Part shown: piece by piece, positions 1-64,000 of the stretch | How the letters are laid out: each line of letters begins with the position of its first letter | Numbering within the stretch: the first letter of the stretch is position 1 | Source of the DNA: Occultella glacieicola | GTDB lineage: Bacteria; Actinomycetota; Actinomycetes; Actinomycetales; Beutenbergiaceae | Length of the DNA: 64,000 nucleotides | Direction: 5' to 3' | NCBI RefSeq assembly: GCF_004353825.1 | Contig: NZ_SMNA01000003.1 | Coordinates: 1 to 64,000 of the forward strand | Position numbers and translations under genes: made by a program | The notes under the pieces: model-generated | Databases searched by the model: none | What the model was told of the DNA's origin: nothing | The model's input: the letters and a program-made list of their open reading frames with translations, nothing else

Positions 1-842
1 CCGCCGGTGCCGCCGACGCCGACGCGGCCACGATGGTGGCGGCGCCCGCCGCCCGGGCGAGTGCCGCCGTCGACGGCGCGACCAGCCGCACGAGCCCCGT
101 CCGGCCGGGCGTCCCGGGGCGGGTGACCTCCGCGGTCGCCCCCACGGTCGTCGCGACCGGCCTCGCCTGCGGCCACCCGGGCCGCCCACCGGTGCTGACC
201 GGGCTCGACCTGAGCATCGAACCGGGCCGCGCCGTCGTGGTGGTCGGGCCGAGCGGGGTCGGCAAGACGACCCTGCTGCTCACCCTCGCCGGCCTGCTCG
301 ACCCCGTAGCCGGCGAGGTCCGGATCGGCGGCGGCGCCGCGGCCCCGCCGTCGGCGACCGTCGCCCTCACGGCCGAGAACGCCCACGTGTTCGCGACCAC
401 GGTCCTGGAGAACCTGCGCGTGGCCCGCGGCGACGTCACCGTGCAGGAGGCCACCGACGCCCTCACCCGGGCCGGTCTCGGCGACCTGCTCGATCGGCTG
501 CCGGACGGCTTGGGCACCATGCTCGGGCCGGACGCCACCACGCTCTCCGGCGGGGAACGCCGTCGGCTCCTGCTCGCCCGCGCCCTCCTGCACCCGGCCC
601 CGCTGATGCTGCTCGACGAGCCGGGCGAACACCTCGACCCGGCCACCGCGGACGCGCTCCTCGCCGACATCCTCGACGTCGGCCGCGAGCGCGGCGTGCT
701 CGTGGTCACCCACCGGCTCACCGGTCTGGACCGGGCCGATCGGGTGATCGACCTCGGCCGGGACATCCGTCCCTCGCCCGAACCACGGCCCACCGGCCAG
801 ACTGGAGGCATGGACACCCTCGTGCTCGGCCACCGGTCATGA
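1..842 (+). CDS. cydC: ABC exporter ATP-binding C-terminal part, CydC-like (5' end outside window)
   Basis: Walker A GPSGVGKTT, signature LSGGERRR, Walker B LLDEP, H-loop VTH; stop overlaps ATG of next gene. cydC assignment rests on motif style and context. Confidence 0.7.
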   Translation, partial: AGAADADAATMVAAPAARASAAVDGATSRTSPVRPGVPGRVTSAVAPTVVATGLACGHPGRPPVLTGLDLSIEPGRAVVVVGPSGVGKTTLLLTLAGLLDPVAGEVRIGGGAAAPPSATVALTAENAHVFATTVLENLRVARGDVTVQEATDALTRAGLGDLLDRLPDGLGTMLGPDATTLSGGERRRLLLARALLHPAPLMLLDEPGEHLDPATADALLADILDVGRERGVLVVTHRLTGLDRADRVIDLGRDIRPSPEPRPTGQTGGMDTLVLGHRS

Positions 843-2470
843 AGCAGTTCCTCGACGCCGTCCTCTCGGTCACCTCGCGGCTGCACCTCGACGACATCCT
901 CGCGAACTTCGTCCGGGCCGCCGCGGACCTGACCGACGCCAGGTACGCGGCGATCGGTGTGCTCGATGCGACCGGCGAGACCGAGACCTTCGTCCAGTAC
1001 GGGGTCGACCCGGTCACCCAGGCGGCGCTCGAGCACCCGCACGGACGCGGGATTCTCGCCGCGATCCCCACGGACGGGGTGCTGCTGCTCTCCGACCTGA
1101 CCACCCACCCGCGGTTCCAGGGGTTCCCCGAGGGGCACCCGATGATGCGGACGTTCCTCGGGGTCCCGGTGCGGGTGGCCGACCAGGTCTACGGGCGGCT
1201 CTACCTGTCCGAGAAGGCCGGCGGCTCCCACTTCACCGAGGCCGACGCCGAGAACATCCGGATGCTCGCCGCGGCGGCCGCGATCGCGGTGCAGAACTCC
1301 CGCCTGTACAAGGAGGCGCAGACCCGGCAACGGTGGCTCGCCGTCGGGCAGGAGATCACGACGGCGCTGCTGTCCGGGCTCGACGTCGAGGACGCGCTCG
1401 CCCTGATCGCCCGGGAGGTCCGCAAGGCCGCGGACGCCGACACCGCCGTGGTCGTGCTGCCCGGCGTCGGCGACTCCTGGCTGATCGAGTTCGCGGACGG
1501 CGACCCGGTCGGGGACCTGGTCGGGATCGTGATGCCGCCGGACGGGCGGGCCATGACCGTGCTGGCGGAGAAGGAGGGGATCATCGTCGACTCCTTCGCC
1601 CGGGCGCGCAACCTCCGGGTGCCGGAGTTCGGCCGGTACGGGCCCTCCCTGTACGCGCCGCTCATCGCGGAGGGTCAGAGCATGGGCGTGATCATCCTGC
1701 TGCGGAACAAGCACGCCCCGGAGTTCACCCCGAGCGACCTGAGTGTGGCCGAGTCGATCGCCCGGCAGGCTGCGCTGGCGCTCAAGCTCGCCGAGGCCCG
1801 CCAGGCGCAGGACCTCGCCGGGCTGATCGAGGAACGCGGGCGGATCGCGCGGGACCTGCACGACATGGCGATCCAGCAGCTGTTCGCGACCGGGCTGCAG
1901 CTGTCCCGGGCGCGCGAGCAGGTGCCCGCCGACGACGAGGACCTGCGCCGCGTGCTCGCCACCGCGCTCGACGGCGTCGACGACTCGGTGCGCCAGATCC
2001 GCGCGATCGTGCACAACCTGCGCTCCCCGGACGAGAACGCCCCACTGCTGGAGCGGCTGCGCCGGGAGGCCTCGCTCGCTCGCACCGGTCTCGGGTTCGC
2101 ACCATCGCTGGTACTGGAGGCCGTGGACCCCGTGACGGGCGTGCCGCGGGCCTCACAGGAGGCGGGCGAGGACCTGGACGCGCGCGTGGACGCCGACCTC
2201 GCCGACGACGTGGTCGCCGTGGTCCGGGAGGGGCTCGCGAACGCGGCCCGGCACGCCCAGGCCGCGTCGGTGCACGTGCGTCTGGCGCTCGGGCCGGAGG
2301 ACATCGAGGTGGTGGTCACCGACGACGGCGTCGGGATCGACCCCGACCAGACCCGCTCGTCCGGGCTGAGCAACCTCGCCGCCCGGGCCCGCCGCCACCG
2401 GGGCGAGTTCCGGCTGGAGCCGGGGCCCGACGGCGGAAGTTCTGTGGTCTGGACGGCGCGGTTGGGCTGA
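839..2470 (+). CDS. Double-GAF sensor histidine kinase, DevS/DosS-like
   Basis: Two GAF regions (GFPEGHPMMRTFLGVP), HisKA_3 ERGRIARDLHD, HATPase EGLANAARHA..DDGVG..GLSNL. Confidence 0.9.
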   Translation: MKQFLDAVLSVTSRLHLDDILANFVRAAADLTDARYAAIGVLDATGETETFVQYGVDPVTQAALEHPHGRGILAAIPTDGVLLLSDLTTHPRFQGFPEGHPMMRTFLGVPVRVADQVYGRLYLSEKAGGSHFTEADAENIRMLAAAAAIAVQNSRLYKEAQTRQRWLAVGQEITTALLSGLDVEDALALIAREVRKAADADTAVVVLPGVGDSWLIEFADGDPVGDLVGIVMPPDGRAMTVLAEKEGIIVDSFARARNLRVPEFGRYGPSLYAPLIAEGQSMGVIILLRNKHAPEFTPSDLSVAESIARQAALALKLAEARQAQDLAGLIEERGRIARDLHDMAIQQLFATGLQLSRAREQVPADDEDLRRVLATALDGVDDSVRQIRAIVHNLRSPDENAPLLERLRREASLARTGLGFAPSLVLEAVDPVTGVPRASQEAGEDLDARVDADLADDVVAVVREGLANAARHAQAASVHVRLALGPEDIEVVVTDDGVGIDPDQTRSSGLSNLAARARRHRGEFRLEPGPDGGSSVVWTARLG

Positions 2471-2687
2471 AGGTCGCCCGGTTCAGGTCTGTGGCTTCGG
2501 GTGGGTCACGTGCGGATCTGGTTCGAGCGCCGATCTCTGCGCGGGCGACTCGGCCGTCGGGGCCGCTTGGGGACTCGCCAACTTGTGACCGGCTGACCGT
2601 CCGCCGCCCCGTCAGCGGCCTGATCGGACACCAGGCCATGGCCCCGGCGGACGTAGTCTCGGAAGCGTCGGGAGGAGTGTGAGGCCG

Positions 2688-2866
2688 ATGAGCAGGCACG
2701 AGTGGTCCGGCGGGGCGAGCACGGGGACGGCGTCCGCTCGGGCTCCCTCCCGCGCCGGGAGCGCGCTGAAACTCGCGCTCGCGGTGCCACGGCCAGAGGG
2801 AGCGTCGGTGCCGGAGGAGCACCGCAGGCGTTGCTCGGCCTGCAGCGGGCTGCGGGCAATCGAGCG
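2688..2866 (+). pseudogene. 5' remnant of a gene with LLGLQRAAGNRA motif (DUF4157/eCIS-associated-type N-terminus), cut by IS256
   Basis: GGAGG and GAGG upstream of ATG 2688; motif read in the 2702 frame (needs a 1-nt shift) and ends exactly at IS256 left IR. Confidence 0.4.
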
Positions 2867-4356
2867 GGGCGTGTCAGATGGTCTGTGTAAGCGGTTCCGG
2901 GAGTGAACTGGAGCATGGACATGACTGCGATGGAGCAGAAGCAGGAGAGTGAGTCGTCGTTCGGTGCGGTCTCGTCTGGGCCGGCGACGGCGCGGGAGAC
3001 GGTGAACGCGATGGTCGGTGCTGGCCTGTTCGATCACGTGATCGCTCGTGCTGCCGATGGCGAGCTCACGCTGACGGGTCCGGGGGGTTCCTGCCGGAGA
3101 TGGTCCGAGCGGTCCTGGAGGCCGGTCTGGCGACCGAACTGAGTGATCACCTCGGTGATGAGAAGGGCGACCCGGCCGGTCGGGGGTCGCCGAACTCCAG
3201 GAACGGATCCACCCCGAAGACGGTCGCGACCGAGGTCGGCGACGTGGCGCTGGCGACCCCGCGGGATCGGGCCAGGACGTTCACCCCGCGCCTGGTGCCC
3301 AAGGGCGCCCGCCGGGTCGGTGGTCTGGACGAGATGATCATCAGCCTCTACGCGGGTGGGATGACGGTCCGCGACATCGGCCATCACCTCGCCGCGACGC
3401 TCGGGACCGAGCTCTCCCCGGACACGATCAGCAACATCACCGACACCGTCACCGCGGAAGTCATCGCGTGGCAGAACCGGCCGTTGGAGGCGATCTACCC
3501 GATCATCTACATGGACGCGATCGTGGCGGGAGATCCGCGACGGCGCGCACGTGAGCAACCGGGCCGCGCACATCGCCGTCGGCGTCGACCTGGACGGCGT
3601 CAAGCACGTCCTGGGGATCTGGATCCAGGCCCACGAGGGCGCGAAGGTCTGGGCCGGGTCTGCGTCAAACTGGCCAACCGGGGCGTCAAGGACGTCCTGA
3701 TCGTGTGCTGCGACGGGCTGAGCGGGTTCCCCGAGGCGATCGAGGCGACCTGGCCCCAGACGACCGTGCAGACCTGCGTGGTGCACCTGATCCGGGCCGC
3801 GATGCGGTTCGTGTCCTACAACGACCGCAAGGCCGTTGCGGCCGCGCTGCGCCCGATCTACACCGCCTCCAGCGCCGATGTCGCCGAGACCGAGCTGGTC
3901 ACCTTCGCCGACTCCAACTGGGGCAAGAAGTACCCCGCGGCGGTCGCGACCTGGACCAACGCCTGGGAACGGTTCATCCCCTTCCTGGCGTTCCCGCCCG
4001 CGGTGCGCAAGATCATCTACACCACGAACTCGGCCGAGTCGCTGAACTTCCAACTGCGCAAGATCATCAAGAACCGCGGCCACTTTCCCTCCGACGAGGC
4101 CGCCACCAAGCTGCTCTGGCTGGCGATCATGAACATCGAGGACAAACGGGCCCGAGAACGCGCGAAGGAACGCGGCAAGCCCGCGAACAAGCGCAAAGCA
4201 CCCGGCCGCCTCGTCGAGGGCCAGACCGTCACCGGCTGGACCGCCGCCCTGAACGCCCTCGCGATCGCTCACCCCGAACGCCTCGCCGGCTACCTCATCT
4301 GACACCAAAGAAACCAAGCAAGTGGAAATCACTTACACAGAAGACTTGACAGGCTC
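2867..4356 (+). mobile_element. IS256-family insertion sequence, degenerate
   Basis: Imperfect terminal IRs GGGCGTGTCAGATGGTCTGTGTAAG (2867-) vs reverse complement of right end GAGCCTGTCAAGTCTTCTGTGTAAG (-4356), 19/25 identical; no target duplication visible. Confidence 0.9.
2921..4302 (+). pseudogene. IS256 transposase with three frameshifts
   Basis: Motifs NSRNG..K, PRDR..TF.P, YMDAI, CCDGL.GF, QTCVVHLIR, IYTTN..ESLN; frameshifts near 3082-3087, ~3528 and ~3657. Confidence 0.88.
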
Positions 4357-4561
4357 GCCTGCGGGTCAGGTGCCGGCAGTCCTCCAGGGCGAACCGCACC
4401 CCGTGCTCGTCGTGGTCGCGGAATTGTGCCGACCACTGCACCAGGGCCAGATGTCCCTCGGCGTTGGTGCGAACGGTCTTGGTGGCCAACCGTCTGCCGA
4501 CCTCGTCCAGCGCCACCACGGTGTGTGTGCGCTTGTGGGAGTCGGTGCCGATCATGACCAT
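4357..4561 (-). pseudogene. IS110 recombinase N-terminal fragment (~68 codons)
   Basis: GxDxHK motif and ALED; ends at IS256 right IR. Confidence 0.85.
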
Positions 4562-4599
4562 GCGGGCAACCTCCAGATCTCGTCTCGGGAACTCGGGCA

Positions 4600-4779
4600 C
4601 CCTGGCGCCAGCGAGACGAGCACGCCTCAATCCAGCACGACCTCCGTCGCAAGCAGGCTCCTATCAAGCCACGCACCCGCTGGCGCCAGGGCACCCGGCC
4701 GAGGCCGCACATCGGGGACAAGCCACCGAGCACCAGCGCGCGCCGAGGCAGCGAAGAAACGAGCGAACCCCGGCCGGGT
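4600..4779 (-). ncRNA. Putative IS110 bridge RNA (target-binding and donor-binding loops)
   Basis: 14-bp stem 4600-4613/4678-4691 and 12-bp stem (one G-U on minus strand) 4693-4704/4768-4779, each closing a large internal loop; loop sequences match the flanking target and the element's own end. Confidence 0.75.
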
Positions 4780-4800
4780 ACCACTCACTGTGGCATTGAC

Positions 4801-5137
4801 GCGAAGAAAGTTGTTGCGGCCTTCAGTACGGCCACGTCCTCGCGCAACCGACGGTTCTCGGCCTTCAGCCGCTTGATTTCCTCGTGCTCCTGGCTGCTGA
4901 CTCCCTCGCGGCGTCCGGCGTCGACCTCTGTCTGGGTGACCCATCGGCGCACCGACTCCCGCGAGACGCCCAACTGCTTCGACACTGCGACCATCGCCTC
5001 GGTCACCGACGGATACTCCTGCTGGTGCTCACGCACCAACCTGACGGCTCGAGCCCGCAACTCGGGATCAATCTTCTTCGGCATGTGCTCATCCTCCTGG
5101 ACTCAAACAGGAGCGGCATCAAACCTGGGGCGCTTCA
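4801..5137 (-). mobile_element. IS3-family element, left IR plus orfA only, interrupted by IS110
   Basis: IRL 5'-TGAAGCGCCCCAGGTTT at 5137; orfA (ATG 5084) MPKKIDPELRARAVRLV...LKAENRRLREDVAVLKAATTFFA (HTH + leucine zipper); orfB absent. Confidence 0.88.
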
Positions 5138-5772
5138 TACATGATCAGAGCCGCTTTGCCGCAGGTGCGGGCCGAGTGCGCCAAACTTGCCGTCGCGAGC
5201 GTGTCGCGGTAGTCACGCTCATGGCAGCGCTTCAACGACCGGAACAACGTCCGAAGACTCGGACACGGGGCACCGATCTCGGCCAGCACCCGGACCGTGT
5301 CAGCCTTCGAGGTCGGCTCAATGATCCGCGCGAGCGCCATCGCCGCGAACGCCTCATCACCCAGGGCATCGAAACCCAGATGCACGTACGCGTCCGTCAG
5401 CACTTCCCAGAGCAAGCGGCTTCGAGTCGCCGCCACACGAGCACCCACCCCCGAGCTGCCGCCGGGATCCGGGCCAAGGTCAAGGACCCCCTGCCCCGGA
5501 CGCAGCCGCTGCCGGGCGATCTCCATCTACAGCGCGAGTTGGGCCTCATCGTGAGCCGAGCCGATGTGCTCGATGCCCGTGACCTGCCGGCCCTGCTTAT
5601 GCACGATCTGGACCGCCCGCGCCCCCGAGGCCGTGGGCACCTTCCGCACGAACGAAGCCACCAGCCGAGGCTACAACCCCGAATTAGTCACCCCGAACGA
5701 CCCCCAGCCCGACCATCACCGCAGGTCACAGCCCCGCGCACCACCCCGACCCCGAAAGTGGCACGAGTCAGG
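5138..5772 (-). mobile_element. IS1634-family element, left end plus 5' transposase pseudogene, interrupted by IS3
   Basis: GTG 5661: ASFVRKVPTASGARAVQIV..IEHIGSAHD..ARIIEPTSKAD..LIMY; in-frame TAG at 5527-5529; probable end CCTGACTCGTGCCAC at 5772. Confidence 0.78.
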
Positions 5773-5840
5773 CCAGAGCACGAGACTGACTTCTCGACGC
5801 TCGGTCAACACGTAACCGAATTCAATCTCGTCATGAGCCG

Positions 5841-6056
5841 TTACATCAGCGCGACGATGATGAGTGCACCGACTATTACTGCGGCGAGAGCGGCGCCAAC
5901 TATCGCTGCAACGAGAGCTGGCTTCGACATCCGTGTTGCGCGTCGCTCGGACGGGATCGGCGCTGCCTCGTTTGGATTCAGCGCGAAGGTCCGTGCGCTC
6001 TCCAGAGCGAGACGGCGTTCTCGGTCCTCACGGTCGAGATTATTACCCTGCTCCAA
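5841..6056 (-). CDS. Small hypothetical protein with C-terminal TM helix
   Basis: 71 aa; hydrophobic tail ALVAAIVGAALAAVIVGALIIVALM; lower-GC segment. Confidence 0.5.
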   Translation of the reverse strand: MEQGNNLDREDRERRLALESARTFALNPNEAAPIPSERRATRMSKPALVAAIVGAALAAVIVGALIIVALM

Positions 6057-6065
6057 GATTCAGTC

Positions 6066-6856
6066 CTATCCGTTCCCGGCGTCTATTCCTGGGAGGTGGA
6101 TGACGACAGAGTGCGAAAGGTCACTAAAGCCGCTTGTGTCAAGTACCACCTGACGTTCCCCCGACGTAGGTGAGATGTTCTCCAAGATGCTTGGGGCGAC
6201 TTGCACTAAACCCTGACCTGCGAGATCTGCACTCTGCACACCGTCAGGGACAAGCACGAATTGGTGAAACAATCCATTGCTGGAGCCAAAAGTGCTAACG
6301 AGACCATACGATTGAATCGCCGCCACGTCGCTGCAGGCGACGGCCGAGTACTCGCCGACTACGGTTTCTAGGCAACGTTCGCCAGGTCGATCGAAAGCCG
6401 ATATGCTCACTCCGGGATAAATAGACGAGGTACCGGACGCCGTGGCAGATCCAAGCGCCGGAATGACTCGGCCCAGATGGCGCCAGTCAGTTGGATCAAG
6501 AACTTGTTTCCTGGACTGGGTTCGGCGTTGGGGTCCGGGTTGTACACCCATTTCGCCTTCGTCTTCTCGTAGCCGTTCGGACCGTTTACACTCGCCGAGG
6601 CGCCCCCGATATTGTAATGTGCGCCGAGCCAGGCCGTCACGTTAACGAACTGACCCGTAAATCCGTCGATCTCTGCGTAGACACCAGTTCGACTGATGTA
6701 CTGCTGGTGGGAAGGCTCGACTCGATATATTCCCTGGGCTGTGGTTGCGTTGAACCAGGTCGAGGTGGCCGCTGTCGCTGGAGCGGCCGGGCTTAAGGCT
6801 AACGCTGCTGCCATTAGAATTGCGACACCGCTTGCTCGCCGCCAAAGTTTAATCAT
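6066..6856 (-). pseudogene. Secreted hypothetical protein, probably one frameshifted gene (ORFs 6407-6856 and 6066-6551)
   Basis: RBS AGAGGGG, signal peptide MIKLWRRASGVAILMAAALALSPAAPATA; two overlapping same-strand ORFs, each protein-like only in part. Confidence 0.5.
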
Positions 6857-7298
6857 GTTCCCCTCTGAACGAATGACTGTCCTCTAACACTACACCTGGC
6901 TGGATGTGGTTGGTCAACCCTCCAAACGGGGTCAAAGTCAAATAAGGGTCAGCCACCTGCGGGTGTTCCGACACCTCTGGCCTCTCGCCCGGTGTCGTGG
7001 ACGACGCGCCCGAGGTCAGTACACCTCACACGCCGGGCGTCCGATCGACCACTCGTCGAGGGCGCCCGAAAAGACCGATCCGCACGAGCGCTTCGACAAG
7101 GGACAGCCACGTCGTCGAACTCCAGGAGGATGTCGCCCTCTCAGGTACGTCTCCCGCGAAGTCACACGCCGCGCGGCGGCGCCAGGTTCACGCCGGTGGC
7201 AGCTGGGGCGACGACGGCAATGACGAGCCACCGCTGCTGACGCGACTTCCACGCCGAGCACAGCGAGCCGGCGGAGTCCTGACCGGCGCCCAGACCGC

Positions 7299-8696
7299 TT
7301 AGCGCGCCTCGCCACCGGCGGCGCCGAGGCGGCGCAGGAACATCGCCACGCCGAGCGCGATGTGCTCGATCTCTCCGGGATGCACGCTCTCGTTCGGGGC
7401 GTGCATCTGGCTCGCCGGTTCGGCGAGGCCGAGCATCACGATGGATGCGTCCGGCTGCGCGGCTGCCAGCGCCGGGGTCAGCGGGATCGAGCCGCCCTGG
7501 CCCGAGGTGACCGTGGGCCTACCGAACGAGTCACCAAGGGCCTCGTGCAGCGCCGCGAACGTGGGCGTGTCGGTGTCGGCACGGTAGGGCCGCCCGTTGC
7601 CCTGACCCTCGGTCGTGACCCGCACGCCCCACGGTGCGACGTCGACCAGGTGGGCCCGTAGCAGCCGTTCGGCGTCGTCCGGGTCCACGCCGGGCGGGAT
7701 CCGCAGGTTCAGCCGCGCGGCCGCGGTCGGCTGGATGGCCGCGACCGATCCGACCACGGCGGGGGCGTCCAGGCCGATCACGGTGACGGCGGGACGGGAC
7801 CAGACCTGGTCGGCCACGGTGCCCGAGCCGAGGCGGCGCCCGCCCGGCAGGATGCCGGCCTCCGCGCGGAACGTCTCCTCCTCGTACCCGGCCCCGTCCC
7901 AGACACCGTCGGCAGCCAAGCCGCGCACCGTGGTGTTGCCGTCGGCGTCACGCAGGGTGGCCAGGATCGCGATGAGGGCGGCCAGCGCATCCGGGGCGGC
8001 GCCTCCGAACGCGCCGGAGTGCAGTTCCCCGGCGAGGGCCTCGACCCGGACCACCACGTCCACGACCCCGCGCAGCGACACGGTCAGCGTGGGCTGCCCG
8101 ACCGCGACGTTGCCGGTGTCCTGGATCAGGATGACGTCCGCGGCGAACTCCTCGGGGTGGGCCTGCACGTACTGCTCCAGACCGCCCGTGCCCTGCTCCT
8201 CCGACCCCTCGACCACCACGGTCAGGGAGACCGGATAGTCGCCGTCGGGCCGGAGCGCGCGCAACGCGGTCAGGTGGGCGACGATGCTGCCCTTGCAGTC
8301 CGCGGCGCCGCGACCGTAGTACCGGCCGCCGCGCTCGGTGAGGGTGAACGGGTCCGTGGCCCAGGCCTCGGTGTTGGAGGCGGGCTGCACGTCGTAATGG
8401 GCGTAGAGCAGCACCCGGGGTGCGCCGGCGGGGCCTTCGTGGTGGGCGATGACGGCGTCGGTGCCGTCCGGGGTCCGCACGAGCGCGGCGTCGGCCAGAC
8501 CGATCTCGGCGAAGGCGTCGGCGACCCACTGCGCGGCCAGCCGGCACTGCTGTGGGTCCTCGACGGCGGGGTCGGCGACCGAGCGATAGGCGACCAGGTC
8601 GGCCAGGTCGGTCAGGGCCTGCGGCATCAGCGCGGCCACCCGGGTGCGCAGGTCGGCGTCGGTTCGCGGCGGGGTGGTGGTCTCGTCGGCGCTCAT
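7299..8696 (-). CDS. M20/M25/M40 family dipeptidase
   Basis: LYAHYDVQP, YGRGAADCKG, VEGSEEQG, HSGAFGG, GGSIP, HAPNES; start coupled to upstream TGA. Confidence 0.92.
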   Translation of the reverse strand: MSADETTTPPRTDADLRTRVAALMPQALTDLADLVAYRSVADPAVEDPQQCRLAAQWVADAFAEIGLADAALVRTPDGTDAVIAHHEGPAGAPRVLLYAHYDVQPASNTEAWATDPFTLTERGGRYYGRGAADCKGSIVAHLTALRALRPDGDYPVSLTVVVEGSEEQGTGGLEQYVQAHPEEFAADVILIQDTGNVAVGQPTLTVSLRGVVDVVVRVEALAGELHSGAFGGAAPDALAALIAILATLRDADGNTTVRGLAADGVWDGAGYEEETFRAEAGILPGGRRLGSGTVADQVWSRPAVTVIGLDAPAVVGSVAAIQPTAAARLNLRIPPGVDPDDAERLLRAHLVDVAPWGVRVTTEGQGNGRPYRADTDTPTFAALHEALGDSFGRPTVTSGQGGSIPLTPALAAAQPDASIVMLGLAEPASQMHAPNESVHPGEIEHIALGVAMFLRRLGAAGGEAR

Positions 8697-9349
8697 CAGT
8701 GCTGTCCCTCGCTCGGCACCCGCCACCGGCCGCCGCGGTGGGCGGCCACCCAGGCGGCCACCTGGGTGCGTCGCTGCAGGCCCATCTTCGCCAGCAGCGA
8801 CGTGATGTGGTTCTTGACGGTCTTCTCGGCCACGCCGAGCCGGTCCGCGATCTCGCGGTTGGACAGGCCCTCCCCGATCAGGTCGAGCACCCTCAGCTCG
8901 CTCGGGGTCAGGTCCGCCGTCGGGTCCGGGTGGGCGTCCTGGCGACGGGTCACGGTCCGGTCGTCCAGAAGGGTCCGGCCCGCCGCGACCGCTCGGACCA
9001 CGTCTGCGATCTCGGCCCCGCGCACGGTCTTGAGGACGAACGCCTTGGCGCCGGCGGCCAGCGCCGCGGCCACCGCGTCGTCGTCGTCGAAGGAGGTCAG
9101 CACCACGGCGCGCGCCTCGGGGAGCACCCGGGCCGCCTCGGTGATGATGTCCAGCCCGGTGCCGTCCGGCAGCTGCAGGTCCACGAGCAGCACGTCCGGG
9201 CGGACCAGCGGCACCCGGCGGTGCGCCTCGGCCACCGAGGACGCCTCGCCGACCACGGTCAGCCCGTCCGAGCGCTCGATCACCTCGGCGATGCCACGCC
9301 GCACCACCTCGTGATCATCGACAATCATCACGCGCACGGGATCCGTCAT
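8696..9349 (-). CDS. NarL/DevR-like response regulator
   Basis: VDDHEVVRRG, DLQLPDG, LTSFDDD, LuxR HTH GLSNREIA..EKTVKNHITSLLAKMG. Confidence 0.92.
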   Translation of the reverse strand: MTDPVRVMIVDDHEVVRRGIAEVIERSDGLTVVGEASSVAEAHRRVPLVRPDVLLVDLQLPDGTGLDIITEAARVLPEARAVVLTSFDDDDAVAAALAAGAKAFVLKTVRGAEIADVVRAVAAGRTLLDDRTVTRRQDAHPDPTADLTPSELRVLDLIGEGLSNREIADRLGVAEKTVKNHITSLLAKMGLQRRTQVAAWVAAHRGGRWRVPSEGQH

Positions 9350-9392
9350 GGCCCGAGACTATCGGCCCGGCCCGCCCGGACGCTCCACTCGG

Positions 9393-9420
9393 GAGTGTCG
9401 AGGGTGGCCCCTCGACACTC
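9393..9420. terminator. 12-bp hairpin downstream of the surface-protein gene
   Basis: GAGTGTCGAGGG / CCCTCGACACTC perfect inverted repeat. Confidence 0.55.
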
Positions 9421-9432
9421 TCGGCGGCGGGC

Positions 9433-12400
9433 CTATGCGCGATTGATCAGCAGGCGGCGCGCACGTACGAGCATCAGCCCGACCAGGATCGCGCCGGCCG
9501 ACACCAGCAGCGTCCACGGGTGCCCTCCGCTGCCGGTCGCGGGCAGGTCACCGGCGGTGGGCCGATCGGCGGCCGCGACGTTCGCCAGGGTCAGGTCGAC
9601 GATCGCGCCACCGGTCAGCGGGACGGTGACCCACCCCTGCTCGTCGGCGGTGAGCGTGGTGCCCGCAACGCTCCACACGGGTGATTGCCACTGGAGGCCC
9701 TCGATCGCCGGCGGAACGGTCTCGCGGACCTGGACGAGGGCGCCGGGCTCCAGCCCGTCCACGAGGCAGGGATCCCCGGGCGCCACGGAGCACTCGATGG
9801 CGTCGCCCCCGTCGATCCGGTACTCCACGCCATAGAGCAGACCCGGTGGCACGCTGCCCGCGGCCGGTCCGGTCACGGCCTTCGCCACGGCGAATCCAGC
9901 CGAGGTGCCGTTGGTCATGGCGTTCGTGAGCTGGAGTTCGATCGGGCGCTCCCGGGTCGAGGAGACCGGTAGCACCGTGCGGCCGTTGTCCTCGATGGAC
10001 AGTCGCTGCCCGTCGAGCGTCCATACGGGCGTGGCCCAGGTGACACCCGCGATCTCCGGTGGCACCGCCTCCGTGGCTTCGATGATCGACCCGACCACGA
10101 ATCGGTCGGATGAGACGGTCTCACCCGCGGCCAGCGCCAGCGGGGGCTGGGGTTCGCCGTCGAGCCACCAGTCGACGGTGAAGACCGCGTCATCGGGCAA
10201 CGACTGCGCCTCGCCGACGACGACCTTCGTCAGCGCGATCTGCGCGTGCTCCACGGCCGTGTTGGTCACCGTGATGGTCGCTGGTTCCACCGGGTCGGCG
10301 ATCCGCAGCGTGCGGGACGGGGTCCACACGGGTTGAGCCCAGACGTAGTGCTCGGGCAGCGCCTCGTCCGGGGGAATCGATTCGGCGAGCAGGATGTGGG
10401 TGCCCAGCGGGAACTGCACCGGCGCACCCTGGGCATCGACTGGACCGGCGGCGGTGCCGTCCACGGGCAGGTCGAAGGACCCGGTCCGGACTCCTCCTCC
10501 GGGCGGTACGGCGAGGAAGTTCACGGTGAAGCTGGTGGCTGTCAGCTCGGCCGCATCGATCCCGACGAGGTCCTTCGCGACCAGGAAGGTGCCGGTCACC
10601 TGGATGGCCGTGTTGGTCACCGTTGCCGCCACGGAGGTCGCGCCACCGACGCCGATGATCAGCGGATCGGGGGCGACGGACCCTGGTCCCCACACGACCC
10701 CGCGGAATTGCGGCGGGGTTTCCTCCTGGAACGTCACCGTCGTGCCGAACGGGAACTGGAGAGCCACACCGTCCACGTCGACGGGAGAGACCGCAGTACC
10801 GTCCGCGGGCAGCCGCAGCGTCCCGGTCACGACATCGCCCAAAGGCGTGGTGGCCGTCCAGGACACGGTGAACTCGGTCCCCGGTGGGAGATCGTCCGGC
10901 TCGATCCCGGTGAGGTCCTTGGCGACCGTGAACGTGCCGGTTCGCTGCACGTTGACCACGGAGATCTCGACCGTGCCGCCGTCCTCGGGCATCGGGATCG
11001 ACGCGATCGCGTCCTCGAGCGGCACGGCGCCCTCGAATCCGGCCGTCGGATAGTCGGTGGTGCCCTCGGCGGTCGTGACCCGGAACACCGGAGCCTCCCA
11101 CTGCGCGACATCCACGGGCTGGGAGTCGAACAGGGGCACCGGTTCGGCCAACTCGAGCGTGTTGGCACCCGTCTCGAGGTCGGACAGCGTGATCGGCTCA
11201 CCGACGGCGATCGGCCGGGTCCGGCGGGCCTGCTCGCCCGGCGACGGGGGGTCGATGTTGTAGCTGATCGAGTACTCGTACCTCGGATCGGCGGCCTCGC
11301 CGCCGGCCTCCTTCAGCACCGTGACGGTGCTCGTTCCCGCCGGTGCGAGCACATTGGTCAGCGTCACCTCCACCGGCGTGGTCGCGTCCGTGATCCGGAT
11401 GACCTGTCCGGGGCTCCAGCCGGAAGCCACCCACTCGTAACCCGGTGGCGTGGTCACGGTGGAGAGGTCCTCGACGAGCGTGACGACCGTGCCGATCGGG
11501 AAGTCGCCGGGCGGGGAGACGGCGGTGCCGTCGAGGGGGACCGAGAGCAGCCCTGATCCGGACTCCGCGCCACGGTGGAGCGCCGTCCAGGCGACGGTCA
11601 CGGTGCCGGCGAGGGCCGGGCTCGAGCCGTCGGCGATGGTCACCACCTTGCGCACGGAGAAGGTCCCCTGGTTCGCGGTGGCGATGTTCTCGACGGTGAC
11701 GTCGACCGTCTCACCCGCGGTGATCGTGAGCGGGTTCGGGGTGATGGTCGTGGTGCCCCAGGAGTAGCCCGGGACCGTCGGTGGAGTGACCTCGGTGAAC
11801 GATACGACGGTGCCCTCGACGAACCGTTCGCCGGGATCCACCCACTCGCCGGATGCGGGGAGCTCCAACGACCCCACCGACACGTCTCCGTCCGGGTCCG
11901 TCGCGGTGTAGTTCACCGTGAACGCCAGGTCCGCCACCGCGGGGTCGGCCGGGTCGAGTCCCGGTGTGGTCTTGCGGAGCCGGAACGAGCCGGTGTCGCT
12001 GGTGCACGCGATCTCACCGGCGAACATGAAGGAGTGCACCTCGCCACCGAGCGTCGACACGGTGCGCCCGATGATCTGTCCGTCGAGTGGCGCCGCGGTC
12101 ACGGTGACGTCGGCCTCGGGTGCGTAGATGGAGCCGTCGATCCGTCCCTGCGCGGCCGTGACGTCCACGGGACCGCTGAGTGCGGACAGGTCCCAGAGGA
12201 TGTAGGGCGAGAACGCACCCTGTGGGTCCGTATGAGCCCCGATCACCTCATCGGTCCCGGTCGGGACACGGATGATGAGGGGGTTGGCCACACCGGGCTC
12301 CGGCCCGGGTGAGAACTGGATGAGCGCGGTACCGGCGATGTCGGCGTAGTCGACCACGTTCGGCCGGTCCGGACTGAGGGGTGCGAGGACGACCCGGTCA

Positions 12401-13125
12401 CCGAAGTCCTGCGCGACCGCGACCTGGTACCCGGTCTCCTGCAGCGGGTCGGCGACGTCCGCGAGGCACTGGGCCGACTCGGTCCAGGACGCCTCGCGGT
12501 TCGCCTCGACGTAGGACGTCACCGCGTCCGCGGAGGTGTCGGCGGTGTAGATGCTGCCCGCTCCGGTCGCCCCTTGAGGTGGCGCGGCGTCCGCCGGGTA
12601 CTGCTGGTGGGTTGCGTCCATCAGCGGGGTCTGGTCGGGATTCTGCGGGTTCGTGTTCAGCCGCAGCCAGTCCGCCCGCGAGAACGGCTGGAACGGACCG
12701 CCCCGTTCGACCATCTTCAGGTCGCCCAGCAGCGAGGGGTCCGAGGTTCCCGCGCTCGTGATCGCCGTGATGCCGCCGCTTTCCGTCGAGAAGGACCCGA
12801 TCAGCAACCTGGTCGGGTCCCCGTCCACGGTGGGGAGCGTGTACGCGCCGGTCCCGGCCACCACATGTACGAGGCTGAACTGCCCGTCACCGGGCTTGGT
12901 CAGTTCACCACCGACCGCGACGCTCCCCTCGGTCTCGGTGTTGCCGAGGGTGGCGTCCTCCCGGGCATAGATCGTGAAGCCGCCGCCGATCGCGAACGGG
13001 TTGAACGTCTCGGGGTAGGCGGCGACCGCCGTCGGTGCGGTCCCGGTCTCGAGCGCGACGGCGCCCGAAGCGGCCAGCACGGCCGCGATCAAGGCGGCGC
13101 CGAGGCGGCGGCGAGTATCAGGCAT
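9433..13125 (-). CDS. Sortase-anchored surface protein (choice-of-anchor A-like N-terminus plus DUF5979-like Ig repeats)
   Basis: Signal peptide, EGSVAVGG motif, about seven G.F.V.K...V.N repeats, LPATG + TM + RARR tail. Confidence 0.85.
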   Translation of the reverse strand: MPDTRRRLGAALIAAVLAASGAVALETGTAPTAVAAYPETFNPFAIGGGFTIYAREDATLGNTETEGSVAVGGELTKPGDGQFSLVHVVAGTGAYTLPTVDGDPTRLLIGSFSTESGGITAITSAGTSDPSLLGDLKMVERGGPFQPFSRADWLRLNTNPQNPDQTPLMDATHQQYPADAAPPQGATGAGSIYTADTSADAVTSYVEANREASWTESAQCLADVADPLQETGYQVAVAQDFGDRVVLAPLSPDRPNVVDYADIAGTALIQFSPGPEPGVANPLIIRVPTGTDEVIGAHTDPQGAFSPYILWDLSALSGPVDVTAAQGRIDGSIYAPEADVTVTAAPLDGQIIGRTVSTLGGEVHSFMFAGEIACTSDTGSFRLRKTTPGLDPADPAVADLAFTVNYTATDPDGDVSVGSLELPASGEWVDPGERFVEGTVVSFTEVTPPTVPGYSWGTTTITPNPLTITAGETVDVTVENIATANQGTFSVRKVVTIADGSSPALAGTVTVAWTALHRGAESGSGLLSVPLDGTAVSPPGDFPIGTVVTLVEDLSTVTTPPGYEWVASGWSPGQVIRITDATTPVEVTLTNVLAPAGTSTVTVLKEAGGEAADPRYEYSISYNIDPPSPGEQARRTRPIAVGEPITLSDLETGANTLELAEPVPLFDSQPVDVAQWEAPVFRVTTAEGTTDYPTAGFEGAVPLEDAIASIPMPEDGGTVEISVVNVQRTGTFTVAKDLTGIEPDDLPPGTEFTVSWTATTPLGDVVTGTLRLPADGTAVSPVDVDGVALQFPFGTTVTFQEETPPQFRGVVWGPGSVAPDPLIIGVGGATSVAATVTNTAIQVTGTFLVAKDLVGIDAAELTATSFTVNFLAVPPGGGVRTGSFDLPVDGTAAGPVDAQGAPVQFPLGTHILLAESIPPDEALPEHYVWAQPVWTPSRTLRIADPVEPATITVTNTAVEHAQIALTKVVVGEAQSLPDDAVFTVDWWLDGEPQPPLALAAGETVSSDRFVVGSIIEATEAVPPEIAGVTWATPVWTLDGQRLSIEDNGRTVLPVSSTRERPIELQLTNAMTNGTSAGFAVAKAVTGPAAGSVPPGLLYGVEYRIDGGDAIECSVAPGDPCLVDGLEPGALVQVRETVPPAIEGLQWQSPVWSVAGTTLTADEQGWVTVPLTGGAIVDLTLANVAAADRPTAGDLPATGSGGHPWTLLVSAGAILVGLMLVRARRLLINRA

Positions 13126-13220
13126 GTTCTCCCCAGACGATGTCGCCGCCAGTCAAGCACCCACGTCAAGCGGGCGCGGTCCGCCACCCATCCGCACCCG
13201 CGCCGACGGAGCAGGACGGA

Positions 13221-14306
13221 TCAGCGCTCCCGGCGCCCCGCGGCCTGCGCCGTCGAGCGCCGCACCTGGAGTTCCACCGGCAGCACGCGAAGCAGGGCTC
13301 CCGGCCCGTCCTCGGGACGTGCGGCCGGCGTCCCGGCGAGCAGCAGGTCGACGGCGGCCGCGCCCATCCGTTGCGCGGGCACCACGACCGTGGTCAGGGC
13401 GGGAGCGAGCAGCCGCGCCACCGGTACGTCGTCGAAGCCGACCACGCTCATCGCCTCCGGCACCGCGACGCCCCGTTCGGCGAGCCGGCCGAGCAGCCCG
13501 AGGGCGAGCTGGTCGTTGAACGCCAGGACCGCGCTCACCCGTTCGGAGATGGCCAGGTCCGCGGCCGCCAGTCCCCCGGCCGGACCCGGTCGAAACGCGC
13601 CGAGGTCCACGATGGTGACGCCGCGGCCCTGGTCGTGCGCGGCGTCCACGGCGGCGGTCAGGCCGGCGCGTCGTTCGGCGTCCGACCACGAGGTCACCGG
13701 TCCACCGGCGTAGCCGATCCGAGTGTGCCCGAGCGCAAGCAGGTGGCCGAGCGCCTGCCGGATGCCGTCGGCGTTGTCGCCGGTCACCGCCGGAACGCCG
13801 GCCAGGGACCGGTTGATCAGCACCACCCGGCTACGCGCGGCGAGGGCGAGCAGGTCGGTGTCGGCCGCGCGCGGGGAGGCCAGGATCAGCCGGTCCACGT
13901 CCGTGGCCAGTTGGGCGAGCACCTCCCGCTCCCGGGCGACGTCCTCGTCGGTGTCGGCGATGATCGCGGTCAGGCCGGCGGCCCGGACCCGGTTCTGCAT
14001 GCCCTTGGCGACCGAGGAGTAGAACGGGTTCTCCAGGTCCGGGATCACCAGCCCGACGGACTGGCCCCGGCCGGTGACGAGCTGACGGGCCGCCCGGTTC
14101 GGCTCGTACCCGAGTGCCGCGGCGGCCCGGCGGACCCGGCCGGCGGTGGCCGGGGCAACCGTGGCGGAGCCGGCGAGCGCCCGCGAGACTGTCGCGATGG
14201 AGACCCCGGCCTCCCGCGCGACGTCGTGGATCGTCACCACACCCTCGGGCACCCGCTCCACCCCCTCCCGGTCGCGGACTCGGGAACCCGATCGGGCGCC
14301 CGACAT
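13221..14306 (-). CDS. LacI-family transcriptional regulator (true start may be GTG ~14240)
   Basis: VTIHDVAREAGVSIATVSRAL, YEPNRAARQL, SVVGFDD, LTTV. Confidence 0.93.
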   Translation of the reverse strand: MSGARSGSRVRDREGVERVPEGVVTIHDVAREAGVSIATVSRALAGSATVAPATAGRVRRAAAALGYEPNRAARQLVTGRGQSVGLVIPDLENPFYSSVAKGMQNRVRAAGLTAIIADTDEDVAREREVLAQLATDVDRLILASPRAADTDLLALAARSRVVLINRSLAGVPAVTGDNADGIRQALGHLLALGHTRIGYAGGPVTSWSDAERRAGLTAAVDAAHDQGRGVTIVDLGAFRPGPAGGLAAADLAISERVSAVLAFNDQLALGLLGRLAERGVAVPEAMSVVGFDDVPVARLLAPALTTVVVPAQRMGAAAVDLLLAGTPAARPEDGPGALLRVLPVELQVRRSTAQAAGRRER

Positions 14307-14310
14307 CGCT

Positions 14311-14392
14311 TCACAAACGTTTACATCGGCTCTTGTCCGCCCATCCTTACCGTGCTAGCGTCACCAGTCAAGAGCGTTCTGAAAACGTTTAG
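14311..14392. promoter_or_regulatory. LacI-type operators in divergent promoter region
   Basis: Palindrome AAACGTTT at 14315-14322 and 14383-14390, near-palindrome AGAGCGTTCT at 14371-14380. Confidence 0.65.
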
Positions 14393-14425
14393 ATTCCCTC
14401 TCCCGATCCCCTGGAGGCGTCTGCC

Positions 14426-15052
14426 ATGTCCGAACTTCTCGACCAGATCGGCGCCGCACGGCTCGTGCCGGTCGTCGTCCTTGACGACGCCAAGGACGCC
14501 GCCCCGCTCGCGCGGGCGCTGACCGCCGGCGGCCTCCCGGTGGCCGAGGTGACGTTCCGCACCGACGCCGCCGTGGAGTCGATCAGGGCGATGTCCGCCA
14601 TCGACGGGATGCTCGTCGGGGCCGGCACCGTGCTCACCCCCGAGCAGGTCGACGCCGCCGTGGACGCCGGCGCCAGTTATATCGTCTCCCCCGGCCTGTC
14701 CGTGGCCGTGGTCCGCCGCGCGAGGGAGCGGGGCGTGCTCGCGCTGCCCGGCGCGGTCACCGCGACCGAGGTGCAGGCCGCGCTCGCCGAGGGCCTGGAG
14801 GCCGTCAAGTTCTTCCCGGCCGAGACTTCCGGCGGCGCCGCCGCGATCAAGGCGCTGTCCGCCCCGTTCGCGGGACTGAGGTTCGTGCCCACCGGCGGCA
14901 TCGGCCCGAAGAACGTCGCCGAGTACACGGCCGTCTCGGCGGTGCTGGCCATCGGCGGCAGCTGGATGGTCCCCCGGGACAAGGTCGCCGCCGGCGACTT
15001 CGACGCGATCACCACCCTCACCGCCGAGGCCGTCGCCCTCGTGCGCGGCTGA
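14426..15052 (+). CDS. eda: KDPG/KHG aldolase
   Basis: EVTFRT, VGAGTV, YIVSPG, KFFPAE..GG, PTGGI; GGAGG RBS. Confidence 0.93.
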   Translation: MSELLDQIGAARLVPVVVLDDAKDAAPLARALTAGGLPVAEVTFRTDAAVESIRAMSAIDGMLVGAGTVLTPEQVDAAVDAGASYIVSPGLSVAVVRRARERGVLALPGAVTATEVQAALAEGLEAVKFFPAETSGGAAAIKALSAPFAGLRFVPTGGIGPKNVAEYTAVSAVLAIGGSWMVPRDKVAAGDFDAITTLTAEAVALVRG

Positions 15053-15101
15053 CCACCCCGAACACCACACCCCGAGCACCCGTCCACGGAGGACACCCGA
15101 C

Positions 15102-16202
15102 ATGAGCCTGAGCATCCGCCCCGCCGCCGACTGCCGCTACGACATCGTCTCCCTCGGTGAGGTGATGCTGCGCCTCGACCCGGGCGAGGGTCGCATCCGC
15201 ACCACCCGCCAGTTCCGCGTCTGGGAGGGCGGCGGCGAGTACAACGTCGCCCGGGGCCTGCGACGCGCATTCGGGCAGCGCGCCGCCGTCGTCACGGCCC
15301 TCGCCGAGAACGAGGTGGGCCGCCTCGTGGAGGACTTCATCCTGCAGGGCGGCGTCGACACCCAGTTCATCCGGTGGGTTCCCTACGACGGCATCGGCCG
15401 CGAGGTCCGCAACGGCCTGAACTTCACCGAGCGCGGCTTCGGCGTGCGCGGCGCCGTCGGGGTCTCCGACCGCGGCAACACCGCCACCAGCCAGCTGGGG
15501 CTCGGCGACATCGACTGGGACCACCTCTTCGGTGACCTCGGCGTCCGCTGGCTGCACACCGGCGGGATCTTCGCCGCCCTGAGCGAGTCCACGGCCGAGG
15601 TGGTCGTCGAGGCCGTCACCGCCGCCAAGAAGCACGGCACGGTCGTCTCCTACGACCTCAACTACCGCCCGAGCCTGTGGAAGTCCATCGGCGGCCAGGC
15701 GAAGGCCCAGGAGGTCAACAAGGCGATCGCCCCGTACATCGACGTGATGATCGGGAACGAGGAGGACTTCACCGCCTCCCTCGGCTTCGAGGTCGAGGGC
15801 GTCGATGACAACCTCTCCGACCTGGACATCTCGAAGTTCCAGTCGATGATCTCCACGGCCTCGGCTGCGTACCCGAACTTCGAGGTCATCGGGAACACAC
15901 TGCGCACGGTGCACACCGCCTCGGACAACGACTGGGGCGCGATCGCGTGGAGCAAGGACTCCGGCTTCGCCCAGGCCACCCACCGCCCGCACCTGGAGAT
16001 CCTCGACCGCGTCGGCGGCGGGGACTCCTTCGCCTCCGGCCTGATCTTCGGCCTGCTCGAGGGCGAGCCGCTGAGCACGGCCGTCGAGTACGGCGCCGCC
16101 CACGGGGCGCTGGCCATGACGACGCCCGGCGACACCACCATGGTCACCAAGGCCGAGGTGCTCAAGCTCGCCGGCGGCGGGAGCGCGCGCGTCGACCGCT
16201 GA
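15102..16202 (+). CDS. kdgK: PfkB-family sugar kinase, 2-keto-3-deoxygluconate kinase-like
   Basis: LGEVMLRL, GGGEYNVA, DLNYRPSLW, DRVGGGDSF. Confidence 0.85.
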   Translation: MSLSIRPAADCRYDIVSLGEVMLRLDPGEGRIRTTRQFRVWEGGGEYNVARGLRRAFGQRAAVVTALAENEVGRLVEDFILQGGVDTQFIRWVPYDGIGREVRNGLNFTERGFGVRGAVGVSDRGNTATSQLGLGDIDWDHLFGDLGVRWLHTGGIFAALSESTAEVVVEAVTAAKKHGTVVSYDLNYRPSLWKSIGGQAKAQEVNKAIAPYIDVMIGNEEDFTASLGFEVEGVDDNLSDLDISKFQSMISTASAAYPNFEVIGNTLRTVHTASDNDWGAIAWSKDSGFAQATHRPHLEILDRVGGGDSFASGLIFGLLEGEPLSTAVEYGAAHGALAMTTPGDTTMVTKAEVLKLAGGGSARVDR

Positions 16203-16261
16203 CGTTCCAGCACCTGACCGGGGTGCGGCCGGCATCGGATCCACCAGTACTCTCAGGATCC

Positions 16262-17263
16262 ATGCACAGCCGCACCCTGGTCACGTTCGGCGAGACGATG
16301 GGCCGCCTCGATGCCGACGGCATCGGCCTGCTCGACGGCGTCCGTCCCCTCTCCCTGAAACTCGCCGGCGCCGAGAGCAACGTCGCGATCGCCGCCGCCC
16401 GCCTCGGTGCGGACGTCACCTGGGTCGGCCGGGTGGGGCCCGACGGCGTCGGTGACCTCATCGAGCGACGCCTTCGTGGCGAGGGGGTACGGACGCGGGC
16501 GCTGCGCGACGCCGCGTTCACCGGCCTGATGATCTCCTCGCGGCGCACCAGCGCGGGGGTGCGGGTGGACTACCACCGGGCCGGCAGCGCCGGGTCCCGG
16601 CTGCGGCCGTCGGACCTGCCCCGGGACCTGATCGCCGGCGCCGGCGTGCTGCACGTCACCGGCATCACGCCGGCCCTGAGCGCGGGCGCACGGGAGGCGA
16701 CCTTCTACGCCGTCGAGGTCGCGCGGGCCGCCGGGGTGACGGTCTCCTTGGACATCAACCATCGCGCGAAGCTGTGGTCGGCGCAGGAGGCGGCGCCGGT
16801 GCTGCGGGACCTCGTCCGCCTCGCGGACCTCGTGTTCGCGGGGCCCGAGGAGGCCCGGCTCGTCCTCCACCCGGCCACCGAGGACGACCGCACGGTGGCC
16901 CCGGAGGCCGACAACGGCGCGGACCGGGCCCGGTCGTCGCTCGCGCTGGCGCACGCCGTGGCCGCCCTCGGCCCGGCCACGGTGGTCATCAAGGACGGTC
17001 CGCGCGGCGCCGTCGCCGTCGTCGAGGGCGGCGAGCACCTCGCGCCGCCGGTGCCGGTGCAGGCCGTGGATCCCGTCGGGGCGGGCGACGCGTTCGTGGG
17101 CGGCTACCTCGCCGACCTGCTCGCGGGTGCCGACCCCGGGCAGTGCCTGACCACGGCAGCCCGCACCGGCGCCTACGCCGTCACCGTGCCCGGCGACTGC
17201 GAGCACCTTCCCTACCGGCACGAGCTGACCGCGTTCGCCGCGGCCGAGGACGTGGCCCGGTGA
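16262..17263 (+). CDS. Second PfkB-family sugar kinase
   Basis: FGETM, AGAESNVA, DINHRAKLW, DPVGAGDAF. Confidence 0.88.
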   Translation: MHSRTLVTFGETMGRLDADGIGLLDGVRPLSLKLAGAESNVAIAAARLGADVTWVGRVGPDGVGDLIERRLRGEGVRTRALRDAAFTGLMISSRRTSAGVRVDYHRAGSAGSRLRPSDLPRDLIAGAGVLHVTGITPALSAGAREATFYAVEVARAAGVTVSLDINHRAKLWSAQEAAPVLRDLVRLADLVFAGPEEARLVLHPATEDDRTVAPEADNGADRARSSLALAHAVAALGPATVVIKDGPRGAVAVVEGGEHLAPPVPVQAVDPVGAGDAFVGGYLADLLAGADPGQCLTTAARTGAYAVTVPGDCEHLPYRHELTAFAAAEDVAR

Positions 17264-17370
17264 GCCGCAACGGGTCCGCCCGAACCAGCCACGGACCCAC
17301 CGCACCCGACCACCGCACCGCCCCCCCCCCCGCCGTCGACCATCCCTGCGAACCGCCCCAGGAGCAAGCC

Positions 17371-17988
17371 GTGACCACCGAGCCGCACCCGTTCACCACG
17401 TACTTCGACGACGCCTACGCGCGGGTGCCGGTGATGGCGATCCTGCGCGGCTACTCACCGGAGCGGACCGTCGAGTTGTGCACGCGCGCCTGGGATCTGG
17501 GCCTGACGCAGGTGGAGGTCCCGATCCAGACGCCCGACGCCGTCCCCTCGCTCGAGGCGGCCGTCGCGGCAGCGCGCGAGCGGGGCACCGAGGTCGGCGC
17601 CGGGACGGTCACGACCACCGACCAGGTCGATCTCGCGCACCGGGTGGGTGCGGTGTTCACGGTGGCGCCCGGATTCGACCCGGAGGTCATCGCCCACAGC
17701 GTCGAGCGCGGGGTGCCGCACGTGCCCGGGGTGTCCACGCCGTCCGAGATCCAGCGGGCCGCCCGGCTCGGCCTGACCTGGGTGAAGGCGTTCCCCGCGT
17801 CCGTGCTCGGCCCGGCCTGGATCCGGGCGGTCCTGGCCCCGTTCCCGGGCGCCAGGATCGTGGCCACCGGAGGGATCAACGCCACGAACGCGTCCGAGTA
17901 CCTGGACGCCGGTGCACGGGTGGTCGCCCTCGGATCCGCGCTGGAGGACCCGAGCCAGCTGGACCGGGTGGCCGCGCTGCTGGCCTAG
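17371..17988 (+). CDS. Second KDPG/KHG-type aldolase
   Basis: AGGAG RBS + GTG; MAILRG, VGAGTV, PGVSTPSE, KAFPA, ATGGI. Confidence 0.85.
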   Translation: MTTEPHPFTTYFDDAYARVPVMAILRGYSPERTVELCTRAWDLGLTQVEVPIQTPDAVPSLEAAVAAARERGTEVGAGTVTTTDQVDLAHRVGAVFTVAPGFDPEVIAHSVERGVPHVPGVSTPSEIQRAARLGLTWVKAFPASVLGPAWIRAVLAPFPGARIVATGGINATNASEYLDAGARVVALGSALEDPSQLDRVAALLA

Positions 17989-18051
17989 GCGACCGGGCGG
18001 CGGACCGAGATTCGGGCCCCACGGCAGGGCCGCCGGTTCCATACTGGTGCC

Positions 18052-19065
18052 ATGGCCGCCCCGCGTGGGCTCCGACTCGACCAGCCGCCGACCATGGTGC
18101 CGACCGGCGGCCAGGTGAAGCGCGCGCTCCTGGTCGGCATCGACGCCTACGACCACAGCCCGGCACTGACCGGCTGCGTGAACGACGTCGAGGCGCTCCG
18201 CCCGCTCCTGGCCCGCAACGTCGACGACAGCCCGAACTTCGAGTGCCGCACGCTCGTCGGGCCACCGGACCGGGTCACCCGCCCGACCGTGCTCACCGCG
18301 CTCGCCGGGCTGTGCGCCCCGGGGGCGGACGTGGCCCTGTTCTACTTCGCCGGGCACGGCCGGTCCGGCGGTGAGGACGTCACCCTCGTCACGACCGAGG
18401 GCACCGAGCACGCCTGGGGCGTCGGCTTCGCGGAGGTCATGGGCCTGGTCATGGGTTCCCCGGTGCCGGAGATCCACGTGATCCTGGACTGCTGCTTCTC
18501 GGGTGCGGCGGGCGCGGTGCCGCAACTCGGCTCCGCGGCGGCGACCCTGCGCTCCGGCGTGGCGATCCTGACCGCGAGCCGACCCGATCAGGTCTCCACC
18601 GAGACCTCCGGCCGGGGACGGTTCTCGGTGATGCTGTGTGGTGGGCTGGACGGCGGCGCGGCGGACGTGCTCGGTCAGGTGACGGCCGCGGGCCTGTACG
18701 CCTACCTCACGGAGTCGTTCGGGGCGTTCGACGCGCGCCCGATGCTCAAGGCGAACATCGACCGGCTCCGCGCCATCCGGACCTGCCGGCCCTGGGTGGA
18801 CCCGGCCGAGCTGCGCCGGCTGCCGACGTTGTTCGAGACCGAGGACGCGCCGCTGCGGCTCGACCCCGGGTACGAGCCGACCTCAGGGCTCGCCATCCCG
18901 GAGAAGGAACACGACTTCGCCCTGCTCCAACGGTGCCGGGACGCTCGGCTGGTCGAACCCGTCGACGAGGAGCACCTCTACTACGTGGCCATGCACTCCG
19001 GGACCTGCCGGCTTACCCCGCTGGGGCGGCACTACTGGCGGATGGCGCGGTCCGGTCGGGTCTGA
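18052..19065 (+). CDS. Caspase-family (peptidase C14) protease with C-terminal extension
   Basis: KRALLVGID.Y, GCVNDV, catalytic FYFAGHG and ILDCCFSG; C-terminal LDP.YEP...LQ...LV.PV...H.Y..AM.S..C.LT.LG.HY. Confidence 0.9.
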   Translation: MAAPRGLRLDQPPTMVPTGGQVKRALLVGIDAYDHSPALTGCVNDVEALRPLLARNVDDSPNFECRTLVGPPDRVTRPTVLTALAGLCAPGADVALFYFAGHGRSGGEDVTLVTTEGTEHAWGVGFAEVMGLVMGSPVPEIHVILDCCFSGAAGAVPQLGSAAATLRSGVAILTASRPDQVSTETSGRGRFSVMLCGGLDGGAADVLGQVTAAGLYAYLTESFGAFDARPMLKANIDRLRAIRTCRPWVDPAELRRLPTLFETEDAPLRLDPGYEPTSGLAIPEKEHDFALLQRCRDARLVEPVDEEHLYYVAMHSGTCRLTPLGRHYWRMARSGRV

Positions 19066-19074
19066 GGGGTCACG

Positions 19075-20466
19075 ATGACGCCGCAGACACGTCCGAACCG
19101 GACCACCGAGCGGAACGCCGCCCTGGCCTGCCTGCGCAGTGCCCTGGTTCCCGGCGCCATCGCCGCCGTCTGCTGGCTCGGGCCGGCCTGGCCCCCGCTC
19201 CAGCAGGTCGTGGCGGACGCCGGCCTGGTCGAGTTCGCCGACCTGCAGCGGGTCGCCACCATCGCCGCCGTTGTCGCCCTCGGCCTGGTGGTGTTCCACC
19301 TGGCCAGATCCGGTCGGCACCTGCTCCGGTGGGTGCGGGCGGTCCGCTGGGAGCAGCAGTTCGACGACCCCGAGCGTGCCCACCTGGTGCCTCCCCTCGC
19401 CTCGCACACCCGGTCGCTGACCTCGTGGTCGAGTTGGCTGCGGTGGGTGCTCCTGGGCGGACTGGTGCTGGCCGGGGCCCTGGTGTACGCGGGTCTGGCC
19501 GCGCTCGGGCTCGTGCCTCGACCCACGGACGAGATGATCGACGGCTGGGCGACACCCGTGCTGGGCGTACTGGCTCTGGTCGCGGTCGGGTGGGTCGCCC
19601 GGGTCCGCCTGGCCGGCCGCCGCCTGCGAGCCCGCACCGTCGAACGGCTCTCGGGGGACACCGCCGCCCCCCGTGCCACGGCAGAGGTCGCCGCGGACCG
19701 TGCCGAGCGGATCCCCACCCTGGAGGTCTCGTTCGGAGCCTGGGGTCCGGATCCGGGCCGGCTCACCCGCCGGGCCGGCCGCCGGGTCAGCGGGCCGCTA
19801 CAGATCCTGTATCTGCGGCTGTTCGACAACGTCGACGGCACGGCGGCGTTCCTGGGCAGCCCGTGGCGGACGGTCGGCCTGGTGCACCTGCTGCGCGGCT
19901 CCGACCAGGTCGAGGCCGACGAACTGCGGGCGGCGCGGGCCCGTGGTTCGGTGGCCACCCTGTTCATCAGGTCCCCGGAGCAGTTGAGCGCGGTGCTCGC
20001 CGAACTGCCGAGTCAGCGGCACGACCCGGCCACCCCGCACGGCGTCCTGGCCAGGATCCGTTGGCTCCGGGACCCCGAACGGGGTCGCTACCCGGTCCGC
20101 GGCCTGCTGTGCCACGGCTCCTTCTGGCGGCGGGCGGTCGACCTGATGCTCGACCGGATGGACCTGGTGGTCCTCGACCTGAGCGGGTACCGGCCCGAGA
20201 ACATCGGCACCCGGTTCGAACTGCAGCGGGTCGTCGACGGCTTCCCGGTGGACCGCGTCCTGTTCCTCGCCGAGCCCCACAGCGATCAGCCGTTCCTGAC
20301 CGCCCAACTCCGTGCGGCCTGGTCCGCGATGGCGGCCGGTTCCCCGAACGAGGGCACGGGTACCCGCCGGGCCCGAGTGGCCTGGGACACCCCGCCGACC
20401 GGGTTCAGGTACGCCGGGGCGGCCGCCGGCAGCGCGGGCGCAAGTACGAGGACCCGACCGGGTTGA
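19075..20466 (+). CDS. Multi-TM membrane protein with C-terminal putative TIR-like domain
   Basis: About four hydrophobic segments, then ILYLRLFD ... FWRRAVDLMLDRMDLVVLDLSGY...GTRFEL ... RVLFL; ORF is solid, the TIR-like call is inference. Confidence 0.65.
   Translation: MTPQTRPNRTTERNAALACLRSALVPGAIAAVCWLGPAWPPLQQVVADAGLVEFADLQRVATIAAVVALGLVVFHLARSGRHLLRWVRAVRWEQQFDDPERAHLVPPLASHTRSLTSWSSWLRWVLLGGLVLAGALVYAGLAALGLVPRPTDEMIDGWATPVLGVLALVAVGWVARVRLAGRRLRARTVERLSGDTAAPRATAEVAADRAERIPTLEVSFGAWGPDPGRLTRRAGRRVSGPLQILYLRLFDNVDGTAAFLGSPWRTVGLVHLLRGSDQVEADELRAARARGSVATLFIRSPEQLSAVLAELPSQRHDPATPHGVLARIRWLRDPERGRYPVRGLLCHGSFWRRAVDLMLDRMDLVVLDLSGYRPENIGTRFELQRVVDGFPVDRVLFLAEPHSDQPFLTAQLRAAWSAMAAGSPNEGTGTRRARVAWDTPPTGFRYAGAAAGSAGASTRTRPG
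20395..20454. repeat. Degenerate copy of mutM 3' end (direct repeat with 21068-21127)
   Basis: Ungapped 52/60 identity; minus strand reads SSYLRPRCRRPPRRT* vs mut[16 protein letters not shown]. Confidence 0.88.
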
Positions 20467-20484
20467 GGCCGCCCCGTTCACTGC

Positions 20485-20739
20485 TCAGTAGTGGTAGCGC
20501 GCCTGGAGGATGACGAGGTCGTCACCGTCGACGAGATACACCAGCCGGTGCTCATCGGTGATCCGTCGCGACCATGACCCGTGCGCTCCGTACTTGAGTT
20601 GCTCCGGCTTGCCGATCCCCTCGAACGGCTCCCGGAGGCAGGCGTCGATGAGTGAGTTGATCCGCTTGAGTGCCCGCCGGTCCGCGGCCTGCCAATGCGT
20701 GTAGTCCTCCCAGGCGGATGCGTCCCAGACCAGACGCAT
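20485..20739 (-). CDS. yoeB: Txe/YoeB toxin
   Basis: AWEDYTHWQ, PFEGIGKPEQLK, WSRRITDEHRLVY, QARYHY. Confidence 0.95.
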   Translation of the reverse strand: MRLVWDASAWEDYTHWQAADRRALKRINSLIDACLREPFEGIGKPEQLKYGAHGSWSRRITDEHRLVYLVDGDDLVILQARYHY

Positions 20740-21000
20740 TCAGTCATCCTCGCCCGCGCGGTCGAGGTCATGGGTCTCGGTCCGCCCCGCACGGGCGCGT
20801 TCGTAGGAGTCGAGCAGTCGCCGGGCGTTGGCCGGCGAGCGGAACAGGTACGCGGTCTCCTGCCAGGCGGCGTACTCGTCGGCCGCCATGAGGACGGCAT
20901 TCCCCTTGCGGGAGACGATCTCGACGGCCTCGCGGTCCTCGTTCACACGCTCGATGAGCGGGAACAGGGTCTTCCGCGCCTCGCTGGCACTGATCGACAT
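20740..21000 (-). CDS. yefM: Phd/YefM antitoxin
   Basis: SASEARKTLFPLIERVNED..VEIVSRKGNAVLM..WQETAYLFRSPANARRL; GAGGAG RBS. Confidence 0.93.
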   Translation of the reverse strand: MSISASEARKTLFPLIERVNEDREAVEIVSRKGNAVLMAADEYAAWQETAYLFRSPANARRLLDSYERARAGRTETHDLDRAGEDD

Positions 21001-21024
21001 GGTGGCACTCCTCTGGTTCACGCA

Positions 21025-21049
21025 AGTGGTACAGCAACACGGTACCACT
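21025..21049. promoter_or_regulatory. YefM-YoeB operator palindrome
   Basis: AGTGGTAC-N9-GTACCACT with GTAC cores upstream of yefM. Confidence 0.7.
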
Positions 21050-21077
21050 CGACCCCGAGCCACTCCACCGACCGGGT

Positions 21078-22028
21078 TCAGATACCCCGGGGCGGCCGCT
21101 GGCAGCTGGGGCAGAAGTACGACGACCGGTTCATGAAGGCCTCCCGCACGATCGGGGTGCCGCACCGCGGGCACGGCTCACCCTCCTGCCCGTAGACGTT
21201 GAGGGACCGATCGAAGTACCCACTCGCCCCGTTCACGTTGACGTAGAGGGCGTCGAAGCTGGTGCCACCGGCCACGAGGGCCTCGCTCATCACCTCGGTG
21301 GCGGCGTCGAGGAGGTCGGCGACCTGGCGGGCCCGGAGCCGGTCGGTGGGCCGGGCGTAGTGCAGGCGCGCGCGCCAGAGCGCCTCGTCGGCGTAGATGT
21401 TGCCGACGCCGGAGACCACCTCCTGGTCCAGCAGCACCCGCTTGATGCCGCGGGAGCCGGCACGGATCCGCCGGTTCAGGGCCACCCGGGCGGGTGCCCC
21501 CGGCGCGGCCAGCAGTGGGTCGAGGAGGTCCCGGGCGATATGCGCCACGGGCGCCGGCAGGTACGCCCGATCGGGCGACGTGCCTGCGAAGCCGCCGGGG
21601 CCGCCGTCGGGCGTCGGCACCAGCGGCACGACGGTGAGATGCCCGAACGTGCGCTGGTCCACGAAGTGCAGCTCGGTGGCATCGGCGAAGCCGATCCGAA
21701 CGCGCAGGTGCGGGTTGCGCCCCGTTTCCGGCAGGGCCGGGTCACCGGGCCCGGTGACGAGCAACTGCCCGCTCATGCCGAGATGGGCCAGCAGCGCGTG
21801 GTCCTCCGGGGCACCATCCGGTCCGTCGAGCGTGAGCCAGAGGAACTTGCCGCGGCGGACGGCGGCCGTCGGGGTCCGGTCGACGAGCAGTGCGGCGAGC
21901 TCGGCTGCGCCACCCTCCTGGTGTCGCACGGCGCGATCGCGGGACACCTCGACGGCGGCGATGCGGCGGCCGAGCACGTGGTCGGCGAGGCCGGCCCGGA
22001 CGGTCTCGACCTCGGGGAGCTCGGGCAC
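21078..22028 (-). CDS. mutM: Formamidopyrimidine-DNA glycosylase
   Basis: [28 protein letters not shown], zinc finger CPRC..CPSC. Confidence 0.97.
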
Positions 22029-22029
22029 C

Positions 22030-22752
22030 TCAGCCCGGCTCGGCGGCCAGCGCGCGGTAGGCCTGCTCCGCCGCGTGCTGCTCGGCGATCTTCTTCGAGG
22101 ACCCCTCGCCCTCGCCCCAGGAGACGTCCCCGAGGAGCAGCCGGGCGTTGAACGAACGCTCGTGGTCCGGCCCGGTGCCGGACACGTCGTACACGGGCGC
22201 GCCGAGGCCCCGGGTGGCGGCCAGTTCCTGGACGCTGGTCTTCCAGTCCAGGCCTGCGCCGAGGTCGGCGGCGGCCTGCAGCGTGGGCCCGACGAGGTGC
22301 TGCACCATCGCGCGCGTCGGCTCGAGACCGTGGCACAGGTAGACGGCGCCGATCACGGCCTCGAGGGTGTCGGACAGGATCGAGTCCTTGTCCCGGCCGC
22401 CGGTACCGGTCTCGCCCTTGCCGAGCAGCAGGTAGTCGCCGAGCCGGATGCCGCGGGCGGTCGCGGCGAGCGCGCGCTGGGACACCGTGGCGGCCCGCAT
22501 CTTGGCCAGGTCACCCTCGGACAGGTCCGGGTGGGTGCGGTAGAGGTGCTCGGTGACCACGACGCCCAGGACGGCGTCCCCGAGGAACTCCAGTCGCTCG
22601 TTCGTGGGGATGCCGCCGGCCTCGTGGGCGAACGAGCGGTGGGTCAGGGCGAGCACGAGGAGTTCGGGGTCGACATCGACGCCGAGGGACTGCTGCAACC
22701 GGGTGGCGCTCGGCGCGGAGGTGTCCGCCGGCGGCGCGTCCGGCGCAGTCAT
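22030..22752 (-). CDS. rnc: Ribonuclease III
   Basis: [18 protein letters not shown], ds[22 protein letters not shown]. Confidence 0.97.
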
Positions 22753-23378
22753 CGGCTCGTCCCCGGGCCGCCGGGGTCGGGCCGGTCGGTCCGTTCGGGT
22801 GCGGGATCCACGCCATCCCCCGTGTCCTCGCTCCCGGCGAGTCCGCTCAGGGCGGCCCAGCGCGGGTCCAGGATCTCGTGGGAGTGCCCGGGTTCGGCGT
22901 CCTCGAGACGGATCCCGCACTCCGGGCACAGCCCGGGGCAGTCCGGGCGGCACAGCGGCTGGAACGGCAGGGACAGCACGACGGCGTCCGTCACGGTCTC
23001 CTCGAGGTCGATCAGTTCGCCGTTCATCTCCTTGAGCGGCTCGGCCTCGTCGCCGGTCTCCTCGACCTTGGGGTGGCGTCCGCCGGGGTAGGCGAACAGT
23101 TCGGTGAGGTCCACCTCGACGTCGTGGACGATGTCGCGAAGACAGCGCACGCACTCGCCGGTCGCCTCGGTCTGCGCGGTCCCAGTGACCAGGACGCCCT
23201 CCATGACCGCCTCCAGGCGCAGGTCGAGGTCGATCGCGTTGCCGGCCTGGACCCCGATCACCTCAGTCCCCATCAGGGCCGGCGCCGGGACGGTCAGGGC
23301 GAGCTCGCGCATCGAGCCGGGGCGGCGGCCGAGATCGTGGGTGCTGATCACGAACGGTCCGTGCGGGGTGTGGCTCAT
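22749..23378 (-). CDS. DUF177/YceD family protein
   Basis: [31 protein letters not shown]; canonical position. Confidence 0.92.
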
Positions 23379-23998
23379 GGCTTCTCCCGACCGCCGCGCG
23401 GGCCCTCGTGGTTTCCCGCGCGGTCCTTCGTCGCGACCCGGTTCGGTGGGCGGCTCGGGCCCTGACCCTCAGCACCGCCGGCACCATCAGCACGGTCGGT
23501 CCGGTCCTCATCGCGAGCGGCGCGGCTCCGGTTGCGCTCCATGAGCCGCGCCCGGCCGGCCGCGACCTGGGTGCCGACCGCGTTCAGGTCGATCTCGAAC
23601 TGGGCGAGCTGGCGGTCGCAGTAGTCGTCCGCCTCGCGGGAGAGCTTCTCCGCGTCGGCCGTGGCGTCGGCGACGATCTGCTCGGCCCGGGCGTTCGCGG
23701 CCCGGACGACCGCCTCGTTGGAGACGAGGTCCGCGGCGCGCTCCTTGGCCTTCTCGACGATCCGTCCGGCCTCCTTGCGGGCGCGCTCGAGGACGGCGTC
23801 GGCGTCCGCCACCACGGTGTCCGCCTGGGAGATCTGGCTCGGCAGGACGGCCTTGGCGGACTCGATCAGCTCGAGGACCTCGGCCCGGTTCACCAGCGCG
23901 GACGCGGACATCGGCATCGATCGTGCGGACGCGACCAGGTCGGAGAGCTCGTCGAGGATCGCGACCAGCGACTCCCCGTGTTCGGCTGCTGTACTCAT
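23375..23998 (-). CDS. Coiled-coil protein, Rv2927c/SepIVA-like
   Basis: ARSMPMSASALVNRAE, long A/E/R coiled coil, EADDYCD..LAQFE; between coaD and DUF177. Confidence 0.8.
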   Translation of the reverse strand: MSTAAEHGESLVAILDELSDLVASARSMPMSASALVNRAEVLELIESAKAVLPSQISQADTVVADADAVLERARKEAGRIVEKAKERAADLVSNEAVVRAANARAEQIVADATADAEKLSREADDYCDRQLAQFEIDLNAVGTQVAAGRARLMERNRSRAARDEDRTDRADGAGGAEGQGPSRPPNRVATKDRAGNHEGPRGGREKP

Positions 23999-24531
23999 CT
24001 GGGGTCATCCTTGCTCTCGGTGCGGCGGGCGCTGGGGCCGAGGCCCGGTGCGGTGCCCAGCGCGGTGTACACGGCGTCGGCCACGCCGGGTGGGACCAGG
24101 TCGGTGATGTCGCCGCCGTAGCGGGCCACCTCCTTCACCATCGAGGAGGAGATGTGGGCGAGCGTGGCCTCGCTGCTCAGGTAGACGGTCTCGACCCCGG
24201 CCAGGTAGCGGTTCATCAGGGTCATCGGCTGCTCCGCGTCGAAGTCCGCGCCGCCCCGCAGTCCCTTGACGATCGCCGACGCGCCGACGTCGCGGCACAC
24301 GTCCACGATCAGGCCGGGGGCGGCGAGCACCCGGGCGCCGGGCAGGTCCGCGACGGCGTCGGTGAACAGGTCCCGGCGCTGGTGCGGCGTGAGCAGGGTG
24401 GACTTCGCGGCGTTGATACCGATGACCACCACGACCTCGTCGAACAGCGTGAGGGCGCGGCGCACGATGTCGAGGTGTCCCAGGGTCACCGGGTCGTAGG
24501 AGCCCGGACACACGGCGATTCGAGACGTCAC
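23995..24531 (-). CDS. coaD: Pantetheine-phosphate adenylyltransferase
   Basis: CPGSYDPVTLGHLDI, KGLR..DF..E, ISSSMVKE. Confidence 0.96.
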   Translation of the reverse strand: MTSRIAVCPGSYDPVTLGHLDIVRRALTLFDEVVVVIGINAAKSTLLTPHQRRDLFTDAVADLPGARVLAAPGLIVDVCRDVGASAIVKGLRGGADFDAEQPMTLMNRYLAGVETVYLSSEATLAHISSSMVKEVARYGGDITDLVPPGVADAVYTALGTAPGLGPSARRTESKDDPR

Positions 24532-24603
24532 CCCGATAACGTACCGCCACGGCCCACCCAGGCCACTTCTGCCGACCCGCCCCGGGCCGTCCGACATTCT
24601 TCG

Positions 24604-24615
24604 GGAAGCGGTTTC
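24604..24615. promoter_or_regulatory. LacI-type operator upstream of uxaA-like gene
   Basis: GGAAGCGGTTTC; same core AAGCGGTTTC recurs at 26950-26963. Confidence 0.5.
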
Positions 24616-24676
24616 TGAGTTAGGGTGGGAACGGTTGCGGCACGATTGCCATCCCCGTCTACGAAGGTTCCCCCTG

Positions 24677-26224
24677 ATGACCGGTCTGTCCCTGCCCCTG
24701 CGCGACGTCGCCCTGGTGCTGCGCCCCGACGACTCCGTGGCGGTCGCCACCCGCGATCTCGCCTCCGGAACGGTGCTGACCCTCGCCGACGGCGGCGCAC
24801 TCCCCGTGGTCGCCGACATCCCCCGCGGTCACAAGGTCGCCCTCCGGGCGGTCGAGGCGGGCGGGCAGGTGCTCAAGTACGGGCAGTCCATCGGCCGTGC
24901 GACCACGCCGATCGGGCCCGGGCAGCACGTGCACTCCCACAACCTGGGCATGGACGCCACCGAGCGCGAGCACGAGTTCGGGACCGCGCGGGTCACACCG
25001 GACCTCCCGGCGGATCTGCCCCGGACGTTCCTCGGCTACCACCGGGCCGACGGCCGGGTGGCCACCCGTAACTTCATCGGCGTGATCACCTCCGTGAACT
25101 GCTCGGCCAGCTCGGCGAAGATGATCGCGGACCAGTTCCGGGGTATGGCCCTGGACTCCTACCCGAACGTCGACGGCGTCATGGCCATCACCCACCAGAG
25201 CGGCTGCGGACTGGTGCCGGCCTCCGAGGGCGGGCAGTTGCTGCTGCGGACCCTGCGCGGGTACGCCCAGCACCCGAACTTCGGCGGCCTGCTGGTCCTC
25301 GGCCTCGGCTGCGAGATGATCCCGGTCGAATCCCTCGCGGGCGGCCTGGGCCTGCCCGAGGGGCTGCTCGTGGAGACCATGAACATCCAGGACGCCGGCG
25401 GGGTGCGCGCCACGGTCCGGGCCGGCGTCGAGAAGATCAAGGAGATGCTGCCCCGGGTCAACGAGGCCACCCGGGCCCCGGCGGACATCTCCCACCTGGT
25501 CCTCGGCCTGAACTGCGGCGGATCCGACGGTTACTCCGGGATCACCGCCAATCCGGCTCTCGGGGTGGCCTCGGACATGCTGGTCGCGGCCGGCGCTACG
25601 TCGGTACTGGCCGAGACACCCGAGGTGTACGGCGCCGAGCACCTGCTCACCCGCCGCGCCGTGTCCGCCGAGGTGGGCCAGAAGCTGCTGGACCGGATCG
25701 AGTGGTGGAAGGCCTACACCGAGGCCGGCGAGGGCACCCTCGACAACAATCCGTCCCCGGGCAACAAGGCCGGCGGACTCACCACGATCCTGGAGAAGTC
25801 CCTCGGTGCGGTCGCCAAGGGCGGCACCGCGGAGATGACGGCGGTCTACGAGTATGCCGAGCCCATCACGGACAAGGGCTTCACGTTCATGGACACCCCC
25901 GGCTACGACCCGGTCTCGGTGACCGGCCTGGTCGCCGGTGGGTCCACCGTGGTCTGCTTCACCACCGGCCGGGGCTCGGTGTTCGGGTGCAAGCCGACAC
26001 CGTCGATCAAACTCGCCACGAACACCGAGATGTACGAGCGGATGTCCGAGGACATGGACATCAACGCAGGGCGGATCGTCGACGGCACCGCGAGCCTCGA
26101 GGAGGTCGGCCGGGAGATCTTCGAGAAGATCATCGCGGTGGCCTCCGGGGAGCAGACGGTCAGCGAGGACCTCGACATCGGCCAGGAGGAGTTCATCCCC
26201 TGGCATGTCGGTGCCGTCACCTGA
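24677..26224 (+). CDS. uxaA: UxaA-family altronate/galactarate dehydratase
   Basis: SAF domain IPRGHKVA..KYGQ.IG..HVHSHN, SVNCS, GLGCE, CGGSDGYSG, NPSPGNKAGGL, FTTGRG. Confidence 0.9.
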   Translation: MTGLSLPLRDVALVLRPDDSVAVATRDLASGTVLTLADGGALPVVADIPRGHKVALRAVEAGGQVLKYGQSIGRATTPIGPGQHVHSHNLGMDATEREHEFGTARVTPDLPADLPRTFLGYHRADGRVATRNFIGVITSVNCSASSAKMIADQFRGMALDSYPNVDGVMAITHQSGCGLVPASEGGQLLLRTLRGYAQHPNFGGLLVLGLGCEMIPVESLAGGLGLPEGLLVETMNIQDAGGVRATVRAGVEKIKEMLPRVNEATRAPADISHLVLGLNCGGSDGYSGITANPALGVASDMLVAAGATSVLAETPEVYGAEHLLTRRAVSAEVGQKLLDRIEWWKAYTEAGEGTLDNNPSPGNKAGGLTTILEKSLGAVAKGGTAEMTAVYEYAEPITDKGFTFMDTPGYDPVSVTGLVAGGSTVVCFTTGRGSVFGCKPTPSIKLATNTEMYERMSEDMDINAGRIVDGTASLEEVGREIFEKIIAVASGEQTVSEDLDIGQEEFIPWHVGAVT

Positions 26225-26900
26225 GCCTGTCGGTCCTGCCGAGCAGCCAGTCCACCTCGCGGCGCAGGAGGTCGACGCGTCCCGGCTGGGCGTACGCGGG
26301 GCGGTCGTGACCGAACGCGTCGTATATCACGCGGGCGCCCGAACGCTCCCGCGCCCAGACCAGCGGGTGCGCCCGCTCGTCGTGGGCGTGCGTGACCAGG
26401 ACGGTCACGTCCGGGGAGGTCTCGAGGTAGGAGTACCGCTCGTCGGTGGCCTCGAAGTCGCTCAGGCCGTCGGTGACCGGGTGCGTCCCGGCGACCCGCA
26501 CCACCGTGGTGTCCAGGGGCGGGTGCATCGATAGCCCCGGCACCCAGCGGCCGCCGAGGACGTGCGCCCAGTCCGGCGTCTCGAAGAACGTGTTCGACGC
26601 CGTATGGGTGGCCAGGACCGGACCGCCGGAGTCGGCGTGTTCGAGCACCGCCTCGCGCGCTCCCCCCGGGGCAAGCTCCGGCGCCGGTGTGCTGCCGCCA
26701 CCAGCATTGACCACGAGCAGGGCGATGCCCTCGAAGGAGGACGTCACCTCGTCCGTTCGGAGCACCCGGGCCCGAACACCGAGCCCGTCGAGCAACTCGG
26801 CCAGGGCGGCGGAGGTGCCGTCGAAATCGTGCCAGGGGTCGGCGTACCGGCCGGCACCGGAGAGCACGACGGCGTTGGGCTGGTTCTGCGTCGAGGGCAT
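26217..26900 (-). CDS. ThuA-domain (GATase-like) protein
   Basis: DPWHDF, LATHTAS, LGGRW..HPP, HPVT, DERY, YDAFGHD. Confidence 0.8.
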   Translation of the reverse strand: MPSTQNQPNAVVLSGAGRYADPWHDFDGTSAALAELLDGLGVRARVLRTDEVTSSFEGIALLVVNAGGGSTPAPELAPGGAREAVLEHADSGGPVLATHTASNTFFETPDWAHVLGGRWVPGLSMHPPLDTTVVRVAGTHPVTDGLSDFEATDERYSYLETSPDVTVLVTHAHDERAHPLVWARERSGARVIYDAFGHDRPAYAQPGRVDLLRREVDWLLGRTDRLR

Positions 26901-26949
26901 CGCCCATGTCTAGCGCATCCGGCGGGGCGCGGCCCCCACGGCGCCCGCC

Positions 26950-26963
26950 GGTAAGCGGTTTCC
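26950..26963. promoter_or_regulatory. LacI-type operator
   Basis: GGTAAGCGGTTTCC between divergent ThuA and DUF6807-like genes. Confidence 0.55.
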
Positions 26964-27017
26964 GATAGCATGGCCCCGGCCCGCGGAGCGCGGACCCGAG
27001 GCAACCGAAGGAGTACC

Positions 27018-27848
27018 GTGACCGCACTGCGCATCGGTGCGCGCGCCGTCGCCACCCATCACGACGGCCAGGACCTGGCCGCGCACCTCTCCCCCCGGCC
27101 CTACCTGCACCCGGTGACGACGCTCGAGGGCAGCGTGCTCACGGAGACCGGACCGGAGGACCACCGCCACCACTACGGGGTGAGCAACGCCGTCGTCGAG
27201 GTGAACGGGCACATGTTCTGGGGCGGCGCGTCCTACGTGCACCCGACCGGCTACGAGATGCTCACCAACCACGGTCGTCAGGTGCCGCGCAGCGCCGACC
27301 TCACCGACCACCGCATCACCCAGACCCTCGAGTGGCTCGGTAGCGACGGCTCGCACGTGCTCACCGAGGACCGCGAGATCACGGCCGATCTGCTCCCGGA
27401 GCGATCCGCCTGGGCGCTGCGCTGGCGTAGCACGCTGCACGCCGACGGCGGCGACCTCGAGCTCGGCTCGCCGGCCACCCGCGGGCGCGTCGGCGCCGGG
27501 TACGGAGGCCTGTTCTGGCGGCTCTCGTCGGCATCGATCCCCACCACGGCAACCACGGCCGACGGCGGCCCTCCCCTGGGCTCGACGTCACCCTGGCTGC
27601 TGCTCACCCAGGCGCGGGAGACCGGTCCGGTCGCGCTGCTGCTGGCGCAGCCGCGCGAGCAGGTGCTGCCGTGGTTCGTGCGCACGCAGGGGTACGTCGG
27701 CGCCGGACCCGCCGTCGCCTGGGATGCGCCCCGGACCGTCGCCGCCGGGACCAGCCTGGACCTGCACCTCTGGGCGCTCCTCGTGGACGGCGACCTCTCA
27801 CCCGAGTCCGCCCGCACCCACTACGACCTCCTGGAGCAGTTGCGATGA
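27018..27848 (+). CDS. DUF6807/'PmoA-family' hypothetical protein
   Basis: AAGGAG RBS; PRPYLHPV.T, P.DH.HH.G, FWGG, GYGGLFWR. Confidence 0.8.
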   Translation: MTALRIGARAVATHHDGQDLAAHLSPRPYLHPVTTLEGSVLTETGPEDHRHHYGVSNAVVEVNGHMFWGGASYVHPTGYEMLTNHGRQVPRSADLTDHRITQTLEWLGSDGSHVLTEDREITADLLPERSAWALRWRSTLHADGGDLELGSPATRGRVGAGYGGLFWRLSSASIPTTATTADGGPPLGSTSPWLLLTQARETGPVALLLAQPREQVLPWFVRTQGYVGAGPAVAWDAPRTVAAGTSLDLHLWALLVDGDLSPESARTHYDLLEQLR

Positions 27849-28978
27849 CCACCACGTTCGCCGTCGTCGGCATCCACGGGTTCGGCAGCCACCACCTGCG
27901 CGAACTCGTCGAGCTCAGCGCGGACGGCCTCGCCGAGGTGATCGCCGTCGCCGACCCGCGCGGCGCCGAGGGTGCCGACAACGTGCCCTCGACGGCCCGT
28001 GCGTATGAGGACCTGACCGCGCTCCTCGCCGCCGAGAGCCCTGACGTCGTGATCATCGCGACACCGATCCACACGCATCTGCCGCTCGCGGTCGAGGCGC
28101 TGCGGGCAGGCTCCCACGTGCTCCTGGAGAAGCCGACGACGGCGTCCCTCGCCGAGCTCGAACAACTGATCGCGGTCTCGGCCGAGACCGGCCGGTCGGT
28201 GCAGGTCGGGTTCCAGAGCTTCGGGTCGCACGCACTGCCGGCCATCGACGAGCTCGTCGCCGGTGGGGAGATTGGCGAACTCGTCGGCGTCGGTGGCGTC
28301 GGCACGTGGCTGCGGGACACCCGGTACTACGCCCGCTCCCGCTGGGCCGGGCGCCGCACCCTGGACGGCGTCGCGGTGGTCGACGGCGCCGTCACGAACC
28401 CGCTCGCGCACGCCGTGGCCACGGCGCTGCGGATCGCGGGCGCGACCACCACGACGGACGTCGCCGAGGTGGTCGTCGACCTGTACCACGCGCACGACAT
28501 CGAGGCGGACGACACCTCGGCCGTGCGGCTGCGCACCACGAGTGGCATTCCGGTGGCGCTCGGTCTCTCCCTGACGTCCGCGACACAGAGCGCGCCGAGG
28601 CTGATCGTGCGCGGCACCCGCGGAACGGCCGAGCTGAGCTACACCGACGACGTCCTGACCGTCCGCACCCCTGACGGAGTGCGCACCGAGAAGTTCGAGC
28701 GGACCAGCCTGCAGCGCAACCTCGTCGACCACGTCACCACCGGCACCCCTCTGCTCGCGGACGCCCGGGACACCGGCGCGTTCATCCGGGTGCTCGAGGC
28801 GGTCCGCACGGCACCGGACCCGACGCCGATCCCGGCCGAGTACGTGCAGTGGCGCGACGACGAGCACGGTCGCCACCCGGTGGTGACCGACGTCGAGGCG
28901 TGGTGCGAACGGGTCGCCGCCGAGTACGCCACGTTCTCCGAACTCGGGGCACCGTGGGCCACCCGGCCCCGGCCGTGA
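27845..28978 (+). CDS. Gfo/Idh/MocA oxidoreductase
   Basis: VGIHGFG, IATPIHTH, LLEKP, VGFQ, NPLAH. Confidence 0.92.
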   Translation: MTTTFAVVGIHGFGSHHLRELVELSADGLAEVIAVADPRGAEGADNVPSTARAYEDLTALLAAESPDVVIIATPIHTHLPLAVEALRAGSHVLLEKPTTASLAELEQLIAVSAETGRSVQVGFQSFGSHALPAIDELVAGGEIGELVGVGGVGTWLRDTRYYARSRWAGRRTLDGVAVVDGAVTNPLAHAVATALRIAGATTTTDVAEVVVDLYHAHDIEADDTSAVRLRTTSGIPVALGLSLTSATQSAPRLIVRGTRGTAELSYTDDVLTVRTPDGVRTEKFERTSLQRNLVDHVTTGTPLLADARDTGAFIRVLEAVRTAPDPTPIPAEYVQWRDDEHGRHPVVTDVEAWCERVAAEYATFSELGAPWATRPRP

Positions 28979-29607
28979 CCGGGCTCGGTTCGCCCGAACC
29001 GGGCGCCGTGCTCTGGGACGCCGACGGCGTGCTGCAGGACCTGCCCGGCGGCTGGGTGGCCGCGATGGCCGAGTTCGTGCCGGAGCAGACGCAGGAATTC
29101 CTCGCCGACGCCTGGCGCACCGAACGCCCGACCATCTCCGGCCAGGGTCGGTGGCCGGACCTCCTCGGGGAGGTGCTGGCCCGCTGGGATCTGGTGCACC
29201 ACTACGACGGCATCCTGGGGGTCTGGCACCGGATGGAGGCCTCGGCCGAGTCGGTCTCGCTCGTCACGCAGGTCCGGGCGGCGGGCCCGCGCTGCGCCCT
29301 CGCCACGAACCAGGACGCCGCCCGCGCCGAGGTGATGCAGGCCGAGTTCGACTACGCCACGCTCTTCGACGCCACGTACTACTCCTGTGACCTCGGCGTG
29401 GCGAAACCGGATCCTGCCTACTTCCGGCTCGTGCTCGACGATCTCGGGCTGGACCCGGAACAGGCACTGTTCATCGACGACACGGCACGCAACGTGGCCG
29501 CGGCCCGCGAGCTCGGGCTGCGGGCGGAGCAATGGTCGATCGCCGAGGGCCACGACGTGTTGCGTGGCCACCTGCGTAGGCACGCAGCACTGCCGGCGGC
29601 CGATTAG
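28975..29607 (+). CDS. HAD-family hydrolase
   Basis: WDADGVL, ATNQ, KPDP, FIDD..NV. Confidence 0.88.
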   Translation: MTGLGSPEPGAVLWDADGVLQDLPGGWVAAMAEFVPEQTQEFLADAWRTERPTISGQGRWPDLLGEVLARWDLVHHYDGILGVWHRMEASAESVSLVTQVRAAGPRCALATNQDAARAEVMQAEFDYATLFDATYYSCDLGVAKPDPAYFRLVLDDLGLDPEQALFIDDTARNVAAARELGLRAEQWSIAEGHDVLRGHLRRHAALPAAD

Positions 29608-29666
29608 GGCGGTCCCTCCCGACCCGTCGCCGCCGACCGACCCGACCGGCTGCCGTCGAGCCGCAG

Positions 29667-30710
29667 TCAGGCCGGCGCGAGCCGCCCCGTCTCGACCGCG
29701 GCCGCGGTGTCCTGCGTCACCAGGGCGGCGTTGATCTGCGCACCCGCCCGCATGCCGGCCGCGGCCGCCGTGATGACCTGCGTGCTCACATCGGCGACGT
29801 TCCCAGCGGCCCAGAGCCCCGGCACCGACGTCTCCCCCTTCGCGTCGGTGGGCAGGTAGGTCCCGAACACGGTCCCGCCGACCTCGAAGTCCTCGGCCCG
29901 CAGGCCCAACCCCTCCAACGGCCCCACCTGTGCGAACACGCGGGTCTGCACCGCGAGGGCGGCCCGTGGCACGAACGAACCCGACGCCAGACGGACCCCG
30001 GTGAGCCGGTCGTCGGCGCTCTCGACGGCCGCGACGGCCCCGTCGACGACGGCGATCCCGCGGGCGGACAATTGCTCCCACTCGGCCTCGGTCGGCTCGA
30101 GAACGTCGTTGAGGAACAGCGTCACGTCGGCGCTCCACTGGCGCAGCAGCAGCACCTGGTGCATGGCCATCGGCGTGGATGCGAGGACCCCGACCGCCTG
30201 ATCGCGGACCTCCCAGCCGTGGCAGTACGGGCAGTGCAGCACGTCCCGTCCGAAGCGCTCCGCCAGGCCCGGGAGGTCGGGGAGCTCGTCGCGGGCGCCG
30301 GTGGCGAGCAGCACGTGCCGGGCCCCGGTGCGGCGGCCGTCGTCGAGCCTCACCTCGAACCCACCGTCGGCACCCCGGTCGACGGCGGTGACCAGTCCCG
30401 CGGTCACCTCGCCGCCGTAACCGCCCACCTCCCTGCGGCCGATGGCGACCAGGTCCGCCGGCGGGGTGCCCTCGCGACCCAGGTAGTTGTGGACGCCGTC
30501 CGCCGGGGTGTTGCGCGGTTGCCCGGCATCCACGACGAGGACGCTGCGCCGGGCGCGCGCGAGGGTCAGCGCGGCGCTCAGACCCGCCGCCGCGCCGCCG
30601 ATCACCACCACGTCGTAGCGGTCGCGTAGTCCGGCGGCGTCGGGTGCGGGGTTCGGGTTCGGGTTCGGGTTCGGGTTCGGGTTCGGGTTCGGGTTCGGGT
30701 TCGTCTGCAC
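29667..30710 (-). CDS. NAD(P)/FAD-dependent oxidoreductase (TrxB-like) with N-terminal (NP)9 repeat
   Basis: AGGAG RBS + GTG; DVVVIGGAAAGL, LATG, HCPYCHG, TSVPGLWAAGN. Confidence 0.9.
   Translation of the reverse strand: MQTNPNPNPNPNPNPNPNPNPAPDAAGLRDRYDVVVIGGAAAGLSAALTLARARRSVLVVDAGQPRNTPADGVHNYLGREGTPPADLVAIGRREVGGYGGEVTAGLVTAVDRGADGGFEVRLDDGRRTGARHVLLATGARDELPDLPGLAERFGRDVLHCPYCHGWEVRDQAVGVLASTPMAMHQVLLLRQWSADVTLFLNDVLEPTEAEWEQLSARGIAVVDGAVAAVESADDRLTGVRLASGSFVPRAALAVQTRVFAQVGPLEGLGLRAEDFEVGGTVFGTYLPTDAKGETSVPGLWAAGNVADVSTQVITAAAAGMRAGAQINAALVTQDTAAAVETGRLAPA
30649..30702. repeat. Perfect hexanucleotide tandem repeat (GGGTTC)9
   Basis: Nine exact copies read directly. Confidence 0.97.
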
Positions 30711-30808
30711 GGTGGGCTCCTGGCGTTCGGTCGGCCTGGACGGCCGGGCTCTGTTGAGAATTGATCTCGTTAGTATTGGACACCACGCCGCCAGGATCGC
30801 CAACGATC

Positions 30809-30825
30809 TTTGCCGGTCTGGCAAA
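30809..30825. promoter_or_regulatory. Putative XRE operator
   Basis: TTTGCC-N5-GGCAAA between divergent oxidoreductase and XRE genes. Confidence 0.55.
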
Positions 30826-30834
30826 CTCGACCCC

Positions 30835-31437
30835 ATGACGACCACGGAGCAAGCGACCGAACTCGGCGACGTACTGGACGCCGTCGGCCCGCGGTTACGT
30901 TCCCTGCGTACCCGCCGAGGCACCAGCCTCACCGATCTGTCGGAGACCACCGGGATCTCGGTGAGCACGCTGTCCCGTCTGGAGACCGGACGGCGCCGTC
31001 CGACGCTGGAGCTCCTGCTGCCACTCGCCCGCGCCTATCAGGTGACCCTCGACGACCTCGTCGGCGCGCCCGAGACCGCGGACCCGCGCGTGCACATCCG
31101 CCCCGTGATCCACCACGGCGTGGCGCACGTGCCGCTCACCCGCCGGGTCGGCGGTCAGCTCGCGGCGAAGCTCATCCTGCCGCCGGTCGAGGTCGTCACG
31201 CCGCCGGACCTGCAGACCCACGACGGCTACGAATGGCTGTACGTGCTGAGCGGGCGGCTGCGGTTGATCCTCGGCGAGCATGACGTCGTGCTGACCGAGG
31301 GCGAGGTGGCCGAGTTCAACTGCCGCACCACCCCGCACTGGTTCGGCAACCCCGGACCCGGCCCGACGGAACTGCTGAGCATCTTCGGCCCCCAAGGGGA
31401 GCGCATCCACGTGCGCGCCCGCCCGAGGACACGGTAG
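30835..31437 (+). CDS. XRE-family HTH + cupin regulator
   Basis: VGPRLRSLR..ISVSTLSRLETG.RRPTLE, HDGYEWLYVLSG, PHWFG. Confidence 0.92.
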   Translation: MTTTEQATELGDVLDAVGPRLRSLRTRRGTSLTDLSETTGISVSTLSRLETGRRRPTLELLLPLARAYQVTLDDLVGAPETADPRVHIRPVIHHGVAHVPLTRRVGGQLAAKLILPPVEVVTPPDLQTHDGYEWLYVLSGRLRLILGEHDVVLTEGEVAEFNCRTTPHWFGNPGPGPTELLSIFGPQGERIHVRARPRTR

Positions 31438-31582
31438 GCACACCGCCCCTCGTGGGAGTCGCACGCGGACGTCCGGCCGACCGAGCCGGTTCCAGCCGAC
31501 CGCCTGAAGCCCCTGCTCCGGCCGGTCACACCGTCCGCCGTAGGGTGTTCCGGGTGAGGTCCGACCCGCCGACGGTGAGACG

Positions 31583-33100
31583 ATGACCCGCGACCGCAGA
31601 ACCCCCGTGCTCATCGCCCTGATCCTGACGATGGCGCTGGTGGCGATGGACACCACGATCGTGGCCACCGCGATCCCCCAGGTGGTCGCGGACCTGGGTG
31701 GGTTCTCCGCCGTCGGCTGGGTGTTCTCCGTCTACCTGCTGGCGCAGACGGTGACGATCCCGGTCTACGGCAAGCTCGCCGACCTCTACGGGCGCAAGCC
31801 GGTCCTCGTGGTCGGGGTCTCGATCTTCCTGCTCGGCTCGCTGCTGTCCGCCGCGTCGCCGGACATGCTCACGCTGATCCTGTTCCGGGCCCTGCAGGGG
31901 GTCGGCGCCGGGGCCATCGGTGCCACCGTGAACACGATCGCCGGCGACCTCTACAGCGTCGCCGAGCGGGGCCGGGTACAGGGCTGGCTCGCCAGCGTGT
32001 GGGGCATCTCCGCCGTCGCCGCGCCAACCCTCGGTGGTCTGTTCGCGCAGTATCTGAGCTGGCGCTGGATCTTCCTGGTCAACCTGCCCCTCGGGGCGCT
32101 CGCCCTCACCCTGATCGTGCGCGGCCTGCACGAGGACGTGATCAGGCGGCGGCACCGGATCGACTACGCCGGCACCGTGCTGCTGCTGATCGCGGCGAGC
32201 CTGCTCATCCTGGGCCTGCTGCAGGGCGGGACCGCGTGGGCCTGGGACTCCGTCACGAGCGTGGTCGTGTTCGCCCTCGCGATCGGCGCCGGCGCCGCCT
32301 ACGTGCTGGTGGAGCACCGGGCCGCGGAGCCGATGATGCCGCCCTGGCTGTGGCGCACCCGCGTCACGGCAGGGTCCTACCTCGCCACCCTGACCGCGGG
32401 ACTGATGGTGATCGGGCTATCGGTGTTCCTGCCGAACTGGGGCCAGATCGTGCTCGGCCTGCCCCCGGTGTCGGCCGGCTTCGTGCTGGCGGCGATGTCG
32501 ATCACCTGGCCGACCGCCTCGGGGCTGTCCGCCCGCCTGTACCTGCGGATCGGATTCCGCGACACGGCCCTGGTCGGCGCGGTCTTCGCGCTGCTCGCCG
32601 GCGTGGTGTTCGCCCTGCTCGGCCCCGGTGCCCCGGTCTGGCAGCCGGTACTCGGGGCCGCGCTGCTCGGAGCCGGGATGGGCCTGATCACGTCCCCGCT
32701 GATGGTCGGGCTGCAGTCCACGGTGGGATGGGGTGAGCGGGGCGTGGTGACCGGTGGCGCGGTGTTCGCCAGGTTCCTCGGTCAGAGTGTCGGGGCAGCG
32801 GTCTTCGGCGCGCTGACCAATGCCGTGCTCCTGGACCGGCTCGCGACGGCGCCGGCCGGTCTGGCCGAGGATCTCCCGACCGACGTGGACGGCGTCAGTG
32901 CCTATCTTGCCGAGGCGCACCCCCGGCCGGAGGTCGCCGAGTTCCTGCGACTGGCCGTACACGATGCCACCCACGCGGTCTTCCTCGGGCTGCTGGTCGC
33001 GGCGGTCCTGACGGTGTTGGCGCTCGTGTTCGTGGTGCCACGCCGATTCCCGACCGTGGCCGAGGACCCGAATCCGACGAGTGCGCCACCGAGTCGTTGA
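31583..33100 (+). CDS. MFS drug:H+ antiporter (DHA2, 14-TM type)
   Basis: MDTTIVATAIP, YGKLADLYGRK, FRALQGVG, WRWIFLVNLP. Confidence 0.92.
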   Translation: MTRDRRTPVLIALILTMALVAMDTTIVATAIPQVVADLGGFSAVGWVFSVYLLAQTVTIPVYGKLADLYGRKPVLVVGVSIFLLGSLLSAASPDMLTLILFRALQGVGAGAIGATVNTIAGDLYSVAERGRVQGWLASVWGISAVAAPTLGGLFAQYLSWRWIFLVNLPLGALALTLIVRGLHEDVIRRRHRIDYAGTVLLLIAASLLILGLLQGGTAWAWDSVTSVVVFALAIGAGAAYVLVEHRAAEPMMPPWLWRTRVTAGSYLATLTAGLMVIGLSVFLPNWGQIVLGLPPVSAGFVLAAMSITWPTASGLSARLYLRIGFRDTALVGAVFALLAGVVFALLGPGAPVWQPVLGAALLGAGMGLITSPLMVGLQSTVGWGERGVVTGGAVFARFLGQSVGAAVFGALTNAVLLDRLATAPAGLAEDLPTDVDGVSAYLAEAHPRPEVAEFLRLAVHDATHAVFLGLLVAAVLTVLALVFVVPRRFPTVAEDPNPTSAPPSR

Positions 33101-33171
33101 CGACGACCCGGGGCGACCTCCGCGTTCCGGGTGCAGGAATTCGACGTGACAGTCCGGGTAAGGTGCCTGAC

Positions 33172-33237
33172 ATGTACCAGACGTCGCGTTCCGCCGCGGC
33201 CGCGCGAGCTATCCGCTCGCCGGCTGCCGCTGCCTGA
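33172..33237 (+). CDS. Putative Ala-rich leader peptide MYQTSRSAAAARAIRSPAAAA
   Basis: 21 codons, 9 Ala; TAAGGT -10-like box at 33159-33164, 7 nt before ATG; directly upstream of AlaRS-like gene. Confidence 0.75.
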   Translation: MYQTSRSAAAARAIRSPAAAA

Positions 33238-33334
33238 CGTCCACCCACGCACACCGGCGACCGGAAACGGTCCGCCGGTGTCATGCTGTTCAGGCAGTGC
33301 CATCGGGCTCCTTTCCGGTCGTCTCCCGAAAGGA
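33230..33334 (+). promoter_or_regulatory. Putative translational attenuator (alternative helices)
   Basis: CTGCCTGA/TCAGGCAG; ACACCGGCG/CGCCGGTGT hairpin with GAAA loop; CGACCGGAAA/TTTCCGGTCG; TCCTTTC/GAAAGGA (SD). Confidence 0.75.
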
Positions 33335-33342
33335 CCACTCCC

Positions 33343-34536
33343 TTGAGCCTCGACCAGACCTTCATCGACTTCTTCGTCCAGCACGGTCACATCCCGACCA
33401 CGGGATCCTCGCTGATCCCGCGCCCCGGCGACCCTGTGCTCTTCACGACCGCCGGCATGCATCCGCTGACGCCCTTCCTGGAGGGTGAGCCGCATCCACT
33501 CGGGCGACGGCTCGTCGGGGTCCAGCGATGCCTGCGCACCACCGACCTCGACGAGATCGGCGACCCGACCCACCTCACCGTGTTCGAGATGCTCGGCTCC
33601 TGGTCGCTCGGCGACTACGGCAGCGAGCAGAGCCTGCGCTGGGGATACGAGGTGCTCCGCGACAGGCTGGGCGTCGACCCCGACCGGATGCACGCCACCG
33701 TCTTCGGTGGCAACGACGAGGTCGAGCTCGACCTGGAGTCGCTGGACACCTGGCGCAGCCTCGGCGTCCCGGTCGAGCTGACCACCGAGGACAACTGGTG
33801 GTCGAACGGCCCGGCCGGTCCGTGCGGCCCGGACTCGGAGATCTTCCTGTGGACCGGCGATGGCTCACCGGAGGGCACGCCGACCAGCGACGACCGCTGG
33901 ATCGAGGTGTGGAACCACGTCATGGTGCGCTTCCGTCGGCACCAGGACGGGTCGCTGGAACCGCTGCCGCAACACAACATCGACACCGGCCTCGGCCTGG
34001 AGCGGCTCAGCATGCTGCTCGAGGGCAAGCGGTCCGTCTACGAGACCGAACTGTTCGAGCCATGGATGCGGCTCCTGCCCGAACTGTGGAGGCTGGACGA
34101 GGAGTCCGAGCGGATCGTGATCGACCACCTCCGCTCGAGCATCGTCATCATCGGCGACGGCGTCCGGCCGTCGAACACCGGACGCGGCTACGTGCTGCGC
34201 CGGCTGATCCGGCGGGTGCTGACCCTGCTGTGGCAGGTCGATCGGTCCAGGACGCTCGTCGATCTGCCGCTGGAGGTGGTCGAGCACACGCTGCGACACT
34301 TCCACCAGGATGAGGGCATGACGCTGGTGCAGCAGGTGCTGGTCGACGAGGAGGTCCGGTTCACCGACCTGCTCCAGCGGGGCAGGCGGATCCTCGGCAG
34401 CGACCGCTTCCGGAAGACCCTCGACGAAGAGGACTTCGAGTATCTGCACCAGACCCACGGACTCCCGCGGGAACTCGTCCGATCGCTGATCGCGCAAGAG
34501 AGTGGAGCGTCGGACGCTCCTCTCTCGCTGATCTAG
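33343..34536 (+). CDS. Short alanyl-tRNA synthetase paralogue (aminoacylation domain only, 397 aa)
   Basis: LFTTAGMHP, QRCLRTTDLDEIG..HLTVFEMLG, GPCGPDSEIF, EVWNHV, IDTGLGLERL, DHLRS, GRGYVLRRLIRR; no editing or C-Ala domain; TTG start after GAAAGGA. Confidence 0.9.
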   Translation: MSLDQTFIDFFVQHGHIPTTGSSLIPRPGDPVLFTTAGMHPLTPFLEGEPHPLGRRLVGVQRCLRTTDLDEIGDPTHLTVFEMLGSWSLGDYGSEQSLRWGYEVLRDRLGVDPDRMHATVFGGNDEVELDLESLDTWRSLGVPVELTTEDNWWSNGPAGPCGPDSEIFLWTGDGSPEGTPTSDDRWIEVWNHVMVRFRRHQDGSLEPLPQHNIDTGLGLERLSMLLEGKRSVYETELFEPWMRLLPELWRLDEESERIVIDHLRSSIVIIGDGVRPSNTGRGYVLRRLIRRVLTLLWQVDRSRTLVDLPLEVVEHTLRHFHQDEGMTLVQQVLVDEEVRFTDLLQRGRRILGSDRFRKTLDEEDFEYLHQTHGLPRELVRSLIAQESGASDAPLSLI

Positions 34537-34545
34537 TACCCGGCG

Positions 34546-34581
34546 GGCTGATCTCGCCCACGCGCAGGGGCGAGATCAGCC
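34546..34581. terminator. 14-bp hairpin between convergent AlaRS-like and rsmD genes
   Basis: GGCTGATCTCGCCC / GGGCGAGATCAGCC. Confidence 0.65.
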
Positions 34582-34595
34582 ACGCAGGTGCGATC

Positions 34596-35162
34596 TCACC
34601 GGGGGTCGCCGGCGGTGGTCGCGAACCACAGCGTCGTGTCGCCGTAGGTCTTCTCGCCGTCCGGGGTCAGCCCGTCCGGCCAGACGGGCTCCCCTGACCG
34701 GCCGGCCCGTTCGACCACGACCACGGCGCCCGGAGCGAGCCAACCCGGAAGCACCAGCGCAGCCAGCACCTCGTCGAGGCCGCCGAGGTCGTAGGGAGGG
34801 TCCGCCAGCACGAGGTCGAAGGGGCCGCCGGGCGGGTCGCCGCCGAGGTAACGCTCCGCTCGGGTCGCGACCACCCGGACCCGGTCCGCGAGGCCCACCT
34901 GCGCGGCATTGGCCCGGCACAGTGCGGCGGCGGCCTTCGCCGCCTCGACCGCGACCACCTCGGCGGCGCCGCGGCTCGCGGCCTCCAGCCCGAGCGCACC
35001 GGAGCCGGCGTACAGGTCGAGCACCCGGGCCCCGCGGACCACGCCGAGATGGTCGAGCCGGGAGAACAGGGCCTCCCTGACCCGTTCGCTGGTGGGCCGG
35101 GTCCCGGCCGGCGGCACCTTGAGGGTCCGGCCGCCCGCGGAGCCGGCGACGATCCTGGTCAC
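34596..35162 (-). CDS. rsmD: 16S rRNA m2G966 methyltransferase
   Basis: TRIVAG, TRPTSERVREALF, LDLYAGSGALGLEA, DPPY. Confidence 0.95.
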   Translation of the reverse strand: MTRIVAGSAGGRTLKVPPAGTRPTSERVREALFSRLDHLGVVRGARVLDLYAGSGALGLEAASRGAAEVVAVEAAKAAAALCRANAAQVGLADRVRVVATRAERYLGGDPPGGPFDLVLADPPYDLGGLDEVLAALVLPGWLAPGAVVVVERAGRSGEPVWPDGLTPDGEKTYGDTTLWFATTAGDPR

Positions 35163-36784
35163 CGCGGTCCCGCGGCCTTCTGCGCCTCGGTCGCCCGCTC
35201 CATCATCGAGGGCTTCTTCTCGTCCTTGACATGGGTCGCGATCGCGAACGCGATGGCCGAGGTTGCGGCCTGCAGCCACACGAGCACGAACGTGGGGCCG
35301 AACGCGATCAAGGCGATGAGGGTCGGGATCAGGCAGATCACCACGAGGTCGGGGCCGCGGGCGAAGGCCAGCAGCACCCCGGGCGGCACCGGACCCATCG
35401 GGCCCGTCACCAGTGGCTTGGTCCAGTCCGGCGGCTTCCGGTACGCCGCCCGGACCACACCGGCGGCGAAGGTGGGGGCGGCGATCACGCCGAGCGCGAT
35501 CCAGCCGGGCAGGTTGCCATGGGTGGCGCCCCAGACTGCGAACACCCCGGCGGACCAGAGCACCATGATGACGCCCGGCAGAATGATCCGGACCCGGCGC
35601 ACGTCGAACGCGGAGATCGGGAAGAACCGGTCCAGCACCGGCGCCATCTCGGCGCGGCGGGCGCTCTCGGCGGTGGCCATCGCGGCCAGGTACCCGCCGA
35701 GGAGCAGGGTCGTCACGTTGACCCAGGTCGGCCAGCCGGCGAGCAGCGCCATCAGGGCCAGGGAAGCCGCGACCACGATCTGGATGAGGTGACGCGGTGA
35801 CCGGGACAGCACCAGGGCGTCGCCGGTGACGATCGCACTCACGGGGCCACGGACCCAGGCCATACGAGCCGACCGGCGGCGCTGGTCCGGAGCGGTGCTC
35901 CCGCTCAGCGCCCGGCCGAGTTCCCGGGTGTCCATCGAGGTCACCGCACCGGCGGCGTAGGCCGAGACCGCGCCCCGGGCCCGCAGTTCCCGGCCGGAGA
36001 TCGCGTTCAGGCCGGTGTCCACCCGGACCAACAGGGCCACCACCAGAACGGCAAGCACGGCGATCGCGACCACGGCCACCGTGCCGGTCGGCATCATCAG
36101 CGGCGGCGGACGCACGAACACCACGGCCAGTCCGAGGACCGGCCCGGCGGCCATCAGGATGTCGCCGATCAGCGCGGCCGGGCGCACCCGCCGGGCCCGC
36201 TTGTTGCCGAGCTGTACCTGCCCGGCCGCGGCGGCGAGCGCGAGCGCGGCTCCACCCAGGGTGCTGAGGACGACGATCGAACCGAGCGCCGGTCCCGGCT
36301 CCCCGAGCGCCAGGAACCCGATCAGGAGCCCACCGGCGGCGCCGACCGCGGCGCCCATGATCGGCACCAGCACCGACCGGGGGCGCAGCAGTCCCCGGCG
36401 GTCCGCCGGCGTCGGTAGCCACCAGACGGCCTGACCGCCGCCCATTCCGACCGGGCCGATCCGACCCGCGAGCCCCACGATCGCCCCGGCCACGATGAGG
36501 GTGGTGACCACGGCGAGCCAGGTCGGATCGAGCGTGTGCACCTCCGGGCCGGGGGTGAGGGTGGCGTTCAGGCCCTGCACCGCACCGAGCGCGATCGCCA
36601 GGGCGATGGCGGCGCTGAACACCACCGAGTAGACCTCCGAGATGACCTCGAAGTAGCTCCCACCGGTGTGCGCGTCGGTCGCGTCCCGGGTCAGCGAGCG
36701 CAGCTGCCGGCCATTCGGCCAGGCGTCGTCGTCGCCCCGAGGGTCCTCGACCGGCCGGGTCTCGTCGGCGTCCGTGGTGCTCAC
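35159..36784 (-). CDS. DUF6297-like multi-TM membrane protein
   Basis: Many TM helices; translationally coupled to ABC ATPase and rsmD. Confidence 0.75.
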   Translation of the reverse strand: MSTTDADETRPVEDPRGDDDAWPNGRQLRSLTRDATDAHTGGSYFEVISEVYSVVFSAAIALAIALGAVQGLNATLTPGPEVHTLDPTWLAVVTTLIVAGAIVGLAGRIGPVGMGGGQAVWWLPTPADRRGLLRPRSVLVPIMGAAVGAAGGLLIGFLALGEPGPALGSIVVLSTLGGAALALAAAAGQVQLGNKRARRVRPAALIGDILMAAGPVLGLAVVFVRPPPLMMPTGTVAVVAIAVLAVLVVALLVRVDTGLNAISGRELRARGAVSAYAAGAVTSMDTRELGRALSGSTAPDQRRRSARMAWVRGPVSAIVTGDALVLSRSPRHLIQIVVAASLALMALLAGWPTWVNVTTLLLGGYLAAMATAESARRAEMAPVLDRFFPISAFDVRRVRIILPGVIMVLWSAGVFAVWGATHGNLPGWIALGVIAAPTFAAGVVRAAYRKPPDWTKPLVTGPMGPVPPGVLLAFARGPDLVVICLIPTLIALIAFGPTFVLVWLQAATSAIAFAIATHVKDEKKPSMMERATEAQKAAGPR

Positions 36785-37488
36785 ATCGCCTCGATCGCCT
36801 GGGCTGCCACCTCGGGGCTGACCACCCGGACCTCGTCCTCGCCGAGCAGCACCGCTCGGGTGGCCACCACCCGGACCAGCACCGGGTCGTGGGTGGCCAT
36901 GACCACGCCACCGCCACTCTTGCGCTCGGCGGCGAGCCGCTCCGCCAGCCGGTCCCGCATCCCGGAGTCCAGCCGCTGCTCGGGTTCGTCCAGGACCATC
37001 AGCCGCCGCGGCCGCACGAACGCCGAGGCGAGCAGCAGCCGGCGCCGCTGGCCCGAGGACAGTGCGGTCGGGGCGGCCTGCTGGCGGGCGGTGAGGCCGA
37101 ACTCCTCGATGATCTCGGTGACCAGCTCGGACACGCGTTCCATGCCGTGCCCTCGGGCGGTCAGCAGGAGGTGCTCGCGGACGGTGAGGGCCGGCAGGTA
37201 GGAGTCCTCGTCGAGCACGATCGCGACGTCCGCCCGGAACCGGCGGGCCCGCTCGTCGACGGGCCGCCCGAAAACGTCGATCTGGCCGCCGAGGACGTCG
37301 AGGAGGCCGGCGACGGCGCGCAGGAACGTCGACTTGCCGGTGCCGTTCGCGCCCACCACGGCCAGGCCCTCGCCTGGCTTCATGTTCACCGTGATCGGCG
37401 GGCACACGGCGCTGGCGATGTCCGAGCCGTAGCCGACGCTGACCTTGTCCGCACGGATCATGGGGGCGGTCGTCTGCTTCTTAGCCAC
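36781..37488 (-). CDS. ABC transporter ATP-binding protein
   Basis: GANGTGKST, LSSGQRRR, VLDEP, ATHD. Confidence 0.92.
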   Translation of the reverse strand: MAKKQTTAPMIRADKVSVGYGSDIASAVCPPITVNMKPGEGLAVVGANGTGKSTFLRAVAGLLDVLGGQIDVFGRPVDERARRFRADVAIVLDEDSYLPALTVREHLLLTARGHGMERVSELVTEIIEEFGLTARQQAAPTALSSGQRRRLLLASAFVRPRRLMVLDEPEQRLDSGMRDRLAERLAAERKSGGGVVMATHDPVLVRVVATRAVLLGEDEVRVVSPEVAAQAIEAM

Positions 37489-37533
37489 GTTCGGGAGACT
37501 CCAGGGGTTTCGGGCACTCGGGTGGTCGGGCGG

Positions 37534-39735
37534 TCAGGCGCGATCGAGGAACTCCTCGTGGTCCGGGTCGACCAGCTGGGTGATCGCGACCAGCAGGTCC
37601 GGATGGTGCACCAGGTTCGGATCCTCGGCGATGAGCCTACGCGCGTCCTCGCGGGCCTCGGAGATGACCGCCCTGTCGGTGAGTACCCGGAGCAGCTTGA
37701 GCGAGTTGCCGCGACCGGACTGGGCCGCGCCGAGGACGTCCCCCTCGCGGCGCTGCTCGAGATCCTTCTCGGCGAGCACGAACCCGTCGGTGGTCTCGGT
37801 CAGGATCTTCAGTCGCGCCAGCGCCGGGGTGTCCTCGCCGGCTCCGGTGACCAGCAGACAGGTGCCCGGAGCGCGTCCCCGGCCCACCCGGCCGCGGAGC
37901 TGGTGCAACTGGGACAGGCCGAACCGGTCCGCGTCCATGACCACCATCACGGACGCCTCGGGCACGTCCACCCCGACCTCGATCACGGTGGTGGTGACCA
38001 GCACCGGCGTGCGGCCCGCGGCGAACGCGTCCATGACGGCGTCCTTCTCCTCGCTCGGCAGCCGGCCGTGCATCACGCCGACGGCGATCCCGGCCAGCAC
38101 AGGCTCGGCCTCGAGCAGCTCGGCGACCTCCTCGACCGTGGCCAGCGGCCGCTTGTCGTCCGGCGCGTCGAGCAGGTCGGCGCCGTCGTCCCCTCCGTTC
38201 GTGGTGATCCGGGGCGCCACCACGTAGGCCCGCTCCCCGCGGGCGACGGCCTCGGCGACCAGGTGCCAGGCGCGGGCGATCCACGTGGGCCGGTCCACCG
38301 GCACCAGGTGGGTGGTGATCGGTGACCGCCCGGCCGGCACCTCCCGCAGCGTGGACACCTCCACGTCCCCGAAGAACGTCATGGCCACCGACCGTGGGAT
38401 CGGCGTGGCGGTCATGTACAGCTGGTGCGGCATGGTCCGGCCCTTGGCCCGCAGCGCGTCCCGCTGCTCCACCCCGAACCGGTGCTGCTCGTCGATCACA
38501 GTGAGGGCGAGGTCGGCGAACTGGACCTTCTCGTTCAGCAGGGAGTGCGTGCCGATGACGATCCCGGCCGCCCCGGAGGCCGCGTCCGCGAGCGCCTGCC
38601 GCCGTTGGGACGCGCTCAGCGACCCGGTCAGCAGCGCGATCCGGGTGCCGTCGGTGGCGCCGCCGAGCATGCCGGCCTCCCCGAGCGGGCCGAGCAGGTT
38701 GCGTATCGAGCGGGCGTGCTGCTGGGCGAGGACCTCGGTGGGGGCGAGCAGGGCGGCCTGGCCGCCGGCGTCGATGACCTGCATCATGGCGCGCAGCGCC
38801 ACCACCGTCTTACCCGATCCGACCTCGCCCTGCAGGAGCCGCTGCATCGGGTTCGGCGCCGCGAGGTCCGCGGAGATCTCCGCGCTCACCTCCAGCTGAC
38901 CGGCGGTGAGCGCGAACGGGAGCTGCACGTCCAGCGCGTCCAGCAGGGCGCCGGGGCGCGGCGGTCTCGGCGTCGCCTCATAGGCGGCGATGTCCGCCCG
39001 CCGGCGGGCCAGGGCGGTCTGCAACAGGAACGCCTCGGTGTAGCGGAACCGGTGCTGGGCCCGCCGGTAGTCGGCCTCGGAGTGCGGCCGGTGGATCATC
39101 CGCATCGCCTGGGTCGCGTCCAGCATGCCGCGCCGCTCGACGATCTCGGCCGGCACCGGGTCGCTGACCTCACCGTCGTGCAGCGGGTCCACGACCATCC
39201 GCATGGCCCGGCGGATCAGCAGGGAACTGACCTTCGCCGTGGCCGGGTAGACGGGCACGGGCCGCTCCGCCTCGTGGGCGGCGCGCAGATCGTCGAGCGG
39301 ATCGGCCTCGTCGAACGGCTCGAACTCGGGGTGCTTGAGCTGGATCGTGCCGTTGAAGTTCTCGACCTGCCCGGAGAATATCGCCGAGGTGCCGACCGTC
39401 AGCGCGTGGGCCAGGCCGTGCACGGTGCCCTGGTGGCGGGCGAAGAAGCGCATCGGCAGCCGGGTGCGGCCGTCGCTGACGGTCACGTCCACGAGCGTCA
39501 TCGTCCCGTTCCGGGCGCGGCGTGAGGTGAAGTCCACGACCTCTGCGGCGACCGTGACGTTCTCCCCCACTCGCAGCTCGGACAGTTTCGTGTACTCGCC
39601 GCGCTTGAGGTAGCGCCTCGGGAAGTGGAAGAGGAGGCCGCGCTGGTCGGTGATGCCGAGGGTGAGCAGCGCCTTGGCAGCACCCGGACCGACCAGGCGG
39701 CTGAACTCCTTGGTCGGCGTCGGCTTCTCGGCCAT
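37534..39735 (-). CDS. recG: ATP-dependent DNA helicase RecG
   Basis: RLLQGEVGSGKT, DEQHRFGVEQR, TATPIPR, QLHQLRGRVGRG, DGF.LAE.DL. Confidence 0.97.
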   Translation of the reverse strand: MAEKPTPTKEFSRLVGPGAAKALLTLGITDQRGLLFHFPRRYLKRGEYTKLSELRVGENVTVAAEVVDFTSRRARNGTMTLVDVTVSDGRTRLPMRFFARHQGTVHGLAHALTVGTSAIFSGQVENFNGTIQLKHPEFEPFDEADPLDDLRAAHEAERPVPVYPATAKVSSLLIRRAMRMVVDPLHDGEVSDPVPAEIVERRGMLDATQAMRMIHRPHSEADYRRAQHRFRYTEAFLLQTALARRRADIAAYEATPRPPRPGALLDALDVQLPFALTAGQLEVSAEISADLAAPNPMQRLLQGEVGSGKTVVALRAMMQVIDAGGQAALLAPTEVLAQQHARSIRNLLGPLGEAGMLGGATDGTRIALLTGSLSASQRRQALADAASGAAGIVIGTHSLLNEKVQFADLALTVIDEQHRFGVEQRDALRAKGRTMPHQLYMTATPIPRSVAMTFFGDVEVSTLREVPAGRSPITTHLVPVDRPTWIARAWHLVAEAVARGERAYVVAPRITTNGGDDGADLLDAPDDKRPLATVEEVAELLEAEPVLAGIAVGVMHGRLPSEEKDAVMDAFAAGRTPVLVTTTVIEVGVDVPEASVMVVMDADRFGLSQLHQLRGRVGRGRAPGTCLLVTGAGEDTPALARLKILTETTDGFVLAEKDLEQRREGDVLGAAQSGRGNSLKLLRVLTDRAVISEAREDARRLIAEDPNLVHHPDLLVAITQLVDPDHEEFLDRA

Positions 39736-40311
39736 CTACATCCCTCCGCCGCGATGGTATCGGGACCGGCCGACAGCGCCGCGACGGCGCACCCCAGGCC
39801 CACCCTCCTCCTCGCTCGCCCCAGGACCGCGACACCGTAACGGTGCGACAACGACGCGCCCGACACGTCGCGATCACACCACAAGGGACCCGAACGGGCG
39901 GGCACCGGCCGAGGATGAAGCGGGGTGTGGCGCTGCGAGCGCGCACCACACCCCCCTATCGGGCCGAACGCACCCAGCGCCCACAACGGGTCTGATCGTG
40001 CACAGCACGCCAGAGACACTCGCTGACCCGCACCAACGCGCTGACACCACATCCATGACGCACACCCACACAGGGCCCCACGCACACCGACCGGGCCGGA
40101 ACCCGGCCCCGCCTCGAGGTGAGAGGATGTGGCCAAGCCCACGCACCGCCGTCGGGCCCCAGGGTTTGGGCCACGGGCCCGGCGTGGAGTACTCTGGACC
40201 GGTTGCCCAACCATGGGCACGGTCCGGCGGGCGGTTTGCGCCACGGCCGACCCCCACGAACTGCGCCGCTCCACCCTGTGGCGAGCACCCGAACCTAAGA
40301 GGAGACACACC

Positions 40312-40503
40312 GTGGCTGCTACGTGTGACGTCTGCGCCAAGGCCCCCAGCTTCGGCCACAGCATCTCGCACTCCCACCGACGCACCAAGCGTCGCTGGAA
40401 CCCGAACATCCAGAAGGTCCGCACCGTCGTGAACGGCACGCCCAAGCGCGTGAACGTGTGCACCTCCTGCCTCAAGGCGGGCAAGGTCGTCCGCGCCAGC
40501 TGA
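40312..40503 (+). CDS. rpmB: 50S ribosomal protein L28 (Zn-binding form)
   Basis: [40 protein letters not shown]. Confidence 0.97.
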
Positions 40504-40516
40504 GGCCGACAGACTC

Positions 40517-40551
40517 CGAGAGCCGTCCACCGTCGAGGTGGGCGGCTCTCG
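40517..40551 (+). terminator. Hairpin downstream of rpmB
   Basis: CGAGAGCCGTCCACC / GGTGGGCGGCTCTCG. Confidence 0.7.
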
Positions 40552-40586
40552 TGCGTTCGGGACCGGGCCCGACGGCGGAACGTGGG

Positions 40587-41531
40587 TCAGTCCGTCAGGG
40601 TGCGGAAGCCGTCGCGCCAGCTCGGGTGGTCCGGCACCCAGCCGAGTTCGGTGCGGGCCAGGGTGTTGTCCGCACCGCGGGTCGACGTCATCATGTTCAG
40701 CCCGTGCCGGCCGAGGATCGGCCGGGCCAGCCAGGCGGGGACCCGACGCGGCGGGCGCACCCCGAGGAGCCGGTGCAGGTAGGGCAGCCAGACGGCGACC
40801 GGCGCCGGGTCGGAGTCGGTGACGTGGTAGATCCCCGGTCGGCCCCGACCGACCGCGAGCGCGGTCGCCCGCGCGGCATCGGCGATGTGCACGAACGACC
40901 AGACCCCGCCTCCCCCGCCGACCACCGGCAGCTTGCGCGCCCTGATCATCGCGAGCAGGTCGCCGTCGCGGGCGAGGCCGGTGCCGGGCCCGTAGAACAT
41001 GCCGTAGCGCAGCACCAGAGCGTCGATGTCCCGCGCGCCGGTCACGGCGGCCTCGGTGTGCTTGATGGCGGCCAGGGTCCGGTGGGACTCCGGCGCGGGA
41101 TCGGCGTCCAGGGGCGCGGACTCGTCGTGCACCGGCGCCCCGGTGCGTGCCTGCGGCCAGCCGGTGTAGCTGGCCGCGATGAACCGCTTCGCGCCTGCCT
41201 CCCGGGCCGCTTCGAGCAGGTTGTCGGTGCCCGCGAGCCTGAGGTCGTTCGTGGCGGCGAAGTCCTCGTCGAAACGCCTGAGGTCGCCGCTGCTGCCGGC
41301 CAGGCCGCTCATCTGGTGGATGACCACGTCCGGCTCCGCCGCCCCGACCACGGCCAGCACCTCGGCGCGGTCCAGCCCGTCCATCGTCACCGGTTCGGCG
41401 CCCCGGGCACGCAGGGTGTCGTCGTGGGCGTGGCCCCGGCTGGTACCGATCACCGTGTGCCCGTCCGCGACCAGCATCGGCACCAGGGGCCGACCGATCG
41501 CACCGGTCGCACCGGCCAGGAAGATCCTCAT
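40587..41531 (-). CDS. NAD-dependent epimerase/dehydratase family protein
   Basis: FLAGATGAIG, PDVVIHQ, LRYGMFYGPG, SFVHIADAA. Confidence 0.9.
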   Translation of the reverse strand: MRIFLAGATGAIGRPLVPMLVADGHTVIGTSRGHAHDDTLRARGAEPVTMDGLDRAEVLAVVGAAEPDVVIHQMSGLAGSSGDLRRFDEDFAATNDLRLAGTDNLLEAAREAGAKRFIAASYTGWPQARTGAPVHDESAPLDADPAPESHRTLAAIKHTEAAVTGARDIDALVLRYGMFYGPGTGLARDGDLLAMIRARKLPVVGGGGGVWSFVHIADAARATALAVGRGRPGIYHVTDSDPAPVAVWLPYLHRLLGVRPPRRVPAWLARPILGRHGLNMMTSTRGADNTLARTELGWVPDHPSWRDGFRTLTD

Positions 41532-41563
41532 GGTTGCGCTCCTCATCGCTCGTTCACCCCTCT

Positions 41564-41590
41564 GACGAGACAGCCGATCCGGTTGTGACA
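41564..41590 (-). promoter_or_regulatory. ECF41 (SigJ-type) promoter
   Basis: TGTCACA-N16-CGTC on minus strand upstream of the epimerase gene. Confidence 0.75.
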
Positions 41591-41675
41591 GGCCCGTGAC
41601 AGGTTCCGGCCGTCGGCCTGTCGCCGAGGCGTGCGCCGACGGGGCTCGGACGCTTCCGCGGAAGCGCCGCCGAGA

Positions 41676-42188
41676 TCAACCGCCGGAGCCGAGGGTGTCG
41701 AGGTAGCGGCGCAGCAGGTCGACGAGCGTGGCCCGCTCCGCCTCCTCGAACCCGGCGAGGGTCGCCTCCTCGTCGGCGAACAGTGCGGCGACGGTGGCGT
41801 CGAGGAGTTCCCAGCCGGCCGGGGTGAGGGTGACCAGCACCGAGCGGGTGTCCCGGTCGGACCTCCGGCGGGCGACCAGACCGGCGGCCTCGGCGCGAGC
41901 CAGGCGCTGGGACACGGCTCCGGTGGTCACCAGGGTGCGCTCGCCGAGCTGCCCCGGGGTGAGCTCGTACGGCGGCCCGGACCGGCGGATGGTGCTCAAC
42001 AGGTCCAGGGTGGCGTCGTCGGTGCCGAGGCTGCTCAGGAGCCGGGACCGGCGGGCCCGCAGCAGCTTCGCGGCCCGCCGGATCCTGGTGATGACGGCGA
42101 CCGAGGAGACGTCCAGGTCCGGCCGTTCGGACCGCCACTCCCGTTCGATCGCGTCCACCGCGTCGACGGGCCTCCCGCCCGCGCTCAT
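41676..42188 (-). CDS. MarR-family regulator
   Basis: W..ERPDLD, RRSGPPYELTPGQL, TGAVSQRL, DRDTRSVLVTLT. Confidence 0.9.
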   Translation of the reverse strand: MSAGGRPVDAVDAIEREWRSERPDLDVSSVAVITRIRRAAKLLRARRSRLLSSLGTDDATLDLLSTIRRSGPPYELTPGQLGERTLVTTGAVSQRLARAEAAGLVARRRSDRDTRSVLVTLTPAGWELLDATVAALFADEEATLAGFEEAERATLVDLLRRYLDTLGSGG

Positions 42189-42928
42189 CCCGGTAGCGCC
42201 CCGCCGTTGACGCCGATCACCTGGGCGGTCAGATGCCCGGCCTCTGCGGAGGCGAGGAACTCGATCGTGGCGGCGACGTCGCCCGGCCGGCCGGCCCGCT
42301 TCGTCAGGGTCTCGGCGACGAGTCGCTCGTGCCGAGCCGGTGTCATCGCGTCGCCGAAGAACTCCGTGCCGGCCGTGTAGCCGGGCGCGACCACGTTGAC
42401 CGTGATGCCCCGCGGGCCGACGGCGCGTGCGCGGTCGTAGGCCCACCCGTGCACCGCGGCCTTGGCGCTCGCGTAGCCGAGGCCGCCACCTCGCTGCCCG
42501 GCGATCGAGGAGACCGCGATCACCCGGCCACGCCCGTCCCGCAGGGACGGGCCCAACGCGTGGGTGAGCAACGCCGTCGAGAGCACGTTCGCGGCGAACG
42601 AGGCACCCAGGTCCGCGGCCACCGCGGACAGCCCGTCGCCGTCGTCGTCGACCGACTCGACGTGCGCGAGACCACCGGCGGCATGCACGAGGACGTCGAC
42701 GCCGTCGTGCGTGCCGGTGATCTGCGCGGCCACCCGCCGCACCGCGGTGACGTCGGTCAGGTCACCCGGATGGACCGAGTGCGCCGTGCCCGGCAGCCCC
42801 TGGCGGGTGCGCTCGAGCCGATCGGCCCGGCGCCCGCACAGGGCCACCGTGTAGCCCGCGCCGGCCAGCCGTGCGGCCGTCTCGGCGCCGATCCCGCTGC
42901 CCGCTCCCGTGATCACTGCGATCGTCAT
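42185..42928 (-). CDS. SDR-family oxidoreductase
   Basis: TGAGSGIG, YASAK, ITVNVVAPG. Confidence 0.92.
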   Translation of the reverse strand: MTIAVITGAGSGIGAETAARLAGAGYTVALCGRRADRLERTRQGLPGTAHSVHPGDLTDVTAVRRVAAQITGTHDGVDVLVHAAGGLAHVESVDDDGDGLSAVAADLGASFAANVLSTALLTHALGPSLRDGRGRVIAVSSIAGQRGGGLGYASAKAAVHGWAYDRARAVGPRGITVNVVAPGYTAGTEFFGDAMTPARHERLVAETLTKRAGRPGDVAATIEFLASAEAGHLTAQVIGVNGGALPG

Positions 42929-42935
42929 GCAGATA

Positions 42936-42949
42936 TCTTAGCGCTAAGA
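42936..42949. promoter_or_regulatory. Perfect palindrome, probable MarR operator
   Basis: TCTTAGCGCTAAGA, 7 nt upstream of SDR start. Confidence 0.7.
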
Positions 42950-42975
42950 GATCGGGCCTTGTCTAGCATGGCCGG

Positions 42976-43518
42976 GTGCCGACCACACCGCCGTCCGTCC
43001 GTCCCGCCACCGCCGCCGACGTGCCGGGCATCGCCGAGGTGCACGTGCGGGCGTGGCAGCGCGCCTACGCCGGGATCGTCCCGGCCGCCTACCTGGACTC
43101 CCTGGACCCGGGCGTGCGGGCCGAGCAGCTCGCTCGCCGGTTCGGACCGGACGCGGTGGCGGGGACCGTGCCGACGCTGGTGGCGACCGGCGCCGAGGGC
43201 ACCGTGCTGGGCTTCGTGAACGCCGGGCCCTACCGGGACGACGACGTGCCGGCGGACGGCCCCGGCTGGGGCGAGATCTACGCGATCTACGTGCACCCCG
43301 GCCACTGGACCCGCGGGGCCGGCCGAGCCTTGTTCGACGCCGCGCTCGGGACCCTCGACGCCGACCGGACGGTCGCACTCTGGGTCCTCGAGGCGAACTC
43401 GAACGCGCGCAGGTTCTACGAGCGGATGGGATTGCGCCCCGACGGCGCAACGAACGTGTTCGAGATCGCCGGGGCCGCGATCCCCGAGATCCGCTACCGG
43501 CGCGACCCGGTCACCTGA
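42976..43518 (+). CDS. GNAT N-acetyltransferase
   Basis: EIYAIYVHP.HWTRGAG, LWVLEAN..ARRFYE. Confidence 0.9.
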   Translation: MPTTPPSVRPATAADVPGIAEVHVRAWQRAYAGIVPAAYLDSLDPGVRAEQLARRFGPDAVAGTVPTLVATGAEGTVLGFVNAGPYRDDDVPADGPGWGEIYAIYVHPGHWTRGAGRALFDAALGTLDADRTVALWVLEANSNARRFYERMGLRPDGATNVFEIAGAAIPEIRYRRDPVT

Positions 43519-44476
43519 CCGGCGCCCGCGGCCCGGACGGCACGGTCGGCACAGGCGGCCGCGGTACCCACACGGGCACCGACGCCCGATACCGCTCGTA
43601 CGGGTCACCGAAACGGGCCGCCAGGTCCGCTTCTTCCGCGCCTCGGATGCCGAAGTGCCACGCCAGCGCACCGAGCATGGCCGCGACCATCATCGTCCAG
43701 GAGCCGAACCAGAGTCCGGCTCCGATGCTCTGGAGCACGCCGGCGGTGGCCATCGGGTTGCGGAGCCATCGGTAGGGCCCGGCCACGACCAACTGCCGGG
43801 CGGTCTGCGCCGGCAGGGGTGTCCCTTCGCCGGCGATCGCCATCGTGAGGCACGAGGCGAAGCCGAGGGGGCTGGCCGCCAGGAACAGCACCGCGCCCAC
43901 CGTGGGCCACGGTTGCGCGGCCAGTGCGGACCAGTCCACCCGAAGTCGGCGCTCGAACGCGACGAGCAGCAGTGGGACGACCACGAAGAAGCCGACCCAG
44001 AACACGACCAGTTGGGTCAAACTCGCGGCCACGTGACGCCACCGGGATCGCGCCCGGGCCTCCCGGAACCGGAACGGCCCGACGAAGTACCAGCTCGTCG
44101 GGATCCGGCCGAACCGCAGTGCCCCGGCAGCGGTCACGGACCCGCTCGTCGCGGCCAGCATGAGCAGCACGCCCCACCCGGCGGCACCCTCGAGCAGGCC
44201 TTGGCCGAGCAGTGCGATGGTGAGCAGCGCGGACCAGGCCGCGGTGACGGCCGCCACCCGCCAACTGCCGCGGGCCGCCCCGAGCGCGGAGCCGCCGACG
44301 AACAGGAGCAGGTCCGGTCCGACGAGCAGCCACGGATCCCAGCTGCCGAGCGTCCACACCCGCACCGTGTCGGAGCCCAACACCGCGACCCACCACAGCA
44401 CACCAGCGACCGCCTGAGCCGCGAGGTAACTCCGGGCCACGGTCGCGGGGCGGATCGCAACGTCATCCGCTCGCAC
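43511..44476 (-). CDS. Isoprenylcysteine carboxyl methyltransferase / PEMT-family membrane protein
   Basis: GEGTP.P, LVVAGPYRWLRNPM, EEADL..RFG..Y..Y..SVP.WVP. Confidence 0.85.
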   Translation of the reverse strand: MRADDVAIRPATVARSYLAAQAVAGVLWWVAVLGSDTVRVWTLGSWDPWLLVGPDLLLFVGGSALGAARGSWRVAAVTAAWSALLTIALLGQGLLEGAAGWGVLLMLAATSGSVTAAGALRFGRIPTSWYFVGPFRFREARARSRWRHVAASLTQLVVFWVGFFVVVPLLLVAFERRLRVDWSALAAQPWPTVGAVLFLAASPLGFASCLTMAIAGEGTPLPAQTARQLVVAGPYRWLRNPMATAGVLQSIGAGLWFGSWTMMVAAMLGALAWHFGIRGAEEADLAARFGDPYERYRASVPVWVPRPPVPTVPSGPRAPVR

Positions 44477-44499
44477 GCGGATCAGGCTATCGGGCGACG

Positions 44500-44931
44500 T
44501 CAGCGGCGCACGTAGTCGACCAGGTGGTCCCGTTCGGCCTGGAGCTCGTCGATGCGGTTCTTCACGATGTCGCCGATGGAGACGATCGCCTTGAGCTCGC
44601 CCTCGACCACGACGGGCAGGTGCCGGATCCGCAGGTCGGTCATCCGGCGGGCCAGGTCCTCCAGGTGATCCTCGGGCAGACAGGTCTGCACCTCGACGGT
44701 CATCACCTCGGCGACCCGGACCGTCAGCACCGCGGGCCCGCGGTGGTGGAGCTCGCGGACCACGTCGCGCTCGGTGACGATGCCCGCCACCGTCCGCCCG
44801 CCGTCCTCGGAGACCACCAGGGCACCGATGTGGTGCTCGTCGAGCTGCGCCAGCAGCTCCGCCACGGTGGCATCCGGCTCGATCGTGACCACGGCCGCGC
44901 CCTTGCGTCGAATCACCTCTGAGATACGCAT
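44500..44931 (-). CDS. CBS-domain protein
   Basis: IGALVV, GIVTERDV, IRHLPV, IVSIGDIVK. Confidence 0.92.
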   Translation of the reverse strand: MRISEVIRRKGAAVVTIEPDATVAELLAQLDEHHIGALVVSEDGGRTVAGIVTERDVVRELHHRGPAVLTVRVAEVMTVEVQTCLPEDHLEDLARRMTDLRIRHLPVVVEGELKAIVSIGDIVKNRIDELQAERDHLVDYVRR

Positions 44932-44996
44932 ACTCCACGATAGCCCGTTGTGACCCCGCTCACACCAGGCAGGGCCACGCCGGCCCCGAACGGGCG

Positions 44997-46016
44997 TCAG
45001 GAGGACCCGAAGTGGTCCCACCCGGAGCCGCCCACGGCCGGCGGTTCACCGTCGAGCGTGACCCGGGTGCCGCCGTCGGGCACCGTGCCCTCTGCCTGCT
45101 CGCCGGAGCGGTCCGGGGCCGGCCCGATCACTCCGATACGGCGGAATCCCGCCGGATACGCCGCACCGGGCGGGAACGTCGCGACCAGGCCGTGATCCTC
45201 TCCCCCGGTGAGCACCCAGCCGAGCGCGCTTGCCTCGCACGCCTGCGCCACCACGTCGAGCTCGTCGACGGCGGGGCCGAGGTCGCGCGAACTCAGGTCG
45301 ACCGACACGCCCGAGGCGCGGGCGATCCGGCCGAGGTCCTTCAGGAGCCCGTCGCTGACGTCCATCATCGCGGTGGCCCCGGCGTCGGCCGCGGCGGGAC
45401 CGTCGGTGAGCGGCGGGTCGGGGCGTCGGAACGCCCGCACGAAGTCCGCGTCCGGGACCGGCGGGCCGGCCGCCGTCGGACCGTGCGCCCGCAGCAGTGC
45501 GAGGCCGGCGGCCGAGTGCCCCAGCAGCCCGGAGTGCACGACGACGTCCCCAGGCCGTGCGCCCGAGCGCCGCACCGGCGCCCGGCCGGCCAGGTCGCCG
45601 TGCACGGTCACCGCCGCCACGATCGCCGGCCCGCCGGAGAGGTCGCCGCCGACGACCCCGACGCCATGCGGACCGCACGCCTGCGCCAGACCGTCCGCGA
45701 CGCCGAGCACCCAGTCCACCTCGACGTCGTCGGGCAGTACGAGCGAGACCGTCAGGGACGTCGGCCGCGCGCCCATCGCGGCCACATCGGCGAGGTTCTG
45801 CATCGCGGCCCGCCAGCCGACGTCCGCTCCGGAACTCCAGGCGCGGACGAAGTGGCGGCCCTCGACGAGCACGTCGGTGCTGACCACGAACCGGCCGTCG
45901 GGCGCGCGGACGACGGCCGCGTCGTCGCCGGGGCCCAGCAGCGTGTCGGTCCCGGCGGGGAGCCGCGGGAGGATCCGGGCGAGCAGCTGCTCCTCGGACA
46001 ACCCACCCACGCGCAT
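44997..46016 (-). CDS. thiL: Thiamine-monophosphate kinase
   Basis: GPGDDAA, NLADVAAMGA, GGDL, DVSDGL, GGEDH. Confidence 0.96.
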   Translation of the reverse strand: MRVGGLSEEQLLARILPRLPAGTDTLLGPGDDAAVVRAPDGRFVVSTDVLVEGRHFVRAWSSGADVGWRAAMQNLADVAAMGARPTSLTVSLVLPDDVEVDWVLGVADGLAQACGPHGVGVVGGDLSGGPAIVAAVTVHGDLAGRAPVRRSGARPGDVVVHSGLLGHSAAGLALLRAHGPTAAGPPVPDADFVRAFRRPDPPLTDGPAAADAGATAMMDVSDGLLKDLGRIARASGVSVDLSSRDLGPAVDELDVVAQACEASALGWVLTGGEDHGLVATFPPGAAYPAGFRRIGVIGPAPDRSGEQAEGTVPDGGTRVTLDGEPPAVGGSGWDHFGSS

Positions 46017-46071
46017 GGGCACGAGGCTAGCCGGTGCGGGCGGCCGTCCGGAACGCGGCTACCGTGAGGGG

Positions 46072-46602
46072 GTGAGTTCGCTTCGCCCTCGCCCCGGCAC
46101 CCGTCCGACCGGCCGACGCGGCGTGCGTGCGGCCGCGACGACGGCGGCCGTCGCCCTGGTCTGGTCCGTCGCCGGCTGCGCCACCCCGGTGACCCTCGAG
46201 CCGGCCCCGACCGCGAGCGAGCCGGTCTGCGCCGATGTGCTGATCGCGCTCCCGGACACCCTCGCCGGGGCGGACCGCCGCTCCACCACCTCGCAGGCCT
46301 CCCGCGCCTGGGGCGACCCGCCGATCACGCTCCGCTGCGGTGTCACACCCCCGGGGCCCACCACCGACCGGTGCATCACGGCCGAGGCCGACGACGGGTC
46401 GACCGTGGACTGGGTGGTCGCCGACCTCGCCGACGACGACACCGGTTCGGAGTCGGGATCCTGGACGTTCACCACCTACGGGCGCACCCCGGCGATCGAG
46501 GTCGTGGTGCCCGTCGAGTACGCCGGCGAGGACGCCACGTCCGTGCTCATCTCGCTGAACGGCGCGGTCTCGGTGATCCCACAGGAGCGCGCCTGCCTCT
46601 GA
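46072..46602 (+). CDS. DUF3515-family lipoprotein
   Basis: Lipobox VAGC, AWGDP..LRCGV, TYGRTPA; canonical position between thiL and ddl. Confidence 0.85.
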   Translation: MSSLRPRPGTRPTGRRGVRAAATTAAVALVWSVAGCATPVTLEPAPTASEPVCADVLIALPDTLAGADRRSTTSQASRAWGDPPITLRCGVTPPGPTTDRCITAEADDGSTVDWVVADLADDDTGSESGSWTFTTYGRTPAIEVVVPVEYAGEDATSVLISLNGAVSVIPQERACL

Positions 46603-46630
46603 GGGCGCCGCGTCTGCCCGCCGGACCCTG

Positions 46631-46691
46631 GTGAAGCACGCTTGACATTGCTCTCGCACGTGAAGTTAACTTGACGTCAAGCTTCCTTAAC
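46631..46691. promoter_or_regulatory. Three copies of operator GTNAAG-N4-CTTNAC overlapping TTGACA
   Basis: 46631-46646, 46660-46675, 46676-46691; upstream of membrane protein + XRE pair. Confidence 0.7.
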
Positions 46692-46710
46692 ATCAATCCC
46701 GGGAGACATC

Positions 46711-47112
46711 ATGCTCGTCCGCTGGACCCTCACCGTCGCCTTCGCGCTCGTCGTCGCGGCCGCCGTCGGTGCCGTCGCCGCCGTGTTCAACCCGGACGCG
46801 CCGCTCCTGACCGGCGTCGTCTTCGCCGCGGCCACCCTCGGCCCGGCAGGGGCACTCGGCTGGTTCCTGTTCGTCAGCCCGAAGACCGCGGCGCCGGACC
46901 CGAACGCCGAGGACAACGTCGAGAACACCTGGCTGGAGAAGGCCGCCGCCGCGGCGTTCGTCGACCTGCTCGTGCTGCTCTCCCTCGCGCTGACCGCGGT
47001 CTCGGTGTCCGGTCGGTCCCCGGACCCGCAGCTCCTGCTCCTCGGGGCCGTCGTGGTCGCGATGGGCGACGTCGCGATCCGCTACGTGATCGCCGCGCGC
47101 CGGGAGCGCTGA
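46711..47112 (+). CDS. Four-TM hypothetical membrane protein
   Basis: GGGAG RBS; hydrophobic helices; operon with XRE gene. Confidence 0.75.
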   Translation: MLVRWTLTVAFALVVAAAVGAVAAVFNPDAPLLTGVVFAAATLGPAGALGWFLFVSPKTAAPDPNAEDNVENTWLEKAAAAAFVDLLVLLSLALTAVSVSGRSPDPQLLLLGAVVVAMGDVAIRYVIAARRER

Positions 47113-47115
47113 ACG

Positions 47116-47310
47116 GTGCGCAACTCCCTCCCCCAGCGGCGCGCCGAGCGTGGCTGGTCCCAGGCCGAGCTCGCCCAGCGCCTCGGCGTCTCCCGACAGA
47201 CGGTCATCTCGATCGAGAAGGGCCGCTTCGACCCGAGCCTGCCGCTCGCGTTCCGCCTCGCCCGCGAGTTCCGCGTGACGATCGAGGACCTGTTCGACCC
47301 CGAACCCTGA
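47116..47310 (+). CDS. Small XRE/Cro HTH regulator
   Basis: WSQAELAQRLGVSRQTVISIEKGRFDPSLPLAF. Confidence 0.92.
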   Translation: MRNSLPQRRAERGWSQAELAQRLGVSRQTVISIEKGRFDPSLPLAFRLAREFRVTIEDLFDPEP

Positions 47311-47329
47311 CGGTCCCGGAACGGGCGGC

Positions 47330-48460
<1,131 letters not shown>

Positions 48461-48607
48461 CGTCGAGGGTACAGCGGCACCAGGGGCCCGACGGCGGAGC
48501 GCGCCGTGGGTGCACGGCCCCCGGCCGGTCCGTGGTCGGGCGTCCACGGACCGGTCGGGGCGCCCGCCCGCACGGTCCGGCCGGCGCGCCGGTCCTACGC
48601 TGAAGCC

Positions 48608-49888
48608 GTGACCGACACACCCACGCCCCCGACCGATCCCGCCACCCACCGGGCCGAGCCCGCCGCCCACCCGGACGCCCTGCATCCCGAGACGATCGCC
48701 GTCTCGGCCGGCCGACCGGCGCGGACCGAGCAGGCCCCGGTCAACCCGCCGGTGGTGCTCTCCTCGACCTACGTGAGCACCGGCGAGCCGGCGCCCGGCG
48801 ACCTCATCTACGCGCGCTCGGGTACCGAGACCTGGCTGCCGTTCGAGCGGGCCCTGGCGGACCTGGAGGGTGCCCGGCTGCCGGGTCTGCTGTTCGGATC
48901 CGGGATGGCGGCGATCGCGGCGGCGCTGGACCTGGTACCGGTCGGCGGGGAACTGATCATCCCGCGGCACGGTTATCACGCCTCACTCGTGGCCGCCCAC
49001 GACCTGACCGTCCGGTCCGGGGTACGGGTCACCGAGGTCGCGATCGAGGACACCGGTGCCGTGGTCGCGGCCGTCCGCGCCGCCGCCAGGCGTCTGACCG
49101 GCAGCGACACGCCGGCCGCCACGTCCGTGGGCACCCCGAACGGGCCCATCCCGAACGGCCCGGTCCTGTGGGTCGAGACCCCCACGAACCCGATGCTCGA
49201 GGTCGCGGACCTGCCGGCCCTCGTGGCGGCCACGCACGACGTCGACGGGCTGGTCCTCGTGGACAACACGTTCGCGACCCCGCTCGGCCAGCGGCCGCTG
49301 AGCCACGGTGCGGACGTCGTGGTGCACTCGGTGACGAAGTACCTCGCCGGGCACTCCGACGTGGTCCTCGGCGCGGTGGTCACCGACAGCCCGGACCTGC
49401 GCGCGGCTCTCCTGGACCGGCGCAGCCTCGGCGGCGCCGTCGCGGGCCCGTTCGAGGCGTGGCTGGCGTTGCGCGGGCTGCGCACCCTGGCGCTGCGGGT
49501 GGAACGCTCGCAGCGCACGGCCGCGGACCTGGCCGAGCGGTTGTCCGGGCACCCGAACGTCGTCGAGGTCTCCTACCCGGGCCTGACCACCCACCCCCAG
49601 CACGAGCGGGCCTCGATCCAGATGACCGGTTTCGGCTCGATCCTGACGCTGCGCCCGGTCGGTGGCGCGGCCGGGGCGGACGCCCTCACCCGGGCCGTGC
49701 GGCTCTGGGTCCCGGCCACGAGCCTGGGTGGCGTGGAGTCCTCACTGGAGCGCCGCCGTCGGCTCGGGGCCGAGGCGCCCACGGTGCCCGAGGACCTGCT
49801 CCGGCTCTCCGTCGGCATCGAACACGCCGACGATCTGTTCGCCGACCTGGAACAGGCTCTGGCGGTCGCCGCCACGTACGCTGGGTGA
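48608..49888 (+). CDS. PLP-dependent trans-sulfuration enzyme (cystathionine gamma-synthase-like)
   Basis: SGMAA, ETPTNP, DNTFATP, HSVTKYLAGHSD, SLGGVES, RLSVGIE. Confidence 0.92.
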   Translation: MTDTPTPPTDPATHRAEPAAHPDALHPETIAVSAGRPARTEQAPVNPPVVLSSTYVSTGEPAPGDLIYARSGTETWLPFERALADLEGARLPGLLFGSGMAAIAAALDLVPVGGELIIPRHGYHASLVAAHDLTVRSGVRVTEVAIEDTGAVVAAVRAAARRLTGSDTPAATSVGTPNGPIPNGPVLWVETPTNPMLEVADLPALVAATHDVDGLVLVDNTFATPLGQRPLSHGADVVVHSVTKYLAGHSDVVLGAVVTDSPDLRAALLDRRSLGGAVAGPFEAWLALRGLRTLALRVERSQRTAADLAERLSGHPNVVEVSYPGLTTHPQHERASIQMTGFGSILTLRPVGGAAGADALTRAVRLWVPATSLGGVESSLERRRRLGAEAPTVPEDLLRLSVGIEHADDLFADLEQALAVAATYAG

Positions 49889-49914
49889 GACCGAGCCCAG
49901 ACCTGGAGGCCACG

Positions 49915-50583
49915 ATGACGAGATCCCGCCACCTGTTGACCCTCGCGGCGGCCGGCGCCGCCCTGGCCCTCCTGGCCGGCTGCACCTCGGGCTCCGGCGA
50001 CGACGAGCCCACCGGCGATGCCACCACGGCGACCGGGACGCCGTCGGCCACCGAGACCCCGAGCGAGCCGAGCCCGAGCGAGACCGGATCGACCGACCCG
50101 GGACGGACCGACGACGACATCGACGACGCGCCACCGTTCCCGGCCGACGCGTCCGAGGACGTCGGCGAGGCCGCCGGCGAGCCGGACCTGATGCTCGCCG
50201 ACGTCCGGGCCGCCGAGCACGAGGACTTCGACCGCGTGGTGCTGGAGTTCGTGGGCACGGGCACGCCCGGGTGGGTCGCGGACTACGTCGACGGGGCCAC
50301 CGAGGACGGCAGCGGCGAGCCGATCGACCTCGAGGGTGAGGCCGACCTGCAGATCTCGGTCTCGAACACCCGGTACCCGAACGAGGGCGAGGCCGGCTAC
50401 TACGACGGGCCGCGACAGTTCGAGGCCGAGGGCGATGAGATCGAGGAGGTCCACGTAGCGGGGACGTTCGAGGGTCTGACCCAGGTGGTGGTCGGGATCG
50501 ACACCGACGGCGCCCCGTTCCGGGTGTTCGCGCTCACCGACCCGGTGCGGGTGGTCCTCGACGTGCAGCACGTCGAGGACTGA
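49915..50583 (+). CDS. Lipoprotein with AMIN-like domain
   Basis: GGAGG RBS; lipobox LAGC; FDRVVLEF, DGSG, FEG, P.RVVLDV. Confidence 0.8.
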   Translation: MTRSRHLLTLAAAGAALALLAGCTSGSGDDEPTGDATTATGTPSATETPSEPSPSETGSTDPGRTDDDIDDAPPFPADASEDVGEAAGEPDLMLADVRAAEHEDFDRVVLEFVGTGTPGWVADYVDGATEDGSGEPIDLEGEADLQISVSNTRYPNEGEAGYYDGPRQFEAEGDEIEEVHVAGTFEGLTQVVVGIDTDGAPFRVFALTDPVRVVLDVQHVED

Positions 50584-50604
50584 TCCCGGCTCGGGCCCTC
50601 GGGC

Positions 50605-51327
50605 TCACTGCGCGTAGCCGGCCGTGGGATCCGGCCGCCACTCGAACGGCTCCGCGGGCGGTCGTTCGCCGCGGATCCCCGCGAGCTGCGCGGTGATCGC
50701 GGTCATGATCCGGTCCGTGGCCTCGCGCACCGCGCCGGGGTCCTCGCCGCGCCCGGCCAGGTCACCGAGGTCGACGGGCGGCCCGGCCACCACCTGCACC
50801 GGCCGGCGCAGCACCGGGCGGATCATCGAGGCGTGCCGGGCCATCACCTCGTGCGCGCCCCACTGCGCGATCGGGACCACCGGCATCCCGGTGGCCAGCG
50901 CCATCCGCGCCGCGCCCGTCTTCGCGCGCATCGGCCACAGGTCGGGGTCCCGGGTGAGGGTGCCCTCGGGGAACACGGACACGCACTCCCCCGCGCCGAG
51001 TGCGGACGCTGCCGCGGTCAGCGAGGCGGCCGCGGACCCGGTCCCGCGCTGCACCGGGATGTACCCGACCGAGCGCAGCAGCGGACCGAGCAGCGGCACC
51101 CGGAACAGGGACGCCTTCGCGAGCATCTTCGGGTAGCAGCCGGCCTTCGTGAGGAAGTCCAGGAGGGTCAGCGGGTCGAAGTTCGTGACGTGGTTCGCCG
51201 CGGCGATGAACCCGCCGCCCGGCAGGTGCTCGGCGCCGTGGTGGGTGGGTCTGGTCAACAGGCGCACCGGCGGGCGGGCGATGGCGACGGCGGCCCGATA
51301 GGACCTCGGCGGGCGTGGTCTGCTCAC
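50605..51327 (-). CDS. plsC: 1-acyl-sn-glycerol-3-phosphate acyltransferase family
   Basis: NHVTNFD, FPEGT, KTGAAR, PVVPIAQWG. Confidence 0.88.
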   Translation of the reverse strand: MSRPRPPRSYRAAVAIARPPVRLLTRPTHHGAEHLPGGGFIAAANHVTNFDPLTLLDFLTKAGCYPKMLAKASLFRVPLLGPLLRSVGYIPVQRGTGSAAASLTAAASALGAGECVSVFPEGTLTRDPDLWPMRAKTGAARMALATGMPVVPIAQWGAHEVMARHASMIRPVLRRPVQVVAGPPVDLGDLAGRGEDPGAVREATDRIMTAITAQLAGIRGERPPAEPFEWRPDPTAGYAQ

Positions 51328-51390
51328 GCATCGATGGTAGGAGACGGTGGCAGATGGCGCGTTGTCAGAGGCCGGTGGCACGCTTGACCC

Positions 51391-51774
51391 GTGGCTTCCG
51401 CTGACCGACCCGACGTACCCGAGCAGATGCTCGCCCGGCTCGATGCGCTCCTCACCGCGCTGCCCCGGGTGCATGCCGAGGATGCCTGGATCGGCCGGCG
51501 TTGGCGGGTCGGTGGCGCGACCGTCGCCCACGTGTTCGGCGGCGAGGACGGGCTGCTGCGGATCACGTTCCGGGCGGAGCCCGAGGAGGTCTTCGCGATG
51601 GAGCACATGGGGCCGCCGTACTTCCGGGCCGACTGGGGTGCGAACGTCGTCGGGCTGATCGTCGACGAGGGCACCGACTGGGAGGAGCTCGGTGAGCTGC
51701 TCACCGACTCCTACCGGCTCCAGGCGCCGGCCCGGCTGGCCGAGCAGGTCCCGGCGCCCGGGATCCGGTCCTGA
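51391..51774 (+). CDS. MmcQ/YjbR-family protein
   Basis: WRVGGATVAH, DWEELGELLTDSYRLQAP. Confidence 0.8.
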   Translation: MASADRPDVPEQMLARLDALLTALPRVHAEDAWIGRRWRVGGATVAHVFGGEDGLLRITFRAEPEEVFAMEHMGPPYFRADWGANVVGLIVDEGTDWEELGELLTDSYRLQAPARLAEQVPAPGIRS

Positions 51775-51787
51775 CCCGCCCCGGCTC

Positions 51788-52396
51788 CTAGATCCAGCCG
51801 CGTGCCCGGGCCAGGCGTGCGGCCTCGTGCCGGTTGCCCACGCCGAGCTTGGTGGCGGCGCTGGACAGGTAGTTGCGCACGGTGCCCGGGGACAACGAGG
51901 CCCGGGAAGCGATCTCCTCCACCGGGGCGCCGTCGGCGGCGAGCTCGAGCACGTCCGCCTCCCGCGCGGTGAGCGGGCTCGCCCCGGCCGCGATCGCGTC
52001 GGCGGCCAGTTCCGGGTCGACGTACCGGCCGCCGTCGTGCACCTGCCGGATCACGTCGGCAAGCACCTTCGCGGACGCCGTCTTCGGCAGGAAGCCGCGC
52101 ACCCCCGCCTCGAGGGCCTTCTTCAGGTAGCCGGGCCGGCCGTGGCTGGTGACGATGATGCACCGGCAGCCGGGCACGTCGGCGGCGAGGCGCTGCGCCA
52201 CCTCGATGCCGTCGAGGCCGGGCATCTGCAGGTCCAGGACCGCCACGTCCGGGGTGAACCGGGTCGCGGCGGCCACCGCCTCCGGGCCGGAGGCTGCCTG
52301 CGCGAGCACCTCGAGGTCGTCCTCGAGGCCGAGCATCATGGCCAGGGCGTCGCGGATGAGGTTCTCGTCGTCGGCGAGCAGGAGCCGGATGGTCAC
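51788..52396 (-). CDS. DesR-like response regulator
   Basis: LLLADD, LDLQMPG, PLTAREADVL, GTVRNYLS. Confidence 0.92.
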   Translation of the reverse strand: MTIRLLLADDENLIRDALAMMLGLEDDLEVLAQAASGPEAVAAATRFTPDVAVLDLQMPGLDGIEVAQRLAADVPGCRCIIVTSHGRPGYLKKALEAGVRGFLPKTASAKVLADVIRQVHDGGRYVDPELAADAIAAGASPLTAREADVLELAADGAPVEEIASRASLSPGTVRNYLSSAATKLGVGNRHEAARLARARGWI

Positions 52397-53676
52397 GGGG
52401 TGGCTCCAGGGGTCGGGTCCGCGGTTGTCGGCGGCACGGGTGGACCGCCGACGAGGGGCACCACGGCAATGAGCGTGAACTCCGTGTCGTTGCGGTGCAC
52501 GTCGAGCGTGCCACCGAGGGTCGCGAGCCGCTCCCGCAGCCCGTTCAGCCCGGCGCCCACACGGGCCGCGTCGGCCGGCCGGGCACCGTCGTTGCTGATC
52601 CTCAGGGTCGCGGCGTCCGGGGAGGCGCGCAGCTCGATCACGCACCGGTCGGCGTCGGCGTGTCGCACGACGTTCGTGACGGCCTCCCGCACCACCCAGG
52701 CGAGGGCCTCCTGTGAGCGCGGTGGGAGGTCGGTGCCCTCCCCTGCGACGAGCACGTCCACGCCGGCCGACCGCAGGATCTCCCGGGCTCCCGCCACCTC
52801 GGTGGGCAGGTCGGCGGCACGGTAGCCGTCCACGACGGCGCGGACCTCCCGGAGGGCGTCCTGGGCGATCCGGCGCACCTCGAGCATCTGGTCCGGCGCC
52901 CGGTCGTCGCCGCGGCGGGCGAGTTCGGCGGCGAGCTCGCTCTTGACCGCCACGGTGGACAGGGTCCGCCCGAACACGTCGTGCAGGTCCCGGGAGAATC
53001 GCAGGCGTTCCTCCGCGACCGCCAGCCGGGCGTCCACGGCGCGGCGCTGCTCCTGCTCCCAGACCACGCCGATCATCCAGACCGAGATCCGGAACGACAG
53101 GGCCGCACCGACGGCCACCAGGCCGGTGCTGATCACCAGGGGGATGACCCCGCCGGCCGCCGTGGCCGGGCCCAGCGCGATCATCGTGGCGAGCACCGCG
53201 GCCACCGGCCCGACGATCACGGACACCAGCACCAGTCGGCCGGCCGACAGCAACGGCGAGACCGCGAGCACCGCGATCACCGGCGCGATCGCCGCGGCGA
53301 AGCCCGTCGCGATCGGGCTGGGGTTCGCGGAACTCCCCGCCCAGAAGATCGCGGCCCCCACCGTCAGCGGGGTCCCGACGGCGAGCAGCCACAGCTCCCG
53401 GCGCGCGGAGCCGGCCCGGCCGAGGTAGACACCGAGGCAGGCCCGCGTGGCCATGATCGCCAACGCGCAGTGCACGGTCGAGGCGACCAGGAACGCGAGT
53501 GCCCCGGCACCGGTGTACTCGGTGGACCCGGAGAACAGCATCAGGGCGAAGACCGGTTCGAACGCGAGCAGGAAGTACAACGTCCACCGGTTGTAGGTCT
53601 CGAACCGTTGCGGGTTGCTCGCCCGGGACCAGCCGGCCAGCCCGATGGCGCCGGCTGAGGTACGGGCAGGGTTCAC
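52393..53676 (-). CDS. DesK-like membrane sensor histidine kinase (start uncertain)
   Basis: TM helices, EERLRFSRDLHD, REAVTNVVRHA, NDG, GAGLNGLRERL. Confidence 0.9.
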   Translation of the reverse strand: MNPARTSAGAIGLAGWSRASNPQRFETYNRWTLYFLLAFEPVFALMLFSGSTEYTGAGALAFLVASTVHCALAIMATRACLGVYLGRAGSARRELWLLAVGTPLTVGAAIFWAGSSANPSPIATGFAAAIAPVIAVLAVSPLLSAGRLVLVSVIVGPVAAVLATMIALGPATAAGGVIPLVISTGLVAVGAALSFRISVWMIGVVWEQEQRRAVDARLAVAEERLRFSRDLHDVFGRTLSTVAVKSELAAELARRGDDRAPDQMLEVRRIAQDALREVRAVVDGYRAADLPTEVAGAREILRSAGVDVLVAGEGTDLPPRSQEALAWVVREAVTNVVRHADADRCVIELRASPDAATLRISNDGARPADAARVGAGLNGLRERLATLGGTLDVHRNDTEFTLIAVVPLVGGPPVPPTTADPTPGATP

Positions 53677-53729
53677 GGCCCCCAACCTACCGGCGGCCAC
53701 CCGGGTCGCGACCTCGGGGCCGACCGCTG

Positions 53730-54560
53730 TCACCGGCGCGGCTCCCAGCGCATCCACCTACGGGTGGCGAGGACGCCGAGCGCCGTCCAGCCGAGCAGGA
53801 CGACCAACGGCACCAGTGCCTCGGCGAGCGAACCCGCGAAGGTGACCTGGGCGCCGTCGGGCGTGATGCCGGTCAGGCCCAGGTTCAGCAGGGTGACGAC
53901 CGGCGCGAGTGGGGTCAGCTGGGCGAGCACCTGTGCCGGTTCCGGGAGGACCGAGAACGGCACGGTCAGCCCACTGAACAGCATGGTCACCATCAGCACC
54001 GGCAGGGTGGTCAACTGCGCGGCCTCGACGGTCTTGGTCAGTCCGGAGCTCGCGTAGGCCAGTCCAGCGAACATGACGAACCCGAAGCCGAGGGCGAGGA
54101 CCACCAGGACCGGGTTCGTCAGCGGCGGCACCTCGATGCCGCCGGCGACGGCGGCCAGGCCGAGCACCGCCTGGGCGAGCACGATGAGCAGGGCCGGCAT
54201 GCTCATCGCGGCCAGGACCTCGGCGCGGCTGGAGGTACCGGAGGTCAGCCGCTTGAGGGTGAGTTCCTCGCGGCGCGCGACGGCGGTGGTGGTGAGGTTG
54301 TAATAGGCCACGAACAGCAGGCCGAACGAGATCAGCGCGGTGAGCAGGGTGCCCCCGAAGACGCCCGCGCCGGCGCCCTCGGTACGGTCGCCGATCAACT
54401 GCATGAGCACGAGCGCCATCAGCGGGGCGAGTGCGATCGCGTTGAAGAGCGTGGTCCTGTTGCGTCCGAGCAGGGTGAGTTCCATCCGGGTCAGGGCCCG
54501 GGTCCGGGCGAGGGAACCGGCCGGCCGGGTGGTGGTGGTGGACGTCGTCGTGGCGCTCAT
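53730..54560 (-). CDS. ABC-2 type permease
   Basis: RREELTLKRL, six TM helices, MRWEPRR terminus. Confidence 0.88.
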   Translation of the reverse strand: MSATTTSTTTTRPAGSLARTRALTRMELTLLGRNRTTLFNAIALAPLMALVLMQLIGDRTEGAGAGVFGGTLLTALISFGLLFVAYYNLTTTAVARREELTLKRLTSGTSSRAEVLAAMSMPALLIVLAQAVLGLAAVAGGIEVPPLTNPVLVVLALGFGFVMFAGLAYASSGLTKTVEAAQLTTLPVLMVTMLFSGLTVPFSVLPEPAQVLAQLTPLAPVVTLLNLGLTGITPDGAQVTFAGSLAEALVPLVVLLGWTALGVLATRRWMRWEPRR

Positions 54561-55513
54561 GCGGGGACCTCCGAGAGATCGTGGCTGGGACGACCGCCGG
54601 CGGCAATCGTCAGGAATGCCTGCTCGAGCGAGGCGGCGCGGGCGTCCAGGCCGTCGAGGGTGACGTCCTGCGCCTGGGCCCAGTCGAGCAGGATCCGAAG
54701 GTCGGCCTCGAGCCGCTGGGTGCGGATCAGGTGCCGGATGCCACGGGCGGAGTCACCGGACGAGTCCGTGCCGTGCAGGGGCGGCAGTGGCCGCCTCGCG
54801 GCGAGGGTGAAGGAGATCGTGGCCGGTGCACCCGCACCGATCTCGGCGGGGGTGCCCTCGGCAACCACGACGCCCCCGTGCATGATGGCGATCCGGTCGG
54901 CGAGGTCCTCGGCCTCCTCCAGGTAGTGCGTGGTCAGGACCACGGTCACGCCGTCGGCGAGCAGGGACCGGACCAGGTCCCAGGCGTCCCGGCGACTCTC
55001 CGGGTCGAGGCCGGTGGTGGGCTCGTCCAGGAACAGCACCTGCGGGCGGCCCATGATGGCCAGGGCCAGGTCCAGGCGGCGGCGCTCACCGCCGGACAGG
55101 CTCTTGACAGCCACCCCGGCCCGGTGATCGAGCCCGACGGCGCCGAGCACGTGCTCCGCCGGCAGCGCTGCCGGCAGGGTGGCCGCCCAGGTGCGGGCCA
55201 TCTCGGCGACCCGCAGGTCGGTCGGGAAGCCCGCCTCCTGGAGCATGATGCCGATGTGCGGGCGCACCTTCGCCCTGGAACGGTACGGGTCGTGCCCGAG
55301 CACCCGGACCTGCCCCTCGGTCGCGGGTGCGATGCCCTCCACGACCTCCATCAGGGAGGTCTTCCCGGCCCCGTTCGTGCCGAGCAGGGCGAACAGTTCG
55401 CCGCGTCGGATGTGCAGGTCGACCCCGCGCACCGCCTCGAACGCGGTGGCACCCGGAGTGCTGGGACGGTACCTGCGTCGCAGCCCGTCGATGGTGATGA
55501 TGGTGGAGTCCAT
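54557..55513 (-). CDS. ABC transporter ATP-binding protein
   Basis: GTNGAGKT, LSGGERRR, FLDEPTTG, TTHY. Confidence 0.93.
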   Translation of the reverse strand: MDSTIITIDGLRRRYRPSTPGATAFEAVRGVDLHIRRGELFALLGTNGAGKTSLMEVVEGIAPATEGQVRVLGHDPYRSRAKVRPHIGIMLQEAGFPTDLRVAEMARTWAATLPAALPAEHVLGAVGLDHRAGVAVKSLSGGERRRLDLALAIMGRPQVLFLDEPTTGLDPESRRDAWDLVRSLLADGVTVVLTTHYLEEAEDLADRIAIMHGGVVVAEGTPAEIGAGAPATISFTLAARRPLPPLHGTDSSGDSARGIRHLIRTQRLEADLRILLDWAQAQDVTLDGLDARAASLEQAFLTIAAGGRPSHDLSEVPA

Positions 55514-55591
55514 GGATCCAGACTCCCGCCGGATCCGGGTCCACCACAGTGCGTGACGTCACCGCCTCGGCGCCCCGGTGCACCGATCGGG

Positions 55592-55607
55592 CATGAGGAA
55601 TGTCATG
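55592..55607. promoter_or_regulatory. Probable response-regulator box
   Basis: Imperfect palindrome CATGAGGAATGTCATG upstream of ABC/TCS operon. Confidence 0.5.
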
Positions 55608-55781
55608 GGTGGGGCGCCGGGTCCAGGGGAGGGATCCGGCGCCCCGCGCGGGGCACGGGGGGAAAGCGCGCCGCGCAGCCGCCCGGGCATCACGTCCCGG
55701 ACGACGATCTCGCGGGGTCGTTGTCCAGGCGACCCCGGGGGACATCCGTGGATGTCACATCACCCAGTGTGCGCGGCGCGG

Positions 55782-55809
55782 CTGGGAGATCCCTGGGAAA
55801 GCCCTGGGA
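55782..55809 (-). promoter_or_regulatory. Triple direct repeat TCCCAG-N5 (OmpR/MprA-box-like)
   Basis: CTGGGA at 55782, 55793, 55804 (11-bp period). Confidence 0.55.
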
Positions 55810-55835
55810 CGGACCTGCCAGTTCCCGGCGGTGTG

Positions 55836-57149
55836 TCAGTCCGTCTCGATCTTCGCGCCGAGGGCCTCGAGCTTCGAACTGAAGTTCTCGTATCCGCGGT
55901 TGATCAGCCCGATCCCGCGCACCCGGGAGGTGCCTTCGGCGGCCAGGGCCGCGATGAGGTGCGAGAACCCACCGCGCAGATCGGGCACCTCGATGTCAGC
56001 GGCCCGCAGCGGCGTCGGGCCGGAGACCACGGCGGAGTGGAAGAAGTTCCGCTGCCCGAACCGGCACTGGAGTCCGCCCAGGCACTCCCGGTAGACCTGG
56101 ATGGTGGCGCCCATCCGCACTAGCGCGTCGGTGAACCCGAACCGGTTCTCGTACACGGTCTCGTGCACGATCGACAGGCCGGCGGCCTGCGTGAGTGCGA
56201 CCACCAGGGGCTGCTGCCAGTCCGTCATGAACCCGGGGTGCACGTCCGTCTCCAGGACGATCGAGTTCAGGTCGGTGCCCGGGTGGCGGAACCGGATGCC
56301 GCCGTCGTCGATGTCGAACGCGCCGCCGACCTTCCGGAACGTGTTCAGGAACGTCATCATGTCCGCCTGCCGGGCGCCGCGCACGTACACGTCACCGCGG
56401 GTCGCCAGCGCCGCGGACGCCCACGAGGCCGCCTCGATACGGTCCGGGAGCGCGGTATGGGTGAACCCGCCGAGGCGGTCCACCCCCTCCACCCGGATGG
56501 TCCGGTCGGTGTCCACGGAGATGATCGCGCCCATCCGCTGCAGCACCGCGATCAGGTCGGTGATCTCCGGCTCGATGGCGGCGTTGCGCAGCTCGGTGAG
56601 GCCGCTGGCGCGGACCGCGGTCAGCAGGAGCTGCTCGGTGGCGCCCACGCTCGGGTACGGCAGCTCCACCTTGGTGCCCTGCAGCCCGCGTGGGGCGGTG
56701 ATCAGGATCCCGGTGTCCAGCTTGTCCACCTTGGCGCCGAACTGGCGCAGGATGTCGAGGTGGTAGTCGATCGGGCGGTCGCCGATCCGGCAGCCGCCGA
56801 GGTCGGGGATGAAGGCCTCGCCGAGCCGGTGCACGAGCGGGCCGCAGAGCAGGATCGGGATCCGGCTGGAACCGGCGTGGGTGTCGATGTCCGCCTTGTG
56901 CGCGGACTCGACGTTGCGGGGGTCGAGGCGGATCACGCCGCCGGAGACGTCCCGTTCGACGATCACCCCGTGCAGTTTGAGCAGGCCACTGACCACGTTG
57001 ACGTCGCTGATGTCCGGGACGTTGCGCAGTTCGCTCGGCTCCTCGCCGAGCAGCGCCGCCACCATCGCCTTGGAGACGAAGTTCTTCGCCCCGCGGACCG
57101 TGATCTCGCCCGACAGCGGCGACCCGCCATGCACCCGAAGCTGATTCAT
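55836..57149 (-). CDS. murA: UDP-N-acetylglucosamine 1-carboxyvinyltransferase
   Basis: GAKN, GGCRIGDRP, SVGATE, PDRIEA, PGFMTD, DLRGG, RGYE. Confidence 0.96.
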   Translation of the reverse strand: MNQLRVHGGSPLSGEITVRGAKNFVSKAMVAALLGEEPSELRNVPDISDVNVVSGLLKLHGVIVERDVSGGVIRLDPRNVESAHKADIDTHAGSSRIPILLCGPLVHRLGEAFIPDLGGCRIGDRPIDYHLDILRQFGAKVDKLDTGILITAPRGLQGTKVELPYPSVGATEQLLLTAVRASGLTELRNAAIEPEITDLIAVLQRMGAIISVDTDRTIRVEGVDRLGGFTHTALPDRIEAASWASAALATRGDVYVRGARQADMMTFLNTFRKVGGAFDIDDGGIRFRHPGTDLNSIVLETDVHPGFMTDWQQPLVVALTQAAGLSIVHETVYENRFGFTDALVRMGATIQVYRECLGGLQCRFGQRNFFHSAVVSGPTPLRAADIEVPDLRGGFSHLIAALAAEGTSRVRGIGLINRGYENFSSKLEALGAKIETD

Positions 57150-57246
57150 CCACTCATCCTCACGCCGGCGTTCCCGACCTCGCTCACACCTACCGCCGAA
57201 CGGCGGGCAACCGATCAAGGGTACGACGCGGCCGTGGAAGCGCCCG

Positions 57247-57939
57247 TCAGGCGGGGCGCACGAGTCCGGCGCGGTGCGCGAGGATCGCCGCCTGCACCCG
57301 GTTCTCGACGCCGAGTTTCACCAGGATGGCACTGACGTAGCCCTTGACCGTCCCCTCGGTGAGATGCAGCTCGCGGCCGATCCGTGCGTTGGAGGCACCG
57401 GCGGCGACGAGACCGAGTACCTCGACCTCACGTTCGGTGAGCACGGCCAGCCGGGCGCGGTCGTCGGCGGCCCGCGGCGCACGTCCGGCGCGGAGGTTGT
57501 CGATCACGCGCTGAGCCACCCGCGGTGAGAGGTACGCGGCGCCGTCCCCGACCGCCCTCACCGCGGCCACCAGTTCGCGAGGGTCGGACGCCTTCAGCAG
57601 GAACCCCGACGCACCACCCTCGAGGGCCTCGGCGATGTAGGAGTCCTCCCCGAACGTTGTCAGCATCACCACCCGGACCCCGAGACCGAGCCCGACGATC
57701 TCCCGGCAGGCGCCGAGCCCGTCCAGCCCCGGCATCCGGACGTCCAACAGCACCACGTCCGGCCTGGTGCGCCGGACCAGGTCCACCGCGGCGTGCCCGT
57801 CACCGGCCTCGCCGACCACCTCGATCGTGGGGTCGGAGGCCAGCACCGCCCGTACCCCCGCTCGGATCATCGCCTCGTCGTCGACGATCAGCACCCGAAC
57901 CACTCCGGCATCGCCGCCGGCCGGCTCCGCCGCCGTCAT
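57247..57939 (-). CDS. NarL-family response regulator
   Basis: VDDEAMIRAG, LDVRMPG, LTTF, LTEREVEVL, NRVQAA. Confidence 0.93.
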   Translation of the reverse strand: MTAAEPAGGDAGVVRVLIVDDEAMIRAGVRAVLASDPTIEVVGEAGDGHAAVDLVRRTRPDVVLLDVRMPGLDGLGACREIVGLGLGVRVVMLTTFGEDSYIAEALEGGASGFLLKASDPRELVAAVRAVGDGAAYLSPRVAQRVIDNLRAGRAPRAADDRARLAVLTEREVEVLGLVAAGASNARIGRELHLTEGTVKGYVSAILVKLGVENRVQAAILAHRAGLVRPA

Positions 57940-59321
57940 CGGTCGCGGTCCGGGGTGAGCCGGTCCGTGGCGACCACCACACCCCGGTCGAAACAGATCC
58001 GGAAGAAGTCCGAACCGAAGTCGAGCGCGCCGCTGCGGGCGAGGTAGAACTCGCACCGGCTCGGCTCGGGTGCCGGTGGGATGGGAACCGGAACACCGTC
58101 GGCCGGAATGCTGCGCGGCGGGAGCAGGTCGGCGATCTCGGCCCGTTCCACGCCGGTCTCGATCTGCTGGAACGCCTCGGGGGCCAGCCCGGTGGTGCGG
58201 ACGGTGAGCACCTGCAGCCCGAGGAGTACCGCGCCCAGGATGCACGCGAGCGCGAGCGGGATCATGGCCGGCTGCCACTGACGGCGCCGGGACTGGCGGC
58301 GGGCGTGGATGACGAGCCGCTGCGTGGCCGCATCCTCGCCCTGCGCCGATGCCGACGGGTCCGGCGTCCGCGGAACATGGGCGACGACCTCGAAGCCGCC
58401 GCCGGCCCGGGGCCCGGCATCGAGGCGGCCTCCCGCGAGCCGCACCCGCTCGCTCAGGCCGATCAGACCGAGGCCCGCCCGCGGGGCCCGCGGATCGTCA
58501 CCGCGGTGCTGCGCGGCGTCGTTGACGACCAGGACCACGACCGGATCCTCGGTGGCGTCGACCGTGACCGAGACGTCCGCGCCGGGCGCGTGCCGCGCGG
58601 CATTCGTGAGCGCCTCCTGGACCACCCGGTGCGCCACCGGCGCAACCGACGGCGGTAGGTCACCGGAACTGCGCAACCGTACCGCGACGCCGGCGTCGTG
58701 GGCGCGGGCGACAAGGTCGTCCACCCCCTCCGTCCCCGGCACCCGGGACGCCGGGCTCGCGTCGTCGCGAAGGAGCTCGACGACCGTGTGCAGGCGGTCC
58801 GTGGCAGCCACCGCCCGGGAACGGACCTCGGCCGCAGCCGCCCGGATCCGCTCGGGCGCGTCCGGGGCGAGTTCCAGGGCGCCGCTGCCGAGGGCGATCA
58901 TGGCCAGGTCGTGCCCGATCGTGTCATGCACCTCCTGGGCGATCCGAGCGCGCTCGCGCAGCCGCGCCTGGTCCGAGACGATCTCCTGCAACCGCAGCCG
59001 CTGCTCCTCGCGCAGCCACAGGTACCTCCCGACCCACCACGGCAGGATCACGCCCAGGAATTGCCCGAGCAGGGATACCAGCCAGTCGGAAAGAAAAGAA
59101 TCCGGGTTCCGTAGCCACACCAGGAATAGATTGACAAGGGCGCCGGCACCGAAGGCCACGAGCGCGATTCTGAACGACCGCATTCTGCGCCCGACGAGGA
59201 ATGCTCCGGCGACCACAGCCGGCACGAGCAGGAGAGCCAGGTTGCCGCTGCCGACCGGTAGTGCCACGGTCGCGGCCACGAGTGCGAGCCCGAGGAGGCG
59301 ATCCCGTCCGCGGGTGCTCAT
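57936..59321 (-). CDS. Sensor histidine kinase with extra C-terminal TM and extracytoplasmic domain
   Basis: ERARIAQEVHD, QEALTNAARHA, GLIGLSERV, then TM and a domain with two Cys. Confidence 0.9.
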   Translation of the reverse strand: MSTRGRDRLLGLALVAATVALPVGSGNLALLLVPAVVAGAFLVGRRMRSFRIALVAFGAGALVNLFLVWLRNPDSFLSDWLVSLLGQFLGVILPWWVGRYLWLREEQRLRLQEIVSDQARLRERARIAQEVHDTIGHDLAMIALGSGALELAPDAPERIRAAAAEVRSRAVAATDRLHTVVELLRDDASPASRVPGTEGVDDLVARAHDAGVAVRLRSSGDLPPSVAPVAHRVVQEALTNAARHAPGADVSVTVDATEDPVVVLVVNDAAQHRGDDPRAPRAGLGLIGLSERVRLAGGRLDAGPRAGGGFEVVAHVPRTPDPSASAQGEDAATQRLVIHARRQSRRRQWQPAMIPLALACILGAVLLGLQVLTVRTTGLAPEAFQQIETGVERAEIADLLPPRSIPADGVPVPIPPAPEPSRCEFYLARSGALDFGSDFFRICFDRGVVVATDRLTPDRDR

Positions 59322-59357
59322 ACGTCAAGGCTAGCAGCGGCGGGAACCTGCCTCCCA

Positions 59358-59405
59358 TCCGACGAAGGTCGGAGCCTCGTGCGGACGGCCACTGACCTTC
59401 GTCAG
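59358..59405. promoter_or_regulatory. Two response-regulator-like palindromic boxes
   Basis: TCCGACGAAGGTCGGA (59358-59373) and CTGACCTTCGTCAG (59392-59405), inverted copies of one core. Confidence 0.6.
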
Positions 59406-59484
59406 GTCCTCTTCCTCACCTTCGCGGGTGGTGCTCTGCCGAGGACCCTCCATATTCTCGACCCATGAGGATCGGAATTCACAC

Positions 59485-60414
59485 ATGATCGAAATAGACG
59501 GGCTCAGCAAATGCTTCGGAAAGGCTCGTGCGGTCGATGATCTGACGGTGACGATCAGGCCGGGACTGGTCACGGGATTCCTCGGGCCGAATGGTGCCGG
59601 AAAGTCGACGACGATGAGAATGATCCTCGGCCTGGACCGGCCGAGCGCCGGCCGGGCCCACATCGACGGACACCGGTACGAGGAACTCGCAGACCCGTTG
59701 CGGACCGTCGGTGCCGTTCTCGACGCTCGGGCGGGCCACCCCGGCCAGTCGGCCCGGAGCCACCTGCTCGGCGTCGCCAGGAGCAACGGGCTGGCCCGGA
59801 ACCGGGTGACCGACGTCCTCGAGACCGTCGGGCTCGAGGACGTGGCGGCCAAGCGGATCGGGACGTTCTCCCTCGGCATGACCCAGCGGCTCGGCATCGC
59901 TCGCGCGCTCCTCGGTGACCCGTCAGTGCTCCTCCTGGACGAGCCGGTCAACGGCCTCGACCCGGACGGCGTGCTCTGGATCCGTGGTGTGATGCGCACG
60001 CTGGCGGCCGAGGGGCGCACCGTGCTCGTCTCCAGTCACCTGCTCTCGGAGATGCAGGACACGGCCGATCATCTGGTCATCATCAGCCGGGGCCGCCTGG
60101 TGGCGGACGAGTCGATGTCCGCACTGCTCGCCAGGCGCAGTGCCGGCGCGGCCACCGTCCGCAGCCCACACGGACCGGCGCTCGCCACGGTGCTCGAGAA
60201 CGCCGGGATGTCGGTCACGATCGGCGCGGACTCCGTCCTGCAGGTCACCGGGGCCGACCTCGACGTGATCGGGACCCTCGCCTTCGACCACGGTCACCGG
60301 GTGGACGAGCTCACCTTCCGCCGTCCGTCGCTCGAGGAGGTCTACTTCGACCTCACCGGGGCGGAGCTGGAGTACACGGGCAGACCCATCCGCACGGCGG
60401 TGGTGGCAGCGTGA
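59485..60414 (+). CDS. ABC transporter ATP-binding protein
   Basis: GPNGAGKST, FSLGMTQR, LLDEP, SSH. Confidence 0.93.
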   Translation: MIEIDGLSKCFGKARAVDDLTVTIRPGLVTGFLGPNGAGKSTTMRMILGLDRPSAGRAHIDGHRYEELADPLRTVGAVLDARAGHPGQSARSHLLGVARSNGLARNRVTDVLETVGLEDVAAKRIGTFSLGMTQRLGIARALLGDPSVLLLDEPVNGLDPDGVLWIRGVMRTLAAEGRTVLVSSHLLSEMQDTADHLVIISRGRLVADESMSALLARRSAGAATVRSPHGPALATVLENAGMSVTIGADSVLQVTGADLDVIGTLAFDHGHRVDELTFRRPSLEEVYFDLTGAELEYTGRPIRTAVVAA

Positions 60415-61226
60415 GCACGCCGACGGCGCCCGGCCCGCGAAGCCCGCTCACACCCGTGTCCGACCGAGGGCGGTGGCGTCGCCTGGGCTGCGCCATCGCC
60501 TTCGAATGGACGAAGCTGGCGGGGGTGCGCTCGACGCTGTGGCTCCTGGCGACCGGCACCCTGCTGACCGTGGCCGGTGCCCTCCTGATCGGTGCCTCCG
60601 CACGGGCGAGCGGCGTGAACGGATACGACACCGCGACGCCGGCACCCTGGATCGCGGCACAGAACATCTCGTTCACCCAGGTGGCGATCTTGCTCGTGGC
60701 CGTGTTCGCCGTCACCAGCGAGTACGCGAGCGGCTCGATCCGGACCACGCTCCTGAGCGTCCCGAGCCGGGGCAGCGTGCTGCTCGCGAAGGCGGCCGTC
60801 CTGGCTGGCGGCTCGGCCGTCACCGGTGCCGCACTCGTGCTGTTGGGAACGGTCAGCGCCGCGGCCGTCGCGGCCGAGTACGGCACGTACACGGGCGCCC
60901 AGCTCGGCCATGCCGTGCTCGGCACCGCGATCTCGCTGGCGCTGACCAGCATCCTGGCACTCGGTATCGGAACGACCTTGCGCAACACGGCCGGGACCAT
61001 CCTGACGCTGGTCGTGATCCTGTTCGCCCTGAGCAGCGTGCTGCCGATCTTCGGCCAGGCCTGGCTCACCGACCTGGTCGCGTACCTGCCCGGGTCGGCC
61101 GCCGGGGCCCTGGTCACGAACGCCTCGGAACCCTACGGCCCGGCGGCCGCTCTGGCCGTGCTCGCCGGGTGGGCGGTGGCGGGCCTGTCCGCCGGCTATC
61201 TTGCGCTGCGCAGCCGCGACACCTGA
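60411..61226 (+). CDS. ABC transporter permease
   Basis: FEWTKL..RST, TSEY..GSIRTTL..PSR, six TM helices. Confidence 0.9.
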   Translation: MSTPTAPGPRSPLTPVSDRGRWRRLGCAIAFEWTKLAGVRSTLWLLATGTLLTVAGALLIGASARASGVNGYDTATPAPWIAAQNISFTQVAILLVAVFAVTSEYASGSIRTTLLSVPSRGSVLLAKAAVLAGGSAVTGAALVLLGTVSAAAVAAEYGTYTGAQLGHAVLGTAISLALTSILALGIGTTLRNTAGTILTLVVILFALSSVLPIFGQAWLTDLVAYLPGSAAGALVTNASEPYGPAAALAVLAGWAVAGLSAGYLALRSRDT

Positions 61227-61244
61227 CCCGGCCCGGCAGTTCGC

Positions 61245-61883
61245 TCAGACGACGGGCCGAGCCGCCTCGATCTCGACGGTCGGCAGGTGCTTGGCCGGGA
61301 GGGTCTTCGGGCGCCAGGGCTGGCGCCCGGTCTCGAAGGCCGAGATCTCGCCCTCGTGCTCGAGGGTCAGGCCGATGTCGTCCAGGCCCTCCATCAGGCG
61401 CCAGCGGGTGTAGTCGTCGATCTGGAAGGACGCGACGACATCCCCGCAGATCACGGTGCGCGCCTCGAGGTCGACGGTCACCTCGGTGCCCGGCTCGGAC
61501 TCCAGGATCTTCCAGATGAGTTCGATGTCCTCCTGGGCGACCTGGGCGGCGAGCAGGCCCTGCTTGCCGGAGTTCCCGCGGAAGATGTCCGCGAACCGCG
61601 GCGCGAGTACGGCCTTGAACCCGTAGTCCTTGAGGGCCCAGACGGCGTGTTCCCGCGAGGACCCGGTGCCGAAGTCCGGCCCGGCCACGAGCACGGACCC
61701 GGAGCCGTAAGCCTCCTGGTTCAGCACGAACGACGGATCGCCGCGCCAGGCCGCGAACAGCGCGTCCTCGAACCCCGTGCGGGTGACCCGCTTCAGGTAG
61801 ACGGCGGGGATGATCTGGTCGGTGTCGACGTTGCTGCGGCGCAGCGGCACCCCGACGCCGGTGTGGGTGGTGAACTTCTCCAT
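61245..61883 (-). CDS. leuD: 3-isopropylmalate dehydratase small subunit
   Basis: [24 protein letters not shown]. Confidence 0.97.
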
Positions 61884-61930
61884 GACTGGTTCCTACGTCC
61901 TTCGTTCTCGGCAGTTCTCGGTGCTGCGGC

Positions 61931-63412
61931 TCAGACCTGGACCTGCAGGCGCGGGTCCAGCGGGGCCAGCGGCGTTCCGTCGAACGTGGTCAGGTCCGTC
62001 TCCTCACCGAGGTCGAGGTCGGCCAGCGAGGACAGGGTGCCGCGGATCGCGGTGGCGGCGGCCACCAGCGGGGACACCAGGTGGGTGCGGCCACCCTTGC
62101 CCTGGCGGCCCTCGAAGTTGCGGTTCGAGGTGGACGCGGCCCGCTCCCCCGGCTTGAGCTGGTCGGGGTTCATGCCCAGGCACATCGAACAGCCGGCGTT
62201 GCGCCACTCGGCCCCGAAGTCGAGGAAGATCCGGTCCAGGCCCTCGGCCTCGGCCTGTAGCCGCACCCGCGCGGAGGCGGGCACCACCAGGACGCGGACG
62301 TCGTCGGCCTTCTTGCGGCCCTTGACGACCTTGGCGACCGAGCGCAGGTCCTCGATCCGCCCGTTCGTGCAGGAGCCGATGAAGACGGTGTCCACGTGGA
62401 TGTCGCGCAGCGGCGTCCCGGGCACCAGGCCCATGTACTCGATGGCCCGCTCGGCGGTGGTGCGCTCGTTGTCGTCGCCGATCTCCTCGGGCACCGGCAC
62501 GTTCGCCGACAGCGGCAGCCCCTGGCCCGGGTTCGTGCCCCACGTGATGAACGGCTCCAGGTCGGCGGCCTTCAGCACCACCTCGGCGTCGAAGGTCGCG
62601 TCGTCGTCGGAGCGCAGCGTCCGCCAGTACTCGACGGCGGCGTCCCAGTCGGCCCCCTCGGGGGCGTGCGGGCGGCCCTTGAGATAGTCGAACGTGGTCT
62701 GGTCCGGCGCGATCATGCCGGCCCGCGCGCCCGCCTCGATCGACATGTTGCAGATCGTCATCCGCGCCTCCATGGAGAGCTTGCGGATCGCCTCGCCCCG
62801 GTACTCGAGCACGTAGCCCTGACCGCCGCCGGTGCCGATCTTGGCGATGATCGCCAGGATGATGTCCTTGGACGTCGCGCCGGGCGGCAGTTCGCCGTCG
62901 ACCGTGATCGCCATCGTCCTGAACGGGGCCAGCGGCAGCGTCTGGGTGGCGAGGACGTGCTCGACCTCGCTGGTGCCGATCCCGAAGGCGAGCGCTCCGA
63001 ACGCGCCGTGGGTGGAGGTGTGGGAGTCGCCGCACACGACCGTGAGGCCGGGCATGGTCAGCCCGAGCTGCGGGCCCACCTGGTGCACGATGCCCTGGTC
63101 GGCGTCGCCGAGCGAGTGCAGCCGGATGCCGAACTCCTTGGCGTTGGCCCGCAGGGTGTCGATCTGGGTCCGGCTGGTCAGGTCCGCGATCGGCAGGTCG
63201 ATGTCCAGGGTGGGGGTGTTGTGGTCCTCGGTGGCGAGGGTCAGGTCCGGGCGGCGGACCGTCCGGCCGGCGAGGCGAAGGCCCTCGAACGCCTGCGGGC
63301 TGGTCACCTCGTGGACCAGGTGGAGGTCGATGTAGAGCAGGTCCGGAACACCGTCCGCTCCCTTGCGGACCACGTGGTCCTGCCACACCTTCTCAGCCAG
63401 AGTTCCGGCCAT
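61931..63412 (-). CDS. leuC: 3-isopropylmalate dehydratase large subunit
   Basis: [41 protein letters not shown]. Confidence 0.98.
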
Positions 63413-63475
63413 GTCACGTCACCTTCTTCGTTCTGAACCCCGTGGGTGTCGGGGCTGTGTTGCCATCCGGACTTG

Positions 63476-63494
63476 CGTCTCACGGTGCGAGACG
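63476..63494. promoter_or_regulatory. Probable NdgR operator
   Basis: Near-palindrome CGTCTCACGGTGCGAGACG between leuC and ndgR. Confidence 0.65.
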
Positions 63495-63507
63495 GCAATA
63501 TCGACCT

Positions 63508-64000
63508 ATGGACAACTCTAGCGGAGTCGGCGTTCTTGACAAGGCGGCCATCGTCCTGGGTGCTCTCGAGGCGGGCCCCGCGACCCTGGCCCAGTTGGTG
63601 GCGGCGACCCATCTCGCCCGCCCCACGGCGCACCGCCTCGCGGTCGCGCTCGAACACCACCGCCTCGTCTCCCGCGACATGCAGGGCCGGTTCGTGCTCG
63701 GCCCACGCCTGGCCGAGCTCGCGTCGGCGGCCGGCGAGGACCGCCTGCTCGCCGCGGCAGGGTCGGTGCTGCTGGCCCTGCGCGACCACACCGGGGAGAG
63801 CGCGCAGTTGTTCCGTCGCCAGGGCGATCAGCGCATCTGCGTCGCTGCCGCGGAGAAGCAGATGGGCCTGCGCGACTCGATCCCGGTCGGCGCCACGCTC
63901 TCGATGCTGGCCGGCTCGGCGGCGCAGATCCTGCTCGCCTGGGAGGAGCCCGACCGTCTGCACCGCGGCCTGCACGGCGCGAAGTTCACGGCCACGATCC
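63508..64000 (+). CDS. ndgR: IclR-family regulator NdgR/LtbR (3' end outside window)
   Basis: MDNSSGVGVLDKAA..RPTAHRLAVALEHHRLV; divergent from leuC; not in ORF track because it runs off the edge. Confidence 0.9.
   Translation, partial: MDNSSGVGVLDKAAIVLGALEAGPATLAQLVAATHLARPTAHRLAVALEHHRLVSRDMQGRFVLGPRLAELASAAGEDRLLAAAGSVLLALRDHTGESAQLFRRQGDQRICVAAAEKQMGLRDSIPVGATLSMLAGSAAQILLAWEEPDRLHRGLHGAKFTATI

What the first reader, a model, noticed from the sequence alone, without database searches (positions are those of the whole stretch)
4600..4809. IS110 bridge RNA whose target guide appears programmed against the IS3 orfA/orfB junction
Seen: two stem-closed internal loops in the IS110 left end. 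The 5' loop (minus strand) contains TTTCTTCGC (plus GCGAAGAAA 4751-4759), identical to the 9 nt flanking the insertion (4801-4809), and on its other side TCCCCG (4713-4718), which predicts a right target C-GGGG(A). The 3' loop contains GATAGGAGC (4657-4665, putative left donor guide, also ending in GC) and ATTGAGGC (4624-4631), which pairs 7/8 with the observed junction GCGTCAAT. Knowledge: this matches the LTG/RTG/LDG/RDG layout of IS110 bridge RNAs such as IS621, here with a GC core rather than CT. Actinobacterial IS3 orfA genes commonly end FFAGELD (TTCTTCGCGGGGGA), near the orfA/orfB frameshift region. Inference: an RNA-guided IS specialised to insert into, and inactivate, another IS family.
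Basis: partly seen in the sequence, partly recalled or inferred. Interest (0 to 1): 0.85.

Follow-up and report, generated by a model that had tools for sequence, protein, structure and literature searches.

The report
Dead RNA-guided IS110 inside an IS3
A broken copy of an RNA-guided jumping gene (IS110 family) sits inside another jumping gene (IS3) at exactly the spot its own guide RNA spells out, and its relatives in many Actinobacteria sit at that same spot; the mechanism and this kind of target are already known, only this particular site appears to be new.

Summary
GCGAAGAAA occurs twice in the window (4751-4759, 4801-4809; 0.07 expected), and the 4562-4799 minus strand folds into two stem-closed internal loops.

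It is the left end and first 68 codons of an IS110-family element. The element lies in the end of an IS3 orfA and is itself cut by an IS256-like element, so this copy is dead.

Of 81 related loci, 51 of 56 readable left junctions and 51 of 62 readable right junctions lie at the same IS3 site, TTTCTTCGCG^G..GAGCTCGAC or ^AAGGAGACC. One element, 99.7% identical in two genomes, sits in IS3s only 49-57% identical. These are repeated targeted insertions.

The guide layout fits the IS621/ISEc21 bridge (seek) RNA. The fold is supported by covariation. The right donor guide tracks the left-end sequence in 59 of 60 loci.

Uninterrupted IS3 copies show an exact insertion with no shared or duplicated dinucleotide.

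It is not new in kind. ISEc21 (Siddiquee 2024) is an IS110-type element aimed at IS3 transposase genes, at another site. This scan also noted IS110 elements in IS3 sites on other DNA. I class it as a new member of a known kind, of moderate interest.

The parts
4800..5084 (-). IS3-family orfA, 5' part of the target element; ends ...AATTFFA at 4800, where it is interrupted
   Evidence: Pfam HTH_Tnp_1, E 2.5e-6. NCBIfam IS3 family transposase, partial, 39 bits. ORF list. It is the only copy in the genome.
4801..4809 (-). Left target: TTTCTTCGC on the minus strand, the Phe-Phe-Ala codons of orfA. It is identical to the left target guide.
   Evidence: The same 9-mer flanks 24 of 58 relatives exactly; most of the others differ by one base.
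4562..4799 (-). IS110 left end (non-coding), encoding the bridge RNA
   Evidence: 81% nucleotide identity over 444 nt to the full-length element in L002. Two-loop fold.
4787..4792 (-). CACAGT, a -10-like hexamer (CAnnnT is conserved). With TTGACA in the right end of intact relatives it would form a promoter with a 17-nt spacer if the ends are abutted in a circle.
   Evidence: Conserved columns C9, A10 and T14 in A1. Right ends read CTTGACATAGGAGCATC. The promoter itself is inferred by analogy with IS621 and ISEc21 (PMC11208158, PMC11187229).
4693..4780 (-). Target-binding loop module: outer stem, internal loop, inner hairpin
   Evidence: Helices 1 and 2 (97.6% and 100% paired). Covariance model R1 scores it 74.6 bits, but the window row was in the training set.
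4751..4759 (-). Left target guide, UUUCUUCGC
4710..4721 (-). Right target guide plus handshake-like extension, UUGUCCCCGAUG. Its reverse complement is CATC + GGGGA + CAA.
   Evidence: CATC equals the last 4 nt of the right end in 49 of 55 relatives. GGGGA equals the right flank in the matching IS3 subfamily.
4597..4692 (-). Donor-binding loop module
   Evidence: Helices 3-6.
4657..4665 (-). Left donor guide, GAUAGGAGC. It matches ATAGGAGC near the right end of intact relatives. The right end itself is missing from the window.
4624..4631 (-). Right donor guide, AUUGAGGC. Its reverse complement GCC+TCAAT reads the first 5 nt of the left end (4795-4799).
   Evidence: The right-donor 5-mer equals the guide 5-mer in 59 of 60 loci, with three covarying variants.
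4357..4561 (-). IS110 recombinase gene, first 68 codons only
   Evidence: ORF; aligned to P0001. The fragment alone gives no Pfam hit. P0001 has DEDD_Tnp_IS110 + Transposase_20 and NF033542 at 166.5 bits against a cut-off of 140.
2873..4349 (+). IS256-like (Mutator family) element with a frameshifted transposase. It truncates the IS110; the ends are approximate.
   Evidence: Pfam Transposase_mut, E 1.9e-87. Terminal TCTGTGTAAG repeats read.

Best explanation
The window holds a fossil of an IS110-family, bridge-RNA-guided insertion sequence of about 1315 bp when intact. It landed in the orfA/orfB overlap of an IS3 element, between the Ala codon of ...FFA and the next codon. An IS256-like element later cut it; the rest of the recombinase gene, the right end and the IS3 orfB are absent from the window.

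In intact relatives, the RNA made from the left end has two internal loops.

Target loop:
- Its 5' side (UUUCUUCGC) has the sense of the target's top strand, so it would pair with the bottom strand of TTTCTTCGC.
- Its 3' side pairs with about five bases of the top strand just right of the crossover (GGGGA here).
- Its next four bases pair with the element's own last four bases (CATC) once these are joined to the target. This is a handshake-type arrangement.

Donor loop:
- It reads ATAGGAGC near the right end and TCAAT at the left end.

The target is a nucleotide stretch conserved across several IS3 subfamilies, and U residues in the guides allow G.U wobble. The clade can therefore hit many different IS3 elements and split their transposase genes.

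Shown: the anatomy, the conserved fold, the guide/flank matches and the repeated independent insertions.
Inferred by homology with IS621 and ISEc21: that the RNA is made, binds the recombinase and directs the strand exchange.
For: Identity of the element:
- A full-length relative (L002) is 81% identical over 444 of 448 query bases, starting at the first base after the junction.
- Its 356-aa protein has DEDD_Tnp_IS110 + Transposase_20. It passes NCBIfam 'IS110 family RNA-guided transposase' at 166.5 bits against a cut-off of 140.

Same site in relatives (81 loci: the best 80 of 503 relatives, plus L002):
- 51 of 56 readable left junctions and 51 of 62 readable right junctions carry the IS3 motif. 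Both do in 40 of the 51 loci where both are readable.
- 41 of 44 left flanks translated hit HTH_Tnp_1.
- 40 of 54 right-flank longest ORFs hit rve, rve_3 or HTH_21.

Independent insertions:
- L002 and L016 elements are 99.7% identical over 1315 bp, while their flanks are 57.0% and 48.8% identical.
- At least four IS3 orfA subfamilies are hit.
- In one metagenome run the element has two different left contexts (records 16 and 17).

RNA fold:
- 35 pairs, 20 with compensatory changes.
- 94.2% of cells paired against 82.3% in shuffles, 0 of 500 reaching it.

Guides:
- The left-guide 9-mer equals the flank, twice in the window against 0.07 expected.
- Left guide versus left target: 8.17 of 9 against 7.99 when permuted; 3 of 10000 permutations reach it.
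- L032 and L163 changed their guide together with a Tyr-codon flank.
- The right donor guide tracks TCAAT / TCAGT / TTAAT in 59 of 60 loci.
- A distant plasmid relative (L164) has a different flank, a right end ending AAAC, and a right-target guide extension that changed to AAAC with it.
- Off-target insertions still resemble the guides: L025, L066 and L092.

Precedent: ISEc21, an IS110-type element with an upstream non-coding region and a 358-aa transposase, is guided by its seekRNA into IS3 transposase genes without a duplication (PMC11187229, passages read). It is 31% identical to P0001.
Against: - Covariation between the right target guide and the right flank is weak in an ungapped test. 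It gives 3.46 of 6 matches against 3.22 permuted, reached by 118 of 10000 permutations; for unique pairs, 319 of 10000.
- Many elements sit at targets with 1-3 mismatches in these six bases. Several lineages need a one-base bulge to align.
- No dinucleotide is shared by target and donor at the crossover, unlike IS621.
- No expression or circle data: Logan contigs of three runs and raw reads of one showed no right-end-to-left-end joint.
- Rfam holds no matching family.
- The window copy itself cannot be tested on its right side. Its right end and right flank are absent from the window, and the genome holds no second copy of this left end or of this orfA.
- Loci were picked by protein similarity and many are related, so counts are not independent events.
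Confidence: 0.88

Rival explanations
1. IS621-type exchange at a shared GC core. Target TTTCTTC-GC-G... and donor ...ATAGGA-GC-... recombine at GC, which then flanks the element on both sides.
For: The left target guide and the left donor guide both match 8-9 bases that end in GC: UUUCUUCGC against TTTCTTCGC, and GAUAGGAGC against CATAGGAGC.
Against: Uninterrupted IS3 copies read TTTCTTC + 6 nt + GAGCTCGAC in 57 of 61 pattern matches from 201 genomes and in the same genome as an interrupted copy.

The two flanks of the insertions add up to exactly that sequence. The crossover therefore lies one base after GC in the target and three bases after GC in the donor, and nothing is duplicated.

L025 shows the same thing against a neighbouring repeat unit. 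The third base after TTTCTTC varies like a codon third position (GCG, GCC, GCT, GCA, GTG), so it belongs to the target.
Confidence: 0.05
2. Hitch-hiking. One ancient insertion into one IS3 was then spread as a composite, so the shared site reflects descent, not targeting.
For: Some pairs have similar elements and similar flanks, for example L014/L053 (92.6% element identity, 81-83% flank identity).
Against: Elements 99.7% identical sit in IS3s 49-57% identical. Four orfA subfamilies are hit. There are two contexts within one run. Non-IS3 insertions occur at look-alike sites (L025, L066, L092). An interrupted IS3 has a split transposase gene and, by inference, is unlikely to move itself.
Confidence: 0.03
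3. The site is chosen mainly by protein or DNA-structure recognition, for example the GC-rich inverted repeat just right of the crossover. On this view the RNA loops contribute little on the right side.
For: Right-guide/right-flank matching is loose. The right flank begins a GGCGG...CCGCC inverted repeat: 89.7% of cells paired, with one CG-GC swap in 7 of 31 sequences. A 2026 preprint reports a sequence-plus-structure requirement for another IS110 element (10.64898/2026.03.19.712850; search listing and abstract start only).
Against: RNAalifold did not predict that hairpin. AAGGAGACC-type targets and off-targets lack it yet are used. The left guide and both donor guides match precisely and covary.
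Confidence: 0.08

Closest known systems
ISEc21 of Escherichia coli (IS110 type; seekRNA; Siddiquee et al. 2024, PMC11187229; locus L154 here)
   Same: - Upstream non-coding region encoding the guide RNA, and a transposase of similar length (358 against 356 aa).
- Its natural target is a conserved coding stretch of IS3-family transposase genes.
- It inserts without a target duplication.
- TTGAC lies near the right end.
- In L154 the 3'-side guide segment also reads the last bases of the element's right end plus the right flank (my reading).
   Different: - Only 31% protein identity.
[quoted passage not shown] This clade targets the end of orfA in the frameshift overlap.
- Different hosts: Enterobacteria against Actinobacteria.
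IS621 bridge RNA system (Durrant et al. 2024, PMC11208160; Hiraizumi et al. 2024, PMC11208158)
   Same: - Two internal loops in the order target loop then donor loop.
- Left guides have the sense of the top strand; right guides are complementary to it.
- An extension of the right guides pairs with the partner DNA after strand exchange (handshake guides).
- A promoter split between the right and left ends.
   Different: - IS621 has a CT core present in target and donor and read by all four guides. Here no shared core is visible.
- The handshake-like extension is four bases, not two.
- The IS621 recombinase is shorter: 326 residues in the domain map of PMC11208158.
- The natural IS621 target is not IS3. 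That it targets REP sequences is recalled, not checked here.
IS4321/IS5075 and IS1111-attC elements (IS1111 group)
   Same: Site-specific elements of the wider IS110/IS1111 group that home to conserved sequences of other mobile elements. The attC targeting of ISKpn4 and ISPst6 is stated in PMC11187229. Targeting of Tn21-family inverted repeats by IS4321/IS5075 is recalled, not checked.
   Different: They belong to the IS1111 group, with the non-coding region downstream and subterminal inverted repeats. Their targets are transposon ends or integron attC sites, not IS3 coding sequence.

Membership tests
IS110 family (IS110 group, RNA-guided DEDD recombinase) | Recombinase with a DEDD/RuvC-like N-terminal domain and a Transposase_20 C-terminal domain | tested here: met
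   P0001, the full-length relative, has PF01548 (E 5.4e-22) and PF02371 (E 2.5e-17). It scores 166.5 bits on NF033542 against a cut-off of 140. The window keeps only 68 codons, which give no Pfam hit on their own but align to P0001.
IS110 family (IS110 group, RNA-guided DEDD recombinase) | Long non-coding region upstream of the recombinase gene that folds into two stem-closed internal loops | tested here: met
   35 pairs, 20 compensatory, 94.2% paired against 82.3% in shuffles, 0 of 500 reaching it.
IS110 family (IS110 group, RNA-guided DEDD recombinase) | First loop carries segments matching the left flank (same sense) and the right flank (complementary) | tested here: met
   The left guide is exact in the window and in 24 of 58 relatives; most others differ by one base. 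The right guide averages 3.46 of 6 ungapped matches and is only weakly better than permuted pairs (118 of 10000). The window's own right flank is lost.
IS110 family (IS110 group, RNA-guided DEDD recombinase) | Second loop carries segments matching the element's right end and left end | tested here: met
   The right donor guide matches in 59 of 60 loci with three covarying variants. The left donor guide matches ATAGGAGC in relatives. The window's own right end is missing, so only the right donor guide can be checked in the window.
IS110 family (IS110 group, RNA-guided DEDD recombinase) | A core dinucleotide shared by target and donor and flanking the inserted element (IS621 model) | tested here: not met
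   the insertion is exact with no repeated bases. The two bases before the crossover are CG (target) and TC (element). This matches the duplication-free insertion reported for ISEc21 (PMC11187229), so it argues against the IS621 detail, not against family membership.
IS110 family (IS110 group, RNA-guided DEDD recombinase) | Promoter assembled across the joined ends of a circular intermediate | tested here: inconclusive
   TTGACA lies 10 nt from the right end and CAnnnT lies 7 nt into the left end, giving a 17-nt spacer if the ends abut. No circle joint was seen in the 4 runs laid.
IS110 family (IS110 group, RNA-guided DEDD recombinase) | RNA is expressed, binds the recombinase and is required for transposition | not testable with these tools
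   No suitable RNA run.
ISEc21-like subgroup (Siddiquee et al. 2024) | Transposase of 345-385 aa clustering with TnpEc21 | tested here: inconclusive
   The length fits (356 aa), but identity to TnpEc21 is only 31% and no tree was built.
ISEc21-like subgroup (Siddiquee et al. 2024) | [quoted passage not shown] | tested here: not met
   The target here is the end of orfA (FFA|), upstream of the HTH_21 and rve domains.
Rfam RNA families | Match to a curated covariance model | tested here: not met
   Only two chance-level microRNA matches, E 2.9 and 7.4.

The most novel reading that the evidence does not exclude
In a Streptomyces branch of this clade (L082-L085, L090, L161) the left end carries a second, degenerate target-loop module upstream of the normal one.

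The 3' side of the extra module is conserved. It reads the element's right-end bases plus AAGG(A/G), the right flank of the FFAKETR-type IS3. The normal module reads GCCGA, the FFAAELD/GCC type.

The six elements are found in both kinds of IS3:
- L082 is in the GCC type.
- L083, L090 and L161 are in the AAG type.
- L084 and L085 have left flanks of the AAG type.

The boldest reading not excluded is a natural bridge RNA with two alternative right-target guides, which widens the host range of one element to two IS3 subfamilies. This would work together with top-strand-only insertion that needs no shared core.
Probability: 0.22. Interest if true: 0.65.

Novelty: new member of a known kind. Interest (0 to 1): 0.45.

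Why it matters
The finding adds a widespread actinobacterial clade to the known cases of RNA-guided IS110 elements that home into other insertion sequences. Relatives occur in Ornithinimicrobium, Nostocoides, Kribbella, Serinicoccus, Brachybacterium, Dietzia, Streptomyces and Rhodococcus plasmids, among others.

The chosen site is the IS3 orfA/orfB overlap. It is constrained in two reading frames, so it is conserved at the nucleotide level across IS3 subfamilies. This makes a multi-copy landing pad that is probably harmless to the host (inference), and each insertion splits an IS3 transposase gene.

The clade also gives natural data for engineering bridge recombinases:
- guides that tolerate G.U wobble and 1-2 mismatches;
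- a four-base handshake-like extension;
- insertion without a shared core;
- natural retargeting of the left guide (Tyr-codon flanks) and of the whole target (L164).

None of this changes the known mechanism.

Tried and rejected
- **Rfam scan of 4200-5200**: only chance microRNA hits.
- **Other copies in the window's genome**: none of the IS110 left end and none of this IS3 orfA. The pre-insertion site therefore had to come from other genomes.
- **Core and boundary parses** I worked through and rejected against intact IS3 sequences: a TC core with the left end starting GCG (it needs a 3-nt shorter target, seen in 0 of 61 pattern matches), a CG core, a GC core, and a CT core spanning the abutted ends.
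- **RNAalifold on 31 intact IS3 sites**: it did not predict the GGCGG/CCGCC hairpin. A direct count gives only modest support.
- **Circle joints or expression**. Three runs held as contigs and one held as raw reads were laid. No right-end-to-left-end joint was found, and the raw-read run had 3 reads on the stretch. Contigs drop rare forms, so this says nothing about whether circles exist.
- **Covariance model of the target loop** (R1). It finds the normal module in 13 of the 15 sources searched (59-77 bits) but not in L154 (ISEc21) or L164. It finds the extra Streptomyces module significantly in only 1 of 6 elements (L090, 23 bits, E 0.004; the others score 8-13 bits, E 0.5-7).
- **More Streptomyces members**: 351 genomes gave only 2 further loci, and only 2 candidates per genome were scored.
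- **Not run:** a gapped version of the right-guide/right-flank test, so the bulged pairings I describe (GGACGAG against GCCGAG, and others) are read by eye.
- **Literature searches** listed no paper on an IS110 element aimed at the IS3 orfA end. The supplementary target tables of PMC11208160 were not opened and may list this cluster.

Full report
**What is in the window**

All elements below lie on the minus strand unless stated.
- An IS1634-like transposase fragment lies at 5119-5526 (NCBIfam NF033559, partial).
- It is followed by an IS3-family orfA at 5084-4800 (HTH_Tnp_1). This orfA stops being IS3 after ...AATTFFA.
- From 4799 downward the sequence is the left end of an IS110-family element. 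It has 238 non-coding bases (4799-4562) and then 68 codons of the recombinase (4561-4357).
- The recombinase is cut by an IS256-like, Mutator-family element on the plus strand at about 2873-4349 (Transposase_mut, E 1.9e-87).
- The rest of the IS110, its right end and the IS3 orfB are absent from the window.

The genome holds no second copy of this left end or of this orfA. The copy is therefore dead. What can be learned comes from its anatomy and its relatives.

**The observation**

GCGAAGAAA occurs only at 4751-4759 and 4801-4809 in 64 kb, against 0.07 expected. The left end folds into two long stems, each closing an internal loop. For the single sequence this is only mildly better than shuffles (z = -2.37).

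**Relatives**

A genome of the same family (G033, locus L002) has a full-length relative. It is 81% identical over the left end and gene start, and the match begins at the first base after the junction. It also lies in an IS3, at the same codon. Its 356-aa protein has DEDD_Tnp_IS110 and Transposase_20. It passes NCBIfam 'IS110 family RNA-guided transposase'.

A scan of one genome per species found 503 stretches encoding relatives. The best 80, at 54-100% identity, were kept. For these plus L002:
- The left junction was readable in 56 loci, and 51 show T(T/A)(T/C)(T/C)TT(C/G)G(C/T)N.
- The right junction was readable in 62 loci, and 51 continue with ...GA(G/A/C)CT(C/G)GAC or AAGGAGACCCGGTGA.
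- Both junctions were readable in 51 loci, and both motifs are present in 40.
- Of 44 left flanks translated (those with at least 40 stop-free codons, out of 59), 41 hit HTH_Tnp_1. The exceptions are L031 (short), L066 (Abi_2) and L092 (none).
- Of 54 right-flank longest ORFs, 40 hit rve, rve_3 or HTH_21. The other 14 are: L015, L084 and L085 (another IS110 recombinase); L025 (radical SAM); L065 (DUF4185); L066 (Abi_2); and eight with no family.

Plasmid records add a Rhodococcus and a Streptomyces example in IS3, the latter with an annotated IS3 transposase downstream. They also add a Mycobacterium plasmid relative at a non-IS3 site.

**Independent events, not one inherited composite**

- The L002 and L016 elements are 99.7% identical over 1315 bp, but 240 bp of flank on either side are 57.0% and 48.8% identical.
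- The left flanks fall into at least four orfA types, each with its own right flank: GGGGAG, GCGGAG, GCCGAG and AAGGAG.
- In one activated-sludge run the element has two different left contexts.
- Insertions outside IS3 lie at look-alike sequences. L025 is in a repeat unit reading TTCGTCGCG|GGGGACCCC, L092 at GGTTTCTTCGCC|GTCGAC, and L066 inside an Abi_2 gene.

**Exact site**

Uninterrupted IS3 copies in 201 genomes of the window's order read TTTCTTC + 6 nt + GAGCTCGAC in 57 of 61 pattern matches. The 6-nt forms include GCGGCG, GCGGGG, GGGGCG and GCGGCC. The genome of L031 holds such intact copies beside interrupted ones.

The two flanks of each insertion add up to exactly this sequence. The element, TCAATG...CTTGACATAGGAGCATC, lies between the Ala (or Val) codon and the next codon. 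No base is duplicated, and the boundaries cannot be shifted.

The base before the crossover varies like a codon third position (GCG, GCC, GCT, GCA, GTG), so it belongs to the target. In the -1 frame the sequence stays open into orfB. The site is therefore inside the orfA/orfB overlap.

It sits just before a GC-rich inverted repeat that may be the frameshift stimulator. That is an inference. The helix has 89.7% of cells paired and one CG/GC swap, and RNAalifold did not predict it.

**The RNA**

Forty-five distinct left ends align well (A1). The consensus fold has two modules with 35 pairs, 20 of them with compensatory changes. In one search:
- 94.2% of cells pair, against 82.3% in column shuffles (0 of 500 reach it) and 37-50% when partners are slid.
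- The inner hairpins differ completely in sequence and length between lineages but stay paired.
- The unpaired loop segments are the most conserved parts.

**Guides**

Taken from the table:
- The 5' side of loop 1 is UUUCUUCGC, identical in sense to the left flank.
 - Variants with U in place of C (UUUUUUCGC, UUUCUUUGC) still pair with the common flank through G.U wobble.
 - Variants that change a base otherwise go with a changed flank: L032 has UUAUUUCGC with TTATTTCGC, and L163 has UAUUUCGC with TATTTCGC.
 - Own pairs match 8.17 of 9 against 7.99 permuted; 3 of 10000 permutations reach this.
- The 3' side of loop 1, read as reverse complement, is CATC followed by about six bases.
 - CATC equals the last four bases of the element's right end in 49 of 55 loci.
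 - In L164 the right end finishes AAAC, and this segment is AAAC too.
 - The next bases resemble the right flank. The window has GGGGAC. All 8 loci whose orfA is of the window's type (LKAENxRLxED) have GGGGAG or GGGGAA.
 - Across all loci the ungapped match is only 3.46 of 6 against 3.22 permuted (118 of 10000; 319 of 10000 for unique pairs). Some lineages need a one-base bulge. The right guide is therefore a loose, consensus-like match.
- In loop 2 the 5' side, (G)AUAGGAGC, matches ATAGGAGC three bases before the right end.
- The 3' side of loop 2, reverse-complemented, is GCC+TCAAT. Its five bases equal the first five bases of the left end in 59 of 60 loci: 38 TCAAT, 19 TCAGT and 2 TTAAT. 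The one exception, L091, is a locus where my boundary call was wrong.

**How it compares**

The layout is that of the IS621 bridge RNA: loop order, strand sense of the four guides, and right guides extended by bases that pair with the partner DNA after exchange (PMC11208160 section 7; PMC11208158 passages). There is one clear difference. IS621 has a CT core present in target and donor and read by all four guides. Here the two bases before the crossover are CG in the target and TC in the element.

It predicts junctions that are not observed.

The absence of a duplication agrees with ISEc21, for which insertion 'without generating a duplication' and a circle with abutted ends were shown experimentally (PMC11187229). 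Two preprints report that other IS110 elements transfer mainly the top strand (10.1101/2025.10.25.684509) and excise a single-stranded circle (10.64898/2026.08.31.748434); I read the abstracts only.

Top-strand-only transfer would explain junctions that each keep their own two bases. This is my inference and is not tested here. If the ends abut, TTGACA in the right end and CAnnnT in the left end would be 17 nt apart, giving a promoter on the circle as in IS621 and ISEc21. This too is inference.

**Novelty**

Siddiquee et al. showed that ISEc21 targets a conserved coding stretch of IS3-family transposases, the second D of DDE. I fetched ISEc21 (L154); its transposase is 31% identical to P0001. 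An RNA-guided IS110 element specialised on IS3 is therefore published. What differs here is the clade, the hosts and the site.

Earlier notes of this scan describe IS110 elements in IS3 slippery sites and IS3 ends on other DNA. I did not test those. My literature searches listed no paper on this site. The supplementary target tables of PMC11208160 were not opened.

**Side lead**

Six Streptomyces elements carry an extra, degenerate target-loop-like module. Its 3' side reads ...ATCAAGG, the junction with AAGGAG-type IS3. Their normal module reads GCCGA.
- L082 lies in a GCCGAG-type IS3.
- L083, L090 and L161 lie in AAGGAG-type IS3s.
- L084 and L085 have left flanks of that same AAGGAG type.
- Single-module relatives with AAGGAC (L078, L069) or GCCGAC (L162, L165) sit in the matching type.

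The covariance model recognises the extra module significantly in only one of the six, and its 5' side does not match the left flank. A functional second right-target guide is possible but unproven.

Noticed in passing
window 2873-4349 (+), approximate ends: An IS256-like (Mutator family) element with a frameshifted transposase (ORFs 2903-3142 and 3100-4302). It truncates the IS110. The sequence left of it (2470-2870) is neither IS110 nor IS3, so the IS110 right part and the IS3 orfB are absent from the window, perhaps lost in a deletion at the IS256 end (inference).
   Followed up: partly
window 5119-5526 (-): N-terminal fragment of an IS1634-family transposase (NF033559, 36 bits, below cut-off) next to the start of the IS3. 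This gives a four-deep stack of insertion sequences: IS1634-like, IS3, IS110, IS256-like.
   Followed up: partly
L082-L085, L090 (about 2217-2310) and L161: Streptomyces relatives carry an extra, degenerate target-loop-like module upstream of the normal one. Its conserved 3' side matches the junction with AAGGAG-type IS3, while the normal loop matches the GCCGAG type. The elements occur in both IS3 types.
   Followed up: partly
L084 and L085, around 3570-4880: In two Streptomyces genomes the right end stops at ...CATAGGAG and is followed by a different IS110-family recombinase gene. This looks like another IS110-type element inserted into this element's right end.
   Followed up: no
L164 (Mycobacterium intracellulare plasmid NZ_CP015268.1), about 1480-2900: A 52%-identical relative sits at a non-IS3 site. 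Its left guide, right guide and the four-base extension (AAAC) have all changed together with its flanks and right end, a natural retargeting.
   Followed up: partly
L163 (Rhodococcus plasmid NZ_CP046574.1), about 1560-2900: This relative lies in an IS3 whose orfA ends AAAYFA. Its left guide reads UAUUUCGC, matching the Tyr-codon flank. Its right flank is AAGGAGGTGAAGTGA.
   Followed up: partly
L025 about 960-2330; L066; L092: Insertions outside IS3. L025 is in a short tandem repeat unit upstream of a radical-SAM gene, L066 is inside an Abi_2 (abortive-infection-like) gene, and L092 is in unannotated sequence. All three sites resemble the guide sequences.
   Followed up: partly
L129 (G229:C15), junction near locus position 1830: An IS3 orfA ends ...TTTCTTCGCG followed by only TCAATGT of the IS110 left end and then unrelated sequence. 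This is a stub left by a later rearrangement. The same genome has 32 matches to the IS3 query.
   Followed up: no
L030 and L065: The left flank is IS3 orfA, but the right flank is unrelated (DUF4185 gene in L065). This suggests recombination between element copies or deletions starting at the element.
   Followed up: no

Follow-up and report, generated by a model that had tools for sequence, protein, structure and literature searches.

An alaL-type leader upstream of an alanyl-tRNA synthetase paralogue in Occultella glacieicola and its conservation among actinobacteria

The enterobacterial trp, his and leu attenuators follow a 1:2/2:3/3:4 topology of alternative helices, with the regulatory codons in region 1 and region 2 covered by the ribosome that reaches the stop codon. 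T-box riboswitches regulate aminoacyl-tRNA synthetase (aaRS) genes by tRNA charging, and an attenuator is present also in trpRS1 of Streptomyces coelicolor. Short leader ORFs with cognate codons precede further auxiliary synthetase genes of Streptomyces, namely in trpL2-trpS, leuL2-leuS and thrL-thrS, and are followed by hairpins with or without a U tract (PMC8079986). Among the attenuators found through RNA-seq, the same study lists alaL, encoding MNVIGRNIFATARATSSPVAAA followed by a stop, before the 'alaS' gene SLIV_01315 of S. lividans TK24 (Droste et al. 2021; PMC8079986, Table 4); we infer that this gene is the short paralogue (alaS2/SCO7600). For alaL that paper provides a listing, without structure, mechanism, comparative data or test, and our literature search found no experiment on the response of alaL to charged tRNA. 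Alanine starvation is also sensed by the whiB7 uORF of mycobacteria, the 'Ala leader' (Poulton et al., PMC10274678), while mycobacterial polycysteine sORFs are attenuators that respond to their amino acid (bioRxiv 10.1101/834739).

The locus considered here lies within the window, a stretch of 64,000 nucleotides from Occultella glacieicola (genome of 5.34 Mb, 71.4% GC), and all its features are on the + strand. A uORF of 21 codons encoding MYQTSRSAAAARAIRSPAAAA (33172..33237, from ATG 33172 to stop TGA 33237) precedes a gene of 397 codons for a paralogue of alanyl-tRNA synthetase or AlaRS (AlaS2-like, 33343..34536), which starts with TTG at 33343. The identification of this gene, already proposed by the earlier note, is borne out by its match to Pfam PF01411 (2.1e-88), by its alignment to AlaRS catalytic fragments in the PDB and by the retention of the motifs QRCLRT, WNHV and DTGLGLER. 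The 397-aa protein comprises the catalytic and tRNA-recognition domains only, without editing or C-Ala domain, and the full-length alaS of the same genome sits on contig C20. A gap after motif 2 with respect to human AlaRS ('GGKH') was discarded as specific to the paralogue, since the canonical alaS of the genome has it too and it is therefore no hallmark. Neither a conserved neighbour nor an operon partner was found in the gene neighbourhoods of 13 loci.

The closest known relative of this leader is alaL of S. lividans, which belongs to another genus and order, has 22 instead of 21 codons, is likewise placed upstream of an 'alaS' gene, there in a chromosome arm, and shares the same peptide core, ending in ATARATSSPVAAA there and in AAAARAIRSPAAAA here (PMC8079986). 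Peptides near-identical to S. lividans alaL are encoded at two Streptomyces loci of our set (L057 and L086). The earlier note had presented the element as unannotated and knew of no Ala-codon example, a view superseded by the publication of alaL in 2021 (PMC8079986) and of the whiB7 'Ala leader' in 2023 (PMC10274678). Because alaL was listed for S. lividans in 2021, the window leader is not a new kind; it is a further member of the alaL kind already published, and it does not define a new class of regulation.

Other leaders are more distant. The trpL2, leuL2 and thrL leaders have the same arrangement of short ORF and hairpins, but for other amino acids (PMC8079986), and the window uORF differs from them in sitting within a 24-bp hairpin that is accompanied by a hairpin sequestering the Shine-Dalgarno sequence (SD). 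The whiB7 uORF is also actinobacterial and alanine-enriched, and stalling on it relieves attenuation, but unlike the window leader it is long and variable, responds to many amino acids and controls a transcription factor via a Rho-independent terminator (PMC10274678); its sequence is unrelated to that of the window leader. The polycysteine sORFs of mycobacteria share with our leader the combination of a leaderless short ORF, runs of one codon and an actinobacterial host, yet they carry Cys codons and precede different downstream genes (bioRxiv 10.1101/834739). Unlike the T-box (Rfam RF00230), the window leader has neither a specifier loop nor a T-box sequence, and a scan of 32500-34000 against Rfam at E up to 10 returned only chance matches, none of them on the + strand over 33159-33345.

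The elements that the earlier note had listed, namely the TAAGGT box, the uORF, the helices, the SD and the start codon, were all recovered in place. The box (33159..33164), a -10-like sequence of the form TAnnnT, lies 7 nt ahead of the uORF ATG and therefore predicts a leaderless transcript; a simple scan of 32900-33500 detected no E. coli-type promoter. Alanine accounts for 9 of the 21 codons, as against 13.5% genome-wide. The first Ala cluster (GCC GCG GCC GCG CGA GCT, 33193..33210) includes a CGA-GCN pair and is the predicted stall site; both codons of the pair are infrequent in the genome, where the share of CGA among Arg codons is 5.7% and that of GCT among Ala codons 2.9%. One conceivable rationale for such a pair, that CGA is read only by I·A wobble and renders the next codon hypersensitive, finds no support here, since a tRNA-Arg(UCG) gene is present. 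The uORF of O. glacieicola shares its frame with the AlaRS gene, and its TGA is the sole stop between them. Stop-codon readthrough producing a uORF-AlaS2 fusion was nevertheless rejected, the leaders of relatives having lengths of 166-213 nt that are mostly not multiples of three.

The uORF and its hairpins are found upstream of orthologues at 54 loci, 52 of them distinct. Four of four genomes of the genus Occultella have them, as do all but one of 51 related loci that stem from other actinobacteria, and a pattern search of 400 other genomes of the class retrieved six more leaders, each directly upstream of an AlaRS paralogue (59-68% identity). The taxa bearing the leader include Occultella, Kribbella, Streptomyces, Streptacidiphilus, Kitasatospora, Nocardia, a Streptosporangiaceae MAG and unclassified actinobacterial MAGs. 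The genome of O. glacieicola itself carries a single copy, and in the genomes searched the leader stands only in front of the AlaRS paralogue family.

Sequence variation among these copies gives indirect support for translation of the frame. The earlier note had considered that a uORF not conserved among relatives would speak against its proposal; the ATG-TGA frame is intact in all 52 copies, with lengths of 63 nt (3 copies), 66 nt (36), 69 nt (12) and 72 nt (1). Frame 1 contains no internal stop in any copy, frame 2 has one in 24 of the 52, and the entropy by codon position (0.34, 0.36 and 0.64) makes the third position about twice as variable as the others. Every copy keeps between 4 and 9 Ala codons, and the conserved Ala-rich core can be written A[AT][AV]-R-A-x-x-S-P-[AV]-A-[AD]-A-stop, a pattern that fits both the window peptide AAAARAIRSPAAAA and the published alaL ending in TATARATSSPVAAA. 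A TAnnnT box lies 6-7 nt ahead of the ATG in 52/52 distinct leaders; the Ala-rich, apparently leaderless uORF of the earlier note is a conserved feature. The genome contains 10,686 short ATG-started ORFs (15-30 codons), of which 14 attain an Ala share of 9/21, 6 have AAAA at their end and 3 combine both properties; this uORF is the only one with two AAAA runs, and the only one with a TAnnnT box 6-7 nt upstream. The leader uORF is thus unique among the short ORFs of its genome and not an artefact of GC content.

The leader, 202 nt long, has a folding energy of -97 kcal/mol (z = -6.0), a stability that none of 200 shuffles attains, and contains three hairpins. P1 (regions 1:2; 33180..33241, -40.1 kcal/mol) begins at codon 3 of the uORF, encloses the rest of it and closes 4 nt beyond its stop. 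P2 (regions 3:4; 33251..33281, -24.8 kcal/mol) has a GAAA loop and one conserved bulge. In P3 (33306..33336, -14.1 kcal/mol), the anti-SD TCCTTTC (33309-33315) pairs with the SD GAAAGGA (33328-33334). Of 1298 cells in the P1 inner stems and P2, 93.0% are paired and 19 show changes on both sides, compared with 3.6 ± 1.7 after shuffling (0/500 reach 19); moreover, the base stem of P1 has 31 variant pairs among the 52 leaders, for instance GACGUC/GACGUC, GAUGUC/GACAUC and GAGGUCA/UGACCUC. The three hairpins of the leader are conserved, and P1 and P2 covary. The search suggested by the earlier note, for Ala-rich uORFs and covarying helices ahead of orthologues, gave a positive outcome, and its GAAA-capped hairpin and its anti-SD:SD hairpin are conserved. 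For the latter, compensatory changes are visible by eye in L062, while across the leaders the P3 duplex is only modestly better than shuffles (z < -2 in 17/52). Conversely, the helix CTGCCTGA (33230-33237):TCAGGCAG (33290-33297) of the earlier note is found only in the O. glacieicola genome and, being missing in the three other Occultella genomes and in the other relatives, was rejected as a core element. The 3' half of the uORF pairs instead with its 5' half, in P1, and can also pair with the 5' strand of P2.

In P1, pair 39:64 reads GC in 42 leaders, AU in 6 and GU in 4, in that two Ala positions change jointly to Thr and Val with compensation in the RNA, these positions being Ala-Ala in the window and Thr-Val in Streptomyces. 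The RNA helix, rather than alanine, is therefore the stronger constraint at these positions, and the second run of Ala may be no more than a reflection of the first. Likewise, CGAGC is invariant in alignment A2, where the apical loop of P1 is variable; since the top stem GAGC:GCUC never varies, the invariance of CGA-GCN could be structural.

P2 resembles a terminator in relatives. A U-rich tail (at least 6 U in 10 nt) follows it in 23/52 leaders, many from Kribbella and some from Streptomyces. A usable tract is missing in 17/52 relatives and likewise in the window, where P2 has a poor one (tail UGUCAUGCUGUUC) and a simple scan of 32900-33500 called no intrinsic terminator composed of hairpin and U tract.

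Besides P1, P2 and P3, the leader can form alternative helices. Region 2, CCGGCTGCCG (33220..33229, codons Pro17-Ala20), is a candidate antiterminator or anti-P2 strand that forms with region 3 a helix of 10 bp, paired in 92.5% of 520 cells as against at most 50.8% when slid; in the window this helix has -12.8 kcal/mol with one C·A mismatch, which is present in 38 of the 52 leaders. Its pair 64:102 reads UA in 8, CG in 4 and UG in 2 leaders, a slight covariation to which loci L085-L089 add, by eye, three U-A and two C-G pairs. Within P2, GACCGGAAA (33259-33267) has its complement in region 5, TTTCCGGTC (33312..33320), a candidate for the role of anti-sequestor partner. This 3:5 pairing is retained in 91.9% of 468 cells (at most 66.7% when slid) and has -13.4 kcal/mol in the window, with covariation no greater than in shuffles. 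Regions 2:3, 3:5 and 5:6 are thus complementary throughout the leader family, whereas pairings 4:5, 1:4 and 2:4, inspected by eye, were set aside as short (4-7 bp) or requiring pseudoknots. The helices 1:2, 2:3 and 3:4, which are mutually exclusive and of which 2:3 is weaker than 3:4 at equilibrium, have the layout of a classical attenuator, with a ribosome at the stop codon predicted to cover region 2 as in the trp, his and leu systems. Differently from these systems, however, the whole 1:2 hairpin of the window lies inside the ORF, the U tract of the terminator is missing in many alaL-type members, the window included, and a translational layer (3:5, 5:6) is added.

We evaluated these alternatives by constrained partition-function folding of 11 leaders with the ribosome footprint at every codon, an approach that covers equilibrium states free of pseudoknots, and by folding 12 leaders with 2:3 enforced. 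P2 retained a probability of at least 0.8 for almost all ribosome positions in 8 of the 11 leaders, remaining at 0.89-0.91 in the window leader, and fell to 0.04-0.15 in L063 with the A site at codons 8-9. For 3 of the 12 leaders, the enforced 2:3 state and the P2 state differed by 0.4-2.3 kcal/mol; in the window the 2:3 state was less stable by 13.9 kcal/mol. No modelled ribosome position in the 11 leaders opened the SD, nor did enforcing 2:3 in the 12 leaders, and since the SD remains sequestered in the 2:3 state, this state does not account for a translational ON state. The earlier note had proposed that CGACCGGAAA (33258-33267) pairs with TTTCCGGTCG (33312-33321) and thereby frees the SD: the complementarity holds, GACCGGAAA:TTTCCGGTC being conserved, whereas release of the SD did not emerge from equilibrium folding.

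In the reading that we favor, to which we assign a probability of roughly 0.6, the alaL-type leader would couple ribosome stalling at Ala codons to the expression of the AlaRS paralogue, as the earlier note had predicted. With ample Ala-tRNA, the first ribosome would reach the UGA and cover region 2 (33220-33229), allowing P2 and P3 to form, with consequent termination where a U tract trails P2 and occlusion of the SD everywhere. When Ala-tRNA is scarce, stalling would take place within the first Ala cluster or at its CGA-GCN pair (33193-33210), with the ribosome footprint ending just 5' of region 2, which could then pair with the 5' strand of P2 (33255-33264) ahead of the synthesis of the 3' strand; it is proposed that P2 therefore does not form. 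Because the U tract of P2 is poor, the output in the window is likely to be mainly translational, and the pairing GACCGGAAA:TTTCCGGTC is the candidate for opening P3.

A different reading, possible even if we consider it rather unlikely, is that the translated uORF reports translation stress in general: any slowing of ribosomes (by antibiotics, cold or shortage of any amino acid) would relieve attenuation, control would be exerted mainly at a WblC/WhiB7-dependent promoter and the Ala richness would be a by-product of the GC-rich, self-complementary P1, in which GCN pairs with GCN. The Ala-to-Thr and Ala-to-Val changes, which compensate each other in the RNA, agree with this possibility, as does the triggering of the whiB7 uORF by many amino acids (PMC10274678). 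WblC-activated promoters are marked by a GAAAWY motif lying 3 bp ahead of the -35 box, a 16-19 bp spacer and TANNNT, and alaS2 (SCO7600) of S. coelicolor is a member of the WblC/WhiB7 regulon whose expression depends on WblC and tetracycline (PMC7157823). Consistently, a GAAAWY-like motif with at most one mismatch precedes the -10 box by 23-30 nt in 33/52 leaders, compared with 3.7% of random windows. However, the promoter of our window has no such motif 23-30 nt upstream of its -10 box (GGAATT sits 17 nt upstream), the gene under control encodes AlaRS, the leader was found ahead of no other gene in the genomes searched, and Ala codons are retained in every copy.

It is improbable, in our estimate, that a trans factor binding the conserved P1-P2 RNA is the actual regulator and the open frame incidental or secondary. 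Such a factor could be AlaS2, regulating itself as ThrRS does at its operator, or else a different protein, tRNA-Ala or a small ligand. P2 and the top stem of P1 are indeed conserved beyond what pairing alone needs, with the sequence, GNRA loop and single bulge of P2 almost invariant across orders and GAGC:GCUC invariant. The conservation of P2, though, is accounted for by its several alternative pairing partners, the apical loop of P1 is variable and no Rfam family, the T-box among them, matches the + strand at E up to 10. Moreover, ATG, TGA and frame are kept over four length classes with variability at third positions, and the spacing of a leaderless promoter fits in 52/52 leaders. Finally, Ala codons and stable hairpins abound at 71% GC, and ORF and hairpins might both be fortuitous products of GC-rich intergenic sequence. 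We regard this explanation as negligible, contradicted as it is by the conservation of the leader across several orders, by its covariation and by its being unique within the genome.

Returning to stalling at Ala codons as the preferred reading, the role of the system is likely, by analogy with the WblC/WhiB7-dependent alaS2 of S. coelicolor, to be the provision of additional AlaRS activity during alanine stress or translation stress. An extended version, which is speculative and as a whole unlikely, would have alaL act as a two-layer sensor of charged tRNA-Ala built from six mutually complementary segments, in which stalling at the invariant rare CGA-GCN blocks P2 via 2:3 (attenuation) and the loop side of P2 then captures the anti-SD (translational activation). 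Synthesis of a WhiB7-driven, editing-free mini-AlaRS would accordingly be confined to a collapse of alanine charging, as might occur if antibiotic stress led trans-translation to deplete Ala-tRNA or Ala-tmRNA, and leader plus gene would move between actinobacterial orders as one cassette.

The alanine leader of the single S. lividans listing is thus a widespread and structurally conserved actinobacterial cassette, the helix map of which (1:2, 2:3, 3:4, 3:5 and 5:6) is concrete and open to mutational testing. The comparison ties the cassette to the WhiB7/WblC stress response, for which the importance of alanine supply has been established before. If the proposed coupling is true, the leader would constitute a simple natural reporter of Ala-tRNA charging and would offer a hint at the purpose of the editing-free AlaRS paralogue.

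The best reading of the DNA at 33159-34536 in the window is a predicted alanine-codon leader controlling a paralogue of alanyl-tRNA synthetase (AlaRS), to which we assign a probability of about 0.6. The paralogue (33343-34536, + strand) is a protein of 397 aa containing only the class II AlaRS catalytic domain. It matches PF01411 with 2.1e-88 over profile positions 3-409 of 552, and its residues 3-388 align with solved AlaRS catalytic fragments. The protein retains the QRCLRT, WNHV and DTGLGLER motifs in common with the genome's own alaS, which is separate and full-length (open frame of 961 aa, 38% identity to the paralogue) and lies on another contig; the identification of an AlaRS paralogue in the earlier note is thus borne out.

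All leader elements lie on the + strand. A -10-like box of the form TAnnnT, TAAGGT (33159-33164), precedes by 7 nt the ATG of an upstream open reading frame or uORF (ATG 33172 to TGA 33237), encoding the peptide MYQTSRSAAAARAIRSPAAAA up to its stop. Hairpin P1 (33180-33241, -40.1 kcal/mol) spans the uORF from its third codon to a point 4 nt beyond the stop. It is followed by the GAAA-capped hairpin P2 (33251-33281, -24.8 kcal/mol) and by hairpin P3 (33306-33336, -14.1 kcal/mol), in which the anti-SD TCCTTTC (33309-33315) pairs with the opposite SD GAAAGGA (33328-33334), upstream of the TTG start codon of the paralogue (33343). Box, uORF, GAAA hairpin, anti-SD/SD and start were all found where they had been placed earlier. 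In this genome the uORF shares the frame of the paralogue, the TGA being the sole stop that separates the two (33172-34536; upstream-extended open frame of 432 aa); this is not kept in relatives, whose leader lengths are mostly no multiple of three.

The leader exceeds chance expectation. It folds at -97 kcal/mol vs -73 ± 4 for shuffles (z = -6.0; 0/200 as low), and a census of the entire 5.34 Mb genome (71.4% GC) for ATG-started ORFs of 15-30 codons gave 10,686. At least 9 Ala in 21 residues are reached by 14 of these and a terminal AAAA by 6, with 3 combining the two features; the uORF of the window is alone in carrying two AAAA runs or in having a TAnnnT box 6-7 nt ahead of it.

Among 41 genomes searched in the family and order, the paralogue was found only in the 4 genomes of the window's genus (85-100% identity), the remaining matches being canonical alaS (E 1e-65 or weaker). 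The best 120 of 7,980 matches in the protein database, mostly from Kribbella and Occultella, have 378-431 aa, are 74-91% identical and carry the title 'alanine--tRNA ligase-related protein'. A scan in which each species was represented by a single genome yielded 51 loci, in Kribbella, Occultella, Streptomyces, Streptacidiphilus, Kitasatospora and Nocardia, plus a Streptosporangiaceae MAG and unclassified actinobacterial MAGs. As the earlier note had proposed to check, Ala-rich uORFs do precede the orthologues, with the leader present at 50 of the 51 loci and at 4 congeneric loci (54 leaders, 52 distinct). No leader was found upstream of the copy on MAG contig L073, which may be truncated or rearranged, its match beginning at query residue 59. 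The leader feature is thereby confirmed as real and conserved.

Of 401 genomes in the class, 7, that of the window included, matched a degenerate pattern of the uORF 3' half, a count that alone means little because the reversed control matched 6 genomes; all 6 matches outside the window's genome, however, lie directly upstream of the paralogue (59-68% identity), with full uORF and P2. The leader is single-copy in the genome, and canonical alaS is therefore devoid of it. Neighbouring genes vary among the 13 loci examined; leader and gene behave as a self-contained unit. In the window, a same-strand MFS transporter of 505 aa (31583-33100; PF07690, TRI12/drug-efflux-like match) ends 72 nt before the uORF; in the three congeneric genomes the DNA preceding the -10 box is different. 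The convergent long open frame downstream (34596-36917, - strand) probably joins two genes in a single frame; its C-terminal end carries an RsmD-type methyltransferase domain (PF03602).

Translation of the uORF is favoured by its conservation, though not proven. In 52/52 distinct leaders a TAnnnT box precedes its ATG by 6-7 nt and the ATG is in frame with an invariant TGA, giving lengths of 63 (n=3), 66 (n=36), 69 (n=12) or 72 nt (n=1). Internal stops occur in frame 2 of 24/52 leaders and in frames 1 and 3 of none, while mean column entropy in the gap-free alignment block is 0.34/0.36/0.64 for codon positions 1/2/3. The uORFs contain 5-9 Ala codons, and their peptide core reads A-[AT]-[AV]-R-A-x-x-S-P-[AV]-A-[AD]-A-stop. 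CGA-GC of its Arg-Ala pair is invariant across the alignment and the CGA-GCN pair sits inside a never-varying helix; in the genome, CGA accounts for 5.7% of Arg codons and GCT for 2.9% of Ala codons. A wobble-decoding rationale for this pair is not needed, because the genome encodes tRNA-Arg(UCG). GCT is used three times among the nine Ala codons of the uORF despite its low share, and the 54 tRNAs include tRNA-Ala genes with CGC (three), GGC (one) and UGC (one). A divergent member at L084:1533-1640 encodes MRSRRVRTAAGRAASSPAAPA before its stop.

The covarying helices sought upstream of orthologues are also present. Across the P1 inner stems and P2, 93.0% of 1298 cells are paired and 19 cells show both-sided changes vs 3.6 ± 1.7 in shuffles, with covariation of 0.095 vs 0.070 (reached by 0/500 shuffles). 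The P1 base stem, pairing codons 2-5 with UGAC and the next bases, takes 31 variant forms in 52 leaders (median 7 bp). P1 pair 39:64 changes from G-C to A-U, which replaces Ala by Thr in one arm and by Val in the other; at these positions it is the helix that is conserved, not alanine. P2 retains its GNRA loop and one-base bulge. P3 shows compensating changes in locus L062, GAUCCCUUUCUGG with CAGAAAGGAUC as judged by eye, and its duplex is clearly better than shuffles in only 17/52 leaders. In L084 the P2 top is replaced (…CGGGACUCUCCCG…), and the downstream segment GUCCCGUC and the SD region GACGGAG also differ; three-way co-variation of region 3, anti-SD and SD looks possible there.

As to alternative pairings, the earlier note had joined CTGCCTGA to TCAGGCAG, a helix that is wrong, being confined to the window genome. 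The better helix, which it missed, joins region 2, CCGGCTGCCG (33220-33229, codons Pro17-Ala20), to region 3, CGGCGACCGG (33255-33264, the 5' strand of P2), over 10 bp. This 2:3 helix, paired in 92.5% of 520 cells vs at most 50.8% when slid, completes the classical 1:2 / 2:3 / 3:4 layout. Its central pair is C·A in most leaders (38, that of the window included) and otherwise U-A (8), C-G (4) or U·G (2); by our own reading, five of six later loci add three U-A and two C-G. The other proposed alternative, GACCGGAAA:TTTCCGGTC, is conserved, with pairing in 91.9% of 468 cells vs at most 66.7% when slid, but does not covary beyond shuffles. Judged by standard footprint sizes, ribosomal protection would reach roughly the first base of region 2 when CGA occupies the P site; with the ribosome at the stop codon, region 2 would be masked and the footprint would end ~3 nt before P2.

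Termination cannot be the universal output, since the U tail after P2 is poor in 17/52 leaders and no terminator was called in the window; a U-rich tail follows P2 in 23/52, mostly Kribbella. Release of the SD by refolding, as first suggested, is not supported by our equilibrium folding. With a 30-nt footprint set at each codon of 11 leaders, P2 probability stays at or above 0.8 in 8 (0.89-0.91 in the window), with a clear drop only in L063 (0.04-0.15, A site at codons 8-9) and a partial one in L058 and L066; SD accessibility rises in none of the 11. Forcing the 2:3 helix to form raises the energy by 0.4 to 13.9 kcal/mol over the P2 state in 12 leaders (13.9 in the window), and P3 stays formed. 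Because P2 persists at equilibrium and the 2:3 state is less stable, the switch, if real, must be kinetic and co-transcriptional.

An alanine-codon leader before an AlaRS gene is already in print, although the earlier note gave no Ala-codon example. Droste et al. (PMC8079986) called alaL, before 'alaS' SLIV_01315 of Streptomyces lividans, a previously undescribed type, their account of it giving neither structure nor test; alaL and the window leader are the same family. Only this paper was found in the literature for 'alaL' with 'leader peptide', and alanine goes unmentioned in Seliverstov et al. 2005 (PMC1262725). Poulton et al. (PMC10274678) describe an Ala-enriched whiB7 uORF, named 'Ala leader', that senses alanine starvation. 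We infer that SLIV_01315 and SCO7600 (alaS2 of S. coelicolor) are short paralogues of the window type. Under cold shock SCO7600 is reported to be transcriptionally enhanced but translationally repressed (preprint 10.1101/2025.04.11.648403), behaviour that fits an SD-sequestering P3.

Lee et al. (2020, PMC7157823) show that alaS2 depends on WblC and tetracycline, and define the WblC motif as GAAAWY, placed 3 bp ahead of the -35 box. In 33/52 leaders, vs 3.7% of random windows, a GAAAWY-like motif (at most one mismatch) precedes the -10 box by 23-30 nt, and 10 of the 33 motifs are perfect. Leaders with the motif include L003, L005 and L057-L070, where it lies about 26-30 nt upstream. No such motif lies at this distance in the window copy, where the upstream DNA is unlike that of congeners. 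The motif suggests that membership of the cassette in the WhiB7 regulon extends far outside Streptomyces. Tagging by tmRNA has been argued to drain alanine, with stronger stalling in Ala-rich uORFs (preprint 10.1101/2025.10.10.681568), and this drain by trans-translation hints at what an additional AlaRS could be good for.

Follow-up and report, generated by a model that had tools for sequence, protein, structure and literature searches.

The window, i.e. the whole stretch of 64,000 nucleotides of Occultella glacieicola DNA analysed here, contains a gene for a short alanyl-tRNA synthetase (AlaRS), hereafter termed mini-AlaRS. The gene is preceded by a conserved leader and followed by an inverted repeat:

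31583-33100, MFS gene (a real gene by Pfam)
33159-33342, forward strand, conserved leader upstream of the mini-AlaRS gene
33343-34536, forward strand, mini-AlaRS gene (397 aa; class II catalytic domain, residues ~1-245; tRNA-recognition domain, residues ~246-388)
34526-34559 and 34568-34601, no strand assigned, inverted repeat between the convergent mini-AlaRS and rsmD genes (perfect core, 34546-34559 with 34568-34581)

The open reading frame enclosing the gene spans 33283-34536 on the forward strand, and the mini-AlaRS starts within it at TTG 33343. We regard this TTG as the true start because the position reads ATG in two of the three sister-genome loci, because a 2-nt indel found 5' of 33343 upon comparison of these loci disrupts the frame, and because a Shine-Dalgarno sequence (SD, GAAAGGA) lies 8 nt 5' of it; an N-terminal extension from ATG 33283 is ruled out by the same indel. 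An earlier note on this DNA had described a product of 397 aa, a clean stop and a hairpin after the gene, all of which are confirmed by the open reading frame and the inverted repeat. The repeat (34526-34601) is probably a two-way terminator hairpin, on which the terminator scan is silent as a T run is absent. A spurious Rfam miRNA match (E 0.3) is a reflection of this hairpin 3' of the gene.

The sole Pfam match of mini-AlaRS is PF01411 (tRNA-synt_2c; E 2.5e-88; profile positions 3-409 of 552). Searching with Pfam, we found neither the editing domain (tRNA_SAD) nor C-Ala, the dimerisation element of AlaRS, and the proposal of a second AlaRS devoid of both domains thus holds. The NCBIfam alaS models cover the protein via their N-terminal ~410 model positions only, and it stays below both cut-offs (TIGR00344, 308.2 versus 457.05 bits; NF002436, 325.1 versus 529). 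Its AlphaFold2 model (pLDDT 89.1) matches the human and E. coli AlaRS catalytic fragments with Z 39-40; in particular, residues 1-397 superpose on residues 2-418 of E. coli AlaRS441 (Z 39.0). In domains and fold, mini-AlaRS agrees with E. coli AlaRS441 and Methylomonas AlaRS429 (Z 38-39), two laboratory truncations that are ~20-25 residues longer. The C-terminus of mini-AlaRS lies 27 residues past YLHQTHGLP, at about E. coli residue 418. The protein is shorter than every fragment that we found described as active (E. coli 441, Methylomonas 429, i.e. ~E. coli 440, and TuAlaRS 461), and its tRNA-recognition domain stops ~20-40 residues before their ends.

A set of 95 longer AlaRS defines 80 near-invariant columns (≥85% conserved), at 72 of which the mini-AlaRS family has the same residue; retained are R70, E210, N213, V215, D236 and G238 (E. 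coli numbering with Met1) as well as N303 and the GRGYVLRR helix. From this retention, alanine activation by mini-AlaRS looks intact. The equivalent of N303 is Asn in 121 of the 122 family proteins scored, while at the equivalent of D400, Glu occurs in 116 of them, Asp in only 2, and Gln in 4, among which is the protein of the Occultella window. Two near-invariant sites are swapped family-wide, namely K104 to Gly or Ser (residue 94 of the window protein) and F216 to Met (residue 194), the latter adjoining the Val that discriminates substrates. A deletion in the motif-2 loop does not indicate lost function, since the resident full-length AlaS has the same 4-residue gap. A natural counterpart of the AlaRS fidelity mutation L219M (PMC12143591) is excluded as well, the equivalent of L219 being Leu in the family.

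The proteins are named 'alanine--tRNA ligase-related protein' by NCBI and form a clade (SH-aLRT 100%, stem 0.41) apart from the clade with the resident alaS, with which mini-AlaRS shares 34-38% identity; phylogeny and identity together reject a recent truncation of the resident alaS. The view of the earlier note that the gene is not an obvious pseudogene is borne out by the dN/dS values of 0.11-0.36, which indicate purifying selection. Split by domain (262 pairs), the catalytic part gives a dN/dS of 0.21 and the tRNA-recognition part one of 0.34. Within the same genus we observed values of 0.25-0.36 for mini-AlaRS compared to 0.015-0.09 for alaS, i.e. a 3-5 times weaker constraint on the former. 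In 122 of 123 proteins the family length is 378-402 aa. The gene is present in 94 of 98 Kribbella genomes, where its neighbourhood is syntenic and the gene is near-core, and in 4/4 genomes of Occultella, the genus of the window; it is sporadic in Streptomyces, including large plasmids (eight plasmids of Streptomyces type carry it), and was found in only one of 400 sampled Actinomycetota. As the Occultella copies nest inside the Kribbella copies in the tree, the phylogeny suggests that the gene reached Occultella by transfer. One Kribbella copy is broken into five frames with its leader intact, which points to dispensability, and one plasmid copy has a viomycin phosphotransferase gene at a distance of ~5 kb.

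A full-length alaS (901 aa) is located on another contig of the Occultella glacieicola genome, confirming that such a gene exists elsewhere, and it accompanies mini-AlaRS in all eight genomes checked. PF07973 is confined to alaS and a single 698-aa ORF, which we take to be thrS; by this search of the genome, a free-standing AlaX is therefore absent. This leaves the editing domain of the resident AlaRS and DTD as the only candidates for the removal of mischarged tRNA. The earlier note had also placed the gene in an accessory block beside an MFS exporter. This linkage we reject because only this genome has the MFS gene, the same spot being occupied by thyX instead in 3/3 sister-genome loci; the MFS neighbour is incidental. 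Comparing the neighbourhoods across genera, we found no conserved gene partner or operon, and neither a sulfamate nor any other biosynthetic cluster near mini-AlaRS, whose neighbours vary between genera.

The conserved leader contains the following elements:

33159-33164, forward strand, -10-like hexamer TAAGGT (TANNNT), ending 7 nt before the uORF ATG
33172-33237, forward strand, leader peptide uORF (21 codons plus TGA; MYQTSRSAAAARAIRSPAAAA, 9 Ala)
33196-33227, forward strand, helix 1:2 of the RNAalifold consensus (region 1, 33196-33202, pairs with region 2, 33221-33227)
33220-33264, forward strand, proposed antiterminator 2:3 (CCGGCTGCC, 33220-33228, pairs with GGCGACCGG, 33256-33264)
33251-33281, forward strand, attenuator (terminator) hairpin 3:4 (GAAA tetraloop, 33264-33267)
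33309-33334, forward strand, SD-sequestering hairpin (anti-SD TCCTTTC, 33309-33315; SD GAAAGGA, 33328-33334)

At 52 of 53 loci we found a uORF with 20-23 codons whose end lies 13-25 nt 5' of the hairpin; together with the hairpin, it is also present at both plasmid loci (54/55 in total). The one locus without the hairpin motif, L044, is also one whose match begins only at residue 59. A diverged leader of the same layout precedes two divergent Kribbella mini-AlaRS copies. TANNNT ends 6-7 nt 5' of the uORF ATG in 52/52 leaders (background, 2.0% of positions), although a simple scan called neither a promoter nor a terminator in the window leader. This spacing implies a leaderless transcript, and transcription would thus begin at or near the uORF start codon. 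The leader peptides end in a conserved motif, R-A-x-x-S-P-A-A-A-A-stop, and none of the 43 distinct peptides deviates from it at R(-10), A(-9), S(-6) or A(-3). Their median Ala fraction is 0.33 (range 0.23-0.43) compared to 0.114 in four window proteins, and Ala is the sole residue enriched in all 43, even though codons for Arg, Ser, Thr, Met and His occur in the uORFs too and those of Streptomycetaceae are Thr-rich as well. The first Ala cluster (codons 8-11) encloses region 1, and region 2 consists of Pro-Ala-Ala codons; the RNA pairing may itself dictate some of the Ala run.

We observed covarying helices in this leader. The cells of helix 1:2, which encloses an inner hairpin (GAGC 33206-33209 with GCTC 33215-33218), are 97-99% paired, and its column pair 42:67 occurs as GC (19), AU (6) and GU (4). 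The terminator 3:4 comprises 11 pairs (96.9% paired) with compensatory changes in four of them; the length of the GNRA-capped hairpin is 11-13 bp, and it is followed by a T-rich run in Kribbella that is weak in the Occultella window. The OFF structure as a whole is 97.3% paired and shows 17 double-change cells, compared to 4.8 ± 1.8 in shuffled controls (0/500 reach this number). The antiterminator 2:3 (9 bp), in which GGCGACCGG is the 5' arm of the terminator, is paired in 93.1% of cells versus 11-48% with the partner slid, and the nascent segment has it as its MFE fold in 27 out of 29 sequences; in the window and one further leader (L040), its place is taken by a neighbouring register that still ties up the terminator 5' arm. 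Its covariation is weak (16/500 and 14/500 shuffles reach the observed values), and 17/29 sequences have a central C·A mismatch. When region 1 is made unavailable, equilibrium folding of 5/6 leaders continues to favour the terminator, so that switching would have to be kinetic. The SD hairpin is predicted in every folding state of all six leaders folded and in the MFE fold of the window, and in Kribbella and Streptomyces sequences its pairing partner shifts along with the SD region. The window leader has a folding z of -4.7.

Using a covariance model, we found a single copy of the leader in the genome (122.7 bits; next best, 18.5), exactly one in each of 94/98 Kribbella genomes, where it lies directly 5' of the gene in the six pairs compared by coordinates, and none above 24 bits in 149 other Actinomycetota. 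Occurrence before other genes is rejected by the single genomic copy (nhmmer and covariance model), and the housekeeping alaS has no such leader upstream. A T-box or other known RNA was likewise discarded, since Rfam at E ≤1 yields only the spurious downstream miRNA match, and an AT-rich, Zur-like palindrome, as would be expected for control by zinc like that of ThrRS T2, was not seen in the leader by eye. Taken together, the leader combines two traits of attenuators, an Ala-enriched predicted uORF and a predicted intrinsic terminator ahead of the gene, and appears to be a new compact attenuator RNA absent from Rfam. The suggestion that mini-AlaRS is inducible thereby gains strong, purely computational support from the conserved Ala-rich leader peptide and the terminator/antiterminator.

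We consider it probable that mini-AlaRS is an auxiliary, editing-less AlaRS that is switched on as ribosomes stall for want of Ala-tRNAAla. The protein would represent a catalytic and acceptor-stem recognition module within a self-contained cassette with its own sensor, the transcript of which would begin at the leaderless, Ala-rich uORF of 21 codons. With plentiful Ala-tRNAAla, the ribosome would reach the uORF stop and region 2 would be covered by the ribosome or held in helix 1:2; the GNRA-capped hairpin 3:4 could then form and end transcription before the gene. Upon shortage of Ala-tRNAAla, be it from a lack of alanine or from an inhibited or failing housekeeping AlaRS, the ribosome would stall on the first Ala cluster in region 1, and the freed region 2 would pair with the terminator 5' arm, allowing RNA polymerase to read into the mini-AlaRS gene. 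The induced enzyme would add tRNAAla-charging capacity, and any Ser- or Gly-tRNAAla it produced would depend for its removal on DTD and the editing domain of the resident AlaRS, both acting in trans. Induction at low charging fits a tRNA-charging enzyme rather than a consumer of Ala-tRNA.

A narrower version of this explanation takes the same cassette for a dedicated resistance enzyme that is intrinsically insensitive to ascamycin-type Ala-AMP mimics, its leader detecting the fall in Ala-tRNAAla when the housekeeping AlaRS is inhibited. We keep this as a possibility without expecting it: AcmD, a second AlaRS that withstands ascamycin better than the canonical one does, offers a precedent (PMC12945691), TrpRS1 of Streptomyces coelicolor appears in a table as an auxiliary enzyme resistant to indolmycin (PMC9437257), the spread in soil actinomycetes is patchy and transfer-prone (1/400 Actinomycetota; eight plasmids), and the family-specific changes flank the active-site Val. 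However, the sequence itself gives no sign of insensitivity, Ala-AMP binding is needed by any AlaRS, neither a biosynthetic cluster nor a conserved exporter lies alongside, and the near-core, syntenic state in Kribbella fits a physiological role equally well. The fullest form of the idea, a mobile self-regulating cassette that restores charging by coupling stalling on Ala codons to a minimal AlaRS insensitive to Ala-AMP mimics, strikes us as unlikely; under this form, the second-shell replacements next to the discriminating Val (F216 to Met, K104 to Gly or Ser) might let the enzyme do without an editing domain. We give little credence to a general translation-stress cassette, in which the uORF would report any ribosome stalling with alanine not being the specific signal. 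The whiB7 uORF does sense many starvations and ribosome-targeting drugs (PMC10274678), other codons accompany Ala in the uORFs, and the invariant R-A-x-x-S-P tail might serve in nascent-peptide arrest; yet only Ala is enriched across all distinct peptides, its codons sit in region 1, exactly where a stall would free region 2, and the regulated product is an AlaRS.

The remaining readings concern the reaction itself. Mini-AlaRS could activate alanine, or a related acid such as lactate, for another acceptor, or play a tRNA-binding regulatory role. It is shorter than the fragments reported to charge tRNA, its tRNA-recognition half is under the weaker constraint (0.34 versus 0.21), K104 and F216 are replaced, and lactyltransferase activity has been reported for AlaRS (PMC12143591). 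We nevertheless find such a role quite unlikely, as purifying selection acts on the tRNA-recognition domain in its full extent, where N303 and the Arg-rich helix have been preserved, an adjoining carrier protein or partner gene is not conserved, and an Ala-tRNA-sensing leader suits tRNA charging best. Highly improbable is the alanyl-donor function that the earlier note had entertained, i.e. an AcmF-like transferase that would bind Ala-tRNAAla charged by the housekeeping AlaRS and pass its alanyl moiety to a small molecule. AcmF shares the truncated two-domain architecture, but it is reported to use Ala-tRNA as donor, to have lost most residues for ATP and alanine activation, and to carry N219Q and D232E, which are 13 residues apart (PMC12945691). 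This reading is disfavoured because mini-AlaRS keeps the activation Asn and Asp, 23 residues apart as in E. coli; in addition, the Q/E pair occurs in 0/150 library representatives, a sulfamate or other biosynthetic cluster is missing nearby, and inducing a consumer of Ala-tRNA at the time of its scarcity would make no sense.

For the auxiliary, stalling-induced AlaRS that we favour, several known systems provide parallels. The classical trp and pheST attenuators follow the same plan of uORF, terminator and antiterminator, and TrpRS1 of S. coelicolor is controlled by a ribosome-mediated attenuator. ThrRS T2 of Anabaena lacks editing, its fidelity being kept through hetero-oligomers, whereas mini-AlaRS is devoid of C-Ala and hence of the dimerisation element. 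TrpRS1 is, like mini-AlaRS, a second inducible synthetase beside a housekeeping one in an actinomycete (PMC9437257); it differs in being full-length and Trp-specific and in that its resistance has been experimentally shown. Similarly, ThrRS T2 is a duplicated, stress-expressed synthetase paired with a housekeeping copy (PMC9437257; PMC4787780), but it responds to zinc limitation. A comparable leader is that of whiB7 in mycobacteria, an experimentally supported alanine/translation sensor of actinobacteria with an Ala-enriched uORF that reacts to starvation for alanine, a Rho-independent terminator and an alternative antiterminator (PMC10274678). Its uORF is longer and variable and controls a transcription factor, whereas the mini-AlaRS leader is compact and conserved, with 21 codons, and is tied one-to-one to an AlaRS paralogue.

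As for the enzymes, AcmD and AcmF of the ascamycin cluster of Streptomyces sp. 80H647 are likewise extra AlaRS-type proteins in an actinomycete; compared by description only, both reside in a biosynthetic cluster, unlike mini-AlaRS. AcmF has the same catalytic and tRNA-recognition architecture, with the activation residues kept only in mini-AlaRS, and AcmD, which confers self-resistance, groups with ordinary AlaRS in the authors' tree; this review describes no leader for either (PMC12945691). TuAlaRS of Tupanvirus, like mini-AlaRS, is a natural aminoacylation-only AlaRS, which accepts tRNAAla as well as an acceptor-stem helix as substrate and rescues yeast (PMC10036535). It is viral, akin to the enzyme of the amoebal host, 461 aa long and without the conserved Asn and Asp (PMC10036535), whereas the mini-AlaRS family is bacterial, has 378-402 aa with the Asn and mostly Glu/Asp, and coexists with a full-length alaS. 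Methylomonas AlaRS429 is active and, without editing, still activates Ser (PMC12143591). A bacterial aminoacylation-only AlaRS is maintained in nearly all genomes of Kribbella, a large soil genus, and moves between actinomycete lineages and plasmids.

To our knowledge, AlaRS is usually described as following one four-domain plan throughout biology. The only natural mini-AlaRS that we found in print is the viral one (PMC10036535). If the reading as a mobile, self-regulating resistance cassette were true, mini-AlaRS would be a natural bacterial exception to this plan, its leader the first reported case of an attenuator at an AlaRS gene, and the whole a resistance determinant spreading without a biosynthetic cluster. 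With a putative Ala-codon sensor of the gene's own, the annotation 'AlaRS-related protein' turns into a prediction, namely that the protein would be made when Ala-tRNAAla drops. The locus makes approachable how a proofreading-free AlaRS is tolerated and what cleans up afterwards, as well as how soil bacteria may be protected from AlaRS inhibitors independently of a cluster; moreover, the leader helices are open to mutational testing. A special tRNA partner was rejected as well: among the 55 tRNA calls made by aragorn, two extra 100-nt 'Ala' calls and one '???' call look spurious, and the genome contains three ordinary tRNAAla genes with G3:U70.

The open frame of the mini-AlaRS gene runs from 33283 to 34536 (+ strand) in the ORF list of the window, and the start at 33343 given in the earlier note proved right: two of the three sister genomes begin the gene with ATG, and the window and the third with TTG; a Shine-Dalgarno sequence (GAAAGGA) lies 8 nt upstream, and the stretch 33283-33343 is noncoding, as it carries a 2-nt indel across the four Occultella genomes. 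The clean end of the gene can likewise be seen, with a TAG stop followed by an inverted repeat that the gene shares with the convergent rsmD. The sole Pfam family found in the 397-aa product is tRNA-synt_2c (E 2.5e-88, profile positions 3-409 of 552), and NCBIfam alaS models align to it over their first ~410 positions only, with scores under the cut-offs. An AlphaFold2 model based on 36 sequences (mean pLDDT 89.1) superposes on the catalytic fragments of human and E. coli AlaRS with Z 39-40, so that residues 1-397 correspond to E. coli residues 2-418.

A word-indexed protein search places the mini-AlaRS in a dense family. The best 120 matches are 74-91% identical to it, are labelled 'alanine--tRNA ligase-related protein' by their sources and come from Occultella, Kribbella and a Streptomyces; with three close library representatives added, the length is 378-402 aa in 122 of 123 proteins. 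The 21 family rows form one clade (100% SH-aLRT, stem 0.41) in a tree built from 153 N-terminal regions, and the genome's own AlaS groups with E. coli in a separate 53-row clade; the tree is a 'quick' LG+G4 one with unusual composition in many rows, and it does not settle the family's deep placement. The nearest sequences outside the family are AlaRS forms of 580-610 aa in which the editing motif is still present. Near-uniform length and a clade of its own thus bear out the view that this is no pseudogene: we are dealing with a family rather than a broken gene. The housekeeping alaS is full-length (901 aa) and lies on another contig; gene and alaS co-occur in all eight genomes searched for both. 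The trans-editing AlaX on which, according to the earlier note, such an enzyme might depend is absent, since the tRNA_SAD editing motif is confined to alaS and one 698-aa ORF. The genome does encode DTD, as well as three real tRNAAla genes with ordinary G3:U70 acceptor stems.

The distribution of the gene is uneven. It is present in 4/4 genomes of the window's own genus and in 94/98 Kribbella genomes, but in 0/37 other genomes of the window's family and order and in 1/400 genomes of an even sample of other Actinomycetota. Because the copies of the window's genus nest within those of Kribbella (supports 93 and 100) and are 83-84% identical to a protein of Kribbella orskensis, even though Kribbella and Occultella are placed in separate orders, we read them as probably acquired horizontally. 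Family copies with 63-67% identity also occur on eight large Streptomyces-type plasmids. One of them, on the 268-kb linear plasmid of Streptomyces cyaneofuscatus (NZ_CP108862.1), has a viomycin phosphotransferase gene at a distance of ~5 kb and a type I-E CRISPR-Cas locus at ~3 kb. Kribbella and Occultella each keep their own neighbour genes; across genera the neighbours are not conserved. The MFS exporter that had been taken as part of the gene's setting is unique to this genome: three sister loci (L060, L053, L027) instead have thyX there, at about 7020-7832, in opposite orientation and immediately before the leader. In the window an MFS transporter occupies 31583-33100, and tblastn of the assembly finds thyX nowhere, which looks like a local gene replacement beside the cassette.

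An alignment of the gene's upstream flanks from all four Occultella genomes revealed ~200 nt that are conserved above the synonymous sites of the gene, and the same leader element was then detected in every one of the genera. Its parts in the window are as follows.

Parts of the leader (window positions, + strand)
33159-33164, +: TANNNT hexamer (-10 box), ending 6-7 nt upstream of the uORF ATG in 52/52 leaders (background 2% of positions)
33172-33237, +: uORF, predicted peptide MYQTSRSAAAARAIRSPAAAA
33196-33202 with 33221-33227, +: helix 1:2, pairing the first Ala cluster with the Pro-Ala-Ala codons
33206-33209 with 33215-33218, +: small inner hairpin
33251-33281, +: GC-rich hairpin with GAAA loop
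33309-33334, +: hairpin of TCCTTTC with the Shine-Dalgarno sequence

The hexamer spacing suggests a leaderless transcript. In 52 of 53 loci, and in both plasmid loci that were examined, there is a uORF of 20-23 codons ending in R-A-x-x-S-P-(A/V)-A-(A/D)-A-stop; the 43 distinct peptides each contain 23-43% alanine, compared to 11% in four window proteins. The one locus of the 53 without the hairpin motif belongs to an uncultured Actinomycetes MAG (L044); there the protein match begins at query residue 59, which may reflect a 5' truncation of this copy.

Searched with a covariance model of the leader alignment, this genome gives a single match (122.7 bits; next best 18.5), and 94/98 Kribbella genomes give one match each; among 149 other Actinomycetota no score exceeds 24 bits. 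A leader of this kind is missing in front of the housekeeping alaS. Leader and gene occur together in 92 Kribbella genomes, and in two the leader lacks a protein match at the threshold (one a contig end, the other a frameshifted gene). In the Kribbella locus L071 (G133:C25:222900-225300) the leader is intact (121.8 bits) and the mini-AlaRS gene is broken into five pieces that match in different frames; the copy is either decaying or misassembled. Two further Kribbella genomes (loci L072 and L073, genomes G054 and G090) carry a gene of 60-61% identity and a leader diverged in sequence that retains the layout of -10 box, uORF with Ala cluster and terminator with clear T run (L072 peptide: M K N L V R V A A A G A F A P S A D L T). 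This natural variation is useful for testing the attenuator model.

The structure with helix 1:2 and terminator (OFF) is 97.3% paired over 29 diverse sequences and contains 17 double-change cells, compared to 4.8 +/- 1.8 in shuffles (0/500); pairing drops to 25-53% once partners are slid. The window leader folds with -83.9 kcal/mol (z = -4.7). The competing antiterminator, 9 bp between region 2 (33220-33228) and the terminator 5' arm (33256-33264), is 93.1% kept; its covariation is small, and 17 of the 29 sequences have a central C.A mismatch. It is the minimum-energy structure of RNA lacking the 3' arm in 27/29 sequences; in the other two, the window and L040, a neighbouring register likewise occupies the 5' arm. 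When the complete leader is folded at equilibrium with region 1 blocked, the terminator prevails in 5/6, so any switch must be kinetic, as it is in classical attenuators. The Shine-Dalgarno hairpin persists across all predicted states.

Judged by its sequence, the leader is laid out like a ribosome-mediated transcription attenuator whose regulatory codons lie in region 1. A ribosome stalled at the first Ala cluster would leave region 2 free to capture the terminator 5' arm; if translation is completed, or does not take place at all, the terminator would form. Control of an aaRS by an attenuator responding to its own amino acid has precedents in E. coli pheST and S. coelicolor trpRS1. In actinobacteria, the combination of an alanine-enriched uORF and a downstream Rho-independent terminator is supported by experiment as a sensor in front of whiB7 (PMC10274678). 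We consider it fairly probable that the mini-AlaRS is an auxiliary AlaRS that charges tRNAAla, because a sensor of Ala-tRNAAla shortage suits a tRNAAla-charging enzyme and ill suits a consumer of Ala-tRNA. Such a shortage could equally well arise from natural AlaRS inhibitors, from too little alanine or from a failing main enzyme. That the distribution is patchy and transfer-prone, with copies on plasmids, speaks somewhat for defence; that the gene is near-core and syntenic in Kribbella speaks somewhat for physiology. This model assigns no role to the Shine-Dalgarno hairpin, the invariant R-A-x-x-S-P uORF tail, the Thr-rich uORFs of Streptomycetaceae or the replaced K104 and F216 (E. coli numbering).

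The active site was compared between 95 AlaRS of at least 560 aa and 20 family members. In 72 of 80 columns with at least 85% agreement among the longer enzymes the family has the same residue, including the motif-2 Arg, the E-x-W-N-x-V strand, D-T-G-x-G-x-E-R, the G-R-G-Y-V-L-R-R helix and Asn303. Asn303 is reported to read U70 and Asp400 to read G3 of tRNAAla (PMC10036535); at the Asp400 position, the 122 family proteins scored have Glu (116), Gln (4, among them the window protein) or Asp (2). Family-wide changes are K104 to G or S, F216 to M (adjoining the Val in contact with the methyl group of alanine) and one residue missing in the D-P-x-L-L-F segment. A 4-residue gap in the motif-2 loop was ruled out as a meaningful difference, as the genome's own AlaS has the same gap. 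L219M in Methylomonas AlaRS reportedly abolishes serine activation (PMC12143591); since this change is absent from the family alignment, Ser and Gly would be expected to be mis-activated as by other AlaRS, unless the F216 change matters. Met occurs naturally at the equivalent position in 1/150 AlaRS library representatives.

The mini gene is under purifying selection, though less strictly than alaS (dN/dS 0.11-0.36 versus 0.015-0.09 for the same alaS region in the same genus; 0.21 in the catalytic and 0.34 in the tRNA-recognition half, 262 pairs). The main caveat on the predicted activity is length: the mini-AlaRS ends near E. coli residue 418, whereas the truncated forms reported as active, AlaRS441, Methylomonas AlaRS429 and the Tupanvirus enzyme (461 aa), are all longer (PMC12143591, PMC10036535). 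AcmF of the ascamycin cluster is described as lacking most activation residues and carrying N219Q and D232E (PMC12945691); the family, in contrast to AcmF as known from this description, retains the activation residues, and the N219Q/D232E pair occurs in 0/150 library representatives.

Auxiliary aaRS paralogues and amino-acid attenuators are each already known. The full text of open-access papers yielded none on this family beyond its database name, and open-access literature on AlaRS paralogues, self-resistance and alanine attenuators yielded only AcmD/AcmF, the Tupanvirus enzyme, whiB7 and engineered fragments; the aaRS table of a 2022 review has no auxiliary AlaRS among its entries (PMC9437257). 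A natural bacterial aminoacylation-only AlaRS combined with its own Ala-codon attenuator is undescribed in the searchable open-access literature.

Elsewhere in the window, a 6-nt tandem repeat (30640-30703, unit TCGGGT, 10.5 copies) separates the divergent genes for a thioredoxin-reductase-like protein and an HTH-cupin regulator; its translation in long spurious ORFs is (PN)n or (EP)n, and it is the source of a Trypan_PARP Pfam match. On the - strand (35159-37488), a DUF6297 membrane protein and an ABC ATPase (AAA_21 match) are paired between rsmD and recG, and this pair is kept in the sister genomes.
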